64,000 nt of DNA from Alphaproteobacteria bacterium (GCA_039808985.1 JBDHUC010000004.1:26050-90049), one strand, 5' to 3'; counted from the stretch's first letter, positions 1 through 64,000 are shown. Numbers and translations are program-made. Notes: a model not told the origin generated them from the sequence alone.

Positions 1-107
1 TTGTTTAGTACCGCGTCAATCCGCGCCAGCGCCATATTGACAGTAACTTCCTTTTGCGCCTGCGCCTGCTCGACCAGGGTTATTCCCAGATGCGGGGTAG
101 TTGCCAT
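1..107 (-). CDS. N-terminal fragment of a DUF2793-like protein; the gene continues left of the window
   Basis: ATG at 107 (minus strand) with GGAGG 8 nt upstream (116-120). Translation MATTPHLGITLVEQAQAQKEVTVNMALARIDAVLN resembles the QAQKE-x-T-x-N...D N-terminal signature I recall for DUF2793. Too short to appear in the ORF track. Confidence 0.45.
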   Translation of the reverse strand, partial: MATTPHLGITLVEQAQAQKEVTVNMALARIDAVLN

Positions 108-213
108 GTTATTTGCCTCCTCTATTTACGTTTTGATTTATTTTGAATTTCAGGTTAATGTCATGGAAGTGGTTATTTTTAGATTTTATTGCTTCTGCTT
201 TTTTCTTGTACGA

Positions 214-335
214 GGCAGGCAAGGCGTAGTGTAGGGTAACAAATCCACAAGTGGGATTTGTTCTTATAACAAAATCCCGCATGCGGATTTTGTATACACG
301 AGCCGAAGCATAACAAAGTACAAGGGAAAACAGAC
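214..335. repeat. Family-F-like palindromic element carrying a nested family-B double hairpin (238-293)
   Basis: GGCAAGGCGTAGTGTA ... TACACGAGCCGAAGC arms match the F copies at 48178-48288 and 63623-63706. The inner AACAAATCCACAAGTGGGATTTGTT...ACAAAATCCCGCATGCGGATTTTGT matches 59383-59447. Confidence 0.7.
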
Positions 336-341
336 GCAATA

Positions 342-869
342 ATGCCGACAGCCGCTGAGGTAAACCGCCAGATTGATGCCTTGCCAAACAGTTATATTTT
401 CTGGACCCGCAAGGAAATACGCGCCCTCCCCCAAATATTGGATCATGACGAGCCTATAAAAGCTTTTACCTCTGGTTTTATGAATAATGCCACGTGGATA
501 GCCGTATGCACCGACCGGCGTATTATATTTCTCAACCGTGGCATGATATACGGCGAACGGCAACTGATGATACCTCTGGAGCGCGTTCAGGCCATCGACC
601 ATCAATCCACCATTTTCTTCGGCTCAATAACAGTGTGGGACGGCGCCAGCGCCTTCATGCTGAGCATGGTGCTTAAAAGCTCCATACTTCCATTCGTGAA
701 AACCACGCAGGAGCAGATGCAGGTGGTGCGCATGAATTCCAAACCCACCCCTCCTTCAACAGCAACAACAGATATTGCCAGCCAGCTTGCAAAACTCGCT
801 GATTTAAAGGAAAAAGGCCACCTGACCGAGGAAGAATTCCAGGCGCAGAAGAAGAAATTGCTGGGCTGA
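342..869 (+). CDS. bacterial PH (bPH_2/YokE-like) domain protein with a C-terminal SHOCT motif
   Basis: 175-aa ORF. The central region (IAVCTDRRIIFLNRGMIYGERQLMIPLERVQAID) fits the bPH_2 pattern. The C-terminal LAKLADLKEKGHLTEEEFQAQKKKLLG is a typical SHOCT tail. Confidence 0.6.
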   Translation: MPTAAEVNRQIDALPNSYIFWTRKEIRALPQILDHDEPIKAFTSGFMNNATWIAVCTDRRIIFLNRGMIYGERQLMIPLERVQAIDHQSTIFFGSITVWDGASAFMLSMVLKSSILPFVKTTQEQMQVVRMNSKPTPPSTATTDIASQLAKLADLKEKGHLTEEEFQAQKKKLLG

Positions 870-880
870 AATCAGCTATC

Positions 881-913
881 TGTCATTGCGAACACATGTG
901 AGTAATCCTTGCA
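881..913. repeat. Family-E short element (TGTCATTGCGA...)
   Basis: TGTCATTGCGAACACATGTGAGTAATCCTTGCA shares the TTGTCATTGCGA...AATCC pattern with 23313-23352. Confidence 0.55.
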
Positions 914-1021
914 AATCAAGGCTTAATGCGCCTTAACATTAATTGTCACATAAGTTTCACACTATTCGCCGTGTTTTATGTTAAAGTACGGGAATTAATT
1001 TTAATTCAGGGACTTAATTAT

Positions 1022-1297
1022 ATGTCAGAAGATTCAGAACCATTAACACCGCTAACGCCAGAACTGGCGCAGAAACTTTACAAAGAAGCTTGCGGCCCTG
1101 ATGCTTACGCTCTTGCGAAGTTAGCCTGTGAAAAACATGATTTTGAAGAATGGCTGTTTAATGAAAGCAAGAAGATCCTGCGTGATGTTTCTGATTCTGT
1201 TAGAGGCTTTGAGAAGCGAGTGAATCATTTTATACAAAACCCCGCCCCTACCCCACCACAAGGTAAAATACCAGCAACTGATTCTCCACACAGATAA
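1022..1297 (+). CDS. hypothetical protein
   Basis: ORF 926-1297. The first ATG in frame is at 1022 (MSEDSEPLTP...). The upstream TTG extension encodes low-complexity hydrophobic text. No recognised domain. Confidence 0.45.
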   Translation: MSEDSEPLTPLTPELAQKLYKEACGPDAYALAKLACEKHDFEEWLFNESKKILRDVSDSVRGFEKRVNHFIQNPAPTPPQGKIPATDSPHR

Positions 1298-1312
1298 CCG
1301 ATTGGATAAAAT

Positions 1313-1669
1313 ATGCCTAAAGAATTAGAAGACCTAACTAAAGAACAACTTATTGGGATAATAAAAACCCAGCAAGATGAAGCTGATCGGTTGAATGATA
1401 AAAAACTTAAAGGCTGTTTAATGGGTGCTGCCCCTGGGGCACTCTTAAGCCTTTCTGGCCATCTATATGCAGGAATCCCCATGGCGATAGCAGGTTGCGC
1501 GACTGTCAGCGGAGCCGTTGATGCTTACGACATGGTAACAAACAGCAGAGGGGCAAGAGCTTTAGAAAAAACCTTGCAAGAAGCCGGAAATGATATTGAA
1601 AAATTAACCAATCCCCGGCACGGCCTGCCAGAACAGCAGCAGCCACAAAAGCGGCAACAGGGTCGCTGA
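1313..1669 (+). CDS. hypothetical protein with a Gly/Ala-rich hydrophobic core
   Basis: 118-aa ORF. It has a coiled N-terminus, a central GAAPGALLSLSGHLYAGIPMAIAGCATVSGAV segment (glycine-zipper-like) and a Q-rich basic tail. No recognised family. Confidence 0.45.
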   Translation: MPKELEDLTKEQLIGIIKTQQDEADRLNDKKLKGCLMGAAPGALLSLSGHLYAGIPMAIAGCATVSGAVDAYDMVTNSRGARALEKTLQEAGNDIEKLTNPRHGLPEQQQPQKRQQGR

Positions 1670-1746
1670 TTATTATAGCCGTCATGTATAAAAATCATAC
1701 ATGCGGCTCTTGCTAATCTCCAAAAATATTTTATAAATAGCGTTTC

Positions 1747-1776
1747 CTGTCACCCCGCATTTATTGCGGGGTCTGG
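1747..1776. repeat. Family-D solo hairpin (TGTCACCCCGC...GCGGGGTCTGG)
   Basis: CTGTCACCCCGCATTTATTGCGGGGTCTGG. The same hairpin occurs at 6921-6952, 40848-40878, 41178-41208 and 56952-56982. Confidence 0.8.
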
Positions 1777-1808
1777 AGTAAAACGCGCTATATCAACGAG
1801 ATAAAATC

Positions 1809-3626
1809 ATGACCAAAACCTATGGTAAATCCACCCTTCCCTCCCGCCATGTAACCGAAGGGCCGCAACGTGCTCCGCACCGTTCCTATCTTTACGCCAT
1901 GGGCATAACCGAAGCGGCTATACATGCGCCGCTAGTTGGTGTCGCCACCACCTGGAACGAAGCCGCGCCATGCAACATCACTCTCGCCCGTCAGGCGCAG
2001 GTGGTAAAAAAAGGCGTGGCGGCAGCAGGTGGAACCCCTCGTGAATTTACGACAATCACCGTAACCGATGGCATCGCAATGGGGCACCAGGGCATGAAAT
2101 CATCGCTGGTTTCGCGTGAGGTGATAGCCGATTCGGTCGAGCTTACCATGCGCGGCCATTCCTATGACGCACTGGTCGGGCTTGCAGGCTGCGATAAATC
2201 CCTGCCCGGCCTGATGATGGCTATGGTTCGCCTGAACGTGCCCAGCGTATTCATCTATGGCGGCTCTATACTTCCGGGAAAATTCAAGGGCAAACAGGTG
2301 ACTGTTGTCGATGTATTCGAAGGGGTGGGAAGCCACAGCGCGGGCAATATGAGCGAAGAAGATCTGCACGAGCTGGAACAGGTCGCCTGCCCATCGGCTG
2401 GTTCATGCGGCGGGCAGTTCACCGCCAACACCATGGCCTGCGTGTCCGAAGCCATAGGCCTTGCCCTGCCCGGCTCCGCTGGTGCTCCTGCGCCTTATGA
2501 ATCGCGTGACCAGTTTGGGTTCGAGTCTGGCCGCGCGGTTATGGAACTGCTCAAAAACAAAATCCGCCCGCGCGATATAGTCACCCGCAAGGCATTGGAA
2601 AACGCCGCAGCAGTGGTCGCGGCAACCGGCGGTTCGACCAATGCAGCGCTTCACCTGCCAGCTATCGCCAATGAATGCGGCATTGACTTTGACATCCACG
2701 CGGTCGGCGAAGTATTCAAGCGCACCCCATACCTTGCCGATTTGATGCCCGGCGGCAAATATTCCGCCAAGGATATGTATGAGGCAGGCGGCGTTCAGAT
2801 AGTTCTCAAAACCCTGCTTGACGGCGGCTACCTCCATGGCGATGGCCTGACCGTAACCGGAAAAACAATGGCCGAGAATTTGAAAAATGTAAAATTCCCT
2901 ACATTCCGTCATCCTGTGAATCACTCCAGTGATTGCACAGGATCTAAGACGGCAAAAGATCCTGCGCAACCGCTTCGCCCCTCGCAGGATGACAGTGAGG
3001 GCCAGAATGTTGTCCGTCCCTATAACGACCCGATAACCCCAACCGGCGGCGTAGTAGTGCTTAAAGGCAACCTTGCCCCGGAAGGAGCAATCGTAAAAGT
3101 CGCAGGCATGAAGAATCTGGTATTTAAAGGCACCGCGCTATGTTTTGATTGCGAGGAAGATGCCTTCGCTGCGGTCGAGAAAAAGCAATATAAGGAAGGC
3201 GATGTTATAGTCATACGTTATGAAGGCCCACGCGGCGGCCCAGGTATGCGCGAAATGCTATCAACCACCGCTGCCCTCTATGGGCAGGGCGCTGGCGATA
3301 AGGTAGCGCTTATAACTGATGGTCGTTTTTCCGGCGGCACCCGTGGTTTCTGCATAGGCCATGTCGGCCCCGAAGCGGCAGTTGGCGGCCCTATCGGCCT
3401 GCTAAAGAACGGCGATGTTATAACTATTGATGCAACAAACTCCACCATCCATGTTGAACTTTCCGATGCCGAACTGGAAAAACGCCGCGCAGAATGGAAA
3501 CCACGCAGAAATGATTACGGCTCCGGCGCATTGTGGAAATACGCGCAGATCGTAGGCCCGGCAGAAAAAGGCGCGCTGACTCATCCCGGCGCAAACGCAG
3601 AAACCAAAGCCTATGCGGATATTTAA
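1809..3626 (+). CDS. ilvD: dihydroxy-acid dehydratase, carrying an in-frame repeat-element insertion
   Basis: 605-aa ORF with IlvD/Edd signatures throughout ([53 protein letters not shown]). Confidence 0.93.
2908..2993. repeat. Family-C double-hairpin element inserted in-frame in ilvD
   Basis: GTCATCCTGTGA...GCACAGGATCT ... GATCCTGCGCAA...CGCAGGATGAC. The same two-stem architecture occurs in the intergenic copies at 24698-24800, 34574-34662, 6957-7045 and 57040-57152. Confidence 0.8.
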
Positions 3627-4572
3627 ACTGCTGTTTAATCCACTGCTTATATGTATTGCAGCAGGGATAGCCTATGGGGTCTGCCTGCTTTCCGGCAGGT
3701 TCTGGCTGGCCGACCTTGTAGTCCATTTCCGCCTGCATATGACAGTAGCTTTTTTTATGTTCGCTATTTTATTCATCCTGCAAAAACATTGGCGCTATTC
3801 GCTGTGTATGCTTGCATTCTCCATTTGCTCTGCAATCGCGGTCCAGTCAGCCTTTGCGCCACCATCGCAGCCGGAGGGAACCGCAAAAGCAAGCCTTAAA
3901 ATACTGCAGTTTAATATACTTTATACAAATGAGGAATTTGCAAAAGCCATACCATGGATAATAGCTCAGGACGCCGATATAGTGGTATTGCAGGAGGTGA
4001 ATGAAGCCCGCGCCGGGGAAATGGGGCCTCTTAAAGAATATTACAAATGGTCGCAGATAAAAATAAACCCGCAGCGCGAAGCTTTCGGTATGGCTATATT
4101 CAGCAACCTTCCAGTAACAAAATTCGATTACGTGAATATAGGCCGGGGATGGAATAAATATACCAGGACAGAGTTCATGGTGAATAATACCCCATTTCAT
4201 CTCTACGAATTACACACACCGCCGCCTATGTCGCGGTTTTTCTTTTCCCAGCGTAACCGTGCTTTAGAACTCATGGGCAATCTTCTTTCCGAGGACCAGA
4301 CACAGCACCGTATCCTGCTTGGCGACCTGAACACGACTATTTACTCGCCATTTTTTAGCAATATACTTTCAAAAACCGGAATGCACCATGCCCAGCAGGG
4401 CTATAATATGGAGGGAACATGGCCGCAAGCCCTGCCAATGCCGCTTAGAATAGGAATAGACCATATAATAGCATCGAGGCAGGTAAAGGTTGAAAGCCGG
4501 GAAGTCCAGGGGTACCATGGCTCCGACCATTTGCCGGTAATAACAAAACTAACATTTTATGAGGATAAATAA
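3613..4572 (+). CDS. membrane-anchored endonuclease/exonuclease/phosphatase (EEP) family protein (COG3021/YafD-like)
   Basis: Three N-terminal hydrophobic helices are followed by EEP motifs ([37 protein letters not shown]). The start overlaps the ilvD stop by 14 nt. Confidence 0.7.
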
Positions 4573-5282
4573 TGGCAAGCAAAATGAGCAGGGATACAGC
4601 CCTGTTTTATCACTACATACTGGATCAGATATTTCCTCCTATTATCAGGGATTGTCGCTTTATAATGGCAATTCCAATGTGGTTATTATTCCGGCATCGT
4701 TATAAATACTACCTGGATTTCAAGAAAAAGGCGTTTTCACTTACCGAAGAAGGATTCCGCGATTACTACAGGACGGTAAATGATACCGCCATCAGCCGCG
4801 AAACCGATTTAAACAAAGCCTGCATTGCTAAAATAATAGAATCAGTAACACCAGGCAAAATATTGGATGTAGGCTGCGGGCGTGGGTTTTTAATAAACCT
4901 GCTTTTACAAAAACATACAGATGTTTCCGGCGTTGATATTTACATAACAGATTCCTTGAAGCAGCGCTATCCGCACGTAAAATTCTACGAGGAAAATGTA
5001 GAATCACTCCCCTTTCCCGACAAACATTTCGACACAGTAATATGCACCCATACATTAGAGCATGTAAGGAACCTCGCAAACGCCACAGCAGAGCTTCGCC
5101 GAGTTGCTAAAAAACTGATCATAATTGTTCCCAGGCAGCGCCCTTATAAATACACATTTGACCTGCATCTGAACTTCTTTCCATATCTTTATTCACTACT
5201 GTCAGTGATGGGAAAAACCAGGGGGGAAGTTATATGCGAAGATGTGGATGATGACATTTTTTATATGGAAACCACCGGATGA
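4572..5282 (+). CDS. class I SAM-dependent methyltransferase
   Basis: Motif I ILDVGCGRGFL and the Methyltransf_11-like LPFPDKHFDTVICTHTLEHV. TAATG overlap with the upstream gene. Confidence 0.75.
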   Translation: MASKMSRDTALFYHYILDQIFPPIIRDCRFIMAIPMWLLFRHRYKYYLDFKKKAFSLTEEGFRDYYRTVNDTAISRETDLNKACIAKIIESVTPGKILDVGCGRGFLINLLLQKHTDVSGVDIYITDSLKQRYPHVKFYEENVESLPFPDKHFDTVICTHTLEHVRNLANATAELRRVAKKLIIIVPRQRPYKYTFDLHLNFFPYLYSLLSVMGKTRGEVICEDVDDDIFYMETTG

Positions 5283-6796
5283 TTAAGCGCAATGCGCCTG
5301 TAATATTGCTATTTTTGTTTGTTTTAGCTTCTGGCAGTATTACCTTATGCTATATACTCTCGATGCGTTACGAATTGAAAACCAGCGCGGTTGACGGGCT
5401 TTCCTTTGCGCAAATTCTTTTCAACTTCCTGTCTGGCAACGGCTTAACCACAAGCATACCACCGCCTTATATTGAGCAGAACTGGCTAGGCATCCATTTT
5501 TCGCCGATATTATATTTGCTGGCTCCGGTTTATTATTTTTCCCCCCATATCGAAACATTGCTAACCATCCAAAGTTTTGGCATTGCCCTGGCCGCTATCC
5601 CATTATTTCTTGCCTCCAGGACATTACTGAAATCTCAGTGGTACGCCCTTGTAATTGCAATATTTTATCTCACAAACCCCTTTGTAATAAATGCCCAGAT
5701 ATGGGATTTCCACGAAATAGCATTTGCCCCCTTGGTAATCTCCATGATTTTATGGTCTGTTATCCATAAAAACAGAAAATACTTTATTATTTTTTGCACC
5801 ATACTGCTTACAATCAAAGAGCATTACGGCCTAGCTGTATTTGGCTCCGGGCTGCTCTGGGCTTATTACTGGCGCGATGTAAAATTCGGTATGGCAGTTG
5901 CTGCTTTAGGGCTTTTATTTCTGGCTCTTGTTATAGGCATGATTATGCCGCATTTTAGTCCACTTGGTTCTGCGCTTATGCTCAGCAATCAAAAAACCGT
6001 CGGTTTTTTCAACTGGCTGGGCCATCCTTTTGCCGATAGTGATTTATTAGCAAGGCAGGTGGTTAATGGCATATTTTATGGAATAATGATTGTCCTGCCC
6101 CTCTGGTTCCAGCCGCTATTATCCTTTACCTGGCTCTTGCCAGCCATGGCTGATATAGCAACTAACACATTATCTATCAACGACCTGATGCGTGCGCCAC
6201 AATCATACCATACGGCTGCAATTATACCTATTTTGCTTGTTGCCTATGCTAAAACCCTCTCAAACCGCTATAGCGCAGCAAGCAAATTAAAAATTTCCGA
6301 TATGTTGATCGCAACGGCTGCCTTATCGGCATTTTTTTCTTATAGCTTTACTGCATTGCCCAATTTACCTAACAATTCGTTTGAATTATCTAAATTTAAA
6401 TTTTCACTTCCACCGGCTGACAAATCTGTGCGTGATGAGATAATAAAAATCATCGGGCCAGATTCATCTATTGCCGGACCAATGAATATACTTCCTCAAA
6501 TTCCTGTACGTAGAAATATGTACCTTTTTCCTGATAGGTATGAAGACGCTGATTATATTGTAATAAACACCCGGATTGTTTTTGAAAAGCGCCCTGCCTA
6601 TTTTACTGAAAAGCATTTCCAGGCACTGAAGGAAATAATGGGCGATAAGAACTGGACAGTTGCCTTTTACCGTGACAACTGGCTTTTATTCAAGCATGGC
6701 GGCAAGGAAAATACCGAATTATCAGCTAGAGCTGCTGATGATTTGCAGAAATTACAGGTAAAAGTCATGGAACATAACAAAAAACTGCATAATTAA
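5279..6796 (+). CDS. polytopic membrane protein, DUF2079-like
   Basis: 505 aa with roughly 12 hydrophobic segments. GIHFSPILYLLAPVYYF and DFHEIAFAPL resemble the DUF2079 core as I recall it. ATGA overlap with the methyltransferase gene. Confidence 0.5.
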   Translation: MIKRNAPVILLFLFVLASGSITLCYILSMRYELKTSAVDGLSFAQILFNFLSGNGLTTSIPPPYIEQNWLGIHFSPILYLLAPVYYFSPHIETLLTIQSFGIALAAIPLFLASRTLLKSQWYALVIAIFYLTNPFVINAQIWDFHEIAFAPLVISMILWSVIHKNRKYFIIFCTILLTIKEHYGLAVFGSGLLWAYYWRDVKFGMAVAALGLLFLALVIGMIMPHFSPLGSALMLSNQKTVGFFNWLGHPFADSDLLARQVVNGIFYGIMIVLPLWFQPLLSFTWLLPAMADIATNTLSINDLMRAPQSYHTAAIIPILLVAYAKTLSNRYSAASKLKISDMLIATAALSAFFSYSFTALPNLPNNSFELSKFKFSLPPADKSVRDEIIKIIGPDSSIAGPMNILPQIPVRRNMYLFPDRYEDADYIVINTRIVFEKRPAYFTEKHFQALKEIMGDKNWTVAFYRDNWLLFKHGGKENTELSARAADDLQKLQVKVMEHNKKLHN

Positions 6797-6802
6797 ATGC
6801 GG

Positions 6803-7060
6803 CCATCCTGTGAGGCGCGCAACGGCAACAACGTCATCCTGCAAATTCGTAAGTATTGCGCAGGATCTCATGATATTTTCTCAGTTTGTCATGCCGCCGG
6901 ATGGCGGTATCCGGTATTAAGCCCCAGACCCCGCAACAAATGCGGGGCGACAGTTTCCGTCCTGTGAGGCGCGCAACGACTGCACAGAATCTGTATCAAT
7001 AATCCTGATATCCTGCGCAATTGCCACTGCAATTCGCAGGACGACACCCACTCACACTAA
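6803..7060. repeat. Nested cluster of family-C and family-D elements
   Basis: Truncated C hairpin-1 arm (6803-6824), reverse C hairpin-2 (6833-6871), reverse D double hairpin (6886-6952), then a complete C element (6957-7045) with the ACACCCACTCACACTA tail. Confidence 0.8.
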
Positions 7061-7093
7061 CGCCCACACCAACCAACAGCCCTTCACAAATTT

Positions 7094-8485
7094 TCACCCT
7101 ACCTTTTCCTCAGCAGTGGCAATTCCCAGCAATTTAAGCTTGCGGTGCAAGGCCGAGCGTTCCATACCCACAAAAGAAGATGTGCGAGAAATATTCCCGC
7201 CAAAACGTTCTATCTGCGCGGCCAGATATTGTTTTTCGAACAGCTCCCGGGCTTCACGCAACACCATCGACATAATATCGGCATTAGTTTCCGGACGCGC
7301 CAGCACAGGGTTTGAAGTCAGTATTTCCGGCGGCAACTCGTCAGCGGTAATATTTTCTGTTTTCCCGGTAGTCATGATAAGCAGCCATTCCATCATATTA
7401 CGAAGCTGGCGCACATTCCCCGGCCAGCTATATGCCTGAAGCATAACAATAGCTTCCTGCGACAGCGAGCGCACAGGCAAACCAGCGATTTCAGAAGCCC
7501 GTTTTAAAAAATAGCTGCAAAGCTCTGGTATATCTTCGCGGCGTTCCTTAAGCGATGGGATACGAACCGGAACCACATTAAGCCGGTAATACAGATCTTC
7601 GCGGAAGCGTCCGGCAGCAATTTCATTTTCCAGATTATGGTTGCTGGCAGCAATAACCCGCACATCAACTTCCACCTTCTGTTTGCCACGCTGGCGGGTA
7701 AAGCTCTGCTCCTGTAATGCCCGCAGGATTTTTCCCTGTATTTCCAGCGGCAGGTCAAGCACCTCGTCAATAAACAATGTGCCATTATGTGCGCGTTCCA
7801 GAAGCCCAAGTTTTTCTGCTCCTCCGGTCGGATTCGTATCCTCGATACCAAATAATTCCGCTTCAACCCGGTCCGCGGTTAAGCCGGAAACATTCATAAC
7901 CACGAAATTAGCGGCTGAACGTGTTGATTTAGCGTGGATCATCCTCGCGTACATTTCTTTGCCAGTTCCCGGAGCGCCAGTTATAAGCACCCGGCTGGCG
8001 GTTGGCGCAATTTTTTCCAACGCATTGCGAAGCTGTTGTACGGTCTGGGAAGTGCCATTTAGCTGCATTTCAAACTTGCCGCGTGATTTAAGCTCAGTAT
8101 TTTCATTGCGCAGCTTGGCATTTTCCAGTGCGCGGGCGACAACCAGAAGCAGCCTATCCTCTTTAAATGGTTTTTCGATAAAATCATAAGCCCCCATTTT
8201 AATAGCCGAAACCGCAGTTTCTATATTTCCATGGCCGCTTATCATAATAACCGGAATATGGGGATATTTCTTCTTAACCATTTCCAGTATTCCAAGCCCA
8301 TCAAGCTCGCTGCCCTGCAACCATATATCCAGGACTATAGCCGACGGCACACGTTCAGCGAGCGCTTTGAATGCAAAATCACTGTTATGAGCCACTCTTG
8401 TGTCATATTTAGCATCTTTAAGAATATCGGAGATTAATTCGCGGATGTCTGCTTCATCATCAATAATCAATATGTCAGCGGTCAT
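7094..8485 (-). CDS. ntrX: sigma-54-interacting response regulator NtrX
   Basis: Receiver (ILIIDDEADIRE...VLDIWLQG), AAA+ (ITGAPGTGKE) and a C-terminal HTH. Strong resemblance to alphaproteobacterial NtrX, and it lies downstream of ntrY. Confidence 0.85.
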   Translation of the reverse strand: MTADILIIDDEADIRELISDILKDAKYDTRVAHNSDFAFKALAERVPSAIVLDIWLQGSELDGLGILEMVKKKYPHIPVIMISGHGNIETAVSAIKMGAYDFIEKPFKEDRLLLVVARALENAKLRNENTELKSRGKFEMQLNGTSQTVQQLRNALEKIAPTASRVLITGAPGTGKEMYARMIHAKSTRSAANFVVMNVSGLTADRVEAELFGIEDTNPTGGAEKLGLLERAHNGTLFIDEVLDLPLEIQGKILRALQEQSFTRQRGKQKVEVDVRVIAASNHNLENEIAAGRFREDLYYRLNVVPVRIPSLKERREDIPELCSYFLKRASEIAGLPVRSLSQEAIVMLQAYSWPGNVRQLRNMMEWLLIMTTGKTENITADELPPEILTSNPVLARPETNADIMSMVLREARELFEKQYLAAQIERFGGNISRTSSFVGMERSALHRKLKLLGIATAEEKVG

Positions 8486-8898
8486 ATTACCTCTAGTTGC
8501 AAGTAATTAGTGGTTAGTGATAAGTCATCAGAAGAAACAAGCTTTTTATGTAATGATTTTTGCAATCCATTCACCATGCGCCCTACCTCATCTGCGCTTT
8601 CTTTTAATATATCAAGATTTTCTATGCTTATAAAACCTAGATTTTTAGCAATAACAAGCTGTGTCTGTAATTCTGCAAGCGAGCCATTGCTAATGCTTAT
8701 AAATCTTAAAAAATCCTTTGTGCTTTCCCGACAAGAGCCTTCCGCTATATTGCTTGGTATTGAAACAGCGGCTCTGCGCATTTGCGCTGTAAGGCCATAT
8801 ATTTCTTCCTTAGGAAAAGATGCAGTGCAGTTATAAACCTGCGTTACAAGATTTACAGCTTTTTGCCAGACTTTTAGTTCCTCGTAATAATGTGCCAC
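8482..8898 (-). CDS. four-helix-bundle protein (23S rRNA intervening-sequence protein / Avd superfamily)
   Basis: GTG start with AGGAAA upstream. KVWQKA...FPKEEIYGLTAQMRRAAVSIPSNIAEG...GSLAELQTQL is the canonical TIGR02436/PF05635 pattern. Its stop overlaps the ntrX ATG (ATGA). Confidence 0.85.
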   Translation of the reverse strand: MAHYYEELKVWQKAVNLVTQVYNCTASFPKEEIYGLTAQMRRAAVSIPSNIAEGSCRESTKDFLRFISISNGSLAELQTQLVIAKNLGFISIENLDILKESADEVGRMVNGLQKSLHKKLVSSDDLSLTTNYLQLEVI

Positions 8899-8943
8899 TA
8901 TCAGCTTTCCTGCTTTCTCTTATCACTACTTTCCTACCACTAA
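8505..8943. mobile_element. Inverted-repeat-bounded cassette carrying the four-helix-bundle gene between ntrY and ntrX
   Basis: Left arm TTAGTGGTTAGTGATAAG (8507-8524) and right arm CTTATCACTACTTTCCTACCACTAA (8919-8943) form an imperfect inverted repeat. The cassette exactly fills the ntrY-ntrX junction. Confidence 0.5.
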
Positions 8944-11135
8944 TCTGTTGCCCTTATATCACAGTGTTGCAAAAAAGAAAGCGTTACTTTTGCGCCGCCA
9001 GAAGGAATATTATCTATCTTTATCAATCCATTATGATCATCAACTATCTTTTTAACAATTGAAAGCCCCAGCCCTGTGCCTTTACTTCTGGTTGTAACAT
9101 AAGGTTCCAGCATTTTGTTAATATCCTGGGTTTGGAAGCCTGCCCCGTTATCCTCCACGGCTATTACTATACGTTCGCCATCATGGCTTACATTAACATT
9201 AACAATGCCTTTTTCCGGTTTTTTTCCTGATTCTTCTATTGCTTCGGAAGCATTTTTAAGAAGATTGGTCATAACCTGGGTCATTTGCCGTTCATCGCAG
9301 TTAAAAATCACTGGTTTTTCAGGAATTGAAATAAAAAATTCTATAGATGGATAGGCAACCTGCGCAGAAAACACTGATTTTTTTACAATCTGCGCTATAT
9401 CTTCAGGAGCGAAGCGCACGCTTGGCATCTTGGCAAAAGAAACAAATTCATCCACCATTTTGCCAATATCACCAACATGCTTGGTAATAGTGTCGGTATA
9501 TTTTACAAAATTCTCCTCATCCTCACTTATAAACCTAAGGTATTTACGCTTTATTCGCTCAGCAGAAAGCTGGATAGGAGTAAGCGGGTTCTTTATTTCA
9601 TGCGCCACGCGCCGCGCAACGTCAGCCCATGCAGCGCTACGCTGCGCCGCCATCAGCGGTGTTATATCGTCGAAAGTCACAATAAATCCTTCCGTTATAT
9701 TACCGATGCTTTCCACCGTCACCCGCACATGCAGCGTTATGGCCTTATCGTTATTACCAAGTGTTACTGTGCCTTCAGCTATATCGCCTGGTATATTTTC
9801 TGCCTTTGCGAGCAGGCCTTCAAGGTCAGGCAGGAATTTTGCAATATCCTTTCCTTCCTCTGGCCGTTTATTGATACGCTCTAATATCGCAGCCGATGAG
9901 CGATTGAACAAGGTAATCTGCTTAGCGCTGTTAAGGGCTATTACACCAGCGGAAACCCCGGAAAGCACCGTTTCAGTAAAGCGCCTGCGCTCATCAAGCC
10001 TGCGGTTAGCGTCAATCAGATCGCCACGCTGGGCTTCAAGCTGCTCGGTCATGCGGTTAAAGCTACGGCTTAATGTACCGAATTCGTCCTTGCTGGTCGC
10101 ATCCTTGATTCGCGCGCTGAAATCCCCTCCACGCACACGCTCAGAAGCCTCTACCAGAAAGCGTATTGGCCTTGTTAAACGTGCCGCGAATACCATCCCA
10201 TACCACACGGAGCATATTAGCAGAAGCAAGGCAAGCGCTACAAATACAATAGAAAAAGTTATCTGCAGCCGGTCAAGCTGGCCTTTCAAATGTTCATATT
10301 CGCTCACCGCCCCTTGCGCATTCTCCATATGGTCTATCACCTTACTGTCAATAAGGCGGCCAACCAGCAGATAACCTTCCGGAAGCGCCGGGATTTTTAT
10401 AAGGGCGCGGACTTTATCGTCATCGGTGGTCATAATAACCACCTCGCCTTTTGCCGCCCTCTCAAGCACATCCGGCGGTATGGTTTCAAAGGCCAGGGCA
10501 AAGCTGAACCTTCCCTGCGCTATAATGCGGTTACGCTGGATAACAACAGCTTCAGTAAGAACCCGTAGTGCTGCCTGCGTAACAACAGCCTGCTCAAAAT
10601 CAGCAGGGCTGGAGATAACCAGGTCAGCAACCTGGTTCAAATCCCCCGCCATGGCGATTGCGTCAGCGCGGATATTTTCCTTATGCTCAGCAAGGTAGGC
10701 TTCCGCAACCGCCCTTGATTCCTCAACAGTCCGCTGCACACGCTCGTTAAACCATGTTTGTATGCCAATATTAAAAAACAGTGCTGAGAATATGGAAACT
10801 ATGATAGCAGGAGAAATAGTCACCAGGCTGAACATGATAATTATGCGTTTTTGCAGCTTGGCACGCGATGATCCAGCCCTGAGAGCGCGCCACAGGGAGA
10901 AAATCCGGATTGAGATAATAGTGATAACAATGGCCAGCAACCCAACATTTACGGAAAGCAGCGTCATCATCCGTTTTGGCTTCATGCCAAAATTAGTAGG
11001 GCTGTTATCAATTATGCTGTAGGTGATGCCCAGCGATACCATCACAGAAATAACAATTATAAAAAGTAAATTCCTGCGTAAAAACTTAGCGCCCCGCCAT
11101 AATAACGGATAATTTAAAAGAAATGGCTTGGACAT
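8940..11135 (-). CDS. ntrY: sensor histidine kinase NtrY
   Basis: 731 aa with N-terminal TM helices, HAMP, PAS, an H-box (AHEIKNPLTPI) and ATPase G-boxes (DNGAGF, GTGLGLSI). Positioned upstream of ntrX. Confidence 0.8.
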   Translation of the reverse strand: MSKPFLLNYPLLWRGAKFLRRNLLFIIVISVMVSLGITYSIIDNSPTNFGMKPKRMMTLLSVNVGLLAIVITIISIRIFSLWRALRAGSSRAKLQKRIIIMFSLVTISPAIIVSIFSALFFNIGIQTWFNERVQRTVEESRAVAEAYLAEHKENIRADAIAMAGDLNQVADLVISSPADFEQAVVTQAALRVLTEAVVIQRNRIIAQGRFSFALAFETIPPDVLERAAKGEVVIMTTDDDKVRALIKIPALPEGYLLVGRLIDSKVIDHMENAQGAVSEYEHLKGQLDRLQITFSIVFVALALLLLICSVWYGMVFAARLTRPIRFLVEASERVRGGDFSARIKDATSKDEFGTLSRSFNRMTEQLEAQRGDLIDANRRLDERRRFTETVLSGVSAGVIALNSAKQITLFNRSSAAILERINKRPEEGKDIAKFLPDLEGLLAKAENIPGDIAEGTVTLGNNDKAITLHVRVTVESIGNITEGFIVTFDDITPLMAAQRSAAWADVARRVAHEIKNPLTPIQLSAERIKRKYLRFISEDEENFVKYTDTITKHVGDIGKMVDEFVSFAKMPSVRFAPEDIAQIVKKSVFSAQVAYPSIEFFISIPEKPVIFNCDERQMTQVMTNLLKNASEAIEESGKKPEKGIVNVNVSHDGERIVIAVEDNGAGFQTQDINKMLEPYVTTRSKGTGLGLSIVKKIVDDHNGLIKIDNIPSGGAKVTLSFLQHCDIRATD

Positions 11136-11172
11136 ACGCTTAATAATTCAATTGATAAGAAAGCCCCAGCTA

Positions 11173-11550
11173 TCAATTCAACGGCCTTTCGCCATAATCG
11201 TTAGCACCTTCGTCGCTTTTTTGAACATACCAGAACAACAGCAGGAATATACCAATACCAGTAAACGATACCAATATCCACCAGCCACTGCGGTTCACAT
11301 CATGCAGGCGGCGCGCAGCTACAGCAAGCGATGGCAGCAAAGTCGCATATGTAAATATGTTTCCCAGTATATTATTTGGTACGGTACCTGGTGCTCCGTT
11401 CCAGGCTACAACGGCTAATATTGCCAGAGCAACACCTATTACAGCGGTAAATAACGACCAGTACCAGAATTCCGACCGGCTGGCACGCCCTTTGAAATCC
11501 ACATATTTTTTTAAGCAGGTCTGTACAGCTTCCTTGAATTGCATAGCCAC
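11173..11550 (-). CDS. DUF805 family inner-membrane protein
   Basis: GRASRSEFWYW...RRLHDVNRSGWW motifs with three or four TM helices. Confidence 0.7.
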   Translation of the reverse strand: MAMQFKEAVQTCLKKYVDFKGRASRSEFWYWSLFTAVIGVALAILAVVAWNGAPGTVPNNILGNIFTYATLLPSLAVAARRLHDVNRSGWWILVSFTGIGIFLLLFWYVQKSDEGANDYGERPLN

Positions 11551-11618
11551 CCCCAGTTTATGATTATTATAACAAACAACACTTTATTTATGGATATATG
11601 CCTAATATAAACATAAAA

Positions 11619-11906
11619 TCAATTACTTGCTAAACTAATCCGCAGTTCGGCCATCTTTTTTCGCAAAGTGTTGCGGTTAATCCCCAATACATACGCTGCT
11701 TTTAGCTGGTTTCCCTCTGTTGCCTGCAAGGCCATTTCGATTAGCGGCTTCTCGATTAGCGGCAGGATACGGTAATAAAGCCCCGAAGGCGGCAGCGAAC
11801 CAGCCGTATGCGCTGCAAAATAATTACGCAGGTGCTCCTCTACATCTTCCTGCAAAGTTCGCGTTTTCCCCAATAATTTATTTTCTAATTTCGGGGCGTT
11901 TTCCAT
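11619..11906 (-). CDS. Fis-family DNA-binding protein
   Basis: 95 aa. The C-terminal HTH GNQLKAAYVLGINRNTLRKKM is typical of Fis and NtrC C-terminal domains. Confidence 0.65.
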   Translation of the reverse strand: MENAPKLENKLLGKTRTLQEDVEEHLRNYFAAHTAGSLPPSGLYYRILPLIEKPLIEMALQATEGNQLKAAYVLGINRNTLRKKMAELRISLASN

Positions 11907-11912
11907 AGCATT

Positions 11913-13571
11913 TTACGCGGCTTTTTTATGTTTTTTATCCTCGGCCATTGCTGCTTTTATAAATGATGCAAATAGAGGATGCGGTGCGAATGGTCGTGAT
12001 TTAAGCTCAGGGTGGAATTGCACGCCAACAAACCATGGATGCTTTTTAAGCTCAACAATCTCCGGCAGATGGCCTTCCGGTGAAACCCCGGAAAATACCA
12101 TGCCTGATTTTTCAAATTCTTCACGGTATTGCATATTTACTTCATAGCGATGGCGATGGCGCTCGCTTATACGCGTGCTGCCGTAAATTTTTTCGGCAAG
12201 GCTTCCCGGCGCAATATCACACTCATAAGCCCCAAGGCGCATAGTTCCGCCAAGGTCGCCTCCACGGGTGCGGGTTTCTATAACGCTTCCGCGCTGCCAT
12301 TCAGTCATAAGCCCCACCAGCGGCCCCTTGTTATTTTCCGCGTTATAAGGTGCAAATTCAGTAGAAGCAGCGTCTTTTATGCCCAGCACATCACGGGCAT
12401 ATTCGATAACAGCAAGCTGCATACCAAAGCATATTCCCAGATATGGCTTGTTATGGGTGCGCGCATAATTTATCGCCGCTATTTTACCATTCACACCTCG
12501 CTCGCCAAACCCGCCGGGAACGAGTACCGCGTCAACATCAGAAAGGGATTTACCTACATCTTCCTTTTCAAACCCGGCAGCATCTACCCAGCGTATATTA
12601 ACTTTAGCACGGTTGGCTATTCCAGCATGGTCAAGCGCTTCACAAAGCGATTTATACGCATCTCCAATACCAGTATATTTGCCCACTATCGCGACAGTAA
12701 CCTCGGTTTTCGGGTTTTGCACACGCTCCAGTATCTCATCCCATTTTTTAAGGTCAGGACTTGCTTTTTCCTCAATGCCAAAAAGCTTAAGCACCTGTTT
12801 ATCAAATCCTTGCTCGCTGTAGCGGCGCGGCACTTCATATATGGAATTAACATCCAGCCCGGCAATCACCGATTCCTCGCGGATATTACAGAACAAAGCA
12901 ATTTTACGGCGCTCGGCCAGCGGTATTTCGCGGTCAGCGCGGCATAAAAGAATATCAGGCTGTATCCCGATCATGCGCAATTCTTTAACGCTGTGCTGGG
13001 TTGGCTTGGTTTTAAGCTCTTTTGCCGCCGCGATATAAGGGACCAGCGTAAGATGTATATACATCACCCTCTCGCGCCCCAGTTCCCAGCCAAGCTGGCG
13101 TATCGCCTCGAAAAACGGCAGACCTTCAATATCGCCAACCGTACCGCCTATTTCGCATAATATAAAATCTTCATCATCAGTATCGCGTAAAACGAACTCT
13201 TTTATAAGGTCGGTAACATGCGGTATCACCTGGACTGTGCCGCCAAGATAATCCCCGCGCCGTTCCTTGGTAAGCAGTGTTGAATATATCTGCCCGGTGC
13301 TTACCGAATCGCTGCGGCGAGCGCTGACATCAGTAAAGCGCTCATAATGCCCAAGATCAAGGTCAGTTTCCGCCCCGTCATCAGTTACAAAAACCTCGCC
13401 ATGCTGGGTCGGGTTCATAGTGCCAGGGTCAACGTTAAGATACGGGTCGAGCTTGCGCAGCCGGACCTTATAGCCGCGTGCCTGCAAAAGCGCGCCAAGA
13501 CTTGCAGAAGCAAGGCCTTTCCCCAATGAGGATACCACACCGCCAGTTATGAATATAAAACGTGTAGGCAT
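11913..13571 (-). CDS. pyrG: CTP synthase
   Basis: [14 protein letters not shown]-terminus and a GATase domain ([15 protein letters not shown]). 552 aa. Confidence 0.95.
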
Positions 13572-13574
13572 AAA

Positions 13575-13970
13575 TTACTCAGGCTTTGGCGCAACAGGTG
13601 CCGGTGTTGTAGCTGGTGTTGTTGAGGCTGGCTGGCTGCCTGCCCCTTCAGTTGTTTTCTGCGGTGTGGTTGCCTGCGGATTTTCCGCTGGCGCTGTGCT
13701 TTCCGGCGGGGCAGCATCCATAATTGATTTAGAGCCCATATGGCTTGCCATGGTTGCAAGCGTGATGCTTGTAAGCATAAATCCGGTAGCCAGCAGGGCT
13801 GTAGTACGGGTCATAAAATTAGCGGCGCTGCGCCCGGTCATGAACTGGTTGCCGCCGCCACCGCTAAGCCCACTCATACCGTCACTATCAGTTTTTTGCA
13901 GTAGTATCATCATGATAAGGAACAACACTAATATAGTGTGCGCCACTAGTAAAACCGTATAAAAACCCAT
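13575..13970 (-). CDS. secG: preprotein translocase subunit SecG with a Pro/Thr/Ala-rich tail
   Basis: N-terminal LVAHTILVLFLIMMILLQKTDSDGMSG is the SecG signature. Located between tpiA and pyrG. Confidence 0.8.
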   Translation of the reverse strand: MGFYTVLLVAHTILVLFLIMMILLQKTDSDGMSGLSGGGGNQFMTGRSAANFMTRTTALLATGFMLTSITLATMASHMGSKSIMDAAPPESTAPAENPQATTPQKTTEGAGSQPASTTPATTPAPVAPKPE

Positions 13971-13987
13971 ATTTTTCCTCTGCTGCC

Positions 13988-14737
13988 TTAATTTAAGGCA
14001 GAAAAAATTATTTTACAAAAATCCTGGCCATTCAAGCTGGCGCCACCTACTAAAACCCCTGAAACATTGGGAACAGCCAATATCTCACCTGCGTTATCAG
14101 CTTTCACCGAACCACCATATAATACATAAACATCAGAAGTTTCAATAGCTATGCTCTTAGAAACCCTTGTAATAATGGCATCATGGACCTGTTTTATTTC
14201 ATCCATGGTGGGCAGGCTTCCAGAACCAATAGCCCAAACAGGTTCATATGCAAGGATAAAATTACCTGCACCGGCTTCTTTTGGCAATGATTCATCAATT
14301 TGCTGGTTAATAACCTTAATAGTATCACCGCCATCCCTTTGTTCTTTGGTTTCTCCTATACAGATAACAGGCACAAGCCCCGACTTTATTGCGCCTGCCG
14401 CCTTGGCACGCACAATCTCATTACTTTCCAGGCTATAAGCGCGGCGCTCGGAATGGCCTACTATCACATATGAACAGCCAACATCCTTAAGCAGTTTTGC
14501 ACTGGTTTCTCCGGTATATGCTCCTTCCGGCTTTGCATGGCAATCCTGTCCGCCTATTTTAACTTCCGAACCATCCATAAGATATTTAAGAAGTGGTATA
14601 AGCGGTGCCGGTGGGCATGCTACAACCTCCACTCCATATGGTATTTCCGGCATCGACAACATAAAATCATGCGCCCATTTTTTGGTGCTTTCGCTGCTAC
14701 CATTCATTTTCCAATTTGCTATTATAATTTTTTTCAT
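13988..14737 (-). CDS. tpiA: triose-phosphate isomerase
   Basis: IIANWKMNG, VIVGHSERR, AYEPVWAIGSG and YGGSV motifs. Confidence 0.93.
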   Translation of the reverse strand: MKKIIIANWKMNGSSESTKKWAHDFMLSMPEIPYGVEVVACPPAPLIPLLKYLMDGSEVKIGGQDCHAKPEGAYTGETSAKLLKDVGCSYVIVGHSERRAYSLESNEIVRAKAAGAIKSGLVPVICIGETKEQRDGGDTIKVINQQIDESLPKEAGAGNFILAYEPVWAIGSGSLPTMDEIKQVHDAIITRVSKSIAIETSDVYVLYGGSVKADNAGEILAVPNVSGVLVGGASLNGQDFCKIIFSALN

Positions 14738-14861
14738 AAACCTCGATTAATAAAACCTAAATAATTTCAAGCAAACTATCCGAACAAAAAACCTTTTACA
14801 ATCTTCAAGTGTAGTGTAGTAAAGCAGATATGATTAAACTTATAAATAACAACGTATCAGA

Positions 14862-16796
14862 ATGATTAAAGAATTCAGGGCACACGCCCGCAATCTCGGC
14901 TCAAAAATCCTGATGGGCTTGCTCATCCTAACTTTTGGCATCTGGGGCATAGAGGATATGCTCCTTAAATCGAACGGCAATGTCACCGTTGCTACAGTTG
15001 GGGATATAAAAATTTCCGGCGCTGAATACCAGCAGGCAATGTCGCGTGAAACTGACAAGCTGCGGCAGATGCTTGGCAAGGAAGCAACTCCGGATATACT
15101 TAAGAGCTTTAATATAGGACCGCAGGTTCTTCAGCAGCTTATAAATGAGCGCCTGCTGATGCTGGAAAGCCGCAAGATAGGGCTGCGTCCAAGCGATGAG
15201 GACGTTGCCAATAATATCCGTAAGAATCCAGGGTTTCTTGATGATAAAGGCAAATTCAGCAAAAAGAATTTTGAGTATTTCCTGCAAGCCAACCATATAT
15301 CGGAAAAAGCTTTTATAGAAAAAATACGCAGCGATATGGCGGTCGGCCTTCTTATAAGCTCTATAACTTCCATGGCAAATGTCCCAGGCAATGCCCCAGC
15401 CACTCTTCTTTCTGCGCGTGAGGAACTGCGCAATATAGACATATATACCATTCCATCTTCCCTCATAAACTCCCAGCCATCGCCTACAAATGAGCAGGTA
15501 AAGGGATATTATGATGCGAATATAGCCACTTTCACCGCGCCTGAATATCGCACCATAAGTTATGTATCGTTTAGCAGCGATGATGCAAAAAAGCTTTCTG
15601 GTGAGTCAAACGGTTCTTCTTCATCAGCAAAACAGGGTATGCCGGGCAAGGACTTAGAAACTGCATATCACGAAAGGATTGAAGAATTCAAAAAACCCGA
15701 ACGCCGCAGGGTCGAGCAATTGCTTTTTGCAACCGAAGAAGGAGCACACAAAGCCCTTGAAGATATAAAATCCGGTAAATCATTCGAGCAGGTAGCGAAA
15801 GAGTCGCAATTATTAAACCCTAAATCCATATCCCTGGGTCTTGTTGAAAAATCCAGTATTCTGTCAGAGGCAGCCGACAAGGTTTTTTCCCAGGAAGTAG
15901 GCGTTGCTGGCGAACCAATTAAAAGCTCGTTCGGGTGGCATATTTTCCGGGTTAAGGAGATAATTCCGCCGATGACGCTCCCACTTGAAGAAGTGCGCTC
16001 AATCCTTGAAAAAGATATTCAGCAGCAAAATGACGAGAAGGCAATGACCGAGCTATCCAACAAGCTGGAGGATGCTGTTGCTGGCGGCAGCACATTAGCT
16101 GAAGCCGCAAACGATCTGGGCCTTAAAGTTACTACATTGCAACCGGTGGATAAGGGTGGCAGGCTCGCAAACGGCAATGCGGATAAATCCATTCCGCAAG
16201 ACAGTAAGTTCTTAGAAACAGCTTTTAAAACTGAAGAAAAAACTGAATCACCCATAATTAATGGAAAAAATGGGGTTAGCTATATGCTGCGCATAGACAG
16301 CATAACCCCCGAGCATGTATTGCCGCTGGAACAGGTTAAGGCTAAAGCATCTAGCCTGTGGATAGAACAGGAAAAGATAAAGCAGCTATCAAGGATGGCG
16401 CAGGGAATTGCAGATGATTTTGCTAACCCGGCGAAGCGCCAGGTCGCCGCGAAGAACCTGGACGCACCCGTAAGCCTTACTGTTTCACAAAAAGTAGAAG
16501 ATTATAAAAACGTTCCCCCAGCTATGATAAAGGATATATTTTCCCGTCAGGTTGGTAGCGCAACATCTGCATACAAACAGGATAATGACCATTATATACT
16601 TGCAGTAATAAAGCAGGCGATGCCGGTTTTTCACGACACCAAAGATCCTAAATATGCTGGTATTTTATCAAACACTTCACGGGAATATAAAACTGCGGTT
16701 GAGAATGAGATTATAGACCAGTATCTGCGCTTTCTGGCCAGCAAATATCCTCCGGTTGTGAATACGCAGGCATTGCAGATAAAGAGCGATGAGTAA
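14862..16796 (+). CDS. ppiD: periplasmic chaperone / peptidyl-prolyl isomerase PpiD-like
   Basis: N-terminal membrane anchor, a SurA_N-like region and a parvulin-like segment (SFGWHIFRVKE). It precedes trpE, as in many alphaproteobacteria. Confidence 0.65.
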   Translation: MIKEFRAHARNLGSKILMGLLILTFGIWGIEDMLLKSNGNVTVATVGDIKISGAEYQQAMSRETDKLRQMLGKEATPDILKSFNIGPQVLQQLINERLLMLESRKIGLRPSDEDVANNIRKNPGFLDDKGKFSKKNFEYFLQANHISEKAFIEKIRSDMAVGLLISSITSMANVPGNAPATLLSAREELRNIDIYTIPSSLINSQPSPTNEQVKGYYDANIATFTAPEYRTISYVSFSSDDAKKLSGESNGSSSSAKQGMPGKDLETAYHERIEEFKKPERRRVEQLLFATEEGAHKALEDIKSGKSFEQVAKESQLLNPKSISLGLVEKSSILSEAADKVFSQEVGVAGEPIKSSFGWHIFRVKEIIPPMTLPLEEVRSILEKDIQQQNDEKAMTELSNKLEDAVAGGSTLAEAANDLGLKVTTLQPVDKGGRLANGNADKSIPQDSKFLETAFKTEEKTESPIINGKNGVSYMLRIDSITPEHVLPLEQVKAKASSLWIEQEKIKQLSRMAQGIADDFANPAKRQVAAKNLDAPVSLTVSQKVEDYKNVPPAMIKDIFSRQVGSATSAYKQDNDHYILAVIKQAMPVFHDTKDPKYAGILSNTSREYKTAVENEIIDQYLRFLASKYPPVVNTQALQIKSDE

Positions 16797-18313
16797 TGCT
16801 CCCTGTAAAAAACCCCATATTTTTTCCCGGCGAAGATATTTTTACTACCGGGCTTAATGCCGGAAAATCGCAACTGGTGTGGACAACCTGCCCCGCTGAC
16901 CTGGACACCCCTGTTTCTGCCATGCTTAGGCTTATGGAAGACGGCAAACCATCATTCCTCCTGGAATCAGTGGAGAAAGGCGAAATCCGTGGCCGCTATT
17001 CTGTTATCGGCCTTATGCCCGATCTTATCTGGCGCTGCAAAGGTAACAAAGCCGAAATTTCTTATAATGATACAATAAAAGATTCCGAATTTAAGCCCTG
17101 CGCTGAAGGAAGCCTTGAATCGTTACGCAAGCTCTACGAAGAGTCAAAACTGGACATACCTGAAGGCCTGCCGCCAATGTCCTGCGGCCTTGTTGGCACA
17201 ATGGGATATGACATGGTAAAGCTCATGGAGCACCTGCCTGATACAAAGCCCGATAGCATAAAAATTCCCGATAGCTGCTTCATCCGCCCAAAACTGATGG
17301 TGGTTTTTGATGCAGTGACCGATAAGATTTTTGTTATTACCAGCATCTATGCTGACAAAGAGCGTGCCGATGCTAAAGCCGCTTACGCCGCCGCGCAAAA
17401 GCGTATAAATTATGTATTGCAGAAGCTGGCCGCACCTGTTCCTGAAAATGAAAACAAAAACTATAAGCCGGTTTCTATTTCCGATTTCACATCAAATACA
17501 AGCCGTGAACAATATGATTCCATGCTGGAAAAAGCCAAGGACCACATCCGCGCTGGCGACATCTTCCAGGTGGTAATTTCCCAGCGTTTTTCTGCGAAAT
17601 TCACCCTGCCGCCATTTGCGCTATACCGCGCCCTGCGCCAGCTAAACCCATCGCCTTTCCTGTTTTACCTGCATATCGGCGATTACACCCTGGTTGGCTC
17701 CAGCCCGGAAATACTTGTTCGCCTGCGCGATGGCGAGGTTACAATCCGCCCCATAGCCGGAACCCGTAAACGCGGCAGGAATAAAGCCGAAGACGAAGCT
17801 CTGGCCGCCGACCTCCTCTCCGACCCCAAGGAAGTTTCCGAGCATCTTATGCTTTTGGATTTAGGGCGCAACGATGTGGGGCGCGTAGCTAAAATAGGCA
17901 GCGTTCATACCACGCAAAAAATGAATATAGAAAACTATTCTCATGTAATGCACATAGTTTCTAATGTCGTAGGCGAGATCGACCCCAAATATGACGCTCT
18001 CTCCGCCTTGATAGCCGGTTTTCCGGCAGGAACGGTCAGTGGCGCGCCCAAGATACGGGCAATGGAGATAATTGATGAACTGGAAACAGAAGCCCGCAGT
18101 TTTTATGCTGGCTGCATCGGATATTTTTCAGGAAACGGCAATATGGATACCTGCATAACATTGCGCACGGCGCTCATAAAAAATGGGGTTATGTATGTAC
18201 AGGCAGGCGGCGGTATAGTAGCAGAAAGCGTAAACGAAGACGAATACCAGGAAGCATTGAACAAATCCCGCGCCTTGATGCGCGCTGCAGAAGAGGCTAT
18301 AAAGTTTGTATGA
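16796..18313 (+). CDS. trpE: anthranilate synthase component I
   Basis: Chorismate-binding motifs (GDIFQVVISQRF, GSSPE, IAGTRKRG, LSALIAGFPAGTVSGAPK). TAATG overlap with ppiD. Confidence 0.92.
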   Translation: MLPVKNPIFFPGEDIFTTGLNAGKSQLVWTTCPADLDTPVSAMLRLMEDGKPSFLLESVEKGEIRGRYSVIGLMPDLIWRCKGNKAEISYNDTIKDSEFKPCAEGSLESLRKLYEESKLDIPEGLPPMSCGLVGTMGYDMVKLMEHLPDTKPDSIKIPDSCFIRPKLMVVFDAVTDKIFVITSIYADKERADAKAAYAAAQKRINYVLQKLAAPVPENENKNYKPVSISDFTSNTSREQYDSMLEKAKDHIRAGDIFQVVISQRFSAKFTLPPFALYRALRQLNPSPFLFYLHIGDYTLVGSSPEILVRLRDGEVTIRPIAGTRKRGRNKAEDEALAADLLSDPKEVSEHLMLLDLGRNDVGRVAKIGSVHTTQKMNIENYSHVMHIVSNVVGEIDPKYDALSALIAGFPAGTVSGAPKIRAMEIIDELETEARSFYAGCIGYFSGNGNMDTCITLRTALIKNGVMYVQAGGGIVAESVNEDEYQEALNKSRALMRAAEEAIKFV

Positions 18314-18879
18314 AACTCATCCTGCTCGATAATTATGACAGCTTCACCTACAACCTGGTCCATTATCTTGGCGAACTCGGGGCGGATGTCGAAACATTGC
18401 GCAACGATGCAGTAACAGTGGATGAATTTCTGGCAAAAAAGCCTGCCGCCATAGTTATTTCGCCAGGGCCGGGAACTCCTCAGCAATCAGGCATCTGCCT
18501 GGAGCTGATAAAAACCGCTTCCGGCAAAGTTCCTATTTTTGGCGTATGCCTTGGCATGCAGGCTATCGGCGAAGCCTTTGGCGGCAAAGTCATCCGCGCT
18601 CCCAGGCCGATGCACGGAAAAATAAGCCCGATACTGCATAAAAACCAGAGCGTATTCGCCGGACTTCCCAATCCCTTCAACGCCACGCGCTACCATTCGC
18701 TGATAGTGGAAAAAGATACGGTTCCAGAAATGCTGGAAGTAACTGCTATAACCGAGGATGGATTGGTAATGGGGCTTCAACACAAAGTCCACAATACCCA
18801 TGGCGTGCAGTTTCACCCTGAGTCCATCGCCTCTGAACATGGCCACTCCCTCATAAAAAACTTCCTTGAGGGTATATGA
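18310..18879 (+). CDS. trpG: anthranilate synthase component II (glutamine amidotransferase)
   Basis: ILLDNYDSFTYNL, GVCLGMQ, GVQFHPES. Confidence 0.92.
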   Translation: MKLILLDNYDSFTYNLVHYLGELGADVETLRNDAVTVDEFLAKKPAAIVISPGPGTPQQSGICLELIKTASGKVPIFGVCLGMQAIGEAFGGKVIRAPRPMHGKISPILHKNQSVFAGLPNPFNATRYHSLIVEKDTVPEMLEVTAITEDGLVMGLQHKVHNTHGVQFHPESIASEHGHSLIKNFLEGI

Positions 18880-19901
18880 CCGACAATGCAATACAGCATG
18901 TCCTGGCATTGCTTGCCGATGGTAAAAACCTGACGCTTGATGTTGCCACACGCGCCTTCCAGGTCATTATGAATGGCGGCGCGACACCAGCGCAGATGGC
19001 AGCATTCCTTATGGCCCTGCGTATAAAAGGCGAAACAGTAGATGAAATAACGGCGGGCGCAACCGCAATGCGCGTCAAAGCACGACCTTTCCACTCGCTC
19101 CCGGGAGCAATTGACACTTGCGGAACCGGCGGCGATTCACGAGGGACTTATAATATTTCAACCGCGACTGCGCTGGTTCTTGCCGCTTGCGGCCTGCCGG
19201 TTGTAAAGCATGGCAACCGTTCTGTTTCTTCGCGCTCAGGCTCGGCTGATGTGCTGGAAATACTTGGCGTCAAAACCGATGCGGAACCAGAAATTGCCGA
19301 GCGCTGCCTTAAGCAGTGCAACATTGCCTTCCTTTTCGCGCCGAAATTCCATCCCGCCCTGCGCCATGTGCAGCCGGTAAGGCAGGAGCTTGCGTTGCGT
19401 ACTATCTTCAACATACTTGGGCCCCTTACCAATCCTGCCGCGCCAGATTTCCACCTTCTTGGCGTTTATAATAAATCACTTCTAATGCCATTGGCGGAAA
19501 CATTGAAAGCTCTTGGCACAAAATCCGCATGGATCGTGCATGGCAGCGATGGGCTTGATGAGCTTACTATAACCGGAAGTTCTAGCGTTACCGCGCTTAA
19601 AAACGGCGAAATAACCGGGTTTGAAATAACCCCGGAAGATGCCGGAATTGAGCGCGTGTCGCTGGAGGATTTAAAGGGTGGAACCCCAGAAACCAATGCA
19701 GCAGCGCTTAGCGAAGCCATATCCGGGGTTGAAACCCCATATCGGAATGCCATAATATTTAATGCTGCGGCAGGCCTGCTAATCTCAGGAAAAAGCAAAG
19801 ACCTGAAGGACGGGGCCGATATGGCAAAAAGAAGCATTGATTCCGGAGCTGTTTTTTCCGTACTTAAAAAACTGGTCGATGTCAGCAATACAAAAATATG
19901 A
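18876..19901 (+). CDS. trpD: anthranilate phosphoribosyltransferase
   Basis: DTCGTGGD, KHGNRSVSS and NILGPLTNP motifs. Confidence 0.92.
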   Translation: MTDNAIQHVLALLADGKNLTLDVATRAFQVIMNGGATPAQMAAFLMALRIKGETVDEITAGATAMRVKARPFHSLPGAIDTCGTGGDSRGTYNISTATALVLAACGLPVVKHGNRSVSSRSGSADVLEILGVKTDAEPEIAERCLKQCNIAFLFAPKFHPALRHVQPVRQELALRTIFNILGPLTNPAAPDFHLLGVYNKSLLMPLAETLKALGTKSAWIVHGSDGLDELTITGSSSVTALKNGEITGFEITPEDAGIERVSLEDLKGGTPETNAAALSEAISGVETPYRNAIIFNAAAGLLISGKSKDLKDGADMAKRSIDSGAVFSVLKKLVDVSNTKI

Positions 19902-20701
19902 GCGACATACTGGCAAAAATCTGCGCCGATAAATTAGGCCATATCAGGAATCGCAAATCTGCTATGCCCGAATCACTCTTGCGCGAAAAAATAATAGAGC
20001 AGAGTGAACCCCGTGGCTTTAAAAAATCACTCGTTAAAATAATAACCAGCAAAAAACCTGCGCTGATAGCCGAGATAAAAAAAGCCTCGCCCAGCAAAGG
20101 GGTTATACGGCCCGATTTTCACCCGCAATCATTAGCAATACAGTATGAATCGGCAGGTGCTTCCTGCCTTTCTGTGCTAACCGATGAACCATATTTCCAG
20201 GGGCGGGATGAATATCTCATAGAAGCCCGGGCGGCGGTAAACATCCCGGTTTTACGCAAAGATTTTATACTCGACACATACCAGGTTACTGAATCGCGCG
20301 CGCTCGGAGCCGATTGCATACTGCTGATAATGGCTGCCCTGTCTGATGCTCAGGCCAGCGAGCTGGAGCTGGCAGCAACAGCTCTTGGCATGGATGTTCT
20401 CGTTGAAATCCATGCTGCAGATGAGCTTGAGCGCTCCCTTGCGATCAACCCGGATAATCCTGGCAAAATCATCGGGATAAATAACCGCAATTTAAAAACC
20501 CTGGTGGTCGATATAAGAACCTCAGAAATCCTCTCCAAATCTATACCCAAAGCTTATATCGGCGTATGCGAAAGCGGCATAAAAACCAATGCCGACATAA
20601 GGAATATGCAGGCATTTGGCCTCCATGCGTTCCTGGTTGGTGAATCACTTATGCGTGAAGCAGACGTTGCAGCCGCAACACGGGCTTTGTTGGCCATATG
20701 A
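19898..20701 (+). CDS. trpC: indole-3-glycerol-phosphate synthase
   Basis: LIAEIKKASPSKG, LSVLTDEPYFQG, LRKDFI, VEIH, GINNRNL. Confidence 0.92.
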   Translation: MSDILAKICADKLGHIRNRKSAMPESLLREKIIEQSEPRGFKKSLVKIITSKKPALIAEIKKASPSKGVIRPDFHPQSLAIQYESAGASCLSVLTDEPYFQGRDEYLIEARAAVNIPVLRKDFILDTYQVTESRALGADCILLIMAALSDAQASELELAATALGMDVLVEIHAADELERSLAINPDNPGKIIGINNRNLKTLVVDIRTSEILSKSIPKAYIGVCESGIKTNADIRNMQAFGLHAFLVGESLMREADVAAATRALLAI

Positions 20702-21657
20702 CCCGCCGTCCATGGGAAGATTTCGTCAATGCGCGCTCTCAGGCAAGTGGCGCTGCCGATATCCCTCCTGCCGATCTTGTAGATATGGAAGCCATGAACC
20801 ACCCTTCCCTTATAATTTGCCTTGCTTATGCGCAGGAAGAATTAATTTACGATGCGCAGAATAAAATAATAAAAGTCGATAGCAAAACCTATTCTGTTAC
20901 CCATCGCAATGAGCGCGTAAACAAGTTTGGCCTGGCCTACCGGCCAGATGCGAGCTTCTGGCTGCATAAAACCCTTGCCAGTATTATTGTCGGAGCAGCA
21001 GAGCATCTCCATAAAACCTACGGCTGGCGCACAGTTCTATATGACGGGCTGCGCACAGTTGAAGGCGCATTCGCGCTGTATAACTTCGCAACCGATGACG
21101 ATCTGGCGGCAAACCTCCTCGCCATGCCGGGAAAAAGCGCGCATAATAAGGGGCTGGCGGTTGACAGCATGATGGTTGATGAAAACGGTTTTGAAATAGA
21201 AATGGGCGGACATTTCGACCATCTCGATATGTCAACCAATGGCCGCGCATACAACGGCGATAAGATTTCTGAAACCGCAAAGAAAAACCGTATCATCCGC
21301 GAAGCAGCATTCCTGCGTTCGGCATTTTCGCAAAATCTTTTAATAGCCCCGCTACGCAATGAATTCTGGGATGACCGCCTGCCCGAAAACCACGAGGATC
21401 TATGGCGGGTTTTAGATAGCGCGGCGCGCTGCATCGGCCTTGAATATGAGGCGCCAGATAAAGAAAAATGGAATTATTCTGATTTTCTTGCCAATTGGAA
21501 AAAAATTTTCACTGGCCATGAGAAAAATCTTGAAGGAATAATTGGCCATGCTATGCCACCGCTTATTGAAAAACCGGAATTTTATCACGGTAATTATCAC
21601 CCGATTTATGACACCGCTTTAAAAGAAAGTGGAAAAAACCTAACTTTGGTAGCCTAA
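20698..21657 (+). CDS. M15-family D-Ala-D-Ala dipeptidase-like (VanX/DdpX-like) protein, extended form
   Basis: SAHNKGLAVD fits the S-x-H-x-x-G-x-A-x-D zinc motif, and LYDGLRTVEG fits the DgyRP-like region. 319 aa, longer than VanX. ATGA overlap with trpC. Confidence 0.55.
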   Translation: MTRRPWEDFVNARSQASGAADIPPADLVDMEAMNHPSLIICLAYAQEELIYDAQNKIIKVDSKTYSVTHRNERVNKFGLAYRPDASFWLHKTLASIIVGAAEHLHKTYGWRTVLYDGLRTVEGAFALYNFATDDDLAANLLAMPGKSAHNKGLAVDSMMVDENGFEIEMGGHFDHLDMSTNGRAYNGDKISETAKKNRIIREAAFLRSAFSQNLLIAPLRNEFWDDRLPENHEDLWRVLDSAARCIGLEYEAPDKEKWNYSDFLANWKKIFTGHEKNLEGIIGHAMPPLIEKPEFYHGNYHPIYDTALKESGKNLTLVA

Positions 21658-21680
21658 CTTTTGTAGCCTAACTTTTGTTT
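21639..21680. repeat. 3 x 14-nt tandem repeat spanning the convergent gene ends
   Basis: CCTAACTTTGGTAG / CCTAACTTTTGTAG / CCTAACTTTTGTTT. Contains the stop codons of both convergent CDSs. Confidence 0.8.
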
Positions 21681-22586
21681 AACTTCTGCCGCCAGTTTTT
21701 CCATCTCATCGCCTTTTATCAGCAGGCGCGACTTTATCATCTCACCAAAATTATATGGCTTGGTGTTTTTATGGCCTTCCAGGTCAATTATTGTAACCGG
21801 CTTTCCAGTTGAAAATGCCTCGCTCATCATATTTACCGAGTCGTTGGTTACTAATATTTTATCGGCGCAGGCAAGCATCCCCATATAGGGATTCTGTCCT
21901 TTGCCATCATAAATATATACACGTTTATTGCCTGCAAACGCCTGCCTCAACGCCACAATATTATCAGCGCCCGTGCGCCGCGAAGTGGTTATGAGCAACG
22001 AGCCTTGCGTTTTCCCAACCACATCCCCTATTTGTTTGATTACATCAAGCATGCGCGCCGCCGTAAGCCTATATTTATTGGTAGAGCCACCAAGCAGGAC
22101 AGCAATATGTGGCTTGGGATAAGCCGCAAAAATATCTGCAAATTTATCATGCGCTGCCGCCAGAGCTTCTGGGCTTATATTATGCAGGGCAAAAAGGGTT
22201 TTTATTACATTTTTTCCTTCCACCCTGTCATGCTGCATGGCAACCACTACATCGAAATTATCCGGCGGCATCTGCGGGTCCTGTATATGGATTGCACGAA
22301 TTTTTGGCTCACGCATTTTAAGGCCTGCGCAAACCAGCGCCGCCTTGCGCCCACAACTTATCACAAGGTCAGGATAAGGCTCAGCAATAGCACCCTGCTC
22401 TTTAACCATGTGCGCAAGTATAAAATCTTTTAGAACGCCACCAAGTATAATATTAGGCAGGAACGACCATGGCTTTTTCAGCGCAATAACTTTCATATCG
22501 ACTTCCAAACCCATAGCAGTAGCTAATGACCTGACCTGGGCAACCATGCCAGCGCTACCATCGGTTATTCCCCAGCAAGTGGTCAT
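21654..22586 (-). CDS. ELM1/DUF1022-family protein (glycosyltransferase-like fold)
   Basis: The N-terminus CWGITDGSAGMVAQVRSLATAMG resembles the vWvltDgkaG-x-x-Q motif of bacterial ELM1-like proteins. 310 aa. Confidence 0.5.
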   Translation of the reverse strand: MTTCWGITDGSAGMVAQVRSLATAMGLEVDMKVIALKKPWSFLPNIILGGVLKDFILAHMVKEQGAIAEPYPDLVISCGRKAALVCAGLKMREPKIRAIHIQDPQMPPDNFDVVVAMQHDRVEGKNVIKTLFALHNISPEALAAAHDKFADIFAAYPKPHIAVLLGGSTNKYRLTAARMLDVIKQIGDVVGKTQGSLLITTSRRTGADNIVALRQAFAGNKRVYIYDGKGQNPYMGMLACADKILVTNDSVNMMSEAFSTGKPVTIIDLEGHKNTKPYNFGEMIKSRLLIKGDEMEKLAAEVKQKLGYKS

Positions 22587-23302
22587 ATGATCCCTTTTGA
22601 TTTAAAGGAAAAATATTCTTTTTTGCTGATTATAACATGGTCATGAACCTCAATCCCCAATGGTTTAGCAACGCTTATTATGAATTTAGTTACGTTCACA
22701 TCATCCTTGCTGGGATTTACATCACCACTTGGATGGTTATGCACCAGTATTATGCTTGATGCGCCCAGCTCCAGCGCACGTTTCACAACTTCACGCGGAT
22801 AAATCGGCGTATGGTTAACTGTGCCTTTCTGCTGCTGTTCGTCAGCAATCAGCTCCAGCATATGATTTAAAAATAATATATGGAAAACTTCATTCTGCTT
22901 ATGGCCGATATTTATGCGCAGGTAATCAAGCAGTTGCGTCCAGCTTTTGATAACCGGGCTGGAAATAATCTGTTCCTTTAGCAATCTTTCGGCAGCGTGG
23001 CGCGTAACTTTTATAGCCGCAACCGCAGCCTCATTTACACCTTCCACCTTTAGCAATTCCGAAGGCGGAGCATTTAAAACCCTTGCAAAACTTCCAAACG
23101 CCGCAAGCAATGATTTAGCAAGCGGCTTCACATCACCAATCGGCTTTGCCGGGAATAATATAAGCTCCATTATTTCATAATCGGCAAATGATGATGGCTC
23201 GTTGTTCAAAAACCTATCGCGCAGGCGCTTCCTGTGCCCGGCGTAATGCGGTTTGGCAGCCACTTCCTTAACAGTTTTTTCTATAACTTCTTCTTCAGTC
23301 AT
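22583..23302 (-). CDS. radC: RadC-like JAB domain protein
   Basis: HhH-containing N-terminal region plus the JAMM motif ILVHNHPSGDVNPSKDD. Confidence 0.85.
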   Translation of the reverse strand: MTEEEVIEKTVKEVAAKPHYAGHRKRLRDRFLNNEPSSFADYEIMELILFPAKPIGDVKPLAKSLLAAFGSFARVLNAPPSELLKVEGVNEAAVAAIKVTRHAAERLLKEQIISSPVIKSWTQLLDYLRINIGHKQNEVFHILFLNHMLELIADEQQQKGTVNHTPIYPREVVKRALELGASSIILVHNHPSGDVNPSKDDVNVTKFIISVAKPLGIEVHDHVIISKKEYFSFKSKGII

Positions 23303-23312
23303 TTGTAGCTAA

Positions 23313-23352
23313 TTGTCATTGCGAGGAGTGTAAGCGAGGTGGCAATCCACAG
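23313..23352. repeat. Family-E short element
   Basis: TTGTCATTGCGAGGAGTGTAAGCGAGGTGGCAATCCACAG. Related to 881-913. Confidence 0.55.
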
Positions 23353-23395
23353 CGCCGCAGCCGACTATATCAAAAATTATTTATGGGAAACAGTC

Positions 23396-23971
23396 TTATA
23401 TTTGCACTTTTTTAGCAGTCCCGGCGGGGCTGGCCGCTGGCTGCCCGGCTTCTTTTACATCAGCGACAGAAAGTTTCGGTGTATCAATTTCCATGGATAA
23501 CTTCCTGGCCTTACGCTCATTGGACATATCAATGATAAAATTCCCTATTTTATTAATAGCCTCGCTAGAAAAACTAATGCCTTGTCTGCTTTCATCATAT
23601 TCACAATCAACAACTAAATGTTTTTCTTTTTTTAATTTCTCAGTTGGATGATAAGAATGATCAGCTGTGCTTTCATTATATTTTATGCTGCCGATAGTAA
23701 TCGTACCATTTCTATTATCAGCATTGCTTTCACTTACCTTGCCAAGCGCTATGCCCACCGGGTTATTTTTACTGTCAAATAAAGCAAAAGCTATTAAATA
23801 GCCATCTTTTGGTTCCGTAGAAAAATCAGATTCTTTAATATTATAATGTTGAAACATTTTAGGCGGAACCAGCACAAGCCTGGCAGTATCATCACCAAGC
23901 TCCACGCCATGGGACGACCTTGTAACTTTAATCTTTTCTATCTCGCCAGTGTTTTTTATCATATTACGCAA
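23396..23971 (-). CDS. hypothetical protein, paralog of the adjacent gene
   Basis: 191 aa. Shares the core (Y/A)xIAxxLxDxKxxxVG(I/V)ALG(K/R)V with 23975-24562. Disordered Ala/Pro C-terminus. No signal peptide. Confidence 0.55.
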   Translation of the reverse strand: MRNMIKNTGEIEKIKVTRSSHGVELGDDTARLVLVPPKMFQHYNIKESDFSTEPKDGYLIAFALFDSKNNPVGIALGKVSESNADNRNGTITIGSIKYNESTADHSYHPTEKLKKEKHLVVDCEYDESRQGISFSSEAINKIGNFIIDMSNERKARKLSMEIDTPKLSVADVKEAGQPAASPAGTAKKVQI

Positions 23972-23974
23972 GCC

Positions 23975-24562
23975 CTAAACCGCAAGGTTAGGTTTTGATT
24001 GTATCAAGGCAGGGTTCCCGGCTGGCGTAGATGGAGATGAGGTTGGGGAAGCGCTAGCCACTTCGTATTTCTGCATGTTATTTGGCACAAGGGCAGATAA
24101 TCCATGTCCTTTTATTAGGTTATCACGATGTTTATTAACAGCATCTTGAACAGCTTTACTTAGTTTTTCAGCGCCAGCCTCTTCAATCTTTTGATGCCCA
24201 TCTTCAGATTTCACACCGACAGTAATCTTACTTCCAAATTTTTCTAAATTGCCATCATTAAATTGAATACGGTCAACAGTAATGCCATTACCTTCCACCC
24301 TTCCCAGTGCTACACCGACCAGTTCATGCTTCTTATCTAAAACAGCAATCGCTACCGCACTTCCACCACCAAAATTCGGCCTTTCAGGAAAATTCTTACC
24401 ATCTAGTCCCCATGTATCAATACCACTACCCTTAATGATAATAAGGTGATTTCCGTCCTTAGTGTCAGTAGGGAAAACCGCCTCAGCCCTGCCATTCTGG
24501 CCTTTTATAGTATATTCAGTAGGGTTTTCTTTTTTAAGATTCAGCGAATCTGGTTTTGGCAT
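23975..24562 (-). CDS. hypothetical protein, paralog of the adjacent gene
   Basis: 195 aa. AVAIAVLDKKHELVGVALGRVEGNGITVDRIQFNDG aligns with LIAFALFDSKNNPVGIALGKVSE...TITIGSIKYNES of the neighbour. Ser/Pro-rich tail. Confidence 0.55.
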   Translation of the reverse strand: MPKPDSLNLKKENPTEYTIKGQNGRAEAVFPTDTKDGNHLIIIKGSGIDTWGLDGKNFPERPNFGGGSAVAIAVLDKKHELVGVALGRVEGNGITVDRIQFNDGNLEKFGSKITVGVKSEDGHQKIEEAGAEKLSKAVQDAVNKHRDNLIKGHGLSALVPNNMQKYEVASASPTSSPSTPAGNPALIQSKPNLAV

Positions 24563-24697
24563 ATCAAATCTCCATTTTATTTATGCCAGTATAATATCAT
24601 ACTGAACCATAAATAATATTAAGCTTTTGTGACATTGTATCCGCCCTGCGCCACAACAGGCAACATATTGAAATATAATTATTATCAACAAGTAAAC

Positions 24698-24800
24698 GTC
24701 ATCCTGTGGACGGCGAAGCCGTAGCACAGGATCTGTTCAACAACCCTGAGATCCTGCGCAATGCTTACGCATTCGCAGGATGACACCCCACACTCACACT
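24698..24800. repeat. Family-C double-hairpin element (complete, intergenic)
   Basis: GTCATCCTGTGGACGGCGAAGCCGTAGCACAGGATCT...GAGATCCTGCGCAATGCTTACGCATTCGCAGGATGAC plus the ACCCCACACTCACACTA tail. Confidence 0.85.
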
Positions 24801-24804
24801 AGCC

Positions 24805-25599
24805 CTAATATGGCGGGAAATTCAGCCCCTTGGGCGAAGATGTAAAAATCTCATAGCCATTGGCGGTAACGCCGATAGTATGCTCGAACTGCGCCGAGAG
24901 CGATTTATCGCGGGTGGTAACGGTCCAGCCGTCGTGCCTGTTGAGGATGGTTGCGTAATCCCCGGCATTTATCATCGGCTCCACGGTGAAAAACATCCCC
25001 TCCTGTAAAACCGGGGAATATCCATCCTCATAATAATGCAGGATGCTTGGCGCGGTATGGAATATCTTGCCGATCCCATGCCCGCAATAATCGCGCACCA
25101 CTGAATATCCGTGCTTTTCCGCATATTCCTGAATAGCGCGGCCAATATCGTTTACCTTCGCGCCCGGCTTCACCTGTTCAATTCCCAGCATCATCGAATC
25201 ATATGTTATCTGCGTAAGCCTTTTGGCTTTTATCGGTGGGCTGCCTGCCCAGTACATGCGGCTAGTGTCGCCGTGCCAGCCATCGACAATAACCGTCACG
25301 TCAACATTAACAATATCCCCGTCTTTCAGCCGGTAATCTCCGGGAATCCCATGGCAGACCACATGGTTCACCGAGGTACATATCGAGCGCGGGAACCCAC
25401 GGTAATTAAGCGGCGCAGGGATTGCCCCCGCCCCTATTATCATTTCATGGCACAGATCATTTATCTCCTGCGTGGTAACACCCGGCGCAACATGCCCGGC
25501 TACCATATCCAGTACTTCCGCCGCCAGCTTACCGGCGCGGCGCATTCCCTCATAGTCAGAGGCCGTATGAATTGTTATTTTTCTGTTATCGTCTTCCAA
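24805..25599 (-). CDS. map: type I methionine aminopeptidase
   Basis: VCHGIP, DIVNVDVT, GHGIG, FTVEP and EHT metal-ligand motifs. Confidence 0.93.
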   Translation of the reverse strand: MEDDNRKITIHTASDYEGMRRAGKLAAEVLDMVAGHVAPGVTTQEINDLCHEMIIGAGAIPAPLNYRGFPRSICTSVNHVVCHGIPGDYRLKDGDIVNVDVTVIVDGWHGDTSRMYWAGSPPIKAKRLTQITYDSMMLGIEQVKPGAKVNDIGRAIQEYAEKHGYSVVRDYCGHGIGKIFHTAPSILHYYEDGYSPVLQEGMFFTVEPMINAGDYATILNRHDGWTVTTRDKSLSAQFEHTIGVTANGYEIFTSSPKGLNFPPY

Positions 25600-25690
25600 A
25601 CTTATATCTTTCTGCTACGCAAAATCCATATGTGACAAAGCCAATTTTTACAATTACTATAATGAAGTATTTATCAGGGATATTAACATT

Positions 25691-26443
25691 ATGCAAACTG
25701 CAAAAACCTCATATACAGCCTGCCTTATTATAATAGGCAATGAGATACTTTCCGGGCGCACACAGGATAAGAATATCCAGTATATTGCATCCGGTCTTAA
25801 TGATGCCGGGGTTAAACTCTCCGAAGTCCGTGTTATCCCCGATATTAACCAAACCATTATAAATACAGTAAAATCCTGCTCTGAGCTATTCGATTATGTT
25901 TTCACAACAGGCGGCATAGGCCCTACCCATGACGATATAACCAGCGAAGCCATAGCGCAGGCTTTTTCTGTTCCACTGGAACGTAACAAGGAAGCAGAAG
26001 CCATCCTGGAAAAACATTATGGCCGGGAAAAATTAAATGCCGCCCGCCTTAAAATGGCCGATATACCAGCAGGGGCAAAGCTTATATATAATCCGGTCAG
26101 CGCCGCGCCCGGCTTCATAATCAGCAATATTTATGTAATGGCAGGGGTTCCAGGCATCATGCAGGCCATGTTCGACAGCATAAAGGGCAAGCTGCGCGGC
26201 GGGGCAAAAACCCTGTCCAAAACTATTTCTGTTTATATGACCGAGGGCTATATTGCCGAAGGTATGGCAAGCATCCAGAATAAATATCCCAATGTCGAAA
26301 TCGGCAGCTACCCCTTCATAAAAAACCAGAAGCTGGGAACGAGTTTGGTATGCCGCGCAACCGACCCACAAATGCTGGATTCATGCTACGCAGAACTCAA
26401 AACTTTCCTTATGGGCTTTAAATCAGAAATCGAGGAGGAGTAG
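25691..26443 (+). CDS. CinA-like / MoCF-biosynthesis (molybdopterin-binding) domain protein
   Basis: LIIIGNEILSGRTQDKN...TTGGIGPTHDDIT is the MoCF_biosynth/CinA N-terminal domain pattern. Confidence 0.75.
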   Translation: MQTAKTSYTACLIIIGNEILSGRTQDKNIQYIASGLNDAGVKLSEVRVIPDINQTIINTVKSCSELFDYVFTTGGIGPTHDDITSEAIAQAFSVPLERNKEAEAILEKHYGREKLNAARLKMADIPAGAKLIYNPVSAAPGFIISNIYVMAGVPGIMQAMFDSIKGKLRGGAKTLSKTISVYMTEGYIAEGMASIQNKYPNVEIGSYPFIKNQKLGTSLVCRATDPQMLDSCYAELKTFLMGFKSEIEEE

Positions 26444-26454
26444 ACTGTATTGTC

Positions 26455-26634
26455 ATACTGCGAATGCGTAATCATTGAGCAGGATCTCAGGATTATTGAG
26501 CAGATTACTCCACCTCCTCAAAAACCATTCTTGTCATTCCCGCCTTGAGCGGGAATCCAGAAACAAACCCATCGTAATAAATTGTAGCGCTACCTACCCG
26601 CCTACGCGACATGACAAGTAGAGGCTGTGATACC
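26455..26634. repeat. Family-C half element (26455-26503) followed by a D-variant MITE (26528-26634) flanked by a 24-bp direct duplication
   Basis: ATTACTCCACCTCCTCAAAAACCA occurs at 26504-26527 and 26635-26658. The insert has CTTGTCAT...ATGACAAG ends. Confidence 0.8.
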
Positions 26635-26635
26635 A

Positions 26636-27787
26636 TTACTCCACCTCCTCAAAAACCACCTGCTTGGTTTTGGGATTGAGCGAAAGCTTCAGCTTTCCTT
26701 GCAAAAGCAGTTGCGCCTCGCGCCCGAACACATCATTGCGCCAGCCCTGCAATACCATTATATCAGTTTTCCCAAGCGCCAGCGCTTCCAATTCATCCTT
26801 CCCGGTTATAAGCGGCGCGGCGATACCATGCACATCGGCTTTAACTTTCAGCAAAAGCTGGAGCATAGCAACCAAGCTGGTGATATTTTCCGGCGGCTTG
26901 CGCGATTTACCTACCTGCGGCCATTCGGTCTGCGGCAGTGCAAGCGCAGCTTCTACGCAGGCAAAAACCTGGTCGGCCTTTGTTTTGGAAAGATTCTTAT
27001 CAACACTACGCATACGCGCCAGGTCAGCGGCTTTACGCGGCAGTGCCGATGCCAGCTCCACTAACGCTTCATCTTTTAATATCCTCCCGCGCGGCACATC
27101 ATTCTTACGCGCTTCGATCTCGCGCCACTGTGCCAGCTCGCGCAGAACAGCTAAATGTTTAGGGCGCATAGTTCCGTATTTTAATCTCTTCCACGCATTG
27201 TTCGGCTCTATCTGGTAAAGTGCCGGGTCGGAAAGCTGGATATGTTCCTCGGCTATCCATGATGTCCGCCCTGCTTCTTCGATCTGTTTTTTCAGGCTCT
27301 CATAGATCGTACGCAGGAAGGTAACATCGGAAAGCGCGTAAGTGAGTTGCTTTTCTGTAAGCGGGCGCGCTGACCAATCAGTAAAACGTGAACTTTTATC
27401 AAGATCCTGCCCCACTATCTTGTTCACCAGAGTTTCATAAGAAACCGATTCGCCATAACCACACACCGAAGCCGCGATCTGAGTATCAAAAATATTTACC
27501 GGTATCGCCCCCGAAAGCAGGTAGAAAATTTCAATATCCTGACGGCAGGCATGGAAAACTTTTACCAGATCAGGTTTTTGCAATAGTGCAAATACAGGCT
27601 CAAGCTTAATCCCTGCTGCCAGCGGATCTATTATCGCTGCATCATCTTTTCCGGCTATCTGTATCAGGCATAATTTAGGAAAATATGTCTTGTCGCGGAT
27701 AAATTCTGTATCCACGGTGACATATGCCCCGGCTTCCACCTGCGCGCAAAATTTTGTAAGTTCTGATTGTTTAGTTATAAGATTCAT
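26636..27787 (-). CDS. rnd: ribonuclease D
   Basis: DEDDy 3'-5' exonuclease motifs (VTVDTEF, HACRQDIE, YALSDV) plus an HRDC region. The ATG at 27787 is preferred over the TTG at 27805. Confidence 0.85.
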   Translation of the reverse strand: MNLITKQSELTKFCAQVEAGAYVTVDTEFIRDKTYFPKLCLIQIAGKDDAAIIDPLAAGIKLEPVFALLQKPDLVKVFHACRQDIEIFYLLSGAIPVNIFDTQIAASVCGYGESVSYETLVNKIVGQDLDKSSRFTDWSARPLTEKQLTYALSDVTFLRTIYESLKKQIEEAGRTSWIAEEHIQLSDPALYQIEPNNAWKRLKYGTMRPKHLAVLRELAQWREIEARKNDVPRGRILKDEALVELASALPRKAADLARMRSVDKNLSKTKADQVFACVEAALALPQTEWPQVGKSRKPPENITSLVAMLQLLLKVKADVHGIAAPLITGKDELEALALGKTDIMVLQGWRNDVFGREAQLLLQGKLKLSLNPKTKQVVFEEVE

Positions 27788-27912
27788 GGGGCTTTTATAG
27801 TGCAAAACTCAACAAAAGCCAGAGGCTTTGCATAAAATAGCTATAATTGTGAGTTTCCGGTTGGTTTGACGGCAAATTATGATATATTAACATTATTTAA
27901 CGGAGCTATTTA

Positions 27913-28146
27913 ATGCCAAAAGAGCGCAAAACGTCAATTACCTATTATAGCTGGGAAGGCGATGCCTGCCGTGTGCATGAGGATGAAATGGGCAATATGG
28001 AAGCCGATATTTATCGTGCAGGAACAGGCACTGTGCCCGTAAAACCTTATGATGTCATTGATAATAGCAGGCGCATAAGTGAAGAAGAATATAAAGATAT
28101 CGTTCTAGAAGAAATAGAATACCATAAGAAAAAAACTGGGAAATAA
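27913..28146 (+). CDS. hypothetical small protein (77 aa)
   Basis: ATG preceded by GGAG. TAATG overlap with the next ORF. No recognised domain. Confidence 0.5.
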   Translation: MPKERKTSITYYSWEGDACRVHEDEMGNMEADIYRAGTGTVPVKPYDVIDNSRRISEEEYKDIVLEEIEYHKKKTGK

Positions 28147-29669
28147 TGCCAATATCTCAAAAACAATCCGAAAAGCCAGCAAAACTATTGCATCCCAAGA
28201 CAGCAATGCAATTTGTCCGCTTGTGGGAAATCCCCGGCAGCGATCATTTAATTAACGGCAATGCCGATTTTCCTAACATATATGCGCGTCAAGACAGGCT
28301 GGTCGGGCAGGTAATAGATGCTTGTATAGCATTGCATGTTTATGAGCAGATTAAAGCCCATGCCAGCTACAACTCATTAAAACCCCTTTTATCTGATAAT
28401 TTCAGCGAAACGCAGTTTGATAAGTTGGCAAAACTCCCCGATGATAAACAAGCACCCGGCGGAAGTGAGCTTTTAAAGGCAATTATTGAACTATCGCAAA
28501 ATAAGGGAAAGGATAAGGGATTAAAAACCCATTCCGACCTGGTAAGCAAAAAAGAATGGAAATCTTATATAGATGAATTCAGGGAATATGAGAAAAAATA
28601 TATAGAGTGGAAAGTAGATGCCTATTCTAAGAAAGATGCTATAGAGCAATCTGAATCTCCCTCCTATTACACTTCTGTTAAAAACAAAAAAATAACAATT
28701 AATAAAGCCCCTGAAAGGCCTGAAGACCCAAGGGTCACAAGAATAAACAAAGAAATTGCCCAAACTATAACTATATTAGATCCAGGCCCCAAGGCAAAGG
28801 ACTCAATAGAAGCAAAAGCATCAAACAGGGGTAATGCAGAAATAACCTCGTTTCGGGATTTAAACCGTATCGGCGTCTTGCCAACCGAAACAACCCATGC
28901 TGATGATTTTATAACGATAATCGCAAATTTAAATCCCCCTAAATCTGTAAAACAGAATCAAGTGCCGCGTTTTTTTGAAGAGCAGGCCGAAATATTTGAC
29001 CACGGATATTTTAATAAAAAACTATTTGTGGCGCTCGACAGGTGCAAAGAGCGTGATGGCGGGGTTACTAATGGCAATATAGCCTCTATAGCCGAAATAA
29101 AAATAGTGCCCGCCAAGATGCTGGATGCAGAAAAATTAACAGCGATAACCAAACCTCTGCGTGATATGCTGGCCAGGCCGGAAATATATATTTCCCATAG
29201 CGACACGGATGTGACACCTCAAGTGAACAGAGGCAAATTAAAAACCGACTATGAAGCTAAAAAGGCTGATTTTATAAGGCTGTCAGAAAAACTGGGTGTG
29301 CAGTATAAATTTCCTGAATTTAATATACGCGAACCTAACAATCCGGGGTCCTATAGGGATTTAAGGCAGGAGTTCAATAAATTATCCACACGTATACACG
29401 TAGATGCTATCAAAAAAGAAAACCGGACATGGCAGGAAGAATATCTGAAAACTGCAACAATTCAGGATCTGGCCGGAAGCAATGAACAATACCTGGATAG
29501 AATAAACCGCAAACTGTCAACCAACCTGCCGCGTACTGATAAGATGGAGCATAGCTGGTTAGAAGAAATTGCCCATTCAGTTAATCTTGACTTGAAAGAG
29601 ATAACAAGAAAACTAAGGGAAGAATTCAAGCTAGGTAAGATGACAGCAACATCTTCCCGCCAAAGATAA
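28146..29669 (+). CDS. hypothetical Lys/Glu-rich protein (507 aa)
   Basis: Long uninterrupted ORF coupled to the 77-aa ORF. No signal peptide, TM segment or recognised domain. Basic C-terminus (KLGKMTATSSRQR). Confidence 0.55.
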   Translation: MPISQKQSEKPAKLLHPKTAMQFVRLWEIPGSDHLINGNADFPNIYARQDRLVGQVIDACIALHVYEQIKAHASYNSLKPLLSDNFSETQFDKLAKLPDDKQAPGGSELLKAIIELSQNKGKDKGLKTHSDLVSKKEWKSYIDEFREYEKKYIEWKVDAYSKKDAIEQSESPSYYTSVKNKKITINKAPERPEDPRVTRINKEIAQTITILDPGPKAKDSIEAKASNRGNAEITSFRDLNRIGVLPTETTHADDFITIIANLNPPKSVKQNQVPRFFEEQAEIFDHGYFNKKLFVALDRCKERDGGVTNGNIASIAEIKIVPAKMLDAEKLTAITKPLRDMLARPEIYISHSDTDVTPQVNRGKLKTDYEAKKADFIRLSEKLGVQYKFPEFNIREPNNPGSYRDLRQEFNKLSTRIHVDAIKKENRTWQEEYLKTATIQDLAGSNEQYLDRINRKLSTNLPRTDKMEHSWLEEIAHSVNLDLKEITRKLREEFKLGKMTATSSRQR

Positions 29670-29712
29670 TATTCTACTTGAATAAATACGCGTTTAATCG
29701 TGTAATGCTTCC

Positions 29713-31593
29713 ATGACAATGCCTATAGCAACCAGCAAAATATCGCATCTTTCCGGGCAATCACTTCTGGTTTTTGCCTCCCTCTTGGCAATCATGGCTC
29801 ATTTGGTATTGCCCGATAACCAGTGGCGCGAAATTCCGCTTATTATAATAATCGTCATCGGCTCGGTGCCGCTTCTTTGGGATATTGGCAAAAAACTCAT
29901 AAAATTTGATTTTGGAGCTGACATACTGGCTGCCCTGGCACTTATCACCGCTATTGTGCTTGGTGAATATATGACGGCAGTTTTAATAATACTTATGCTG
30001 GCGGGCGGACAAGCATTAGAGAATTATGCTATGCGTAAAGCCTCTTCTGTTCTGCAGGCATTAGCGCAACGCATGCCGGAAACAGCGCAACGTAAGAATG
30101 GCGATAAGATCGAAGCAATAAATATCAGCGATATTAAGATAGGTGATTTTATTGTAGTTTACCCCCATGAAACCTGCCCTGTGGATGGAACAGTGGTTGA
30201 AGGCCACAGCACCATGGATGAATCATACCTGACCGGCGAGCCGTACCGCGTGTCAAAGGCAAAAGGTGCAGGCGTACTTTCCGGCGCGATAAATGGTGAA
30301 GCAGTTCTAACTATCCGTGCCGATAAATTATCGGCTGATTCACGTTATGCAAAAATAATGGAAGTTATGCAGGATGCCGAGCAGAAACGCCCCAACCTGC
30401 GCCGCCTCGGTGACCAGCTAGGCGCGATATTTGCACCACTTGCACTGCTCCTTGCAATATCTGCATGGTGGTATACAGGTGATGCCATACGATTCCTGGC
30501 AGTTCTCGTAGTAGCCACCCCCTGCCCTTTGCTTATCGCCATTCCTATAACAATTATCAGCGCCATTTCCATGGCGGCACGGCTTGGCATAATAATAAAA
30601 GACCCAACAGTTCTGGAACGCCTGCCCACCTGCACTACAGCGATCTTTGATAAAACCGGCACATTAACTTACGGAAGGCCGGAACTTACCGAAATAGCTG
30701 CTGCGCAGGGCATAAGCCGCGATGATGTTTTAAGAAAATCCGCAAGCCTGGAGCGTTATTCAAAACACCCCCTCGCCCATGCTATTTTACAGGCAGCCCA
30801 GAAAAGCAACCTTAAACTTCTTACTGCGCAGAGCGTTTCAGAAAGCCCCGGCCTTGGGCTTTCCGGTGTCGTTGAAAATTCTGAGATAACCATAACCAGC
30901 CGCAAGAAGTTTCTGGCAAAAATGCCCCAATTGGAAAATATACTTCCAAAGCAATCTGCTGGCCTCGAATGTGTAGTTCTTGTTGATGGGGCATACGCCG
31001 CCACCTTCCATTTCCGCGATGCCCCGCGCGAGGAAGGCTTATCCTTCATCAGCCACCTGGCTCCTAATCACCAGTTCAACCGCATAATGCTTGTGTCTGG
31101 CGACCGCGAATCGGAAGTCAACTATCTGGCCGAACGCATGGGCATAACCAAATCACTTGCAGGACAGACACCCGAGCAGAAACTGGCATTAGTGCGCGAA
31201 GAAACTGCAAAAGCCCCCACCCTGTTCATGGGCGATGGCATAAATGACGCCCCAGCCCTTGCTGCCGCCACAGTTGGCATAGCTTTCGGTCAGGCCAGCA
31301 GCGTAACTTCCGAGGCCGCAGGCGCGGTAATAATGGAAAACACACTGGCAAAAGTTGATGAGCTTATTCATATAAGCGAATCAATGCGTAAAATAGCCAT
31401 GCAAAGCGCGGTCGGCGGTATGCTTTTAAGCGTTATCTGCATGGGATTCGCAGCAGCGGGATATTTATCTCCGGTTGCCGGCGCAATTGCACAGGAACTT
31501 ATCGACATGGTAGCGATAATATGGGCTTTGCGCCTGACTTTACAGGGAAAAATCGAGGCTGACATAAAACTGGGCAAACATCACAAGCATTAG
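29713..31593 (+). CDS. heavy-metal P1B-type ATPase lacking an N-terminal metal-binding domain (TPCP-type TM motif)
   Basis: TGEP, ATPCPLL, DKTGTLT, MVSGD and GDGINDAP motifs. His-rich tail GKHHKH. Confidence 0.85.
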   Translation: MTMPIATSKISHLSGQSLLVFASLLAIMAHLVLPDNQWREIPLIIIIVIGSVPLLWDIGKKLIKFDFGADILAALALITAIVLGEYMTAVLIILMLAGGQALENYAMRKASSVLQALAQRMPETAQRKNGDKIEAINISDIKIGDFIVVYPHETCPVDGTVVEGHSTMDESYLTGEPYRVSKAKGAGVLSGAINGEAVLTIRADKLSADSRYAKIMEVMQDAEQKRPNLRRLGDQLGAIFAPLALLLAISAWWYTGDAIRFLAVLVVATPCPLLIAIPITIISAISMAARLGIIIKDPTVLERLPTCTTAIFDKTGTLTYGRPELTEIAAAQGISRDDVLRKSASLERYSKHPLAHAILQAAQKSNLKLLTAQSVSESPGLGLSGVVENSEITITSRKKFLAKMPQLENILPKQSAGLECVVLVDGAYAATFHFRDAPREEGLSFISHLAPNHQFNRIMLVSGDRESEVNYLAERMGITKSLAGQTPEQKLALVREETAKAPTLFMGDGINDAPALAAATVGIAFGQASSVTSEAAGAVIMENTLAKVDELIHISESMRKIAMQSAVGGMLLSVICMGFAAAGYLSPVAGAIAQELIDMVAIIWALRLTLQGKIEADIKLGKHHKH

Positions 31594-31691
31594 GTCGTGC
31601 CGACATTAATAAACCATTGAGATATTCTGGGTTTGTGGTAATATTTACCCATAAAAACCAAAGAAAGTTACCAGGAAAACCAACAGGAACA

Positions 31692-32747
31692 ATGTCCCAT
31701 TTCAGCGCAGAAAATATCGAAGATTACACGCAGGCTCCGCCAGGGCCTTCTCTTTTTTCGCGCATAAAAACAGCGGTAAAAAATCTTTTTGGCTTTAAAT
31801 CTGAGCAGCCCACCGCCCCTCAGTCAGAAACATATGATCTGGTTCGCCGCCCGATAGAATATCTGCCGATTGTAAACAATAACCCGATTCAAGCCGATCT
31901 AAACAAGGCCATCTTAATGGCAAGGGCCAATATACACCCGGCAGGCCTGTCGGAAGCAGACATAAATTCAGTAGCCAGCTATCTTGTTCCCACAGAAATA
32001 AAGCCTGGCGACTCATTAAAGGTTGGGAGCAACGAATCAATCTCCTATGCCGAGCTTGCAAAGGTCGCGCAGAATGTTGAAAATGTAAGTTCAAAAGACG
32101 CTGCTTTCAAAGCCATGCCGCGCATCTTCGTTTATCCTCCGTCCCCACCCCAGGGCAGCAGGGAGGAAGCCATACTTGATAAGCTTAATATAGCCCCTGA
32201 CAATGTCGCCTATTCCTATACCGACTCAATAATAATAAGCCAGGATTTCTCTAATAAAAATAACCGTGAAGGGATAATTTCCGCCTTCGCGCATGAATAT
32301 GGCCACCGCCTTAATTTCGCAACGCAAGGCATAGTAACCGCCGAGTACAACCAGTTCAAACATGCTCAGATGACCGGCAATGACCTTAATAAAATGTATG
32401 GGCAGAAGGAAAAAATAAAATCAGCAATCGACTTAAAAAACAATGAACTGGCTCGCCAGGAAGAAAAAATAGCCGATGATTACGCGGCACTTGCCGGTTA
32501 CGGCGAAGGCATAAAAAAATTCGCCGCCAGCAATCTTATACCGGATTCAAAAACAAGCAGGCACCCTTCTTCAAAAGAACGCGTTGAGAATATTGAAGAA
32601 ACATTGGCCAATCCCCAGTCGGCACTAAGCAAAATAGAAAAAAGCCTGGATAAGTTTAAAAAGCAGATTTTCAGCCGCCCTGCTGCAAGCCATCAGGAAC
32701 TCGTAGCCGCATCATCAGCAAACGCTGATTACCAGCCAGCGCGCTGA
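31692..32747 (+). CDS. putative HExxH zinc metalloprotease (divergent M48-like), paralog 1
   Basis: FAHEYGHRLNF, then EEKIADDYAALAGYG and RHPSSKERVENI. This spacing fits M48 (HExxH ... ExxAD ... HPs..R). ATG at 31692 with AGGAA upstream. Confidence 0.55.
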   Translation: MSHFSAENIEDYTQAPPGPSLFSRIKTAVKNLFGFKSEQPTAPQSETYDLVRRPIEYLPIVNNNPIQADLNKAILMARANIHPAGLSEADINSVASYLVPTEIKPGDSLKVGSNESISYAELAKVAQNVENVSSKDAAFKAMPRIFVYPPSPPQGSREEAILDKLNIAPDNVAYSYTDSIIISQDFSNKNNREGIISAFAHEYGHRLNFATQGIVTAEYNQFKHAQMTGNDLNKMYGQKEKIKSAIDLKNNELARQEEKIADDYAALAGYGEGIKKFAASNLIPDSKTSRHPSSKERVENIEETLANPQSALSKIEKSLDKFKKQIFSRPAASHQELVAASSANADYQPAR

Positions 32748-32841
32748 TTTATAACAATTAATAAATGTTAACCAATATTGACATTTAAGCATTAAATGTT
32801 AGACTCAATGCAATTCATAACCGTATTATATTTGAAAACAA

Positions 32842-33975
32842 ATGGCTGATATAACACTCTTCAGATTAGAAGGCCAGGCGCCGGAACCATCCCTGCTTGG
32901 CTCCCTGATTTCGGGCATAAAAAAATTTTTCAGGCCTACACCGAAAATCCCTGAACCAGCCGTTCCTTATGATGTGGTTCAGGTTCATATACCTTATGCG
33001 GATATAGGCAACAGCAACATATTAAACACCGAAGTGTATAGAAATAACCTTAATGAGGAATTAAGCAAGGTTGCCAACATAGAAAATGCTGACTTGAGAA
33101 ATATCAGCCCTGAATCAATCAATGAGGCTTTTTCCGCCAATGCGCCAAGACGATTAAAACCCGGCGAATCCATAAAGGTTAAGGATGGCGAAATTTCATA
33201 CGAAGAACTTGCTGAAATAAAGCGGAATGTTGACAATGTAAGCAGTAACGATGCTTTTTTAGGCAAGAAAATGCCTGAAATATTTGTCTTCCAGAATTTT
33301 TCTCCGGAAATAACATCCAGGCTTCCGCTGCTGGAAATTTTAAACGAAGCCACAGGCAATAATTTACATTATTACGTTCATTATGATTCGGTATTAGGCG
33401 GACAGGAATTTTTTGCAAACCGTACAAAGGATGAAATCAAGCACGCTTTCGGGCATGAAATAGGCCATCGCATTGCAAATGCCACACAGGGGCTGAATAT
33501 TATCAATTATAACCCGGAAAAGCACGCCGCCATGATGGGTGAAGACTTTAGCGGAGTCTGCGGAAATCCCAATCATCTAAACAATAGTTATGATTGCCAT
33601 CAGCTAATAACAAAACTAAACGGCGAGAGCGACAAAGTTATTGGGCAGATAAGGGAAAAAACAAATGAACTGCAACGGGAGCAGGAAAACCTCGCCGATA
33701 AATATTCCGTGCTTGCTGGTTATGGAGATGGTGGCATCAGCTTAAATCTACACGACTATTTTGGTCAGGCAGACGGCTCTCACCTCCCTGGCAAGGAGCG
33801 CCTCAAAAACATTGAGGCTATCATGGCTGACCCGGCAGCCGCCAAAGAAAAGCTGGAATCTGAGCTTGCCCAACTAAAAAGACCAATATTACCGGTGCAG
33901 GAAGCTGAAACAGGCCATAAATCCCCTCTCCCTCCTCAAGCATCACTTGCGGATCAGGTGATACTGGAACGCTGA
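32842..33975 (+). CDS. putative HExxH zinc metalloprotease (divergent M48-like), paralog 2
   Basis: FGHEIGHRIAN, QENLADKYSVLAGYG, SHLPGKERLKNI. Colinear similarity to 31692-32747 over the full length. Confidence 0.55.
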   Translation: MADITLFRLEGQAPEPSLLGSLISGIKKFFRPTPKIPEPAVPYDVVQVHIPYADIGNSNILNTEVYRNNLNEELSKVANIENADLRNISPESINEAFSANAPRRLKPGESIKVKDGEISYEELAEIKRNVDNVSSNDAFLGKKMPEIFVFQNFSPEITSRLPLLEILNEATGNNLHYYVHYDSVLGGQEFFANRTKDEIKHAFGHEIGHRIANATQGLNIINYNPEKHAAMMGEDFSGVCGNPNHLNNSYDCHQLITKLNGESDKVIGQIREKTNELQREQENLADKYSVLAGYGDGGISLNLHDYFGQADGSHLPGKERLKNIEAIMADPAAAKEKLESELAQLKRPILPVQEAETGHKSPLPPQASLADQVILER

Positions 33976-33977
33976 TT

Positions 33978-34328
33978 TTATTTTACCTGCGCTGGCCTGG
34001 AGTCCGCATCAACCGTAGGATGCTTGCACTGTATTACCATAATCCGGTTATGGGTAGTGGTTGTAGTTGCAGTAGATACCGCAGAAGATGATTTAACATT
34101 AGTAACCGTTCCCGCTTCGCCGGTAACCTCAAGAACTTCATAACCAAGGTCTTCACAGATAATACCGGCCTTCTGGTAACAATGCCCCCAGTTCCTGTCA
34201 AGCCCTGAGCAGTTTATTGCATAGCCGCGCTTACCGTCGGCGGTATATATCCGGCTCGACCCGGCCTCATGGCCGCAACCACTCACAAGCAACGCCGCAA
34301 CCAGCAATATAAGTGTTTTTCTATTCAT
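33978..34328 (-). CDS. small lipoprotein
   Basis: MNRKTLILLVAALLVSGC lipobox. The ORF-track extension to 34388 overlaps tRNA-His and was trimmed to the ATG at 34328. Confidence 0.65.
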   Translation of the reverse strand: MNRKTLILLVAALLVSGCGHEAGSSRIYTADGKRGYAINCSGLDRNWGHCYQKAGIICEDLGYEVLEVTGEAGTVTNVKSSSAVSTATTTTTHNRIMVIQCKHPTVDADSRPAQVK

Positions 34329-34355
34329 AAAATACATCCTGACCCTTATAGAGAA

Positions 34356-34433
34356 TGGGGCGAGTGAGGGGACTCGAACCCCCGACATCCAGAATCACAA
34401 TCTGGCGCTCTAACCAACTGAGCTACACCCGCC
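34356..34433 (-). tRNA. tRNA-His (GTG), with encoded G-1 and 3' CCA
   Basis: Reverse complement GGCGGGTGTAGCTCAGTTGGTTAGAGCGCCAGATTGTGATTCTGGATGTCGGGGGTTCGAGTCCCCTCACTCGCCCCA folds as a cloverleaf. The anticodon loop is TTGTGAT. Confidence 0.9.
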
Positions 34434-34440
34434 ATAACCA

Positions 34441-34463
34441 GCAAATCCATCAGTGGGATTTGC
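34441..34463. repeat. Family-B solo hairpin next to the tRNA-His 5' end
   Basis: GCAAATCCATCAGTGGGATTTGC. The same stem occurs at 241-260, 59385-59406 and 61082-61101. Confidence 0.75.
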
Positions 34464-34573
34464 GACTTAAAACCTAGTAAATTAAGGTAAGGCACTAGGA
34501 ATTAGGCACTGCGCGGCCAAAAGTCAATTAAAAAGTCGTTTTTCAGGGATTAACTCATTATATTTTCTCCAGC

Positions 34574-34662
34574 GTCATCCCGCAAATGCGTAAGCATTGC
34601 GCAGGATCTCGGGATTATTGATACAGATCCTGTGCTACGGCTTCGTCGCCCGCAGAATGACT
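34574..34662. repeat. Family-C double-hairpin element (inverted orientation)
   Basis: GTCATCCCGCAAATGCGTAAGCATTGCGCAGGATCTC...GATCCTGTGCTACGGCTTCGTCGCCCGCAGAATGAC. Confidence 0.8.
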
Positions 34663-34682
34663 GCAATGCCCAGCCCCTAAGC

Positions 34683-35180
34683 TTAATGCGCCGAAGAAAA
34701 ATGCGCGCGCAGATGAGCAGCCACATTCGGCGACACGAATGATGATATATCGCCGCCTAATCTTGCTATCTGTTTAACAAAGCGCGAAGAAATAAAATGC
34801 GTATCTTCCGATGCGGTCAGGAATACCGTTTCCACATCAGGTTTCATCCGCGCATTCATGCATGCCATCTGGAATTCATATTCAAAATCTGAAATAGCGC
34901 GCAAACCTCGTATCACCATATTAGCGCCAACCTCTTCGGCAAAATTCACAAGCAGCCCGGAGAATGTTTTAACTTCAACCCGGTGCGCTTCCTTGCCAAG
35001 CGAAGCCAGGTCAGACTCCACCAGTTGCCCACGCATAGCAAGGTCAAACACCGGTTCTTTTCCGGTATCCAGCGCGACAGCTACTATAAGCCGGTCCGTC
35101 ACATTTAATGCACGCCTGATAATATCCATATGCCCAACTGTAATCGGATCAAACGTACCCGGATAAATAGCAGTCCTCAT
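34683..35180 (-). CDS. coaD: phosphopantetheine adenylyltransferase
   Basis: AIYPGTFDPITVGHMDII and ISSRFVKQIA motifs. The ATG at 35180 has GGAG upstream. Confidence 0.9.
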   Translation of the reverse strand: MRTAIYPGTFDPITVGHMDIIRRALNVTDRLIVAVALDTGKEPVFDLAMRGQLVESDLASLGKEAHRVEVKTFSGLLVNFAEEVGANMVIRGLRAISDFEYEFQMACMNARMKPDVETVFLTASEDTHFISSRFVKQIARLGGDISSFVSPNVAAHLRAHFSSAH

Positions 35181-35385
35181 TTTATATATCTCCACCTAAA
35201 AAAATTACTTGTAAAAATGTTGAAAAAAACTATTACAGATTCATATAATCGCACTATGGGTTTTTCGCAATCAAGCATAATGATTTATAAAAATTATTTA
35301 ACTAAGAAAATTTTTCTTTATCTTAATATAAATAAAAATAATTCGCTTGCCTAACCCCTTCAAATATATTTTATCATATCAATGT

Positions 35386-35400
35386 AGGAAAAATTTTCCT
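35386..35400. promoter_or_regulatory. Perfect 7-1-7 palindrome upstream of fliF (candidate operator)
   Basis: AGGAAAAATTTTCCT lies about 140 nt upstream of the fliF ATG in an AT-rich intergenic region. Function unknown. Confidence 0.2.
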
Positions 35401-35538
35401 CATGTTAACACATTGTAAACACTATTGGGTTATTGTGAGGAAATACAAGGCTTACACAAGGGTCAATCCCTGCCGGTATTATAAATAACGCATATGGACT
35501 TGCTGTAAAAATATAAATTTGGGGAAGAATAAGGCGCT

Positions 35539-37197
35539 ATGGAATCAGTAATGGAAGGCATGAAAGGTTTAGGTAATTTTCGCGCAAGATTGCTGATAGC
35601 AGTCGCAATAGTTTTACTGGGATTTTTTATGATGATGGCCTTCCGTATTTCCAGCGCGGGAATGTCACCTATCTATACCGGCCTTTCAATGGAGGATAGC
35701 GCCAAGGTAGTTGCCGAACTCGAAAAAAACGGCGTTCCATATGAAATATCCGCTGGCGGCTCCCAGATTTCCGTTCCTTCCGACCGCGTTTTGCGCCTGC
35801 GCCTGTCAATGGCGGAGCAAGGCGTTCCCTCAGGCGGCTCTATAGTGGGATATGAAATTTTTGATCGCTCGGAAAGTTTTGGCAGTTCTAATTTTGTCAT
35901 GAACGTGAATATGCTGCGTGCGCTTGAAGGCGAACTGGCGCGCACCATAGCCTCCCTGAATGGTGTTGATACCGTGCGTGTACATCTGGTTATGCCCAAG
36001 CGCGAATTATTCAGCCGCGAAAAGGAAAAGCCAAGCGCCTCAGTTGCCATTAAAATGCGCAGCGGTGCAACCCTGGAGCATCAGGAAGTAACCGCCATAA
36101 CCCACCTTATAGCTTCTGCTGTTCCAGAACTTGAGCCATCGAAGGTTACAATTATTGATAGCCACGGGAAACTACTCGCGCGCGGCGATGGAAATGATGG
36201 AATGGACGGCGCATCCCTCTCTTCTGTTGAATATAAAACGGCCTTTGAGAACCGCACCCAGCAAACCCTGGAAGAATTACTGGAAAAAGTTATCGGTGTT
36301 GGCAAGGTTCGCGTTCAGGTAGCGGCCGATATAAATTTCGACCGCATAGTAACCAATTCCGAAAAATATGACCCGGACGGACAGGTTGCGCGCTCGGTAC
36401 AATCCAACAGCCAGAAGGAAAATTCCAGCGATAAAACCGGCAAGGACAATGTAAGCGTTGGCAACAACCTGCCACAATCTACAACCGGAAATGAAGGGGC
36501 GTCAGGAAGCAACAAAACTGTTGAAAGCTCCGATGAAACAACAAATTATGAAATCTCCAAAACAGTCCAGAACCATATCAAGGAAGCAGGCAACATAAAC
36601 AAGCTTTCGATTGCGGTACTGGTTGATGGGACCTACCCGGAATCCGCCGATGGCAAAACCACATACACCCCGCGCACCGAGGAAGAACTGAAACAACTTA
36701 AGGCGCTGGTAAGTTCAGCAGTTGGTTATGACGAGAAGCGCGGCGACAAGATCGAGCTGGTTAATATGCGCTTTACACAGGATGCGCTGAATATCGGCGA
36801 AACCTCATTCTTCGAGCGCTTCAAACTTGAAGTGCAATCAGTTATCCAGACCCTTATAATCTCCGTGGTCGCAATACTTGCTATTTTGCTGGTGCTGCGC
36901 CCGGCTGTTGCTAAAATGGCAAGACAGATACAGCCTCCAAGCGAGCGTGTTGCCAATGAAATGGCAATTCTTGGTGGCGGCGCCCCTGTGGAGCGCATAG
37001 GAAGTGACGGCGGTTCAGGCGGCGGCGGGGGTGCCCCTGACGGCGGGTTTGAGCCGCCTGCTGAATCAATGATAAATGTTGCAAATATCAAAGGCGGCAT
37101 GAAATCATCATCAATGTCCAAGATAAATGAGATAGTGGAAAAATATCCTGAAGAGACCATGGGCGTTCTTCGCCAATGGATATTGAAACAGACCTGA
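35539..37197 (+). CDS. fliF: flagellar MS-ring protein FliF
   Basis: N-terminal TM helix, YscJ/FliF domain (PIYTGLSMEDSAKVVAELEKNGVPYE), C-terminal TM helix. 552 aa. Confidence 0.9.
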   Translation: MESVMEGMKGLGNFRARLLIAVAIVLLGFFMMMAFRISSAGMSPIYTGLSMEDSAKVVAELEKNGVPYEISAGGSQISVPSDRVLRLRLSMAEQGVPSGGSIVGYEIFDRSESFGSSNFVMNVNMLRALEGELARTIASLNGVDTVRVHLVMPKRELFSREKEKPSASVAIKMRSGATLEHQEVTAITHLIASAVPELEPSKVTIIDSHGKLLARGDGNDGMDGASLSSVEYKTAFENRTQQTLEELLEKVIGVGKVRVQVAADINFDRIVTNSEKYDPDGQVARSVQSNSQKENSSDKTGKDNVSVGNNLPQSTTGNEGASGSNKTVESSDETTNYEISKTVQNHIKEAGNINKLSIAVLVDGTYPESADGKTTYTPRTEEELKQLKALVSSAVGYDEKRGDKIELVNMRFTQDALNIGETSFFERFKLEVQSVIQTLIISVVAILAILLVLRPAVAKMARQIQPPSERVANEMAILGGGAPVERIGSDGGSGGGGGAPDGGFEPPAESMINVANIKGGMKSSSMSKINEIVEKYPEETMGVLRQWILKQT

Positions 37198-37220
37198 CAA
37201 ATAGAATAAGGCATTAAACC

Positions 37221-38255
37221 ATGGCTGCATCACCTCCTAAAGACAATAAAGAAGACTTCCGTAAAATGGGTGGGCCGCAAAAAGCGGCAATGTTCCTTAT
37301 GGCTATCGGCGAAGAAAACGCAATCAAGCTTTTCGCATTGATGGATGATGACGAGATACGCGAAATATCCAACATAATGTCAACCCTGGGCCAGGTGAAT
37401 TCCGATGTAGTGGAACGCCTGTTCCATGATTTTGCCGATCAGGTTTCAGCGTCCGGCGCGCTGGTTGGCAACTACGATTCCACCGAGCGCCTGCTGGTAA
37501 AAGCGCTGGGTAAAAACCGCGTAGACGGCATCATGGAAGAAATACGCGGCCCGGCAGGCCGTACAACATGGGACAAGCTTGGCAATGTAAGCGAAGAAAT
37601 ACTTGCTAACTTCCTGAAGAATGAATACCCGCAGACCATTGCGGTAGTACTTTCCAAGATACGTCCCGAACATGCCGCAAGGGTTCTTATGAACCTGCCG
37701 GAGGAAATGACGGTGGAAGTTATCCTGCGTATGCTTTCCATGGAAACTGTGAAAAAAGATGTTATGGACGGTATCGAAAAAACCCTGCGCATGGAGTTCA
37801 TGAGCAACCTTGCCAAACGCCAGGCAACCGACAGCTTTGAAATGATAGCCGAAATATTCAATAACTTTGATCGCACAGCCGAGGGGAAATTCATGGGTAA
37901 GCTCGAAGAGCGCAATGCCGAATCGGCAGAGAAGGTTCGCGCCCTTATGTTTACCTTTGAAGACCTGCTCAAAATCAATGGCGCTGGCATACAGGTGCTT
38001 CTTCGCACAGTTGACAAAACCAAGCTGGGCACGGCTCTCAAAGGCGCTTCCGATAGCATAAAAGAATTGTTCCTGAGCAATATGTCGGAACGCGCCGGTA
38101 AAATTATGCGCGAGGAAATGGAAGGCATGGGGCCGGTCAGGATCAAGGATGTGGATGAAGCGCAGATGTATGTGGTGGGGGTTGCAAAAGATCTTGCTGG
38201 CAAAGGCGAGATAATGATATCGAGCGACAGCCCAGACGAGCAACTGGTATATTAA
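37221..38255 (+). CDS. fliG: flagellar motor switch protein FliG
   Basis: GPQKAAMFLMAIGEE...EIREIS and C-terminal FliG_C motifs (MFTFEDL, IQVLLR). Confidence 0.92.
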   Translation: MAASPPKDNKEDFRKMGGPQKAAMFLMAIGEENAIKLFALMDDDEIREISNIMSTLGQVNSDVVERLFHDFADQVSASGALVGNYDSTERLLVKALGKNRVDGIMEEIRGPAGRTTWDKLGNVSEEILANFLKNEYPQTIAVVLSKIRPEHAARVLMNLPEEMTVEVILRMLSMETVKKDVMDGIEKTLRMEFMSNLAKRQATDSFEMIAEIFNNFDRTAEGKFMGKLEERNAESAEKVRALMFTFEDLLKINGAGIQVLLRTVDKTKLGTALKGASDSIKELFLSNMSERAGKIMREEMEGMGPVRIKDVDEAQMYVVGVAKDLAGKGEIMISSDSPDEQLVY

Positions 38256-38264
38256 AGGCAGTTC

Positions 38265-39002
38265 ATGCAAATTTCACCGTTTACATTCAGGGAATTTGAT
38301 TCGGCAGCCCTTCCGGCCAGGGAGCAACGCAAAAAGCCGTTTACCACCCAGAAAAAAGAGGAGGAGCCGGAAGCCCCACCACCACCGCCCACCTTTAGCG
38401 AAGAGCAATTGCACGAGGCCGAGCGCGATGCTTATAAGCGCGGGTTTCTGGAAGGCACCAGGGAAGGCCACGCAACCGCGCAAGGTGAACATAGCGAGGT
38501 TCAACGCATATTGATGGAAGGGCTTGAAAGTTTTGTAAACAGCATATCCCCCATATTCGATCAGTACCGAAAGCATTGCCAGCAGATGCGTAAGGATATG
38601 CCGGTTCTTGCCCTTGCCATCGCCAAAAAAATTGCGAACGAGGCCCTTTCCGAACCAGCGCAATATATAGTTGATGAGGCCGCGAAACAATGCGCCGAAG
38701 CCTTGATAAGCGAGCCGGAAATCACTGTGCTTATAAATCCGCGGCTGGCCGAAGCCCTTTCTTTCAAGCTCAGGCAGATGGGAGGGCGTGAAAAATACAC
38801 TGATAATATAACCATTATTCCCGAAGAAGCCATGCCGGTTAGCAACTACCGGATCGAATGGACAAACGGCAGCCTTGAGCGCTCCACCGAAAAACTCTGG
38901 CAACAAATGGATAAAGCTATTAACAATATGATAGCAGCAATTGTTGGTGAACCCGAAGAGCAGCTTGAGTTATTGAATCTGCAAAACATAGCAAAGGAGT
39001 AG
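38265..39002 (+). CDS. fliH: flagellar assembly protein FliH
   Basis: Position between fliG and fliN. The charged N-terminal coil (EEQLHEAERDAYKRGFLEGTREG) is typical of FliH. Confidence 0.65.
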   Translation: MQISPFTFREFDSAALPAREQRKKPFTTQKKEEEPEAPPPPPTFSEEQLHEAERDAYKRGFLEGTREGHATAQGEHSEVQRILMEGLESFVNSISPIFDQYRKHCQQMRKDMPVLALAIAKKIANEALSEPAQYIVDEAAKQCAEALISEPEITVLINPRLAEALSFKLRQMGGREKYTDNITIIPEEAMPVSNYRIEWTNGSLERSTEKLWQQMDKAINNMIAAIVGEPEEQLELLNLQNIAKE

Positions 39003-39008
39003 TTTTAC

Positions 39009-39299
39009 ATGGCTGATGAAATCACTGGTTTTGGCGAAAATGCCAATACCGATAATTTAAGTTTAGACACGGTTTATGATATTCCGGTTCAGATAACTGT
39101 GGTTCTTGGGCGCACCAGCATGCAGGTAAACCAGCTTTTAAAACTTGGCCGCGGCGCTGTTATAGAACTTAACCAGAAGGTCGGCGAGCCTATAGATATA
39201 TTCGTAAATAACCGCCTTGTCGCACGTGGCGAGGTTGTTGTAGTCGAGGACCGGATAGGCGTAACCATGACAGAAATTATAAAATCAGAGAAACACTAA
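39009..39299 (+). CDS. fliN: flagellar motor switch protein FliN
   Basis: SpoA/FliN C-terminal domain: IPVQITVVLGRTSMQVNQLLKLGRGAVIELNQKVGEPIDIFVNNRLVARGEVVVVEDRIGV. Confidence 0.9.
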   Translation: MADEITGFGENANTDNLSLDTVYDIPVQITVVLGRTSMQVNQLLKLGRGAVIELNQKVGEPIDIFVNNRLVARGEVVVVEDRIGVTMTEIIKSEKH

Positions 39300-39303
39300 G
39301 AAG

Positions 39304-39368
39304 GGACTAGGTCCTCGGTACTAGGTTCTAGATTACTAGCCCCTAGAACCCAGCCCCTAGAACCTGAG
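39304..39368. repeat. Heptamer-rich inverted-repeat hairpin (CTAGGTTCTAG / CTAGAACC type), fliN-flbD spacer
   Basis: GGGACTAGGTCCTCGGTACTAGGTTCTAG...CTAGCCCCTAGAACCCAGCCCCTAGAACC. A related fragment lies at 47441-47458. Confidence 0.7.
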
Positions 39369-39376
39369 GAGCAACA

Positions 39377-40714
39377 ATGCGACTACTAATAATCGGCGAA
39401 TTATACGGGCAGCTAGGCACCGCCAGCTCGATAGCCAAATCGCGTGGCGCCAGGGTTGCGCATGTAGCCGACATCGAGGGGGCGATGAATGCATTGCGTG
39501 GTGGCCAGGGTGCTGACCTAATAATGATAGAAGTACGTGAGGATATTGAGAAGTTAGTCAACTTACTAATGCGCGAACGCTTCAATTTAATGGTCATAGC
39601 CTGCGGCTTGGATACAGACAAGGACGCCGCTGTAAAAGCCATAAAATCTGGCGCAAAGGAGTATATTCCCCTTCCCCCTGACGAGGAGCTGATAGCTGCG
39701 GTGCTGGAGGCTATAACCGAGGAAATAAAAACCGTTGTGTTTGCCGATCCTGCCACCATGCGCACATTAGCGCTGGCCGATCAGATTGCGCCAAGCGATG
39801 CCAGCGTGCTTATAACCGGCGAATCAGGAACCGGAAAAGAAGTTATAGCCCGTTATATTCATCGCAAGAGCAAGCGTGCAGGCAACCAGATGATATGCGT
39901 AAACTGCGCAGCTATCCCAGAGGCTTTGCTTGAGGCCGAGCTTTTCGGCCATGAAAAAGGCGCGTTTACTGGCGCAGTTGCCCGGCGTATTGGGAAATTC
40001 GAGGAAGCAGATGGCGGCACGATACTGCTCGATGAGATAAGCGAGATGGACATGCGCCTGCAATCAAAATTGCTGCGGGTATTGCAGGAGCGAGAAGTAG
40101 ACCGTATCGGCGGCAGCAAACCGGTAAAGGTCAATATCCGTGTTCTGGCCACTTCAAATCGTAATATGCCTGAAGAAGTAAAAAAAGGCACATTCCGTGA
40201 GGATTTATATTTCCGCCTGAATGTTATAAGCCTGAACATGCCTCCACTGCGCGAGCGCAAGGAAGATATAAAACCACTGGCAGAGCATTTTATCGACAAA
40301 TATTCCAAGGCCAACGGAATACCAGTCAGAAAACTGACTGACGAAGCTCTTGGCAAGCTCAAAAGCTATAAATGGTCAGGAAATGTACGTGAGTTGGAAA
40401 ACACGATGCATCGCAGTGTGCTGCTTGCCAGCGGTAATGACATCGGGGCTGACGCAATTTACCTGAGCGGCGCACCGGAAGAAGTAAAGGCCGCACCTGT
40501 CGCTACCCAGCAGACACAGGGCACCAATCCGCTGGTTGGCAGGTCCGTGGAAAGTGTAGAGCAGGAGCTTATAATCGACACCCTAAGCTATTGCCTGGGT
40601 AATCGCACCCACGCCGCCAATATACTCGGGATTTCGATCCGCACCCTGCGCAACAAGCTTAAAACCTATAGTGAGCAAGGGCTGAACATCCCTCCTGCCG
40701 TGGGGGAAGAATGA
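39377..40714 (+). CDS. flbD: sigma-54-dependent flagellar transcriptional activator FlbD-like, with a degenerate receiver domain
   Basis: AAA+ sigma-54 interaction domain (GESGTGKE, GAFTGA, ELENT) and a Fis-type HTH. The receiver-like N-terminus lacks the acidic pocket. Confidence 0.7.
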   Translation: MRLLIIGELYGQLGTASSIAKSRGARVAHVADIEGAMNALRGGQGADLIMIEVREDIEKLVNLLMRERFNLMVIACGLDTDKDAAVKAIKSGAKEYIPLPPDEELIAAVLEAITEEIKTVVFADPATMRTLALADQIAPSDASVLITGESGTGKEVIARYIHRKSKRAGNQMICVNCAAIPEALLEAELFGHEKGAFTGAVARRIGKFEEADGGTILLDEISEMDMRLQSKLLRVLQEREVDRIGGSKPVKVNIRVLATSNRNMPEEVKKGTFREDLYFRLNVISLNMPPLRERKEDIKPLAEHFIDKYSKANGIPVRKLTDEALGKLKSYKWSGNVRELENTMHRSVLLASGNDIGADAIYLSGAPEEVKAAPVATQQTQGTNPLVGRSVESVEQELIIDTLSYCLGNRTHAANILGISIRTLRNKLKTYSEQGLNIPPAVGEE

Positions 40715-40722
40715 TTATAGCT

Positions 40723-40800
40723 CAGGATTCGGGATTCAGAATTCAGGAAGTAAGGGAGTTTTCCTTTCCCCTGACCTCTGAATCCCGAATCCTGACCCCT
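40723..40800. repeat. GATTCAG/GAATCCTGA heptamer-rich hairpin without cargo, downstream of flbD
   Basis: CAGGATTCGGGATTCAGAATTCAGG...CCTGACCTCTGAATCCCGAATCCTGACCCCTG. The arms match the inverted repeats at 62106-62138 and 62529-62553. Confidence 0.8.
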
Positions 40801-40842
40801 GTTTCGCGGAGCGAAACCAATGCCTGAGGCCACCGCAACAGC

Positions 40843-41216
40843 TTTAACTTGTCACCCCGCCGAATGGCGGGGTCTGGGACCAATATGAAAGAATATAATT
40901 ATTATGTTTATATTATGGCAAAAGAGCGAAACAGCACATTTTATACTGGCGTGACTAATAATTTAATCCGCCGCGTTTATGAGCATAAAAATGACTTAGC
41001 CGATGGTTTTACTAAAAAATATGGGATAAAAACTTTGGTATATTACGAACATCATAGCAATATAAATTCAGCAATACACCGAGAAAAATTAATAAAAAAA
41101 TGGAAGCGTGAGTATAAACTCAATGCCATTGAACAACTGAATCCTGACTGGAATGATTTATATTTAGATTTAATAAGGCCAGACCCCGCTATTCGGCGGG
41201 GTTACATTCACGAAAT
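40843..41216. mobile_element. GIY-YIG cassette bounded by family-D hairpins and flanked by a 34-bp direct duplication
   Basis: GAGCGAAACCAATGCCTGAGGCCACCGCAACAGC occurs at 40809-40842 and 41217-41250. The terminal hairpins are CTTGTCACCCCGCCGAATGGCGGGGTCTGG and CCAGACCCCGCTATTCGGCGGGGTTACATTC. Confidence 0.75.
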
Positions 41217-41235
41217 GAGCGAAACCAATGCCTGA
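40885..41235 (+). CDS. GIY-YIG nuclease family protein (COG2827/YhbQ-like)
   Basis: YYVYIMAKERNSTFYTGVTNNLIRRVYEHKN...FTKKYGIKTLVYYE...REKLIKKW is the canonical small GIY-YIG pattern. The ATG at 40885 is preferred over the TTG at 40849. The 3' end overlaps the flhA start. Confidence 0.85.
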   Translation: MKEYNYYVYIMAKERNSTFYTGVTNNLIRRVYEHKNDLADGFTKKYGIKTLVYYEHHSNINSAIHREKLIKKWKREYKLNAIEQLNPDWNDLYLDLIRPDPAIRRGYIHEMSETNA

Positions 41236-43369
41236 GGCCACCGCAACAGCAGCGCCAGCGCAGATTGACTGGCTTGCCCGTGTAAATTCCCTATCACGGC
41301 GCAAGGATATTTATTTTGCGGTTGGCATCATAGCGATACTTGTGGTGTTGATACTTCCGCTGCCATCCTTCCTGCTTGATTTTTTCCTTGGAATTTCCAT
41401 CACCCTTTCAGTTATAATCCTTATGACGGTTCTGTTCGTGGAAAAGCCGCTGCATATGAGCTCCTTCCCCACAATATTGCTTATCGTCACCATGTTGAGG
41501 CTATCACTGAACATAGCTTCAACCCGCCTTATCCTCGCGCATGGGCATGAAGGCACGGCAGCAGCCGGACACGTGATACAGGCCTTTGGCGGCTTCGTAA
41601 TGGGCGGCTCTGTAGTAATCGGCGTTATAATTTTTGGCATACTAACCATCATCAATTTTGTGGTAATCACCAAAGGCTCTGGCCGCATTGCCGAAGTATC
41701 GGCGCGCTTTTCATTAGATGCGATGCCGGGCAAGCAGATGGCTATCGACGCTGACCTGTCAGCAGGCCTCATAACCGAGGAAATGGCCAAAATGCGGCGC
41801 AAGGAAATCGAAGATGAAAGTAATTTCTTCGGCTCGATGGACGGTGCAAGTAAGTTTGTGCGCGGCGATGCGATAGCAGGCCTCCTCATCACCTTTATCA
41901 ACTTTATTGCCGGGATTATTATTGGTGTTGCGCAAAAGGGCCTGCCATTTAATGAAGCGCTCAACCATTACACAGTACTGACTGTCGGCGATGGCCTGGT
42001 ATCACAGATACCAGCGCTAATAGTTTCCACTGCCGCCGGTATACTTGTCACCAAATCAGGTGTTGCCGGTTCAGCCGAAAAAGCGGTACTTGGCCAACTG
42101 AGCCGACACCCGGCAGCCCTTGGCATAACCAGCGTGTTCCTGCTTATGATGTCGGTTCTGCCGGGCATTCCTTTTGTGCCGTTTTTCCTGCTTTCCTGCA
42201 TAACCGGGTTTGGCAGCTATTATCTTTTTAATAACCCGCAGGCCATTAATCCGAAAACCGGCGAGGCCTATCCTTCAGGCACAGCTCCCAAACAAATAGA
42301 AGGCCCGGCAAAAGATGGGGAAGCGCCGAAAACCGAAGAACAGCCAGCCGATTTTTTACAGATTGATTCGTTGCGCCTTGAGCTTGGTTACGGCCTTCTG
42401 CCTCTTATAAACTACCAGAAAGGGCACCGCCTTACCGAGCAAATCAAGGCACTTCGCCGCCAGATGGCACGTGAGCTTGGCTTTATTATCCCTTCTGTAC
42501 GCATTCAGGATAATATGCAGTTACCGCCCAATACTTACGTGGTGAAGGTAAAGGAAATAGAAGCGGCGCGTGGCGACATCCGCCCGGAAATGTTGCTGGT
42601 AATGAACCCAAGCGGCGGGAAAATCACTCTGCCCGGCGAAGAAACAACTGAGCCCACCTTTGGCCTGCCAGCCATGTGGATAAACGAAAACCACCGCGAA
42701 GAAGCTTTGTTCCGCAATTTTACAGTGGTCGACCCGCCTACAATTATTACCACCCATCTGACCGAAGTAATTAAAGACAATATGGCCGAGCTGCTTTCCT
42801 ACGCGGAAACGCAGAAGCTGCTCGATGACCTTGGAAAAACCCAGCAGAAGCTCGTTTCCGAAACCATCCCATCGCAGATAAGCGTTGGCGGCGTGCAGCG
42901 CGTGCTGCAAAACCTCCTGCGTGAGCTGGTTTCCATCCGCGACCTGTCCACCATTATCGAGGCTATCGCCGAAGCCTCGCGCACCACCCAGAATATAAGC
43001 CTGATAAGCGAACATGTGCGCAGCCGCCTTGGCCGCCAGATAAGCCACAGCCAGACCACCGATGGCGGGTATATCCCCATAATCGCTATGTCGCCGGGCT
43101 GGGAACAAACCTTTATTGAAGCGCTTAGCGGCAATGCTGATGACCGCACACTGTCAATGGCCCCAAGCCGCATCCAGGAATTCATCAATAATGTACGTGC
43201 AAGCTTTGATAAATTCGCCATGCAGGGAGAAAGCCCGGTACTGCTAACCAGCCCGGTTATCCGCCCTTATGTGCGCTCGATAGTTGAGCGTTTCCGCCCC
43301 AGCACCGTTGTCATGTCGCAGAATGAAATCTATGCCAAGGCGCGGATAAAAACACTGGGGCAATTATGA
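41228..43369 (+). CDS. flhA: flagellar export apparatus protein FlhA
   Basis: FHIPEP family: FPTILLIVTMLRLSLNIASTRLIL, GRIAEVSARFSLDAMPGKQMAIDADL. 713 aa. Confidence 0.95.
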   Translation: MPEATATAAPAQIDWLARVNSLSRRKDIYFAVGIIAILVVLILPLPSFLLDFFLGISITLSVIILMTVLFVEKPLHMSSFPTILLIVTMLRLSLNIASTRLILAHGHEGTAAAGHVIQAFGGFVMGGSVVIGVIIFGILTIINFVVITKGSGRIAEVSARFSLDAMPGKQMAIDADLSAGLITEEMAKMRRKEIEDESNFFGSMDGASKFVRGDAIAGLLITFINFIAGIIIGVAQKGLPFNEALNHYTVLTVGDGLVSQIPALIVSTAAGILVTKSGVAGSAEKAVLGQLSRHPAALGITSVFLLMMSVLPGIPFVPFFLLSCITGFGSYYLFNNPQAINPKTGEAYPSGTAPKQIEGPAKDGEAPKTEEQPADFLQIDSLRLELGYGLLPLINYQKGHRLTEQIKALRRQMARELGFIIPSVRIQDNMQLPPNTYVVKVKEIEAARGDIRPEMLLVMNPSGGKITLPGEETTEPTFGLPAMWINENHREEALFRNFTVVDPPTIITTHLTEVIKDNMAELLSYAETQKLLDDLGKTQQKLVSETIPSQISVGGVQRVLQNLLRELVSIRDLSTIIEAIAEASRTTQNISLISEHVRSRLGRQISHSQTTDGGYIPIIAMSPGWEQTFIEALSGNADDRTLSMAPSRIQEFINNVRASFDKFAMQGESPVLLTSPVIRPYVRSIVERFRPSTVVMSQNEIYAKARIKTLGQL

Positions 43370-43378
43370 ACAAGCTAT

Positions 43379-43450
43379 CAGGATTCAGGATTCAGGATTC
43401 AGGGAATAATTCTTGCTGCCTGACCTCTGAATCCCGACCTCTGAACCCTG
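43379..43450. repeat. GATTCAG/GAATCCTGA heptamer-rich hairpin without cargo, flhA-flhF spacer
   Basis: CAGGATTCAGGATTCAGGATTCAGGG...CCTGACCTCTGAATCCCGACCTCTGAACCCTG. Confidence 0.8.
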
Positions 43451-43457
43451 AGGCGCT

Positions 43458-44486
43458 ATGCGCCTGAGAACCTTCACCGCCTCCGACATGCCCACCGCCA
43501 TGCAGATGGTACGTGACGCATTGGGCGACAATGCTATAATACTCGCAACCGACAGCAAGGGCGGCAGGCAGGTAACTCTAACCGCTGCGGTTGAACCAGA
43601 TGATGAATTCAAACTTTCTTCTCCCTCTCCCCTTGGGAGAGGACGGGGTGATGGCAATATACCCGAACCCAGGGCCCCTGCTCCCGAGCCACTGACCAAC
43701 GATATAAAATTTGAACTCCAGAACATACTGCGCTTCCATAATTTACCGGAAATATTCATAGCCAGGCTTTTGCAAAAAATCACTCCGGCTGATTTTTTAG
43801 ATGTCATTTCCAAAAGGCGCGGCTCTGAGGAATTATTCCGCCCGGCCCTGGAAAAGCTCCTTGCGCGCAATTTTGTTTTCGATCCGCTTCGTTTTTCTAC
43901 ACAAGACATGCGCATTATGCTGGTCGGCACACCCGGTATTGGAAAAACGCTGACCATCGCTAAACTTGCAACAAAACTGGCCATGGATAAACAGTCGGTA
44001 GCCGTTATAACAACCGATAACAGCCGCGCAGGCGGGGTCGAGCAATTACAGGCTTTCACCTCGATACTTGGCATTGAATTACAAACAGCGAACACGCGCA
44101 GCGAACTTGAAAAAATATTAAAACAGCTTCAGCCGCGCACCCGTGTGCTTATTGATACTGCTGGCTGCTCACCATACGATGAGTCAGGGCTTGCCGAGCT
44201 TAAATCTATTGCAACCATCGAAAATATTGAGCCGGTCATGGTGCTCCAAGCCGGTGGCGACAGCATGGAAGCGATAGATACGGTAGAAATTTTTGGCACG
44301 CTGCCAATACGCCGCCTGCTGGTCACAAGGGCCGATACAACCCGCCGTTTCGGAGGGGTGCTGGCCGCTTCAATCGCACACGGTCTGGGCTTTTGCAATA
44401 TAAGCCGTTCGTCAAGCATAACCGATTCGCTACAGATGCTGGAACCACAGATGCTTGCGCACATGTTGCTAAAATATAAGGATTAG
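43458..44486 (+). CDS. flhF: flagellar biosynthesis GTPase FlhF
   Basis: SRP-type GTPase motifs (LVGTPGIGKTLTIAKLA, DTAG, TRAD) downstream of flhA. Confidence 0.85.
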   Translation: MRLRTFTASDMPTAMQMVRDALGDNAIILATDSKGGRQVTLTAAVEPDDEFKLSSPSPLGRGRGDGNIPEPRAPAPEPLTNDIKFELQNILRFHNLPEIFIARLLQKITPADFLDVISKRRGSEELFRPALEKLLARNFVFDPLRFSTQDMRIMLVGTPGIGKTLTIAKLATKLAMDKQSVAVITTDNSRAGGVEQLQAFTSILGIELQTANTRSELEKILKQLQPRTRVLIDTAGCSPYDESGLAELKSIATIENIEPVMVLQAGGDSMEAIDTVEIFGTLPIRRLLVTRADTTRRFGGVLAASIAHGLGFCNISRSSSITDSLQMLEPQMLAHMLLKYKD

Positions 44487-44519
44487 TGTATGAAAACCCA
44501 GATTAAGAGATAAAATTTT

Positions 44520-45284
44520 ATGATGAACGCAAGCAACGAAACAAGGCAGAACCTGATAGCAGTGGCATCTGGCAAAGGCGGTGTGGGAAAAACATGGCTT
44601 TCAGTTACCCTTGCGCATTTATTCGCACGCTCAGGGCGCAGCGTCCTGCTGTTTGACGGCGATATAGGCCTTGCCAATGTCGATGTCCAGCTCGGCATCA
44701 CCCCCCAGCGTGATCTTGGCAGCGTTCTTTCAGGGCGCAGCACACTTAAGGATGCCATAACTCACTATGAAGAAGGCGGGTTCGACATAATAGCCGGGCG
44801 TTCAGGCTCAGCCTCCCTGGCAACCATGCCTGTCGATAAGCTGGAAAAAATTGTAGATGCCCTGCGCACTTTGCAAAATGATTATGATTTTGTGATGATA
44901 GATCTGGGCGCTGGCATCGAGCAGCATGTACAGTATCTGGCTTCTGTTTCCTCGCGCTGCCTGGTAGTAGTTACCGATGAACCTACCTCCCTTACTGATG
45001 CCTATGCCTTCATAAAAATAGCGCAATCCAGCAAGCCGACCCCAGATATAGGGATAGTGATAAACCAGGCGGCAACGCAGAAGGAAGGCGAAGCTACATT
45101 TCAGGCAATAAGCAAGGCCTGCTCCAATTTCCTTGGCATTTCCCCACCGCTTATGGGCGTTATCCGCCGCGACAACAAAGTAAAAGATACAATCCGCAAC
45201 CAGAAATCGATCCTGCTTAAAGCCCCGCATTCAACCGCAGCAAGTGATGCGGCGTTAATTTCGATAAAACTTATGCAGAAATAG
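44520..45284 (+). CDS. flhG: MinD/ParA-type ATPase FlhG (FleN/MotR)
   Basis: Deviant Walker A VASGKGGVGKTW. Position immediately after flhF. Confidence 0.8.
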   Translation: MMNASNETRQNLIAVASGKGGVGKTWLSVTLAHLFARSGRSVLLFDGDIGLANVDVQLGITPQRDLGSVLSGRSTLKDAITHYEEGGFDIIAGRSGSASLATMPVDKLEKIVDALRTLQNDYDFVMIDLGAGIEQHVQYLASVSSRCLVVVTDEPTSLTDAYAFIKIAQSSKPTPDIGIVINQAATQKEGEATFQAISKACSNFLGISPPLMGVIRRDNKVKDTIRNQKSILLKAPHSTAASDAALISIKLMQK

Positions 45285-45312
45285 CTGGCAACATATAACT
45301 GGCAATCAAACC

Positions 45313-47157
45313 ATGTCCGACCTGCGACTCATCACCATACTACCGCCGCAATCAGTAAGCGGGATACAGCCAGCACAGGTTACAGGCAACCCAACACCAC
45401 AAGGCAGCCTTGGAAGTTTCCAGCCCGGCTCTATCTTAAGCGGCTTTATAATAAACCGCGATTCAGGCGGGAATCCTATCTTGCGCACCGATAGCGGCGA
45501 CATAACTTTCGCCAGTAATTTTTTTCTTAAAATCGGCAGCGAAATAACCATCCGCATCGAGCATATTGCAGGCAGCAATTCTGCGCATATACTCACAGTA
45601 AACGGCCAGCCTCCTGAAGTTGCGGTATTACAGTCTGGGTTTGCGCCAGACCCGGAGATTATCGTAAGCGATAGTTTAAAACCATCAATCCAGCAGTCAC
45701 CGCAGCAGTCACAGCCTAATATCAGCGCATCGAATTCAGGGGTGGTGCCCAGCCCATCGCCTGCACAATCTCCAACTATTACCGTAACCGGCACAATAAT
45801 TTCTCAGGCAAACGAGCAAAATATCCAGCAAAACACGCAGCTCCAACCACTACCCGTCGGCTCCCAACTTTCGCTTAAGATTGTAAGCCTGGCGCAACCA
45901 CCATCTGCGCAGGCACAAACCCCGGCTGCTGCAATTACGCAATCACCCGCCACAAAGAATAATCACATAAATAATAATGCAAATAATAATATAAACACCC
46001 AAAACGCAGCAGCCCCATCCCCCTCAACTCAGGCGCCAGCTACAGCGCCAACAGTTACGCAATCGCAAGCTCCTTACGCCGCCTATGTGCGTACCAGTTC
46101 CGCAACACCAATATCCGTTCAAACACCTGAGGTTAGCGCGCCTGTAATTCAGCCGCAAACATTGCAGGCACAGCCGGGCCGGAATCAACTACAGTTACAA
46201 AACCCGGCTCAAATATCAGCAACCGTTATAAGTAATGATCCAAACGGGGAAGCAATAGTGAATTCGCCGTTGGGAATAATCCGCCTGCAATCAGGAACGC
46301 AGCTTCCTATCGGCAGCCATGTCGCTTTCGAAATATCCGAAATAAAAACTCCGGAAATGCTGCAAAACGCCGCAAATATCATGCAGACATTCAATACAGC
46401 CAGGGCCCCTGCCCCGCTTACAGAGCTGGCGCGCAGCCCGGGAGCCCTTGGCAATATCTTCACCCTGCTTTCAGGATTGAATACACAGGATGCGCAGGAT
46501 TTTTTAGCCAGGAGCATCCCAACCATTGGCCAGCCCCAGACTTTTACAAATACAGGTTATAACAGCGAGGCGGCGCAATCACATAATCTTCTTTCTTCGA
46601 TATTTAATTATGCTTCTGCCATAGGCAGCGGCGATTTCCGTAGCTGGCTTGGCAAAAACAACGCTAAATGGCTGGAGGATAATGGCCATGAAGACCTGCT
46701 GAAAAAGGCAGAGGGTGAATTTGCAAGCGTGGCACGCCAGTATACCGATGCTCCGCCACGTAGCTGGCAGTCGCTGTTTTTCCCCATTGCTCTTGGCGGC
46801 GAATTACAACAGGCGCGGCTGTTTGTAAAGCGTGACCGCAAACAGAAAGATACTGGCAATGGCGCAACTAATGAAGAGGACACACGCTTCGTAGTCGAAA
46901 TGGATCTTACGCAGCTTGGCGAAATGCAGATGGACGGCTTTGTGCGCAACAATAATAAATCTATCCAGTTCGACTTAATAATCCGCAGCAATATGGCGCT
47001 CTCGCAGGAAATACAAAAAGACATACTGGATATATATAACAATATCGGTGAGCTTACCGGTTATCATGGGGCCTTAAGCTTCCAGACAGTCAGGGAATTC
47101 CCTGTAAACCCGATGGAAGAAATAATTTCGGCAGACCATGAAGGCATAGTTGCATAA
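45313..47157 (+). CDS. putative flagellar hook-length control protein (FliK-like)
   Basis: 614 aa, Pro/Gln/Ala-rich middle region. The C-terminal segment (RFVVEMDLTQLGEMQMDGFVRNNNKSIQFDLIIRSNMALSQEIQKDILDIYNNIGELTG) has the FliK C-terminal pattern. Flagellar context. Confidence 0.45.
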   Translation: MSDLRLITILPPQSVSGIQPAQVTGNPTPQGSLGSFQPGSILSGFIINRDSGGNPILRTDSGDITFASNFFLKIGSEITIRIEHIAGSNSAHILTVNGQPPEVAVLQSGFAPDPEIIVSDSLKPSIQQSPQQSQPNISASNSGVVPSPSPAQSPTITVTGTIISQANEQNIQQNTQLQPLPVGSQLSLKIVSLAQPPSAQAQTPAAAITQSPATKNNHINNNANNNINTQNAAAPSPSTQAPATAPTVTQSQAPYAAYVRTSSATPISVQTPEVSAPVIQPQTLQAQPGRNQLQLQNPAQISATVISNDPNGEAIVNSPLGIIRLQSGTQLPIGSHVAFEISEIKTPEMLQNAANIMQTFNTARAPAPLTELARSPGALGNIFTLLSGLNTQDAQDFLARSIPTIGQPQTFTNTGYNSEAAQSHNLLSSIFNYASAIGSGDFRSWLGKNNAKWLEDNGHEDLLKKAEGEFASVARQYTDAPPRSWQSLFFPIALGGELQQARLFVKRDRKQKDTGNGATNEEDTRFVVEMDLTQLGEMQMDGFVRNNNKSIQFDLIIRSNMALSQEIQKDILDIYNNIGELTGYHGALSFQTVREFPVNPMEEIISADHEGIVA

Positions 47158-47336
47158 TCACGATATTAAAATTTATGCAGAATAAATTGAGGCATACGAA
47201 AGCCCGATCTTACGCTGCGTAGCGCAGCAAATAACCAAATAATAATTGTAAATTTATTACTTTGAATAACTATAAATAAAATTTACGCCTTCCTGTACCA
47301 ATATTCTTCAAATAAAAATAAATTACTTTGTAGGTT

Positions 47337-47443
47337 CTAGAGCGTTTTCGCTTTAGTTGTGCGTTAGGCATCCGAGGCGAAGTGTACAATAGTACATGAG
47401 ACGAAGGATAACAACACGCACGATTAAATGGAAAATGCTCTAG
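47337..47443. repeat. Family-A palindromic element (about 107 bp, MITE-like), intact copy
   Basis: CTAGAGCGTTTTCGCTTTAGTTGTGCGTTAGGCATCCGAGGCGAAGTGTACAATAGTACATGAGACGAAGGATAACAACACGCACGATTAAATGGAAAATGCTCTAG. A second copy lies at 59331-59497. Confidence 0.85.
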
Positions 47444-47457
47444 GGGCTAGTGGCTGG

Positions 47458-47493
47458 GTCATCCTGTGAGGCGCATAGCGACTGCACAGGATC
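47458..47493. repeat. Family-C hairpin-1, solo copy
   Basis: GTCATCCTGTGAGGCGCATAGCGACTGCACAGGATC. Confidence 0.8.
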
Positions 47494-47625
47494 TCGCCTA
47501 ATAGTACGACAGAGAACTTATAAGATATTATTTGGATATATCTTATTTTACTTGAGATATTTCTTATTTTATGCCATCAATAAATTAATTTTCATTAAGT
47601 TCGTTGCTTATCGTTGAGGATTAAA

Positions 47626-48132
47626 ATGTCAAAAGATATTAATTTTTTTAATACCGGCTCGCCTGCCACCCCAAACACCCCCAAAAACAATATTTCCCAA
47701 ACAGATAAGCAAGCCGCAAAGGATGGCAGAAAACTGAACAAGGCCGCTGATTCCCTGGCATGGCTGAATGATGCTTACAACTCAGCCCGTGGCGAAACAT
47801 CATTATGGGTAGCAGTTATAACCCAGGCAATGATGGATGCGCTTAGCCGCTGTAAAAAAACCGAATCCATATACCAGAAGCACGAGGCAACTCGCTGGCT
47901 TACCAGCAACAGCAAGGATTTTATTAATGTGTGCCTGTGCGCAGGCATGGACCCGGATTATGTGCGCCGCAAGGCAAAGAATATACTTTCTTCGCCAAGG
48001 CCATGGAGAGCACAGGCCGGTCAGGGCAAGCGTTATGAAGAGCGCAGGCAATACCGGGAAAACCGCAGGCTGAAAGCCAAAAAACTGCAAATCAAAAATA
48101 ATACAGCAGCAATCATAATTTCCTTAACTTAA
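47626..48132 (+). CDS. hypothetical basic protein upstream of the T4SS operon
   Basis: ATG at 47626 with GAGGA 5 nt upstream. Strongly Arg/Lys-rich C-terminal part. No recognised domain. Confidence 0.55.
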   Translation: MSKDINFFNTGSPATPNTPKNNISQTDKQAAKDGRKLNKAADSLAWLNDAYNSARGETSLWVAVITQAMMDALSRCKKTESIYQKHEATRWLTSNSKDFINVCLCAGMDPDYVRRKAKNILSSPRPWRAQAGQGKRYEERRQYRENRRLKAKKLQIKNNTAAIIISLT

Positions 48133-48148
48133 GGCCATATAGATCATT

Positions 48149-48781
48149 ATGAAAAAAAACACTAAAAACCCCAAAATACTATACTTGTTTGAGAAAGGAA
48201 TTTCCCAGGGAAGGCAAGGCGAAGTGTACAAAATAGTACATGAGCCGAAGCCTGACATAGGGAAAAACTTAAATCAAACGAGTATAAAATTCACAAGCAA
48301 ACGTGGGCGCCCCAGAATCAACCGTCCGCAAATTGACACCGGAACTCCGGAAACTGTTATGAAACGCCTTCTGGGCCTCACAGCCGAAGCGCTGGATTTA
48401 TGCCTGCAGCATGAAATAATAACCGAAAAGCAGCATTGGTGCGGCATGCATCTACGCTGGCTCTACACTTTACGCCATGGTATCCCAGGCGTCAGGGCAA
48501 ATGACCTGTCCCACATCAGCGTCCGTGATGAAAAATCAGCAGAATATGACGACCCACAATGGCGCGCATTGCGCGAAAGTGAGTATAACCATGCCATAAA
48601 CGCCCTGACCCATAGTGGGCACGCTATTTTAATTATGAATTTATGCATTTATAACGAACTTCCCAAATCATTCAGTTTTTTTACAAAAAACAACAAAAAA
48701 CCTCCATGCCAAACAGCCATTTCTATAAGAAATGGGCTTGATACTCTGGAAACACTATGGAAAAGCAGAAAAAAATCCTAA
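48149..48781 (+). CDS. hypothetical protein with an AT-hook-like motif and an in-frame family-F element
   Basis: KRGRPR (AT-hook core RGRP) at about residue 51. Residues about 11-47 are encoded by the repeat at 48178-48288. Confidence 0.5.
   Translation: MKKNTKNPKILYLFEKGISQGRQGEVYKIVHEPKPDIGKNLNQTSIKFTSKRGRPRINRPQIDTGTPETVMKRLLGLTAEALDLCLQHEIITEKQHWCGMHLRWLYTLRHGIPGVRANDLSHISVRDEKSAEYDDPQWRALRESEYNHAINALTHSGHAILIMNLCIYNELPKSFSFFTKNNKKPPCQTAISIRNGLDTLETLWKSRKKS
48178..48288. repeat. Family-F palindromic element (111 bp) inside ORF 48149-48781
   Basis: ACTATACTTGTTTGAGAAAGGAATTTCCCAGGGAAGGCAAGGCGAAGTGTAC...GTACATGAGCCGAAGCCTGACATAGGGAAAAACTTAAATCAAACGAGTATA. Shorter copy at 63623-63706. Confidence 0.75.
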
Positions 48782-48917
48782 CAAATGGTTAATAACAAAA
48801 AATTAAACTGACATAATTCTGACACAATTCTATGGTAAGCTGCTTTTATAAACTCGCTTATTCATTGTTTATTAAGCAAACACTTGTAGAACTATATAAT
48901 AGCTTAGGAGATTGTAT

Positions 48918-49220
48918 ATGTCAGGTTCAGGTCGCCTCCAATCAGACCCGTTATTTCAAGGACTTACCCGCCCAACCATGATTATGGGCGTCAGTTTCTA
49001 CTACTTCGTTTTAAATGCAGCCGCAAGCCTTGTGCTCTTCATTAACACCCAGAATTTTATATTCCTTCTGATTGTTGCCCCTGCCGTGCATCTGGCTGGC
49101 TATTATATCTGCCTAAAGGAGCCTCGCGCAGTGGAAATGCTTATCCTTAAAATGAGCAAGGGCTTTAAATGTGTAAACAAAAATTACCACGGCCAGAGAA
49201 ACTCTTACGATCCTTATTAA
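48918..49220 (+). CDS. virB3: type IV secretion system protein VirB3
   Basis: DPLFQGLTRPTMIMGV motif and two TM helices. AGGAG 7 nt upstream of the ATG at 48918. Confidence 0.88.
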   Translation: MSGSGRLQSDPLFQGLTRPTMIMGVSFYYFVLNAAASLVLFINTQNFIFLLIVAPAVHLAGYYICLKEPRAVEMLILKMSKGFKCVNKNYHGQRNSYDPY

Positions 49221-49255
49221 CCATACTGTATTTATTAAAAATTTAGATATAGAGC

Positions 49256-51679
49256 ATGCAACTTAAAATTTTACGCCGCCAGACTGAGAAAGCTTCGCGT
49301 TCTGCGTTTGAAGTTTCAGAATCAGAGTTCCTTCCCTATGAAAATCATTGGGACAGAGCCACCATTTTCACCAAGAAAAAAGAATTCATCCAGATAATAA
49401 AGGTTGAAGGTTTCTCTTTTGAAACGGCCGATGATGAAGACATCGACATGAAAAAGATGGTACGCAACTCTTTGTTTAAAAGTATGGCCGATGGTTCCTG
49501 TTCGGTATGGTTCCATACCATCCGCCTGCGCCAGAGCGCCTATCCGGGTGGCAAGCAGCCTCCAGGCTTCGCCTCGGTTTTAGACAAGCAATGGCATGCA
49601 AAGCACCACACCAAAGACTCCTATGTGAACGAACTATATATAAGCGTAGTACGCCGCGTTGGCATGAAAAAAATTCCAAAGCTTGGGCGCGTTCTCCGAA
49701 AAGATATAGAATCTGCTAAATATTCTGAGATACGCTCAATGCGCGAATCGCAAAAAGAGCTAACCGAAGCTGTTGCGCGTATTATATCAACAATGAAGGA
49801 TTATGGCGCGCGCCTCCTGACCACCTATGAAAATGAGTACGGCACATTCTCCGAACCGATGGAGTTCTTAAGCAAGCTAATCAATGGCGGTACCAGCACG
49901 CCCATGCGCTGCGCCCCAACCAACCTGTCGCACTACCTGCCAACCAACCGCCTTTATTTCGGCAACAGCGTAATAGAAATTTCCGGTGGCCCCCGCAAGC
50001 GTTACGCAGCAATCGTCGCCATCCGCGAATACGGCCCGGCAACAGCAGCAGGCTTCATGGACGGCTTCTTGCAGCTCCCATTCGAATTCGTTATTTCCCA
50101 ATCCTACCAGTTTGCCGACCGCAGCGCAAAGATCGGCGCTATGCAACGCAGACAGAACCGAATGATTAACGCGCAGGATAAAGCTATCTCACAGATTGCT
50201 GAAATCAGCGACGCGCTTGACATGGCAACATCAGGCCACGTTGCCTTCGGTAAGCACCAGCTCAGCATCATGTGCTTCGAGGAAGATTTGCGCGCCCTGG
50301 AAAACGTCGCCTCTATGGCAATCGCAGAGCTTGTAAACGTAGGTATCAACCCGGTCCGTGAAAAAATTATCATGGAACAGACTTTCTGGGCACAGCTTCC
50401 TGGCAACTTCGAATATATCGCCCGCGGCTCCGATATTACGACCATGAACCTTGCAAGCTTTGCATCAATGCACAACTACCCTACCGGTAAAATTGACGGC
50501 AACCACTGGGGCAACGCAGTAACCGTATTCGAAACCACCTCAGGCACGCCTTATTTTTTCAATTTCCATTCCCGTGACGTAGGCCATTCAACAGTTATCG
50601 GGCCAACAGGTTCCGGTAAAACCGTGCTGCTTAACTTCCTTTGCGCCCAGGCACAGAAGTTCAACTGCCGTATCTTTTTCTTCGATAAGGATCGCGGCGC
50701 TGAAATCTTTATGCGCGCCATAGGCGGGAAATATAGTATTATTGAGCCAAGTGAAAATTGCGGCTTCAATCCCCTCCAGCTTCCCGATACGCCGGAAAAC
50801 CGTTCCTTCATAATAGAATGGCTGCGTACGCTTGTTACTATAAATGACGAACCGTTCACCGCTGCCGATATGGACAGGATAGAAGGCGCAGTTACCGGTA
50901 ATTACAAGCTCGCAAAGAAAGACCGTATACTTCGTAACATTGCGCCTTTCTTCGGCATGGAAGGGCCAGGCACACTCGCGGGCCGCCTGAAAATGTGGCA
51001 TTCCGACACCTCCTATAGCGGATTGTTCGATAACGAGCATGACATAATAGATTTTTCAATGGGTAGCGCTTTCGGCTTCGAAATGGGCGAAGTTCTGCGC
51101 GACAGGTCTTCTCTTGGGCCGGTCCTGCTTTATCTTTTTCACCGCATAAACCTGTCGCTTGATGGCACGCCAACGATTATCGTGCTCGATGAAGCATGGG
51201 CGCTCATTGACAACAAAATATTCGCTGAACGCATCAAGGACTGGCTGAAAACACTGCGTAAACTTAACGGAATGGTTATTTTTGCCACCCAAAGCGTGGA
51301 AGACGCTTCTAACAGCTCGATCAGCGCCACCCTTATCCAGCAGACAGCCACCCAGATATTCCTGCCTAACTCTAAGGCAACCGAGGCTTACCGCACCGCT
51401 TTCATGGTTACTGAGCGTGAGTTCAATCTGTTGCAAACCACAGATCCGGCAAGCCGTTTCTTCCTTGTAAAACAGGGCAAAGACGTTGTGGTTGCGCGTA
51501 TCGACCTGTCTGGTATGGAAGAAATTGTAAATATACTCTCAGCCCGCGCTGAAACTATTTCTATTGTTGATGAGGTTCGTGCGAGATATGGAGATTCTCC
51601 GGAAGCGTGGATACCGCATTTCCAGGAACGTGTTAAAGCAGATAAAGAGAAAATAGCTAATAAAGATGCAAAAAAATAA
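49256..51679 (+). CDS. virB4: type IV secretion system ATPase VirB4
   Basis: 807 aa. CagE/TrbE/VirB4 family with Walker A GPTGSGKT and Walker B IIVLDEAW. Confidence 0.95.
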   Translation: MQLKILRRQTEKASRSAFEVSESEFLPYENHWDRATIFTKKKEFIQIIKVEGFSFETADDEDIDMKKMVRNSLFKSMADGSCSVWFHTIRLRQSAYPGGKQPPGFASVLDKQWHAKHHTKDSYVNELYISVVRRVGMKKIPKLGRVLRKDIESAKYSEIRSMRESQKELTEAVARIISTMKDYGARLLTTYENEYGTFSEPMEFLSKLINGGTSTPMRCAPTNLSHYLPTNRLYFGNSVIEISGGPRKRYAAIVAIREYGPATAAGFMDGFLQLPFEFVISQSYQFADRSAKIGAMQRRQNRMINAQDKAISQIAEISDALDMATSGHVAFGKHQLSIMCFEEDLRALENVASMAIAELVNVGINPVREKIIMEQTFWAQLPGNFEYIARGSDITTMNLASFASMHNYPTGKIDGNHWGNAVTVFETTSGTPYFFNFHSRDVGHSTVIGPTGSGKTVLLNFLCAQAQKFNCRIFFFDKDRGAEIFMRAIGGKYSIIEPSENCGFNPLQLPDTPENRSFIIEWLRTLVTINDEPFTAADMDRIEGAVTGNYKLAKKDRILRNIAPFFGMEGPGTLAGRLKMWHSDTSYSGLFDNEHDIIDFSMGSAFGFEMGEVLRDRSSLGPVLLYLFHRINLSLDGTPTIIVLDEAWALIDNKIFAERIKDWLKTLRKLNGMVIFATQSVEDASNSSISATLIQQTATQIFLPNSKATEAYRTAFMVTEREFNLLQTTDPASRFFLVKQGKDVVVARIDLSGMEEIVNILSARAETISIVDEVRARYGDSPEAWIPHFQERVKADKEKIANKDAKK

Positions 51680-53282
51680 AAATATTATTATATGTTTTTT
51701 TATGCTTCTGGTAGTTGCAGGCATTATCCTGCCGCCTATTTCTGCACTGGCTTATGATGTATCAACTGCCCCTCCCCAGACGTTCACAACAGACCCTGCC
51801 CCGCTGATAACGGCAGGAACAACAAGAGTTTGCGCCAGCGGTGATCCGTTAAATCCTTCAAAAGGCCTTACTTCACGCCTGATACCCTGCATCAAGGATG
51901 CCGTTATTTATGGGACCACCAGCCTGATAAAAGCCTCTTTCCAGTTTTTCAGTGACGCACTAATACCCGTATTTGTTATAGCTTTTGCATTATGGGGAAT
52001 AATGGTAATGACCGGCCATTCCCAGAATATCACCCGCGATGGTGTGATACTTGGGATAAAGGTAGGTGCCATTTTATTATTTATAAATAATTTCGGTGGC
52101 TATTACCCTAAATTATTAGACAGCATCGAGGGGCTTTTAAACATCCTGGCAAAGCCAGCCATACCTCTGTTAAACGCAAATGGCGGGTGGAACCAAATGA
52201 GTGGCTTCACCTGTGAATTCGGCACTTTCCAGAATAGCGAAAGGGATATAATGGAAGTATGGAATATACTGGATTGCTATATTGATATGATTGTTGGCGG
52301 AATTTTCTCAACCAATACTATGGCCACAGGAATCCTTGGTTTCATTGCCGCTGCCTTATTTTCCACTACCGTTGGAATGTTCATTGCCACAGCAGGGGTA
52401 TATATGCTTGCAAATGGCCTTATGACAATTGGCAAGATGGTATATATTTTTGTTACCGCTTATATAGCTTTTTCCTTCATGATAGCTATTTCCTGTATAT
52501 TCATACCGTGCATATTATTCACGCATACCAAGGAATATTTTGATAGCTGGCTGCGACTGACCATTAGCTTCATGCTCCAGCCATTATTTGTGTTTGGCTA
52601 TTTAATAATGTTCATTGTAGCTATTAATGTAACTATATTTTCAGGCCCATACTCCCTCTATTATGCTATTGTAGGGGAAGCAACCGTAACTACTGATCCA
52701 AGCAAACCTATTGTCAACGGGGAACCATTCTATATTGGAACCTGGCTTAATAATAATGGGGCATTTAAGGAGCAGCTAAAAAACAAAGACCAAATTCGTG
52801 AAAGTGGTGACAAAACAGCTTTAAATGAGGCCACCCCGGTAACAACAGGGCAGACTGACAAACAGGGCTTTAACCCACTCACCTATACGGACATCTCCGA
52901 TTTTATGACTTTCAATCCTAATGATTTAACCAAGCCATTATCCTTTTTCCAGGCCGGAATACCGATGACTACAGTAGATTGGGAAGATCTGTCGCATAAG
53001 GCAAGGGCATCAGAGTGGGCTACAACTAAAGGCATTATTGACGCCGTAACAAACGATGAAGTCCTAAAAAAGGATCTGACTGACCAATTCACCAGGGACT
53101 ACCAGGTAAGCCTATTCATAACATTCCTTATGGCTGCAATCACAATGTATATATTTTATTCACTACTCGATTACATGCCATTTATAGGAACAGGCACCTT
53201 AGGGGATACGGGCATATCCCCAACACTCGGGGTTGGTAATCTTGCTGCTCCGGGCAGCGGATTTTTTGGCGGCGGACGATGA
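51666..53282 (+). CDS. virB6: VirB6/TrbL-family T4SS inner-membrane protein, paralog 1
   Basis: Signal peptide, multiple TM helices, Gly-rich tail. Overlaps the virB4 end by 14 nt. Confidence 0.75.
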   Translation: MQKNKNIIICFFMLLVVAGIILPPISALAYDVSTAPPQTFTTDPAPLITAGTTRVCASGDPLNPSKGLTSRLIPCIKDAVIYGTTSLIKASFQFFSDALIPVFVIAFALWGIMVMTGHSQNITRDGVILGIKVGAILLFINNFGGYYPKLLDSIEGLLNILAKPAIPLLNANGGWNQMSGFTCEFGTFQNSERDIMEVWNILDCYIDMIVGGIFSTNTMATGILGFIAAALFSTTVGMFIATAGVYMLANGLMTIGKMVYIFVTAYIAFSFMIAISCIFIPCILFTHTKEYFDSWLRLTISFMLQPLFVFGYLIMFIVAINVTIFSGPYSLYYAIVGEATVTTDPSKPIVNGEPFYIGTWLNNNGAFKEQLKNKDQIRESGDKTALNEATPVTTGQTDKQGFNPLTYTDISDFMTFNPNDLTKPLSFFQAGIPMTTVDWEDLSHKARASEWATTKGIIDAVTNDEVLKKDLTDQFTRDYQVSLFITFLMAAITMYIFYSLLDYMPFIGTGTLGDTGISPTLGVGNLAAPGSGFFGGGR

Positions 53283-54667
53283 CATTATTACGCAATATAA
53301 CGCTGATATTATTAATGGCCGGGATTATACTGTTCCAGCCACATACCGCATTAGCAGAAAGTGTGGAATTAACGCCTAACACTGATATATTGTTCGATAG
53401 CACCAATAAAATCATTGATACTTATTATTGCAAATCTGTACCTGGGCAGTTCACCCAGTCAATCATTAATTGCATAGAAAAACCGATCCGCAAGGCAGTG
53501 CTGGATCCAGACCCGAAAAAAGGGTTATTGGCAGGTGTTTCCAAGTATATGATGGATTTTCTCTATGCGGCAACAGTACTTACATTGGCTATTTTTGGAA
53601 TAAGGCTGATGACAGGGCAGAGGAATGCCCTAAACAACGGGTTTGGCATTTTGGTCAGGATTGGTATAGCTTTTATGCTTACTACAATCCTGTATGGGTT
53701 TGGCGATAAGTTTTTTGGTATTTTCTATGAGGTTTCCACACTTACAAATATAGGCGGCACAACAGGTCCGCTTATGGCCAGCACCAATACAATAACCCCA
53801 TGGATGCAGATTGATGAATTCCTGGGAAAACTCCTGGGCTTTGCAAGCAATGAACCAAATGCGATAAGAAAAGGCATAGCCGCTTTGCTTAGTGGCTCTC
53901 TGCTTTCCAAAAATCTTGGCGTCATGATAACTATTGTAGGGACAATCTGCGTTGTAGTGATATTGCTGTTTATTTTCCAGGCCGTATACCTATACCTGAT
54001 TTCTCTGGTAGTGTTTGGGATGATGGTAGTTATTTCGCCAATAATTTTCGCTCTATATATTTTCCAATACCGCTGGACAGACCGTTTTATGACCAAATGG
54101 TTCGATATAGTTATTTCATCAATGCTTATACCTTTGCTGATGTTTGCTTTCCTCAGCCTTTTTCTGGATACCCCTGTGCAGATGGGGCCGCCTAATCCGG
54201 GTATATTCAGCAAGCTTGTCGATAAAGTTTTTATCAGCCTGGGCGGAAATGATTACGCTGACAGGTGCCTGCGCACCGATGTACCATTCATGAGTTCATG
54301 GCTGCTGCCAACCAATAACAGCATGGCGGATGTACTGGCTTGCCCTCCTCCGCTGGCGCCTGGTTGTGAACGGGAAAACGTAGATTCCAGCTCCATGCAA
54401 ACCTTTGTAAACCCATATTTGAACAGGGGCCTTAATTATGCTCCGCTTAATGTACCGCTTATTGATTGCGGACTGGGCGATGAAAAAATGAAGCTTGAGG
54501 TAGTCTACGCATTGCTCGATTTACTGTTTAATGCGTTACTTATTAATATAATGCTGAAAATAATCCCGGAAATAGCGCAGGATCTGGCAAATGGTGTTAC
54601 TACAGGAGCCGCTGATATTAGTTCGCCAATTAACAGCGCGGTGCGTTCGATGATTAGTAGCAGGTAG
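53279..54667 (+). CDS. virB6: VirB6/TrbL-family T4SS inner-membrane protein, paralog 2
   Basis: Signal peptide plus a polytopic TrbL-like core. ATGA overlap with paralog 1. Confidence 0.72.
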   Translation: MTLLRNITLILLMAGIILFQPHTALAESVELTPNTDILFDSTNKIIDTYYCKSVPGQFTQSIINCIEKPIRKAVLDPDPKKGLLAGVSKYMMDFLYAATVLTLAIFGIRLMTGQRNALNNGFGILVRIGIAFMLTTILYGFGDKFFGIFYEVSTLTNIGGTTGPLMASTNTITPWMQIDEFLGKLLGFASNEPNAIRKGIAALLSGSLLSKNLGVMITIVGTICVVVILLFIFQAVYLYLISLVVFGMMVVISPIIFALYIFQYRWTDRFMTKWFDIVISSMLIPLLMFAFLSLFLDTPVQMGPPNPGIFSKLVDKVFISLGGNDYADRCLRTDVPFMSSWLLPTNNSMADVLACPPPLAPGCERENVDSSSMQTFVNPYLNRGLNYAPLNVPLIDCGLGDEKMKLEVVYALLDLLFNALLINIMLKIIPEIAQDLANGVTTGAADISSPINSAVRSMISSR

Positions 54668-54705
54668 GAATATATAACCACTACAAATTAACTATGGTAT
54701 AATTT

Positions 54706-56094
54706 ATGATGAAAATATTAAAGGCTTCGGACATGAAAATGACAGAAAAAACAGCAGGCAGCCAGGGCGGAAAAAAATTATTTATATTATTCCTGTTGGT
54801 AGCTGTATTTTTAACATCATTTATAGCAATTCCTCAGCCGGGATATGCTCAGCTAACAACCCAGACCAACCTGGATGACCAGCTTCCAAACATTGCTAAT
54901 GGCAGCACTTTGCCAGGCTGTACGGTAGATGCGGCAGGCAATGAAACTGCGGGTTTTAAATTGCCGCAGACATATATTATTTCACGCATAATTAAAGAAA
55001 TAAGCCTTAAGCTATCACTGGCATCCACCCAGATATATAACAAGCTAATCCTCGATAGCTATTACAAGGTAATTATAATGGCCTGCTTCTCATTATATTT
55101 TGCCATATACGGTATAATGTTCATGACCGGGATGATCCCCATAAGCCTGCATGACTTTATAGTAAGGCTGGTTAAAATCGGGATTATAGTCATGCTGTTG
55201 GAGCCGACTTCGTGGAAGTTTTTTAACGATACTGTAGTTCGTTTCTTTAACCAGGGCACGAATGAAATAATAAACTACTTTACCATGACCGGGAATTTCC
55301 CCGGTTCAAGTATACAAAACACTGGCCCTCTGCCTAATATAACCAATACTGCCACTTCGGCATCGACAGCATTTCTGGTTATTGATGGTGTTTTATCAAA
55401 AATAGTTTCCAGTAAGCTTTTCGTAGTAATGATGTCAGCGTCCCTCACCAACGTATATGGCTTCCTTATGGGCGGCTTGCTGCTTTGGGCTATAATCCTG
55501 TTTTTGAAATCATTGTTTGACGCCCTTTGGGTATATATAATGTCGCTGGTGTTGAAAGCGTTGCTTTTCGGGCTTGCTCCTATTTTCATACCAACCATAT
55601 TATTCCAAAGGACCCGCCATCTGTTTGACAACTGGCTGAACCAGATAGTCAATGCGACATTGCAGCCGATACTGCTGTTTATCTTTTATATATTCTTCGT
55701 AAAATTAATGGAAGGTTCCCTCGATCAGATATTAGCCCATCCGGTATGCTGGACCAAGCTCCCGGAAGGTTACAGGGGTTCACCATTCGACTTTGTTTTC
55801 TGGAGGTTTGCTGAAAGGGGAGATAATGGCTGGAGGCCAAGCCAGGATTCTTTCAACACAGCCACACAGGAATTCCCGATTCCTATAGTAGAGTTGCTGT
55901 CCTTCCTGCTTATTGCCGAGATTGCCAGCAACTTTAACAAGGTTGTGATACAGATTGCCAATACCATATCTCAGGCCAGTGTAAACCTGAATACAGGTAA
56001 TCCTATGCATGCCGCAGCGCATTCTTTAGGCGGCAGCGGCGGCGGCAACAGCCTTGCAAAGCTTAATAATAGCGGTTTAGGGCCATCACGTTAA
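54706..56094 (+). CDS. virB6: VirB6/TrbL-family T4SS inner-membrane protein, paralog 3
   Basis: Signal peptide, polytopic core, Gly-rich C-terminus (GGSGGGNS). Confidence 0.72.
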   Translation: MMKILKASDMKMTEKTAGSQGGKKLFILFLLVAVFLTSFIAIPQPGYAQLTTQTNLDDQLPNIANGSTLPGCTVDAAGNETAGFKLPQTYIISRIIKEISLKLSLASTQIYNKLILDSYYKVIIMACFSLYFAIYGIMFMTGMIPISLHDFIVRLVKIGIIVMLLEPTSWKFFNDTVVRFFNQGTNEIINYFTMTGNFPGSSIQNTGPLPNITNTATSASTAFLVIDGVLSKIVSSKLFVVMMSASLTNVYGFLMGGLLLWAIILFLKSLFDALWVYIMSLVLKALLFGLAPIFIPTILFQRTRHLFDNWLNQIVNATLQPILLFIFYIFFVKLMEGSLDQILAHPVCWTKLPEGYRGSPFDFVFWRFAERGDNGWRPSQDSFNTATQEFPIPIVELLSFLLIAEIASNFNKVVIQIANTISQASVNLNTGNPMHAAAHSLGGSGGGNSLAKLNNSGLGPSR

Positions 56095-56104
56095 CAGTAT
56101 TTAT

Positions 56105-56968
56105 ATGCAGGGTTTTATAAATAATGCGATTGAGTCATGGATATATATTGGTCCATACCTGTTTGGCTTTTTTATAATTTTTTCCGCCCTTGCTTATTTT
56201 ATGCCATGCAATAAGGGGCAGCCGTTTTTACACAGGGGCACAGTAATAGACCTGCTTTACGGCCTGATAATACCGCTTTTCAGCCGATACGTAAACATGC
56301 TGTTCTTAATCTTAGGTTTTTCGATATTTTTCTATTCAACCTCAAAGGAACAGCTCCAGGATTATTTGAATAATGGACACGGGCTGGCGAAGGAATTACC
56401 ATTATGGCTACAGGCTGCGCTGGTATTCCTGCTTTCTGATATAATCCTGTACTGGACGCACCGTTTTTTCCATACTCCGCGCATGTGGCGCTGGCATGCT
56501 ATACATCATTCGGCAAAAATAGTTGATTGGCTTACCAGCTACCGTTTCCATCCCATAAATATCTGGTTTTCATTCACCATGACCGACACCATCATGCTCC
56601 TTCTGGGTTTTTCGCCAGCCGCAATAGGCACAATGGGGCTTTTCAATATGGCCTACTCTTTTATGGTTCATGCTAACCTGAATTGGACTTTCGGCCCATT
56701 CCGTTATATTTTCGCCAGCCCGGTTTTTCACCGCTGGCATCACACTACGCAAAAGGAAGGGCTGGATAAAAATTTTGCTCCCACCTTTCCGCTTCTTGAT
56801 GTTATGTTTGGAACATTCTATATGCCCGAAGGAAAACTTCCGGAAACTTATGGTGTGCTTGGTGCCGCAATACCGGAATCATTCATAGGCCAGCTAATAT
56901 GGCCATTCAGGAAAGAAAACCAGCCATCATCCTGTGAGGCGCGGAGCGACCACCTGTCACCCCGCTGA
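56105..56968 (+). CDS. fatty acid hydroxylase / sterol desaturase superfamily membrane protein
   Basis: Histidine boxes HRFFH, HAIHH and HRWHH. The last about 14 codons and the stop lie in repeat elements. Confidence 0.8.
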   Translation: MQGFINNAIESWIYIGPYLFGFFIIFSALAYFMPCNKGQPFLHRGTVIDLLYGLIIPLFSRYVNMLFLILGFSIFFYSTSKEQLQDYLNNGHGLAKELPLWLQAALVFLLSDIILYWTHRFFHTPRMWRWHAIHHSAKIVDWLTSYRFHPINIWFSFTMTDTIMLLLGFSPAAIGTMGLFNMAYSFMVHANLNWTFGPFRYIFASPVFHRWHHTTQKEGLDKNFAPTFPLLDVMFGTFYMPEGKLPETYGVLGAAIPESFIGQLIWPFRKENQPSSCEARSDHLSPR

Positions 56969-57152
56969 ATAGCGGGGTCTGGGCCTTAGGCTTAATACCG
57001 GATGCCGCCATACGGCGATATGACAAGCTGGGAAAACATCCTGAGATCCTGCGCAATGTTTACGCATTCGCAGGACGACACCCACACTATCCCCTGTGAA
57101 GCGCGCCGCCACAAAACAGTCATCCTGTGAGGAGCGGAGCGACTGCACAGGA
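56927..57152. repeat. Nested cluster of family-C and family-D elements
   Basis: C hairpin-1 5' arm (56927-56950), D double hairpin (56952-57028), C hairpin-2 plus tail (57040-57092), then a complete C hairpin-1 (57119-57152). Confidence 0.8.
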
Positions 57153-57157
57153 CTCCA

Positions 57158-57601
57158 TCAACCATTAAGCAGCTTATCGATCTCTTCATTACTCAAAGCC
57201 CGTGATTCAGCCGCTGGCTCAGCAGCAGGTGGCGGTGCTGGTGGTGGTTCAGGCGCAGCCTGGACAGGCGCGGCAGCAACTGGCTCTTCAGGTTTTTGCG
57301 GGGGTTGGTCTTCGCTATAGTTATCAGCGCTTTCCGGTTCCATACTACCTATAAAATCCTGGTTTAGAACCTGGTTCAAATGAATGACATTAAAACCAAG
57401 CGGATCGTGCCGCTGGATCTTATATATTTTTTTATTTTTGCAGGCAGCCATGGCATCAAGTGCAGAAGCGGCTTCCACCAGTTCAAAATTTTTTCTATCA
57501 CGATAAACGCGATACACCATAGCTGAGGAAAGTTGCAAATCCTTGCGCGGAATAAACAATTCTTCAAAAGGTTCTTTATTTTCTTCTTTCATATTCTCCA
57601 T
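57158..57601 (-). CDS. hypothetical protein with a Pro/Ala-rich C-terminal region
   Basis: ORF 57158-57625. The start is ambiguous (TTG 57625, ATG 57601 or ATG 57592). No recognised domain. Confidence 0.45.
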   Translation of the reverse strand: MENMKEENKEPFEELFIPRKDLQLSSAMVYRVYRDRKNFELVEAASALDAMAACKNKKIYKIQRHDPLGFNVIHLNQVLNQDFIGSMEPESADNYSEDQPPQKPEEPVAAAPVQAAPEPPPAPPPAAEPAAESRALSNEEIDKLLNG

Positions 57602-57653
57602 CCAAAATAAATTAAGGATGAACAAATCCGCAATTTTTGGCTAAAGCGTTTTT

Positions 57654-58169
57654 TTAATATGCTTTCCAGCGCATTACTCCAAACAAATGCGAAACCTGTC
57701 CGTTTTCGTATCCGAGGGGAACAATGCAAGTTCTGTACCGAACATTCATATGATGTGCGTTAGTGAATTCACCTTCATCAATAACCGGATGTTTTTTATC
57801 CAGAACTTCCTCTATTTTTTTCAGGTTCGGGACTTTGGTGCTTGATAATAAACGCAATGCCATATCCGGATTATTGACATCATCACCAAATGCGCCAACC
57901 AGAGCCGAACCCATATAGCTATAACGGTAGCCGATACGCTTAACCACGTCATCAAGGCTTATCAGGAAGCAGTAATCCCATATGTCAGCTATTTCTTCCG
58001 GTTCAATATCGCTTTCATGCGGCAACTCGCTTTTATTGCGTATCTTGTTCCAGTATGCGAGTAGTTCATCATGACAGCGATGATGCAGGTCGCCTTCCTT
58101 GCCATGGCTTTTAAGTTCAGTCTGTTTCATTGTATGTTCTTGTTTCATTGCATGTTCTTTCATAAGCAA
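57654..58169 (-). CDS. PAS_5 (DUF1457)-like domain protein
   Basis: LLAYWNKIRNKSELPHESDIEPEEIADIWDYCFLISL resembles the alphaproteobacterial PAS_5 N-terminal pattern. The start codon is uncertain. Confidence 0.4.
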   Translation of the reverse strand: MLMKEHAMKQEHTMKQTELKSHGKEGDLHHRCHDELLAYWNKIRNKSELPHESDIEPEEIADIWDYCFLISLDDVVKRIGYRYSYMGSALVGAFGDDVNNPDMALRLLSSTKVPNLKKIEEVLDKKHPVIDEGEFTNAHHMNVRYRTCIVPLGYENGQVSHLFGVMRWKAY

Positions 58170-58252
58170 CCATCATAACATAATTTTACGCTTTGTATAA
58201 CTATAAAATCCATTTTTTTCATTAACTTAAACATGCCGGCTTTAATAAAAAA

Positions 58253-59221
58253 TTAATCATGTCGGTTTTTATCGCGGTATTCCTTGACATTACGGTTATG
58301 TTCTTCCAGCGAGCTTGCAAAATTATGCCCGCCCCTGCCAGTCGCAACAAAATATATCTCATTGCTTACAGCAGGATGCAGCACTGCCTCAATAGCTTCG
58401 CGGCTGGGGTTGGTTATCGGGGCTGGGGGCAGGCCGTCTATAACATAAGTATTGTAAGCCGTTTCGCTTTTCAGATCGGCCAGCGTCAATGGACGGCCAA
58501 GCGGTTTTCCGTTTGCCTTTTCAATCCCGTAAACTGTGGTCGGGTCTGATTGCAGCTTCATACCTATCTTCATGCGGTTTAAAAACACCGCCGCGATGCG
58601 CGGCCTTTCAGCAGCAACCCCGGTTTCCTTTTCCACGATAGAAGCAAGTATAACCGCCTGCGCAGGCGTTGTATAAGGCAAGCCATCAGCCTTTTTCGCC
58701 CATAACTCAGCGACAGCCGCCTTCATTTTTTCCTGCATCCTGGCAATTATCGAAGCGCGTGTATCGCCATAGGTAAAATGGTAGGTCTGCGGCAGCAGAG
58801 AACCTTCTTCAATATTAGCGGGAACATTGCCAGAAAGCACAGGTTCAGCCGTGAGCAATGCCGAAACCTCGCGCACATTAAGGCCTTCCGCAAAGGTTAT
58901 TTTATGCACCACCACCTGACCGGCAACCAGCATCTGCATAACCGCTTGTGGCGATATGCCAGCCGGGAACAGATATTCTCCGGCTTTTATCTTTGCGCCG
59001 TCTTTATCAAAATATCCAATAGCCTTAAAAACCAGGGGTAAATCTATCACGCCTTTTAGCGCAAGATCATCAACACTCTTCGAAAAACCATTTCCTTTAG
59101 GAAGGATAACAGTGGTGTCCTGCGTTGTCTTACCCGGTGAAATATAATTATCCCATGCGAGCAATCCGGCTGCACCAGCGGATAAAAATAAAACTAAAAA
59201 GATAATTAAAAAATTACGCAA
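58253..59221 (-). CDS. mltG: endolytic murein transglycosylase MltG (YceG-like)
   Basis: N-terminal TM helix and YceG motifs (ASIVEKETG, LQSDPTTVYG, YNTY). Apparent TTG start. Confidence 0.85.
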   Translation of the reverse strand: MRNFLIIFLVLFLSAGAAGLLAWDNYISPGKTTQDTTVILPKGNGFSKSVDDLALKGVIDLPLVFKAIGYFDKDGAKIKAGEYLFPAGISPQAVMQMLVAGQVVVHKITFAEGLNVREVSALLTAEPVLSGNVPANIEEGSLLPQTYHFTYGDTRASIIARMQEKMKAAVAELWAKKADGLPYTTPAQAVILASIVEKETGVAAERPRIAAVFLNRMKIGMKLQSDPTTVYGIEKANGKPLGRPLTLADLKSETAYNTYVIDGLPPAPITNPSREAIEAVLHPAVSNEIYFVATGRGGHNFASSLEEHNRNVKEYRDKNRHD

Positions 59222-59242
59222 ATTTTTGCCCTCAAAACCTTA

Positions 59243-59536
59243 TTGTCATACCGGGCTTGAGCCAGGATCCATGGCTACAAATTCCATCGGCGAATACTCC
59301 CTGGATCCCCCGCCTGCGCGGTGATGACAACTAGAGCGTTTTCGCTTTAGTTGTGCGTTAGGCATCCGAGGCGAAGTGTACACAGCAAATCCACATGTGG
59401 GATTTGCTTTTTATAAATTACAAAATCCCGCATGCGGATTTTGTTAGTACATGAGACGAAGGATAACAACACGCACGATTAAATGGAAAATGCTCTAACT
59501 AATTACGAACTACGAAATACTAATTACGAATTATGG
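59243..59536. repeat. Stack of four repeat elements between fabF and mltG
   Basis: D-variant (59243-59330), family A (59331-59497) interrupted by family B (59383-59447), then a TAATTACGAA-type heptamer tract (59497-59536). Confidence 0.8.
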
Positions 59537-60793
59537 TTAAACTTGCCTGAACACCAGTGAAGCATTAGTCCCGCCAAAGCCGAACGAATTGGAAAGTGCA
59601 GCGCGGATTTTGCGCTTTTTGGCAGTATGCGCCACCAGATCCAGGTCGCATCCTTCAGATGGGTCATCCAGGTTTAATGTCGGCGGGGCTACCTGATCGC
59701 GTATCGCAAGTATCGAAAAAATGGCTTCGACAGCACCTGCCGCACCAAGAAGATGCCCGATTGCTGATTTGGTTGATGACATGGAAAGCTTATAAGCGGC
59801 ATCACCGAACAGGTTTTTAACCGCGAGTAATTCCAGCTCATCACCAAGCGGGGTCGAGGTTCCGTGCGCATTGATATAATCAATATCCTCAGGGTTCATG
59901 CCTGCGCGTTTAAGCGCAGCCGACATTGCGCGCCCTGCCCCTTCATGCTCCGGCGCAGGCGCGGTTATATGGTAAGCATCACCAGACAGGCCATACCCCA
60001 CCACCTCAGCATAAATTTTTGCACCGCGTTTTTTCGCATGTTCATATTCTTCGAGGACAACAACACCAGCCCCCTCGCCCATTACAAAGCCATCACGGCC
60101 TTTATCCCATGGGCGCGATGCCTTTGCCGGGGTTTCATTATACCCGGTCGACAAGGCGCGGGCAGCCGCAAACCCGGCCAGCCCGATGCGGCATATGGTA
60201 GCTTCCGCACCACCCGCCAGCATTATGTCAGCATCACCGAACTGTATCATCCTGGCAGCATCGCCGATAGCGTGCGCGCCGGTTGAGCAGGCTGTAACAA
60301 CAGCATGGTTGGGTCCTTTGAAGCCATATTTAATGGAAATCTGCCCGGAAGCTAAATTTATCAGCGCCGCCGGGATAAAGAATGGGCTTACGCGCCGCGG
60401 GCCTTTTTCCTTCATCATCAAAACAGTTTCTTCAATAATGTGCAGCCCGCCAATACCAGAGCCAATCATAACCCCGGTACGCAATGCAGTTTCTTCATCA
60501 AGCGATGCTATACCAGCGTCCTCAACTGCCTGCGAAGCAGCGCCAAAAGCAAAATGGATAAAATCATCCATTTTTTTCTGTTCTTTTGGTTCTATATAGT
60601 TGTCGGCGTTGAATTGCCCAGGCTCATTGCCACGCACTACCTGCCCTGCGACCTTGGCCGGAATATCCGAAACATCGCAAAGAGTAATGCCCGTAAGCCC
60701 CGAGCGCGAAGAAACAATACCATCCCATGACTGCTCCACCCCGCAACCAAGCGGAGTAACCAGACCAAGACCAGTAACTACGACCCTTCTCAT
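59537..60793 (-). CDS. fabF: 3-oxoacyl-ACP synthase II
   Basis: VVTGLGLVTPLG, active-site ACSTG, HGTSTPLGD, GFGGTNA. Confidence 0.95.
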   Translation of the reverse strand: MRRVVVTGLGLVTPLGCGVEQSWDGIVSSRSGLTGITLCDVSDIPAKVAGQVVRGNEPGQFNADNYIEPKEQKKMDDFIHFAFGAASQAVEDAGIASLDEETALRTGVMIGSGIGGLHIIEETVLMMKEKGPRRVSPFFIPAALINLASGQISIKYGFKGPNHAVVTACSTGAHAIGDAARMIQFGDADIMLAGGAEATICRIGLAGFAAARALSTGYNETPAKASRPWDKGRDGFVMGEGAGVVVLEEYEHAKKRGAKIYAEVVGYGLSGDAYHITAPAPEHEGAGRAMSAALKRAGMNPEDIDYINAHGTSTPLGDELELLAVKNLFGDAAYKLSMSSTKSAIGHLLGAAGAVEAIFSILAIRDQVAPPTLNLDDPSEGCDLDLVAHTAKKRKIRAALSNSFGFGGTNASLVFRQV

Positions 60794-60810
60794 AGATTAA
60801 TTAGGAAATA

Positions 60811-61053
60811 TTACGCGGCTTTTGCGTGTTGCTGGATGTAATTTACAGCATCCTGCAGGCTTAAGATTTTTTCAGCGGCATCATCAGGAATTTCGATGTT
60901 GAATTCTTCTTCAAACGCCATAACCAGCTCAACGGTATCGAGGCTGTCAGCGCCAAGGTCGTCGATAAAGCTTGCTTCAAGCACAGCTTTGGATTCATCC
61001 ACACCCAGATGTTCAACAACGATTTTTTTTACTCGTTCAGCAATATCACTCAT
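60811..61053 (-). CDS. acpP: acyl carrier protein
   Basis: [20 protein letters not shown] phosphopantetheine-attachment motif. Confidence 0.95.
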
Positions 61054-61081
61054 GATGTTTTTCCTTCGTTAGTTACACATG

Positions 61082-61101
61082 CAAATCCATATATGGATTT
61101 G
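61082..61101. repeat. Family-B hairpin, a perfect 20-bp palindrome, 28 nt upstream of the acpP start
   Basis: CAAATCCATATATGGATTTG. Confidence 0.8.
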
Positions 61102-61347
61102 TTACTCTGAAATCTACAACTAATATTTTTTAATTGGTTAGAGTCGGGAACAATAATCATCCAAACTTAAACGTCAATCTTAAAAACACCTGTTTAGATA
61201 AATAATTTCACAATCATACACAATATTTTCACTAAGCCACTGATGGAGTAGCATAACTCAAGGGCTATGACTACAAAAAAGTAGGATTCATGGCTAATGA
61301 TTCATGTATTATTTAGCATACCGGCTGCCACTTGGCCTCAGGCCTCT

Positions 61348-62088
61348 TTAAGCCATATACATTCCACCATTAATATGTAGTGTCTGGCCGGTAATATAAG
61401 ATGCCGAGTCACTGGCCAGATAAAGCGCCCCATCAGCGATCTCTTCTGCACTGCCCATACGCCCAAGCGGAATATTCTGGTTAATACGGGCTTTTTGCTC
61501 ATCATTTAGCGCATCGGTCATTTTAGTTGCAATGAATCCCGGAGCGATACAATTAATAGTTATCCCGCGTGATGCCACTTCCTGCGCCAGCGATTTCGCC
61601 ATTCCGGTAAGCCCGGCTTTAGAAGCGCAGTAGTTAGCCTGGCCGGGATTCCCCGTCCACCCGACAACGGAAGTTACAAATATGATGCGCCCGGCGCGGC
61701 GTTTAAGCATGCCTTTGATTGCCGCGCGCGCCAGCCGGAAACTGGCTGTCAGGTTGATGTCGATAACCTGCTGCCATTCATCGTCTTTCATACGCAGCGC
61801 AAGATTATCTTTAGTAACGCCAGCGTTACACACTAATATATCCAGCCCTCCAAGTGCCTCTTCCGCATTTTTTATAAGCGCATCAACGCTGGCAAGGTCA
61901 GATAAATTGCAGGCGATAGGTATAACACCATTGCCCAGTTCAGCCGCAAAACCCTTCAGCTTTTCTTCGTTACTCCCTGAAATAGCCAGATGCGCGCCTG
62001 CTTCTTTGAAACTCTTGGCAATAGCACTTCCAATGCCACCGCTAGCCCCGGTTATAAGTGCTTTTTTGTTGGTAAGTGAGAATGTCAT
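61348..62088 (-). CDS. fabG: 3-oxoacyl-ACP reductase
   Basis: ALITGASGGIG, NAG and YCASKAG motifs. The ATG at 62088 has GAGGA 5 nt upstream and is preferred over 62100. Confidence 0.93.
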   Translation of the reverse strand: MTFSLTNKKALITGASGGIGSAIAKSFKEAGAHLAISGSNEEKLKGFAAELGNGVIPIACNLSDLASVDALIKNAEEALGGLDILVCNAGVTKDNLALRMKDDEWQQVIDINLTASFRLARAAIKGMLKRRAGRIIFVTSVVGWTGNPGQANYCASKAGLTGMAKSLAQEVASRGITINCIAPGFIATKMTDALNDEQKARINQNIPLGRMGSAEEIADGALYLASDSASYITGQTLHINGGMYMA

Positions 62089-62105
62089 TTTTGTCCTCAT
62101 GTTTA

Positions 62106-62553
62106 GGGATTCAGGATTTAGGATTCAGGATTCGGGGGAAGAAAGTTTTTTATCCAGACTTTTTATAAGCCCATTGAGCATTTTTCCAACTTCCATATAT
62201 CCATTAAATAAATACAATATTGCTTGCTCAGTTGTGTAACCTAAATCACTGGCAATATAAAGCTGTGTTTCAACTTCAGCAACAGAACCATAAGCTATAT
62301 CAAGAAAGCGCATGTATTCTTTGGTAGTCCTGCGTGATTTTCCTTCAGCTATATTCGATGGAACAGAAACAGCCGCCCTTTGTAATTGACTGGATAAACC
62401 ATATAATTCTTCTTTTGGAAATGTCTTTGTTAACTTATAAACAGCAGCGACCAAAACCCTTGATTTCTGCCAAACTTCCAAATCACGATAACTATTAATA
62501 TTCATAATCTTATCTTGAATTTTCTCTGCCCCCTGAATCCTGACCCCTGAATC
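62106..62553. mobile_element. Inverted-repeat-bounded cassette carrying a four-helix-bundle gene between fabD and fabG
   Basis: Left arm GGGATTCAGGATTTAGGATTCAGGATTCGGGGG (62106-62138). Right arm CCCCCTGAATCCTGACCCCTGAATC (62529-62553) abuts the fabD stop codon. Confidence 0.55.
62125..62505 (-). CDS. four-helix-bundle protein (23S rRNA intervening-sequence protein / Avd superfamily)
   Basis: YRDLEVWQKS...FPKEELYGLSSQLQRAAVSVPSNIAEG...GSVAEVETQL. Paralog of 8482-8898. Confidence 0.88.
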   Translation of the reverse strand: MNINSYRDLEVWQKSRVLVAAVYKLTKTFPKEELYGLSSQLQRAAVSVPSNIAEGKSRRTTKEYMRFLDIAYGSVAEVETQLYIASDLGYTTEQAILYLFNGYMEVGKMLNGLIKSLDKKLSSPES

Positions 62554-63495
62554 CTATTCTACCTTGGCAAACGCTTCCAAATCAGCAACCGTCCCGACAT
62601 TCATCGCCTGCACATCAGGGGCGCAGCGCTTCATAAGGCCTGAGAGCACTTTCCCGGCGCCTATTTCAATTACGCGGGTTACGCCCTGCTGCGCCAGATA
62701 TTCCATTGATTCGCGCCAGCGCACCACTTCTGTAACCTGGTCAACAAGCAGGTCACGCAGCATCTGCGGATCATTTTCCGCTTTTGCCGTGACGTTAGTT
62801 ACAACCGGAACAATCGGGGCATTAAATTTCGCAGCCGCAAGCGCCGATGCCATAACGCCGGAAGCCGGGGCCATCAGGGCACAATGGAACGGCGCGCTTA
62901 CTTCCAGCATCATTGCACGTTTTGCGCCTTTATCCTTGGCAATTATGATTGCGCGGTCGATCGCAGTTCGCGTTCCGCTTATAACCACCTGCCCCGGCGC
63001 GTTATCGTTAGCGACGCTGCAAACTTCTTCGCCTGCCGCCTGGTTGGCGATTTCTTCAGCCATATCGCGGTCAATCCCAATCAGTGCTGCCATAGCGCCA
63101 TTGCCGTCATGCACGCAACGCTGCATCGAAAGCCCACGCACACGCAGCAACCGTGCTGTTTCAGCAAGCCCGAGCACCCCATCGGCGCAAAGGGCGGAAT
63201 ATTCGCCCAGGGAATGGCCAGCGACAAAAGCCGCCTGCTTTTTAAGGTCGAATCCAAATTCGCTCTGTAAAACACGGAAGGCAGCTATAGATGTCGCCAT
63301 AATAGCTGGCTGGGCGTTTTCAGTAAGGGTCAGCAGGTCTTGCGGCCCATTAAATATAATATCGGAAAAATCTTCCGAAAGGGCATTATCGACTTCTTCA
63401 AAAACCTCGCGTGCGGCTGCAAAGTTATCGGCCAACTCTTTCCCCATGCCAACCACCTGCGATCCCTGCCCTGGAAACAATAACGCCTTTTTCAT
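62554..63495 (-). CDS. fabD: malonyl-CoA-ACP transacylase
   Basis: LFPGQGSQ, GHSLGEYSAL and the conserved C-terminal half. The ATG at 63495 (MKKALLFPGQGSQ) is preferred over 63531. Confidence 0.93.
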   Translation of the reverse strand: MKKALLFPGQGSQVVGMGKELADNFAAAREVFEEVDNALSEDFSDIIFNGPQDLLTLTENAQPAIMATSIAAFRVLQSEFGFDLKKQAAFVAGHSLGEYSALCADGVLGLAETARLLRVRGLSMQRCVHDGNGAMAALIGIDRDMAEEIANQAAGEEVCSVANDNAPGQVVISGTRTAIDRAIIIAKDKGAKRAMMLEVSAPFHCALMAPASGVMASALAAAKFNAPIVPVVTNVTAKAENDPQMLRDLLVDQVTEVVRWRESMEYLAQQGVTRVIEIGAGKVLSGLMKRCAPDVQAMNVGTVADLEAFAKVE

Positions 63496-63622
63496 ATCCC
63501 TACCTTTTTTAATTATTATTTTATCCATCACTACGTAACCCCAAGGCTACAATCATTAAAGCTTTTCGGTAATTATAGCAACTGCGAATTGCTGGCATAT
63601 GGTGTAAGTGCCAGATATCCCA

Positions 63623-63706
63623 CTATACTGGCCTGAGAAAGGAATTTCCCAGAGAAGGCAAGGCAAAGACTGACATAGGGAAAAACTTTAATCAAACCAG
63701 TATAAT
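63623..63706. repeat. Family-F palindromic element (short form, intergenic)
   Basis: CTATACTGGCCTGAGAAAGGAATTTCCCAGAGAAGGCAAGGCAAAGACTGACATAGGGAAAAACTTTAATCAAACCAGTATA. It lacks the central GTGTAC...GTACATGAG core present at 48178-48288. Confidence 0.75.
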
Positions 63707-63865
63707 ACCACCAACAAACTCACACCCCATCTAAAAAACCCAAAAATTCAGCCCGTTAGTTTTCTTGGCTCAATATCACTATTTTGCTTGCAATCCATAA
63801 AAAAGTGACTATAGCTATACCCCTTTTTTATATATTACAAGAAATTCGCAGGAGCTTAAACCACT

Positions 63866-64000
63866 ATGCCGTTGTACGAAAGCACTTTTATCACCCGCCA
63901 GGACCTGTCCCGCCAGGACATCACCAAACTCACAGAAAGCATGGGCACTATCGTTTCCCAGGGCGGTGGAAAAGTTGTAAAAGACGAGTATTGGGGCCTG
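63866..64000 (+). CDS. rpsF: 30S ribosomal protein S6 (5' part; continues right of the window)
   Basis: MPLYESTFITRQDLSRQDI...KDEYWGL is the S6 N-terminus. AGGAG upstream. Confidence 0.88.
   Translation, partial: MPLYESTFITRQDLSRQDITKLTESMGTIVSQGGGKVVKDEYWGL

Follow-up and report, generated by a model that had tools for sequence, protein, structure and literature searches.

A GIY-YIG nuclease gene between inverted tagged hairpins and a 34-bp direct repeat at the start of flhA

In the window analyzed here (the whole stretch of DNA, 64 kb), a small GIY-YIG nuclease gene lies between flbD and the flagellar gene flhA, enclosed by two inverted hairpins and by two copies of a 34-bp sequence. This raises the question of whether the gene and its hairpins arrived there as a unit and, if they did, whether the nuclease had a part in moving them. 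Taken as a whole, the locus is probably best explained as an Ssn-SRM unit of the NTS-ssnA-NTS type (SRM, Ssn-related motif) that was inserted in flhA with a 34-bp duplication, is accommodated by chained translation, and would have moved by cuts at its hairpins.

The cassette and its nuclease gene

The 64 kb contain exactly two copies of GAGCGAAACCAATGCCTGAGGCCACCGCAACAGC, where shuffled sequences are expected to contain none, and the two form a perfect direct repeat (Table 1). The 374-bp block between them consists of a hairpin, the small GIY-YIG gene and an inverted hairpin. The hairpin arms (TGTCACCCCGCCGAATGGCGGGGTCTGG on the left and CCAGACCCCGCTATTCGGCGGGGTTACA on the right) are a 28-nt inverted repeat with 93% complementarity. 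Folded individually as single-stranded DNA, they reach -11.3 kcal/mol (left) and -8.3 kcal/mol (right), with z-scores of about -3 and -2.5. The left motif is laid out as a TGTC tag, an 8-bp stem (ACCCCGCC), a 4-nt loop (GAAT), GGCGGGGT and a CTGG tail. The right motif has lost one stem pair and its tag is degenerate (TGTAAC vs TGTCAC on its own strand), so that it misses the strict published SRM pattern at the tag only (GTA vs GTC). Because this tag is mutated, the right end of the present copy may no longer be cut by Ssn. A further hairpin overlaps the left 34-bp copy, and its loop displays the Shine-Dalgarno (SD) sequence of flhA, GGAG; the duplication begins at the second base of that loop. 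The left spacer presumably arrived together with the element.

Table 1. Features of the cassette, of flhA and of related hairpins in the window
Feature	Position	Strand	Basis
Solo Ssn-related motif, same family as the cassette hairpin	1748..1776	+	pattern, fold
Second long-duplication insertion	6806..6978	+	positional scan; reconstructed empty site collinear with intact family copies
Target hairpin GTTTCGC-GGA-GCGAAAC, apparently older than the insertion	40801..40817	+	fold -7.7 kcal/mol, z -3.2
Left 34-bp copy, keeping the putative ancestral left context (hairpin, former flhA ATG at 40820, 7 codons)	40809..40842	+	
Leader ORF, 22 codons (MPEATATALTCHPAEWRGLGPI*), from the old flhA ATG through the left hairpin	40820..40888	+	
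Spacer TTTAACT, 7 nt, non-conserved, between duplication and left tag	40843..40849	+	
Left Ssn-related motif (TGTC-tagged REP)	40850..40877	+	published SRM pattern match; fold
ssn gene	40885..41235	+	PF01541; Neisseria ssnA-locus similarity; low GC
Right Ssn-related motif, inverted	41179..41206	-	inverted-repeat match, fold
Spacer TTCACGAAAT, 10 nt, non-conserved, right tag to duplication	41207..41216	+	
Right 34-bp copy: half of the SD hairpin, working flhA ATG (41228), codons 1-7	41217..41250	+	
flhA, host gene apparently interrupted and then regenerated	41228..43369	+	FHIPEP, E 2e-261
Third duplication case, SRM array	56925..57155	+	array 56955-56982 (+), 56998-57025 (-), 57046-57079 (-)

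Two further assemblies of the same species (L001, GCA_964410315.1, and L162, ERZ17987222) contain the same cassette structure, so it is not an assembly artefact. L001 differs from the window by 7 SNPs and a 19-bp indel, every one of them outside the cassette, and L162 differs by 1 mismatch.

The only GIY-YIG gene in the window is the ssn ORF, and its GIY-YIG domain is its sole Pfam match (PF01541, E 9e-13). The core (40885-41172) is 96 aa long, where Ssn nucleases have about 94-100 aa, and a 20-codon tail follows that continues across the right hairpin and on into the second 34-mer. The product is 48% identical to the ORF of the NTS-flanked ssnA locus of N. gonorrhoeae (BLASTP, 89 aa, E 3e-34), and its Y9, Y20 and E67 align with the catalytic residues Y6, Y17 and E64 of Neisseria; mutating any of these in Nm SsnA abolishes cleavage (Chenal et al. 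2025, Nat Commun 16:2388, PMC11893778). Judged by its size, catalytic residues and flanking hairpins, the protein is very likely an Ssn-family nuclease with a cd10448-type GIY-YIG domain. We had considered COG2827/UPF0213 (YhbQ-like) as its family and dropped it, since the Ssn paper puts the clade in cd10448. A PDB search with the protein gave no sequence match to solved structures, and NCBIfam returned just a sub-threshold match to a group I intron endonuclease model (TIGR01453, 18 bits, cut-off 56). PADLOC and PHROGs gave no match, hence nothing that would favor a defense-system or phage origin. The gene has a GC content of 0.30, compared with 0.51 for the flanking genes, and a GC3 of 0.27 compared with 0.54-0.57.

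A preliminary description of this DNA had already reported the 34-bp sequence at both places, the flhA ATG and first seven codons in the second copy, a 22-codon reading frame from the ATG of the first, and a GIY-YIG gene that reads through the right hairpin and the duplication into flhA. All of this agrees with what we find, and to the 22-codon frame we add its stop (TGA at 40886-40888). It also had the same hairpin at both ends of the block, which is right as far as the inverted repeat goes but not for the outer tag on the right.

The reading frames overlap from one end of the cassette to the other. The stop of the leader ORF overlaps the ssn ATG at 40885 (ATGA), and the ssn stop (TGA, 41233-41235) lies 8 nt into flhA, overlapping flhA codons 2-3. 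In all six flhA-linked loci for which the ORF end was computed, the ssn ORF goes on for 16-57 codons past the core, and its TGA overlaps the ATG of flhA. In L006 the ssn ORF likewise ends by way of a duplicated ilvB stop and the GTG of the next gene. We believe that the old flhA ribosome site and ATG would drive the 22-codon ORF, which would end in ATGA on the ssn start, and that the ssn ORF would terminate at ATGCCTGA on the new flhA start, giving chained translation. From this anatomy we infer that the insertion is tolerated through chained translation of leader ORF, ssn and flhA. The locus would then show a unit inside an essential operon without polar damage, by means of successive overlaps between stop and start codons. 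A scan for promoters and terminators found nothing over shuffled background, and the hairpins have no T-runs after them.

Filled and empty flbD-flhA junctions

The preliminary description had made much depend on the state of this junction in relatives that lack the cassette. We found the empty junction in the closest of them (L082-L086, with FlhA about 90% identical), where it is uninterrupted and the 34-mer region is present once rather than already duplicated, so that the description's own condition for refutation did not arise. Because the nearest relatives have this form, the window very likely holds a cassette that entered flhA recently, at codon 8, and duplicated 34 bp of its target. Compared with the empty relatives, the left 34-mer copy corresponds to the ancestral left context and the right copy to the ancestral right context. 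The SD-presenting hairpin directly before the flhA ATG is also found in the empty-site relatives, with compensatory changes in 3 of its 7 pairs. The two 34-mers of the window are identical while the orthologous stretch of L082 differs at many positions (alignment read by eye), so the duplication appears to be much younger than the split from L082. This comparison of filled and empty sites and the operon wiring described above appear to be new.

The junction is occupied by ssn in seven lineages. These ssn genes are each other's closest relatives, with identities of 74-87%, a divergence about that of FlhA and FlbD of their hosts, and their positions within the junction differ between lineages. 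Other Ssn sublineages are locus-stable, one of them downstream of purS. Such a pattern would fit an old resident, in which ssn lay between flbD and flhA before the lineages split and has since been passed on vertically, as a domesticated RAYT would be. In that case ssn would have been lost from the empty sites; the 34-bp repeats could mediate a precise deletion that restores the empty form. The repeat in the window would be no trace of the element's arrival but a later local event, such as illegitimate recombination with a conspecific empty allele, or slipped or template-switched replication at the hairpins. However, the SD hairpin and uninterrupted junction are found in the empty-type loci of both host clades and at none of the other occupied loci, and for this reason the empty state looks ancestral. 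The window also shares its MITE and hairpin context with its nearest relatives, which are empty, and ssn has not adopted the composition of its host in 5 of the 6 lineages. Long residence would also call for a further donor allele and for an illegitimate join leaving, by chance, spacers of 7 and 10 nt that resemble those of the other duplication-flanked insertions. We therefore consider it unlikely, and keep to a recent insertion as the reading of the window.

Besides ssn, the flbD-flhA junction has taken up at least five unrelated MITE-like repeats as well as a DUF559 endonuclease cassette (in L091). Because of these other arrivals, we regard it as a generally permissive landing site. We looked by eye for duplication remnants in L002, L003, L093 and L164 and found only the 8-bp GGAG(T/C)AAT in L164, which was too weak to accept. 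A long inverted repeat (40722-40795) neighbors the cassette. Rfam reported neither an intron nor a riboswitch, and its only matches were sub-threshold, microRNA-like ones to this inverted repeat.

Related hairpins, long duplications and known systems

The hairpins of the cassette belong to a family with more copies in the window. Using the published SRM pattern, HGTCWYN(0-2)YYVSBRHN(0-5)WNVSBRGN(0-2)RNCYNB, we obtained 4 strict matches in 64 kb, compared with 0.16 on average over 100 dinucleotide shuffles, and near-matches at 6887, 6924 and 41179. The cassette type of hairpin is also found at 1748-1776 (+), 6924-6952 (-) and 56955-56982 (+). A sister subtype at 6887-6914 (+) and 56998-57025 (-) makes up two-hairpin dimers with it (6887-6952 and 56955-57025), whose tags point outward; the cassette is such a dimer with a gene as its spacer. 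These are the places (near 1747, 6886-6952 and 56952-57028) at which the preliminary description had put the family. The solo hairpins and dimers are gene-less relatives of the unit, comparable to REPINs and their RAYT gene.

Two of these arrays have long flank duplications of their own. The one at 6806-6978 holds three hairpins (6832-6869 on the plus strand, 6887-6914 and 6924-6952), with 7-nt spacers on both sides, and is flanked by a perfect 19-bp repeat, TCCTGTGAGGCGCGCAACG (6806-6824 and 6960-6978). This repeat is the 5' arm and loop of a long-loop hairpin, and the junction lies in the hairpin loop. The same long-loop hairpin flanks the third case, where the array sits between a truncated copy (56925-56948) and an intact copy (57119-57155) that share a repeat of about 24 bp with one mismatch. 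In L006 there is a 17-bp duplication with spacers of 8 nt and 6 nt. This makes four duplications in total (17, 19, about 24 and 34 bp), confined to two related genomes, and the spacers outside the tags at duplication-flanked insertions are 6-10 nt.

Duplications of this kind are not the rule for the family. In a positional scan, a repeat of at least 10 bp was found at 6 of 204 inverted hairpin pairs (0 of 204 in the control), and duplications of unique flanking sequence adjoining the tags were limited to two cases in the window and the one in L006. We rejected the flank repeats in L015, L030 and L036 as target duplications, as they are repeated units of hairpin arrays. A tagged hairpin upstream of the gene and an inverted one downstream occur at 41 of 84 homologous loci in many phyla, and about 38 of these 41 cassettes have no flank duplication. 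The tie between nuclease gene and hairpin family that the preliminary description had drawn is thus well founded. Its statement that the insertion chemistry leaves duplications of 20-34 bp is not supported as a general rule, since so few of the 204 pairs have them.

The tie itself is not new, as it is the published Ssn/SRM system (PMC11893778). The window has the same small single-domain GIY-YIG protein, inverted tagged hairpins around the gene and the same hairpins scattered in the genome, and its host is Rickettsiales-like, a group named as SRM-rich in that paper. The paper noted an IS-like layout but reported no insertion, duplication or mobility. The window differs in having the filled and empty comparison with a 34-bp target duplication, an ssn ORF that crosses the right hairpin with apparent translational coupling to a flagellar gene, and a degenerate right tag.

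The hairpins are at the same time CGTC-tagged REPs, a class that includes Neisseria dRS3 and Rickettsia RPE-4 and RPE-6 and has an unpaired CGTC or TGTC tag, a stem of 8-9 bp, a 4-5-nt loop and a short unpaired tail (Di Nocera, De Gregorio, Rocco 2013, PMC3733652). Those of the window show the tag (in its TGTC variant), a GC-rich 8-bp stem, the loop, the tail and the inverted dimers. In that class, too, dimers with tags outward are common, dimers occur inside other palindromes, and hairpins can be read as coding sequence. The tail is CTGG in the window and CCA in the consensus, duplications are not described in that paper, and the class was described there as "not associated to transposase genes", whereas ssn accompanies the hairpins here and in Chenal et al. 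2025.

REPtrons (RAYT/TnpA-REP with GTAG REPs and REPIN doublets) are alike in layout: one enzyme gene lies between inverted cognate hairpins, gene-less doublets occur genome-wide, the enzyme acts on single-stranded hairpins, and within a host clade the gene largely stays at one locus. The enzymes are different, as the sole Pfam match here is to a GIY-YIG hydrolase and not to an HUH Y1 tyrosine transposase, which makes a covalent intermediate impossible here. The tag is GTC rather than GTAG, and there are long target duplications. IS200/IS605 "peel and paste" elements likewise need subterminal single-stranded DNA hairpins, probably at replication forks, but their ends point the same way, with the cuts on one strand; they leave no target duplication, and their transposase is HUH. 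Classical IS elements and MITEs, with terminal inverted repeats and short target duplications of constant length produced by a DDE-type transposase, do not fit either, as the duplications here are long and variable (17-34 bp) and absent from most copies, and there is no transposase domain.

The preliminary description had suggested that the nuclease mobilizes or homes the hairpins. In the classical form of homing, the GIY-YIG enzyme would make a double-strand break in an unoccupied flhA and the cassette would be copied in by repair. The catalytic domain family is indeed that of I-TevI and the Seg proteins, there is the weak similarity to TIGR01453, and several lineages are occupied at the same junction. 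The Ssn protein is, however, a single 96-aa domain with no DNA-binding extension, its family spares double-stranded DNA, and the cassette is neither an intron nor an intein and has no Rfam match. The positions within the junction vary between lineages, and homing leaves no 34-bp target duplication and is incompatible with one. We regard classical homing as very improbable.

How the unit may have moved

For a recent insertion of the unit, comparison with the empty junctions indicates the following events. The ancestor had the order flbD, MITE-like repeat, SD-presenting hairpin, flhA, which the closest relatives keep. The unit was inserted after flhA codon 7 plus 2 nt and brought along foreign flanks of 7 and 10 nt. 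The stretch of target between the SD-hairpin loop and the point of entry, 34 bp, was duplicated, and this regenerated an intact flhA start downstream.

Homologues from Neisseria and Wolbachia show that Ssn binds the hairpin solely as single-stranded DNA and cuts a few nt 5' of the tag, and that it cuts neither double-stranded DNA nor RNA (PMC11893778). At an inverted hairpin pair, this would place one Ssn cut just beyond each end, on opposite strands. If these ends were joined, by copying or ligation, to a target exposed as a single strand in a hairpin loop, as could be the case during replication, and if 17-34 nt of the target were then copied again, the observed junctions would result. Mobilization of the unit by Ssn itself is plausible. 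To our knowledge, strand transfer is beyond what a hydrolytic GIY-YIG nuclease can do on its own. The Neisseria enzyme cut about 4 nt from the tag, as read from oligo numbering (PMC11893778), and we count the mismatch with the observed spacers of 6-10 nt against Ssn-driven mobility. We also looked for an Ssn recognition motif beside the target nicks and found none, so target cleavage by Ssn is unsupported.

The units could instead be passengers, moved by another transposase in trans, by host recombination between hairpins, or by transformation with homologous flanks, with Ssn having a host function only, such as restricting incoming single-stranded DNA. The sole demonstrated role of SsnA is the modulation of natural transformation in Neisseria, and the authors of that work propose domestication (PMC11893778); the permissive nature of the flbD-flhA junction would also suit a passenger. 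On the other hand, the element ends consistently 6-10 nt beyond the tags, on the strand and side that Ssn cuts, the hairpins co-vary with their own nuclease across phyla, and CGTC REPs have never been found with an adjacent transposase (PMC3733652). We think it rather unlikely that Ssn is a bystander.

Movement by Ssn leads to a broader proposal that we offer tentatively, as possible but well short of probable. Ssn-SRM units may be active mobile elements, with Ssn as the missing mobilizing enzyme of CGTC-tagged REPs (Rickettsia RPEs, Neisseria dRS3/NTS). Their ends would be set by opposite-strand cuts 4-10 nt outside the tags, their targets would be single-stranded hairpin loops, and they would leave variable duplications of 17-34 bp. 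A search of the literature turned up neither later work on Ssn mobility nor target duplications reported for RPEs.

CGTC-tagged REPs number in the hundreds across Rickettsia, Wolbachia, Neisseria and sphingomonads. How they spread with no adjacent transposase has been a question since 2013 (PMC3733652), and the Ssn paper of 2025 brought in a nuclease specific for the hairpins but showed no movement (PMC11893778). Should the inference of mobility fail, the locus would still be a well-preserved Ssn family member of the ordinary kind. What it adds is a dated insertion with an empty-site control and exact junctions (spacers 6-10 nt outside the tags), together with a long duplication of the target whose start lies in a hairpin loop and three further events with the same geometry. 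Together these make the movement of the unit and the positions of its ends directly testable. We see the locus as rare natural evidence that nuclease-hairpin units move, and if the units prove to be mobile, the window would be the first natural filled and empty-site record of such an event.

Anatomy and identity of the cassette at flhA

The 34-mer GAGCGAAACCAATGCCTGAGGCCACCGCAACAGC occurs exactly twice in the window, with no copies expected in shuffled sequence. Between the two copies is a block of 374 bp made of a hairpin, a small GIY-YIG gene (ssn) and an inverted hairpin. The preliminary description had reported this structure and we confirmed all of it: the repeat, the hairpin-ORF-hairpin block and the GIY-YIG domain of the ORF (see table). 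Each of the two hairpins is predicted to fold as single-stranded DNA. The ATG in the first 34-mer opens a 22-codon ORF, and the second 34-mer holds the working flhA start. The identical arrangement is found in two further assemblies of the same species; a few SNPs set them apart from the window, all outside the cassette, so the cassette is not an assembly artefact. Upstream, at 38397-38415, there is a 19-bp indel in a fliH-like ORF relative to the contig of GCA_964410315.1, where the gene is called as 162 aa versus 245 aa.

Features of the cassette at flhA and the four long duplication events
Feature	Position	Length	Remarks
FlbD-type sigma-54 activator	39377-40714		upstream neighbour
34-mer, first copy	40809-40842	34 bp
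Left spacer TTTAACT		7 nt	first element of the 374-bp block, before the left hairpin
Left hairpin TGTCACCCCGCCGAATGGCGGGGTCTGG	40850-40877
GIY-YIG ORF (ssn)	40885-41235		PF01541
Right hairpin CCAGACCCCGCTATTCGGCGGGGTTACA	41179-41206		inverted
Right spacer TTCACGAAAT		10 nt	last element of the 374-bp block
34-mer, second copy	41217-41250	34 bp
FlhA	41228-43369		downstream neighbour
Duplication at flhA	window	34 bp	spacers 7 + 10 nt
Duplication flanking a three-hairpin array	window, 6806/6960	19 bp	spacers 7 + 7 nt
Duplication	window, 56925/57119	~24 bp	one mismatch between copies
Duplication	L006 (locus from another assembly)	17 bp	spacers 8 + 6 nt

CGTC-tagged REPs were defined by a tag that is often TGTC, a stem of 8-9 bp and a loop of 4-5 nt, mostly in inverted dimers. 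The class takes in Neisseria dRS3 and Rickettsia RPE-4/6, and the absence of any associated enzyme gene was stressed (Di Nocera et al. 2013, PMC3733652). Chenal et al. 2025 (PMC11893778) tied a gene to these hairpins, ssnA, whose product is a 94-aa single-domain GIY-YIG protein. SsnA binds the Neisseria hairpin (NTS; generalised, the Ssn-related motif or SRM) only as single-stranded DNA and makes its cut 5' of the tag, at a distance of a few nucleotides. The motif is on both sides in 42% of Ssn homologues, and the authors likened NTS-ssnA-NTS to an insertion sequence (PMC11893778).

The window protein shares 48% identity (E 3e-34) with the ORF of an NTS-flanked N. gonorrhoeae locus, which we took from a chromosome filed among plasmids. 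Its Y9, Y20 and E67 line up with residues that cannot be mutated without loss of cleavage. The published degenerate SRM pattern fits the left hairpin and has four matches in the window versus 0.16 in shuffles; the right hairpin misses it solely at the tag, which reads GTA. Judging from these sequence comparisons, the cassette is a further member of the published Ssn system. Since the element agrees with Ssn and the SRM in this way, the repeats that had been called "family D" are SRMs. Those at 6887-6952 and 56955-57025, with two hairpins each, are SRM dimers that lack the gene.

When one genome was scanned for each species, homologues of the small protein turned up at 80 loci, in lineages that range from Rickettsiales to Nitrospirota, Elusimicrobiota and candidate phyla. 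The layout (C/T)GTCA, stem-loop, TCCAG, about 10-25 nt, gene, CTGGA, stem-loop, TGAC is present in 41 of the 84 loci examined; the stems are lineage-specific and the outer GTC tag and inner tail are conserved. The partnership of nuclease and hairpin had been suspected correctly from the window, and it is not new, having been published in 2025 (PMC11893778).

Filled and empty flbD-flhA junctions

We collected 80 flbD-flhA junctions from a metagenome scan with the FlhA N-terminus. Finding this junction in relatives had been proposed as a check, and in the five closest (L082-L086, FlhA 88-90% identical) it is empty, with gaps of 12-127 bp, no ssn or motif between the two genes, and a single copy of the 34-mer region. 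The window's MITE-like inverted repeat directly 3' of flbD is common to L082 and L083, where CCCCCTGTTTTGCAAGGCAAAACCC-ATGGCT follows at once. In empty-type loci of both host clades a short hairpin (the SD hairpin) recurs just 5' of the flhA ATG; its loop contains GGA(G) or AAG(G) and three of its seven pairs carry compensatory changes, so it looks ancestral. The first 34-mer keeps the ancestral left context (GTTTCGC-GGA-GCGAAAC-CA-ATG), and the second keeps the ancestral right context, with flhA running on. The unit entered after flhA codon 7 plus 2 nt, and the second loop base of the hairpin is where the duplication begins. Its two copies do not differ from each other, whereas the orthologous stretch of L082, read by eye, is unlike them at many positions, so the duplication arose long after those relatives split off. 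In composition, ssn is foreign (GC3 0.27 versus 0.54-0.57 in the flanking genes). We conclude from these alignments that the cassette is very probably a recent insertion into flhA.

The hairpin that directly precedes the flhA start (window 40801-40817) has a 7-bp stem and GGA(G) in the loop; it is conserved at the orthologous positions of L082, L084, L085 and L092, and may serve in translational control of flhA. The inverted repeat next to flbD (40722-40795, same position in L082/L083) is 74 bp long and built of GGATTCGGGATTCAG units; the window has related units at two more places, 43381-43402 and 62107-62135 (eight matches versus 0.19 expected). Unrelated MITE-like repeats are found at the same junction in L084, L085, L089 and L092. 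The 42-bp gap of L090 (L090:2892-2935) contains GACACGCGGGGTGTAC, which resembles half an SRM and might be left over from a hairpin since lost.

Six other loci also have ssn between flbD and flhA (L002, L003, L093, L163, L164, L166). None of them has a visible duplication or retains the SD hairpin, and the distance from the flhA ATG to the nearest hairpin varies. The Ssn proteins of occupied junctions form one clade; in the FlhA and FlbD trees, lineages with empty sites fall among their hosts. Besides ssn, the junction houses at least five unrelated MITE-like repeats, in different lineages. L091 has a DUF559 (PF04480, E 5e-45) Vsr-like endonuclease ORF there between GC-rich inverted repeats (L091:2456-3052), with its ATG overlapping the flbD stop (ATGA). 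It is missing from the near-identical sister contig L092 (compare L092:2798-2938). With it, a small-nuclease cassette of another kind also occupies this site.

A single ancient insertion of ssn at this junction, followed by several losses, would also fit but seems unlikely to us. In its favor, a different Ssn sublineage keeps a fixed place downstream of purS, so Ssn genes can be locus-stable, as RAYT genes are. For the window we favor repeated insertion into a permissive junction because the empty architecture looks ancestral, the left context is common to the empty nearest relatives, ssn has not adopted host composition in five of six lineages, and the junction is demonstrably a landing pad.

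The purS-linked sublineage (L167-L171, e.g. L170:2130-2797) is separate and 74-76% identical to the window protein. Its genes always directly follow purS and are flanked on either side by SRM dimers, which suggests locus-stable inheritance within its host clade. A zinc-ribbon ORF (136-229 aa, weak Pfam matches only) bracketed by SRMs lies between flbD and ssn at L002:390-1043, L163:2145-2834 and L166:827-1237; it resembles a passenger gene that was caught between the hairpins.

Long duplications and a possible route of insertion

Duplications of 20-34 bp had been put forward as the general insertion chemistry, and this did not hold up. Long duplications are not the rule for these units: most hairpin pairs lack them and four events remain. 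In 40 cassettes that have a hairpin on either side of the gene, flank repeats were no longer than in mismatched controls, L006 excepted. A stricter scan of 204 inverted hairpin pairs, requiring both repeat copies within 15 nt of the tags, gave repeats of at least 10 bp in six pairs versus none in the control. We rejected the flank repeats of L015, L030 and L036 as target duplications; they are repeated array units.

The targets at 6806 and 56925 belong to a long-loop hairpin family, GTCATCCTGTG-N16-CACAGGATCTC, whose 5' arm and larger part of the loop are duplicated there. Two intact members, at 47459 and 57119, act as paralogous empty sites, and the reconstructed target is collinear with them. 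One edge of the duplication is inside a hairpin loop in three of the four events. Also recurrent are a few non-conserved nucleotides outside each tag and a long duplication of variable length. The long-loop family carries an SRM-like tag and tail (intact at 47459-47497 and 57119-57155, split by SRM arrays at 6806-6824/6960-6990 and 56925-56948). A third hairpin subtype, CGTCATCCTGC, a loop of about 15 nt and GCAGGATCTC, occurs alongside SRM dimers at 6832-6869, 7010-7046 and 57046-57079, and its copies are followed by a common flank, ACCCAC(T)CACACTA.

We regard the identity of the parts, the insertion and its junctions as established, and propose the following route. Ssn nucleases cleave only single-stranded DNA, 5' of the tag on the motif-bearing strand; the N. 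meningitidis cut is about 4 nt from the tag, as we read it from a 20-nt product, positions G26/C49 and the 38/39 split of a 75-mer (PMC11893778). An inverted hairpin pair would receive two Ssn cuts on opposite strands, just outside each end, a placement in line with non-conserved spacers of 6-10 nt. A nuclease acting by hydrolysis is unable to join DNA, so host replication or repair would have to do the rest. A nascent strand may stall in a template hairpin loop, switch to the cut donor strand, run off at the 5' end made by Ssn and re-anneal 17-34 nt back on the original template. This model fits the observed junctions. At the target junctions we looked for an Ssn motif adjoining the nicks and found none.

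Reading frames and tolerance in operons

In the window, the native flhA ribosome site and ATG (40820) would drive the 22-codon ORF, which terminates in ATGA on the ssn start (40885), and ssn in turn terminates in ATGCCTGA on flhA (41228). In L006, the 17-bp repeat duplicates a GTGA overlap between the stop of an upstream acetolactate-synthase-like gene, here called ilvB, and the start of the next gene; the ssn ORF passes through the right hairpin and terminates on the duplicated stop. The ssn ORF is 16-57 codons longer than the core in all six occupied flhA lineages whose ORF end was computed. These tails are unrelated sequences, and each TGA overlaps the flhA ATG (ATGnnTGA in five lineages, ATGA in one). 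At ssn loci elsewhere the stop usually precedes the hairpin. This anatomy points to selection for translational coupling through the chain of overlapping stops and starts, which would spare FlhA polar loss.

The filled/empty comparison, the loop-anchored long duplications and the coupling chain are absent from PMC3733652, PMC11893778 and the rest of the literature we searched. These three observations make the spread of CGTC-type REPs experimentally approachable.
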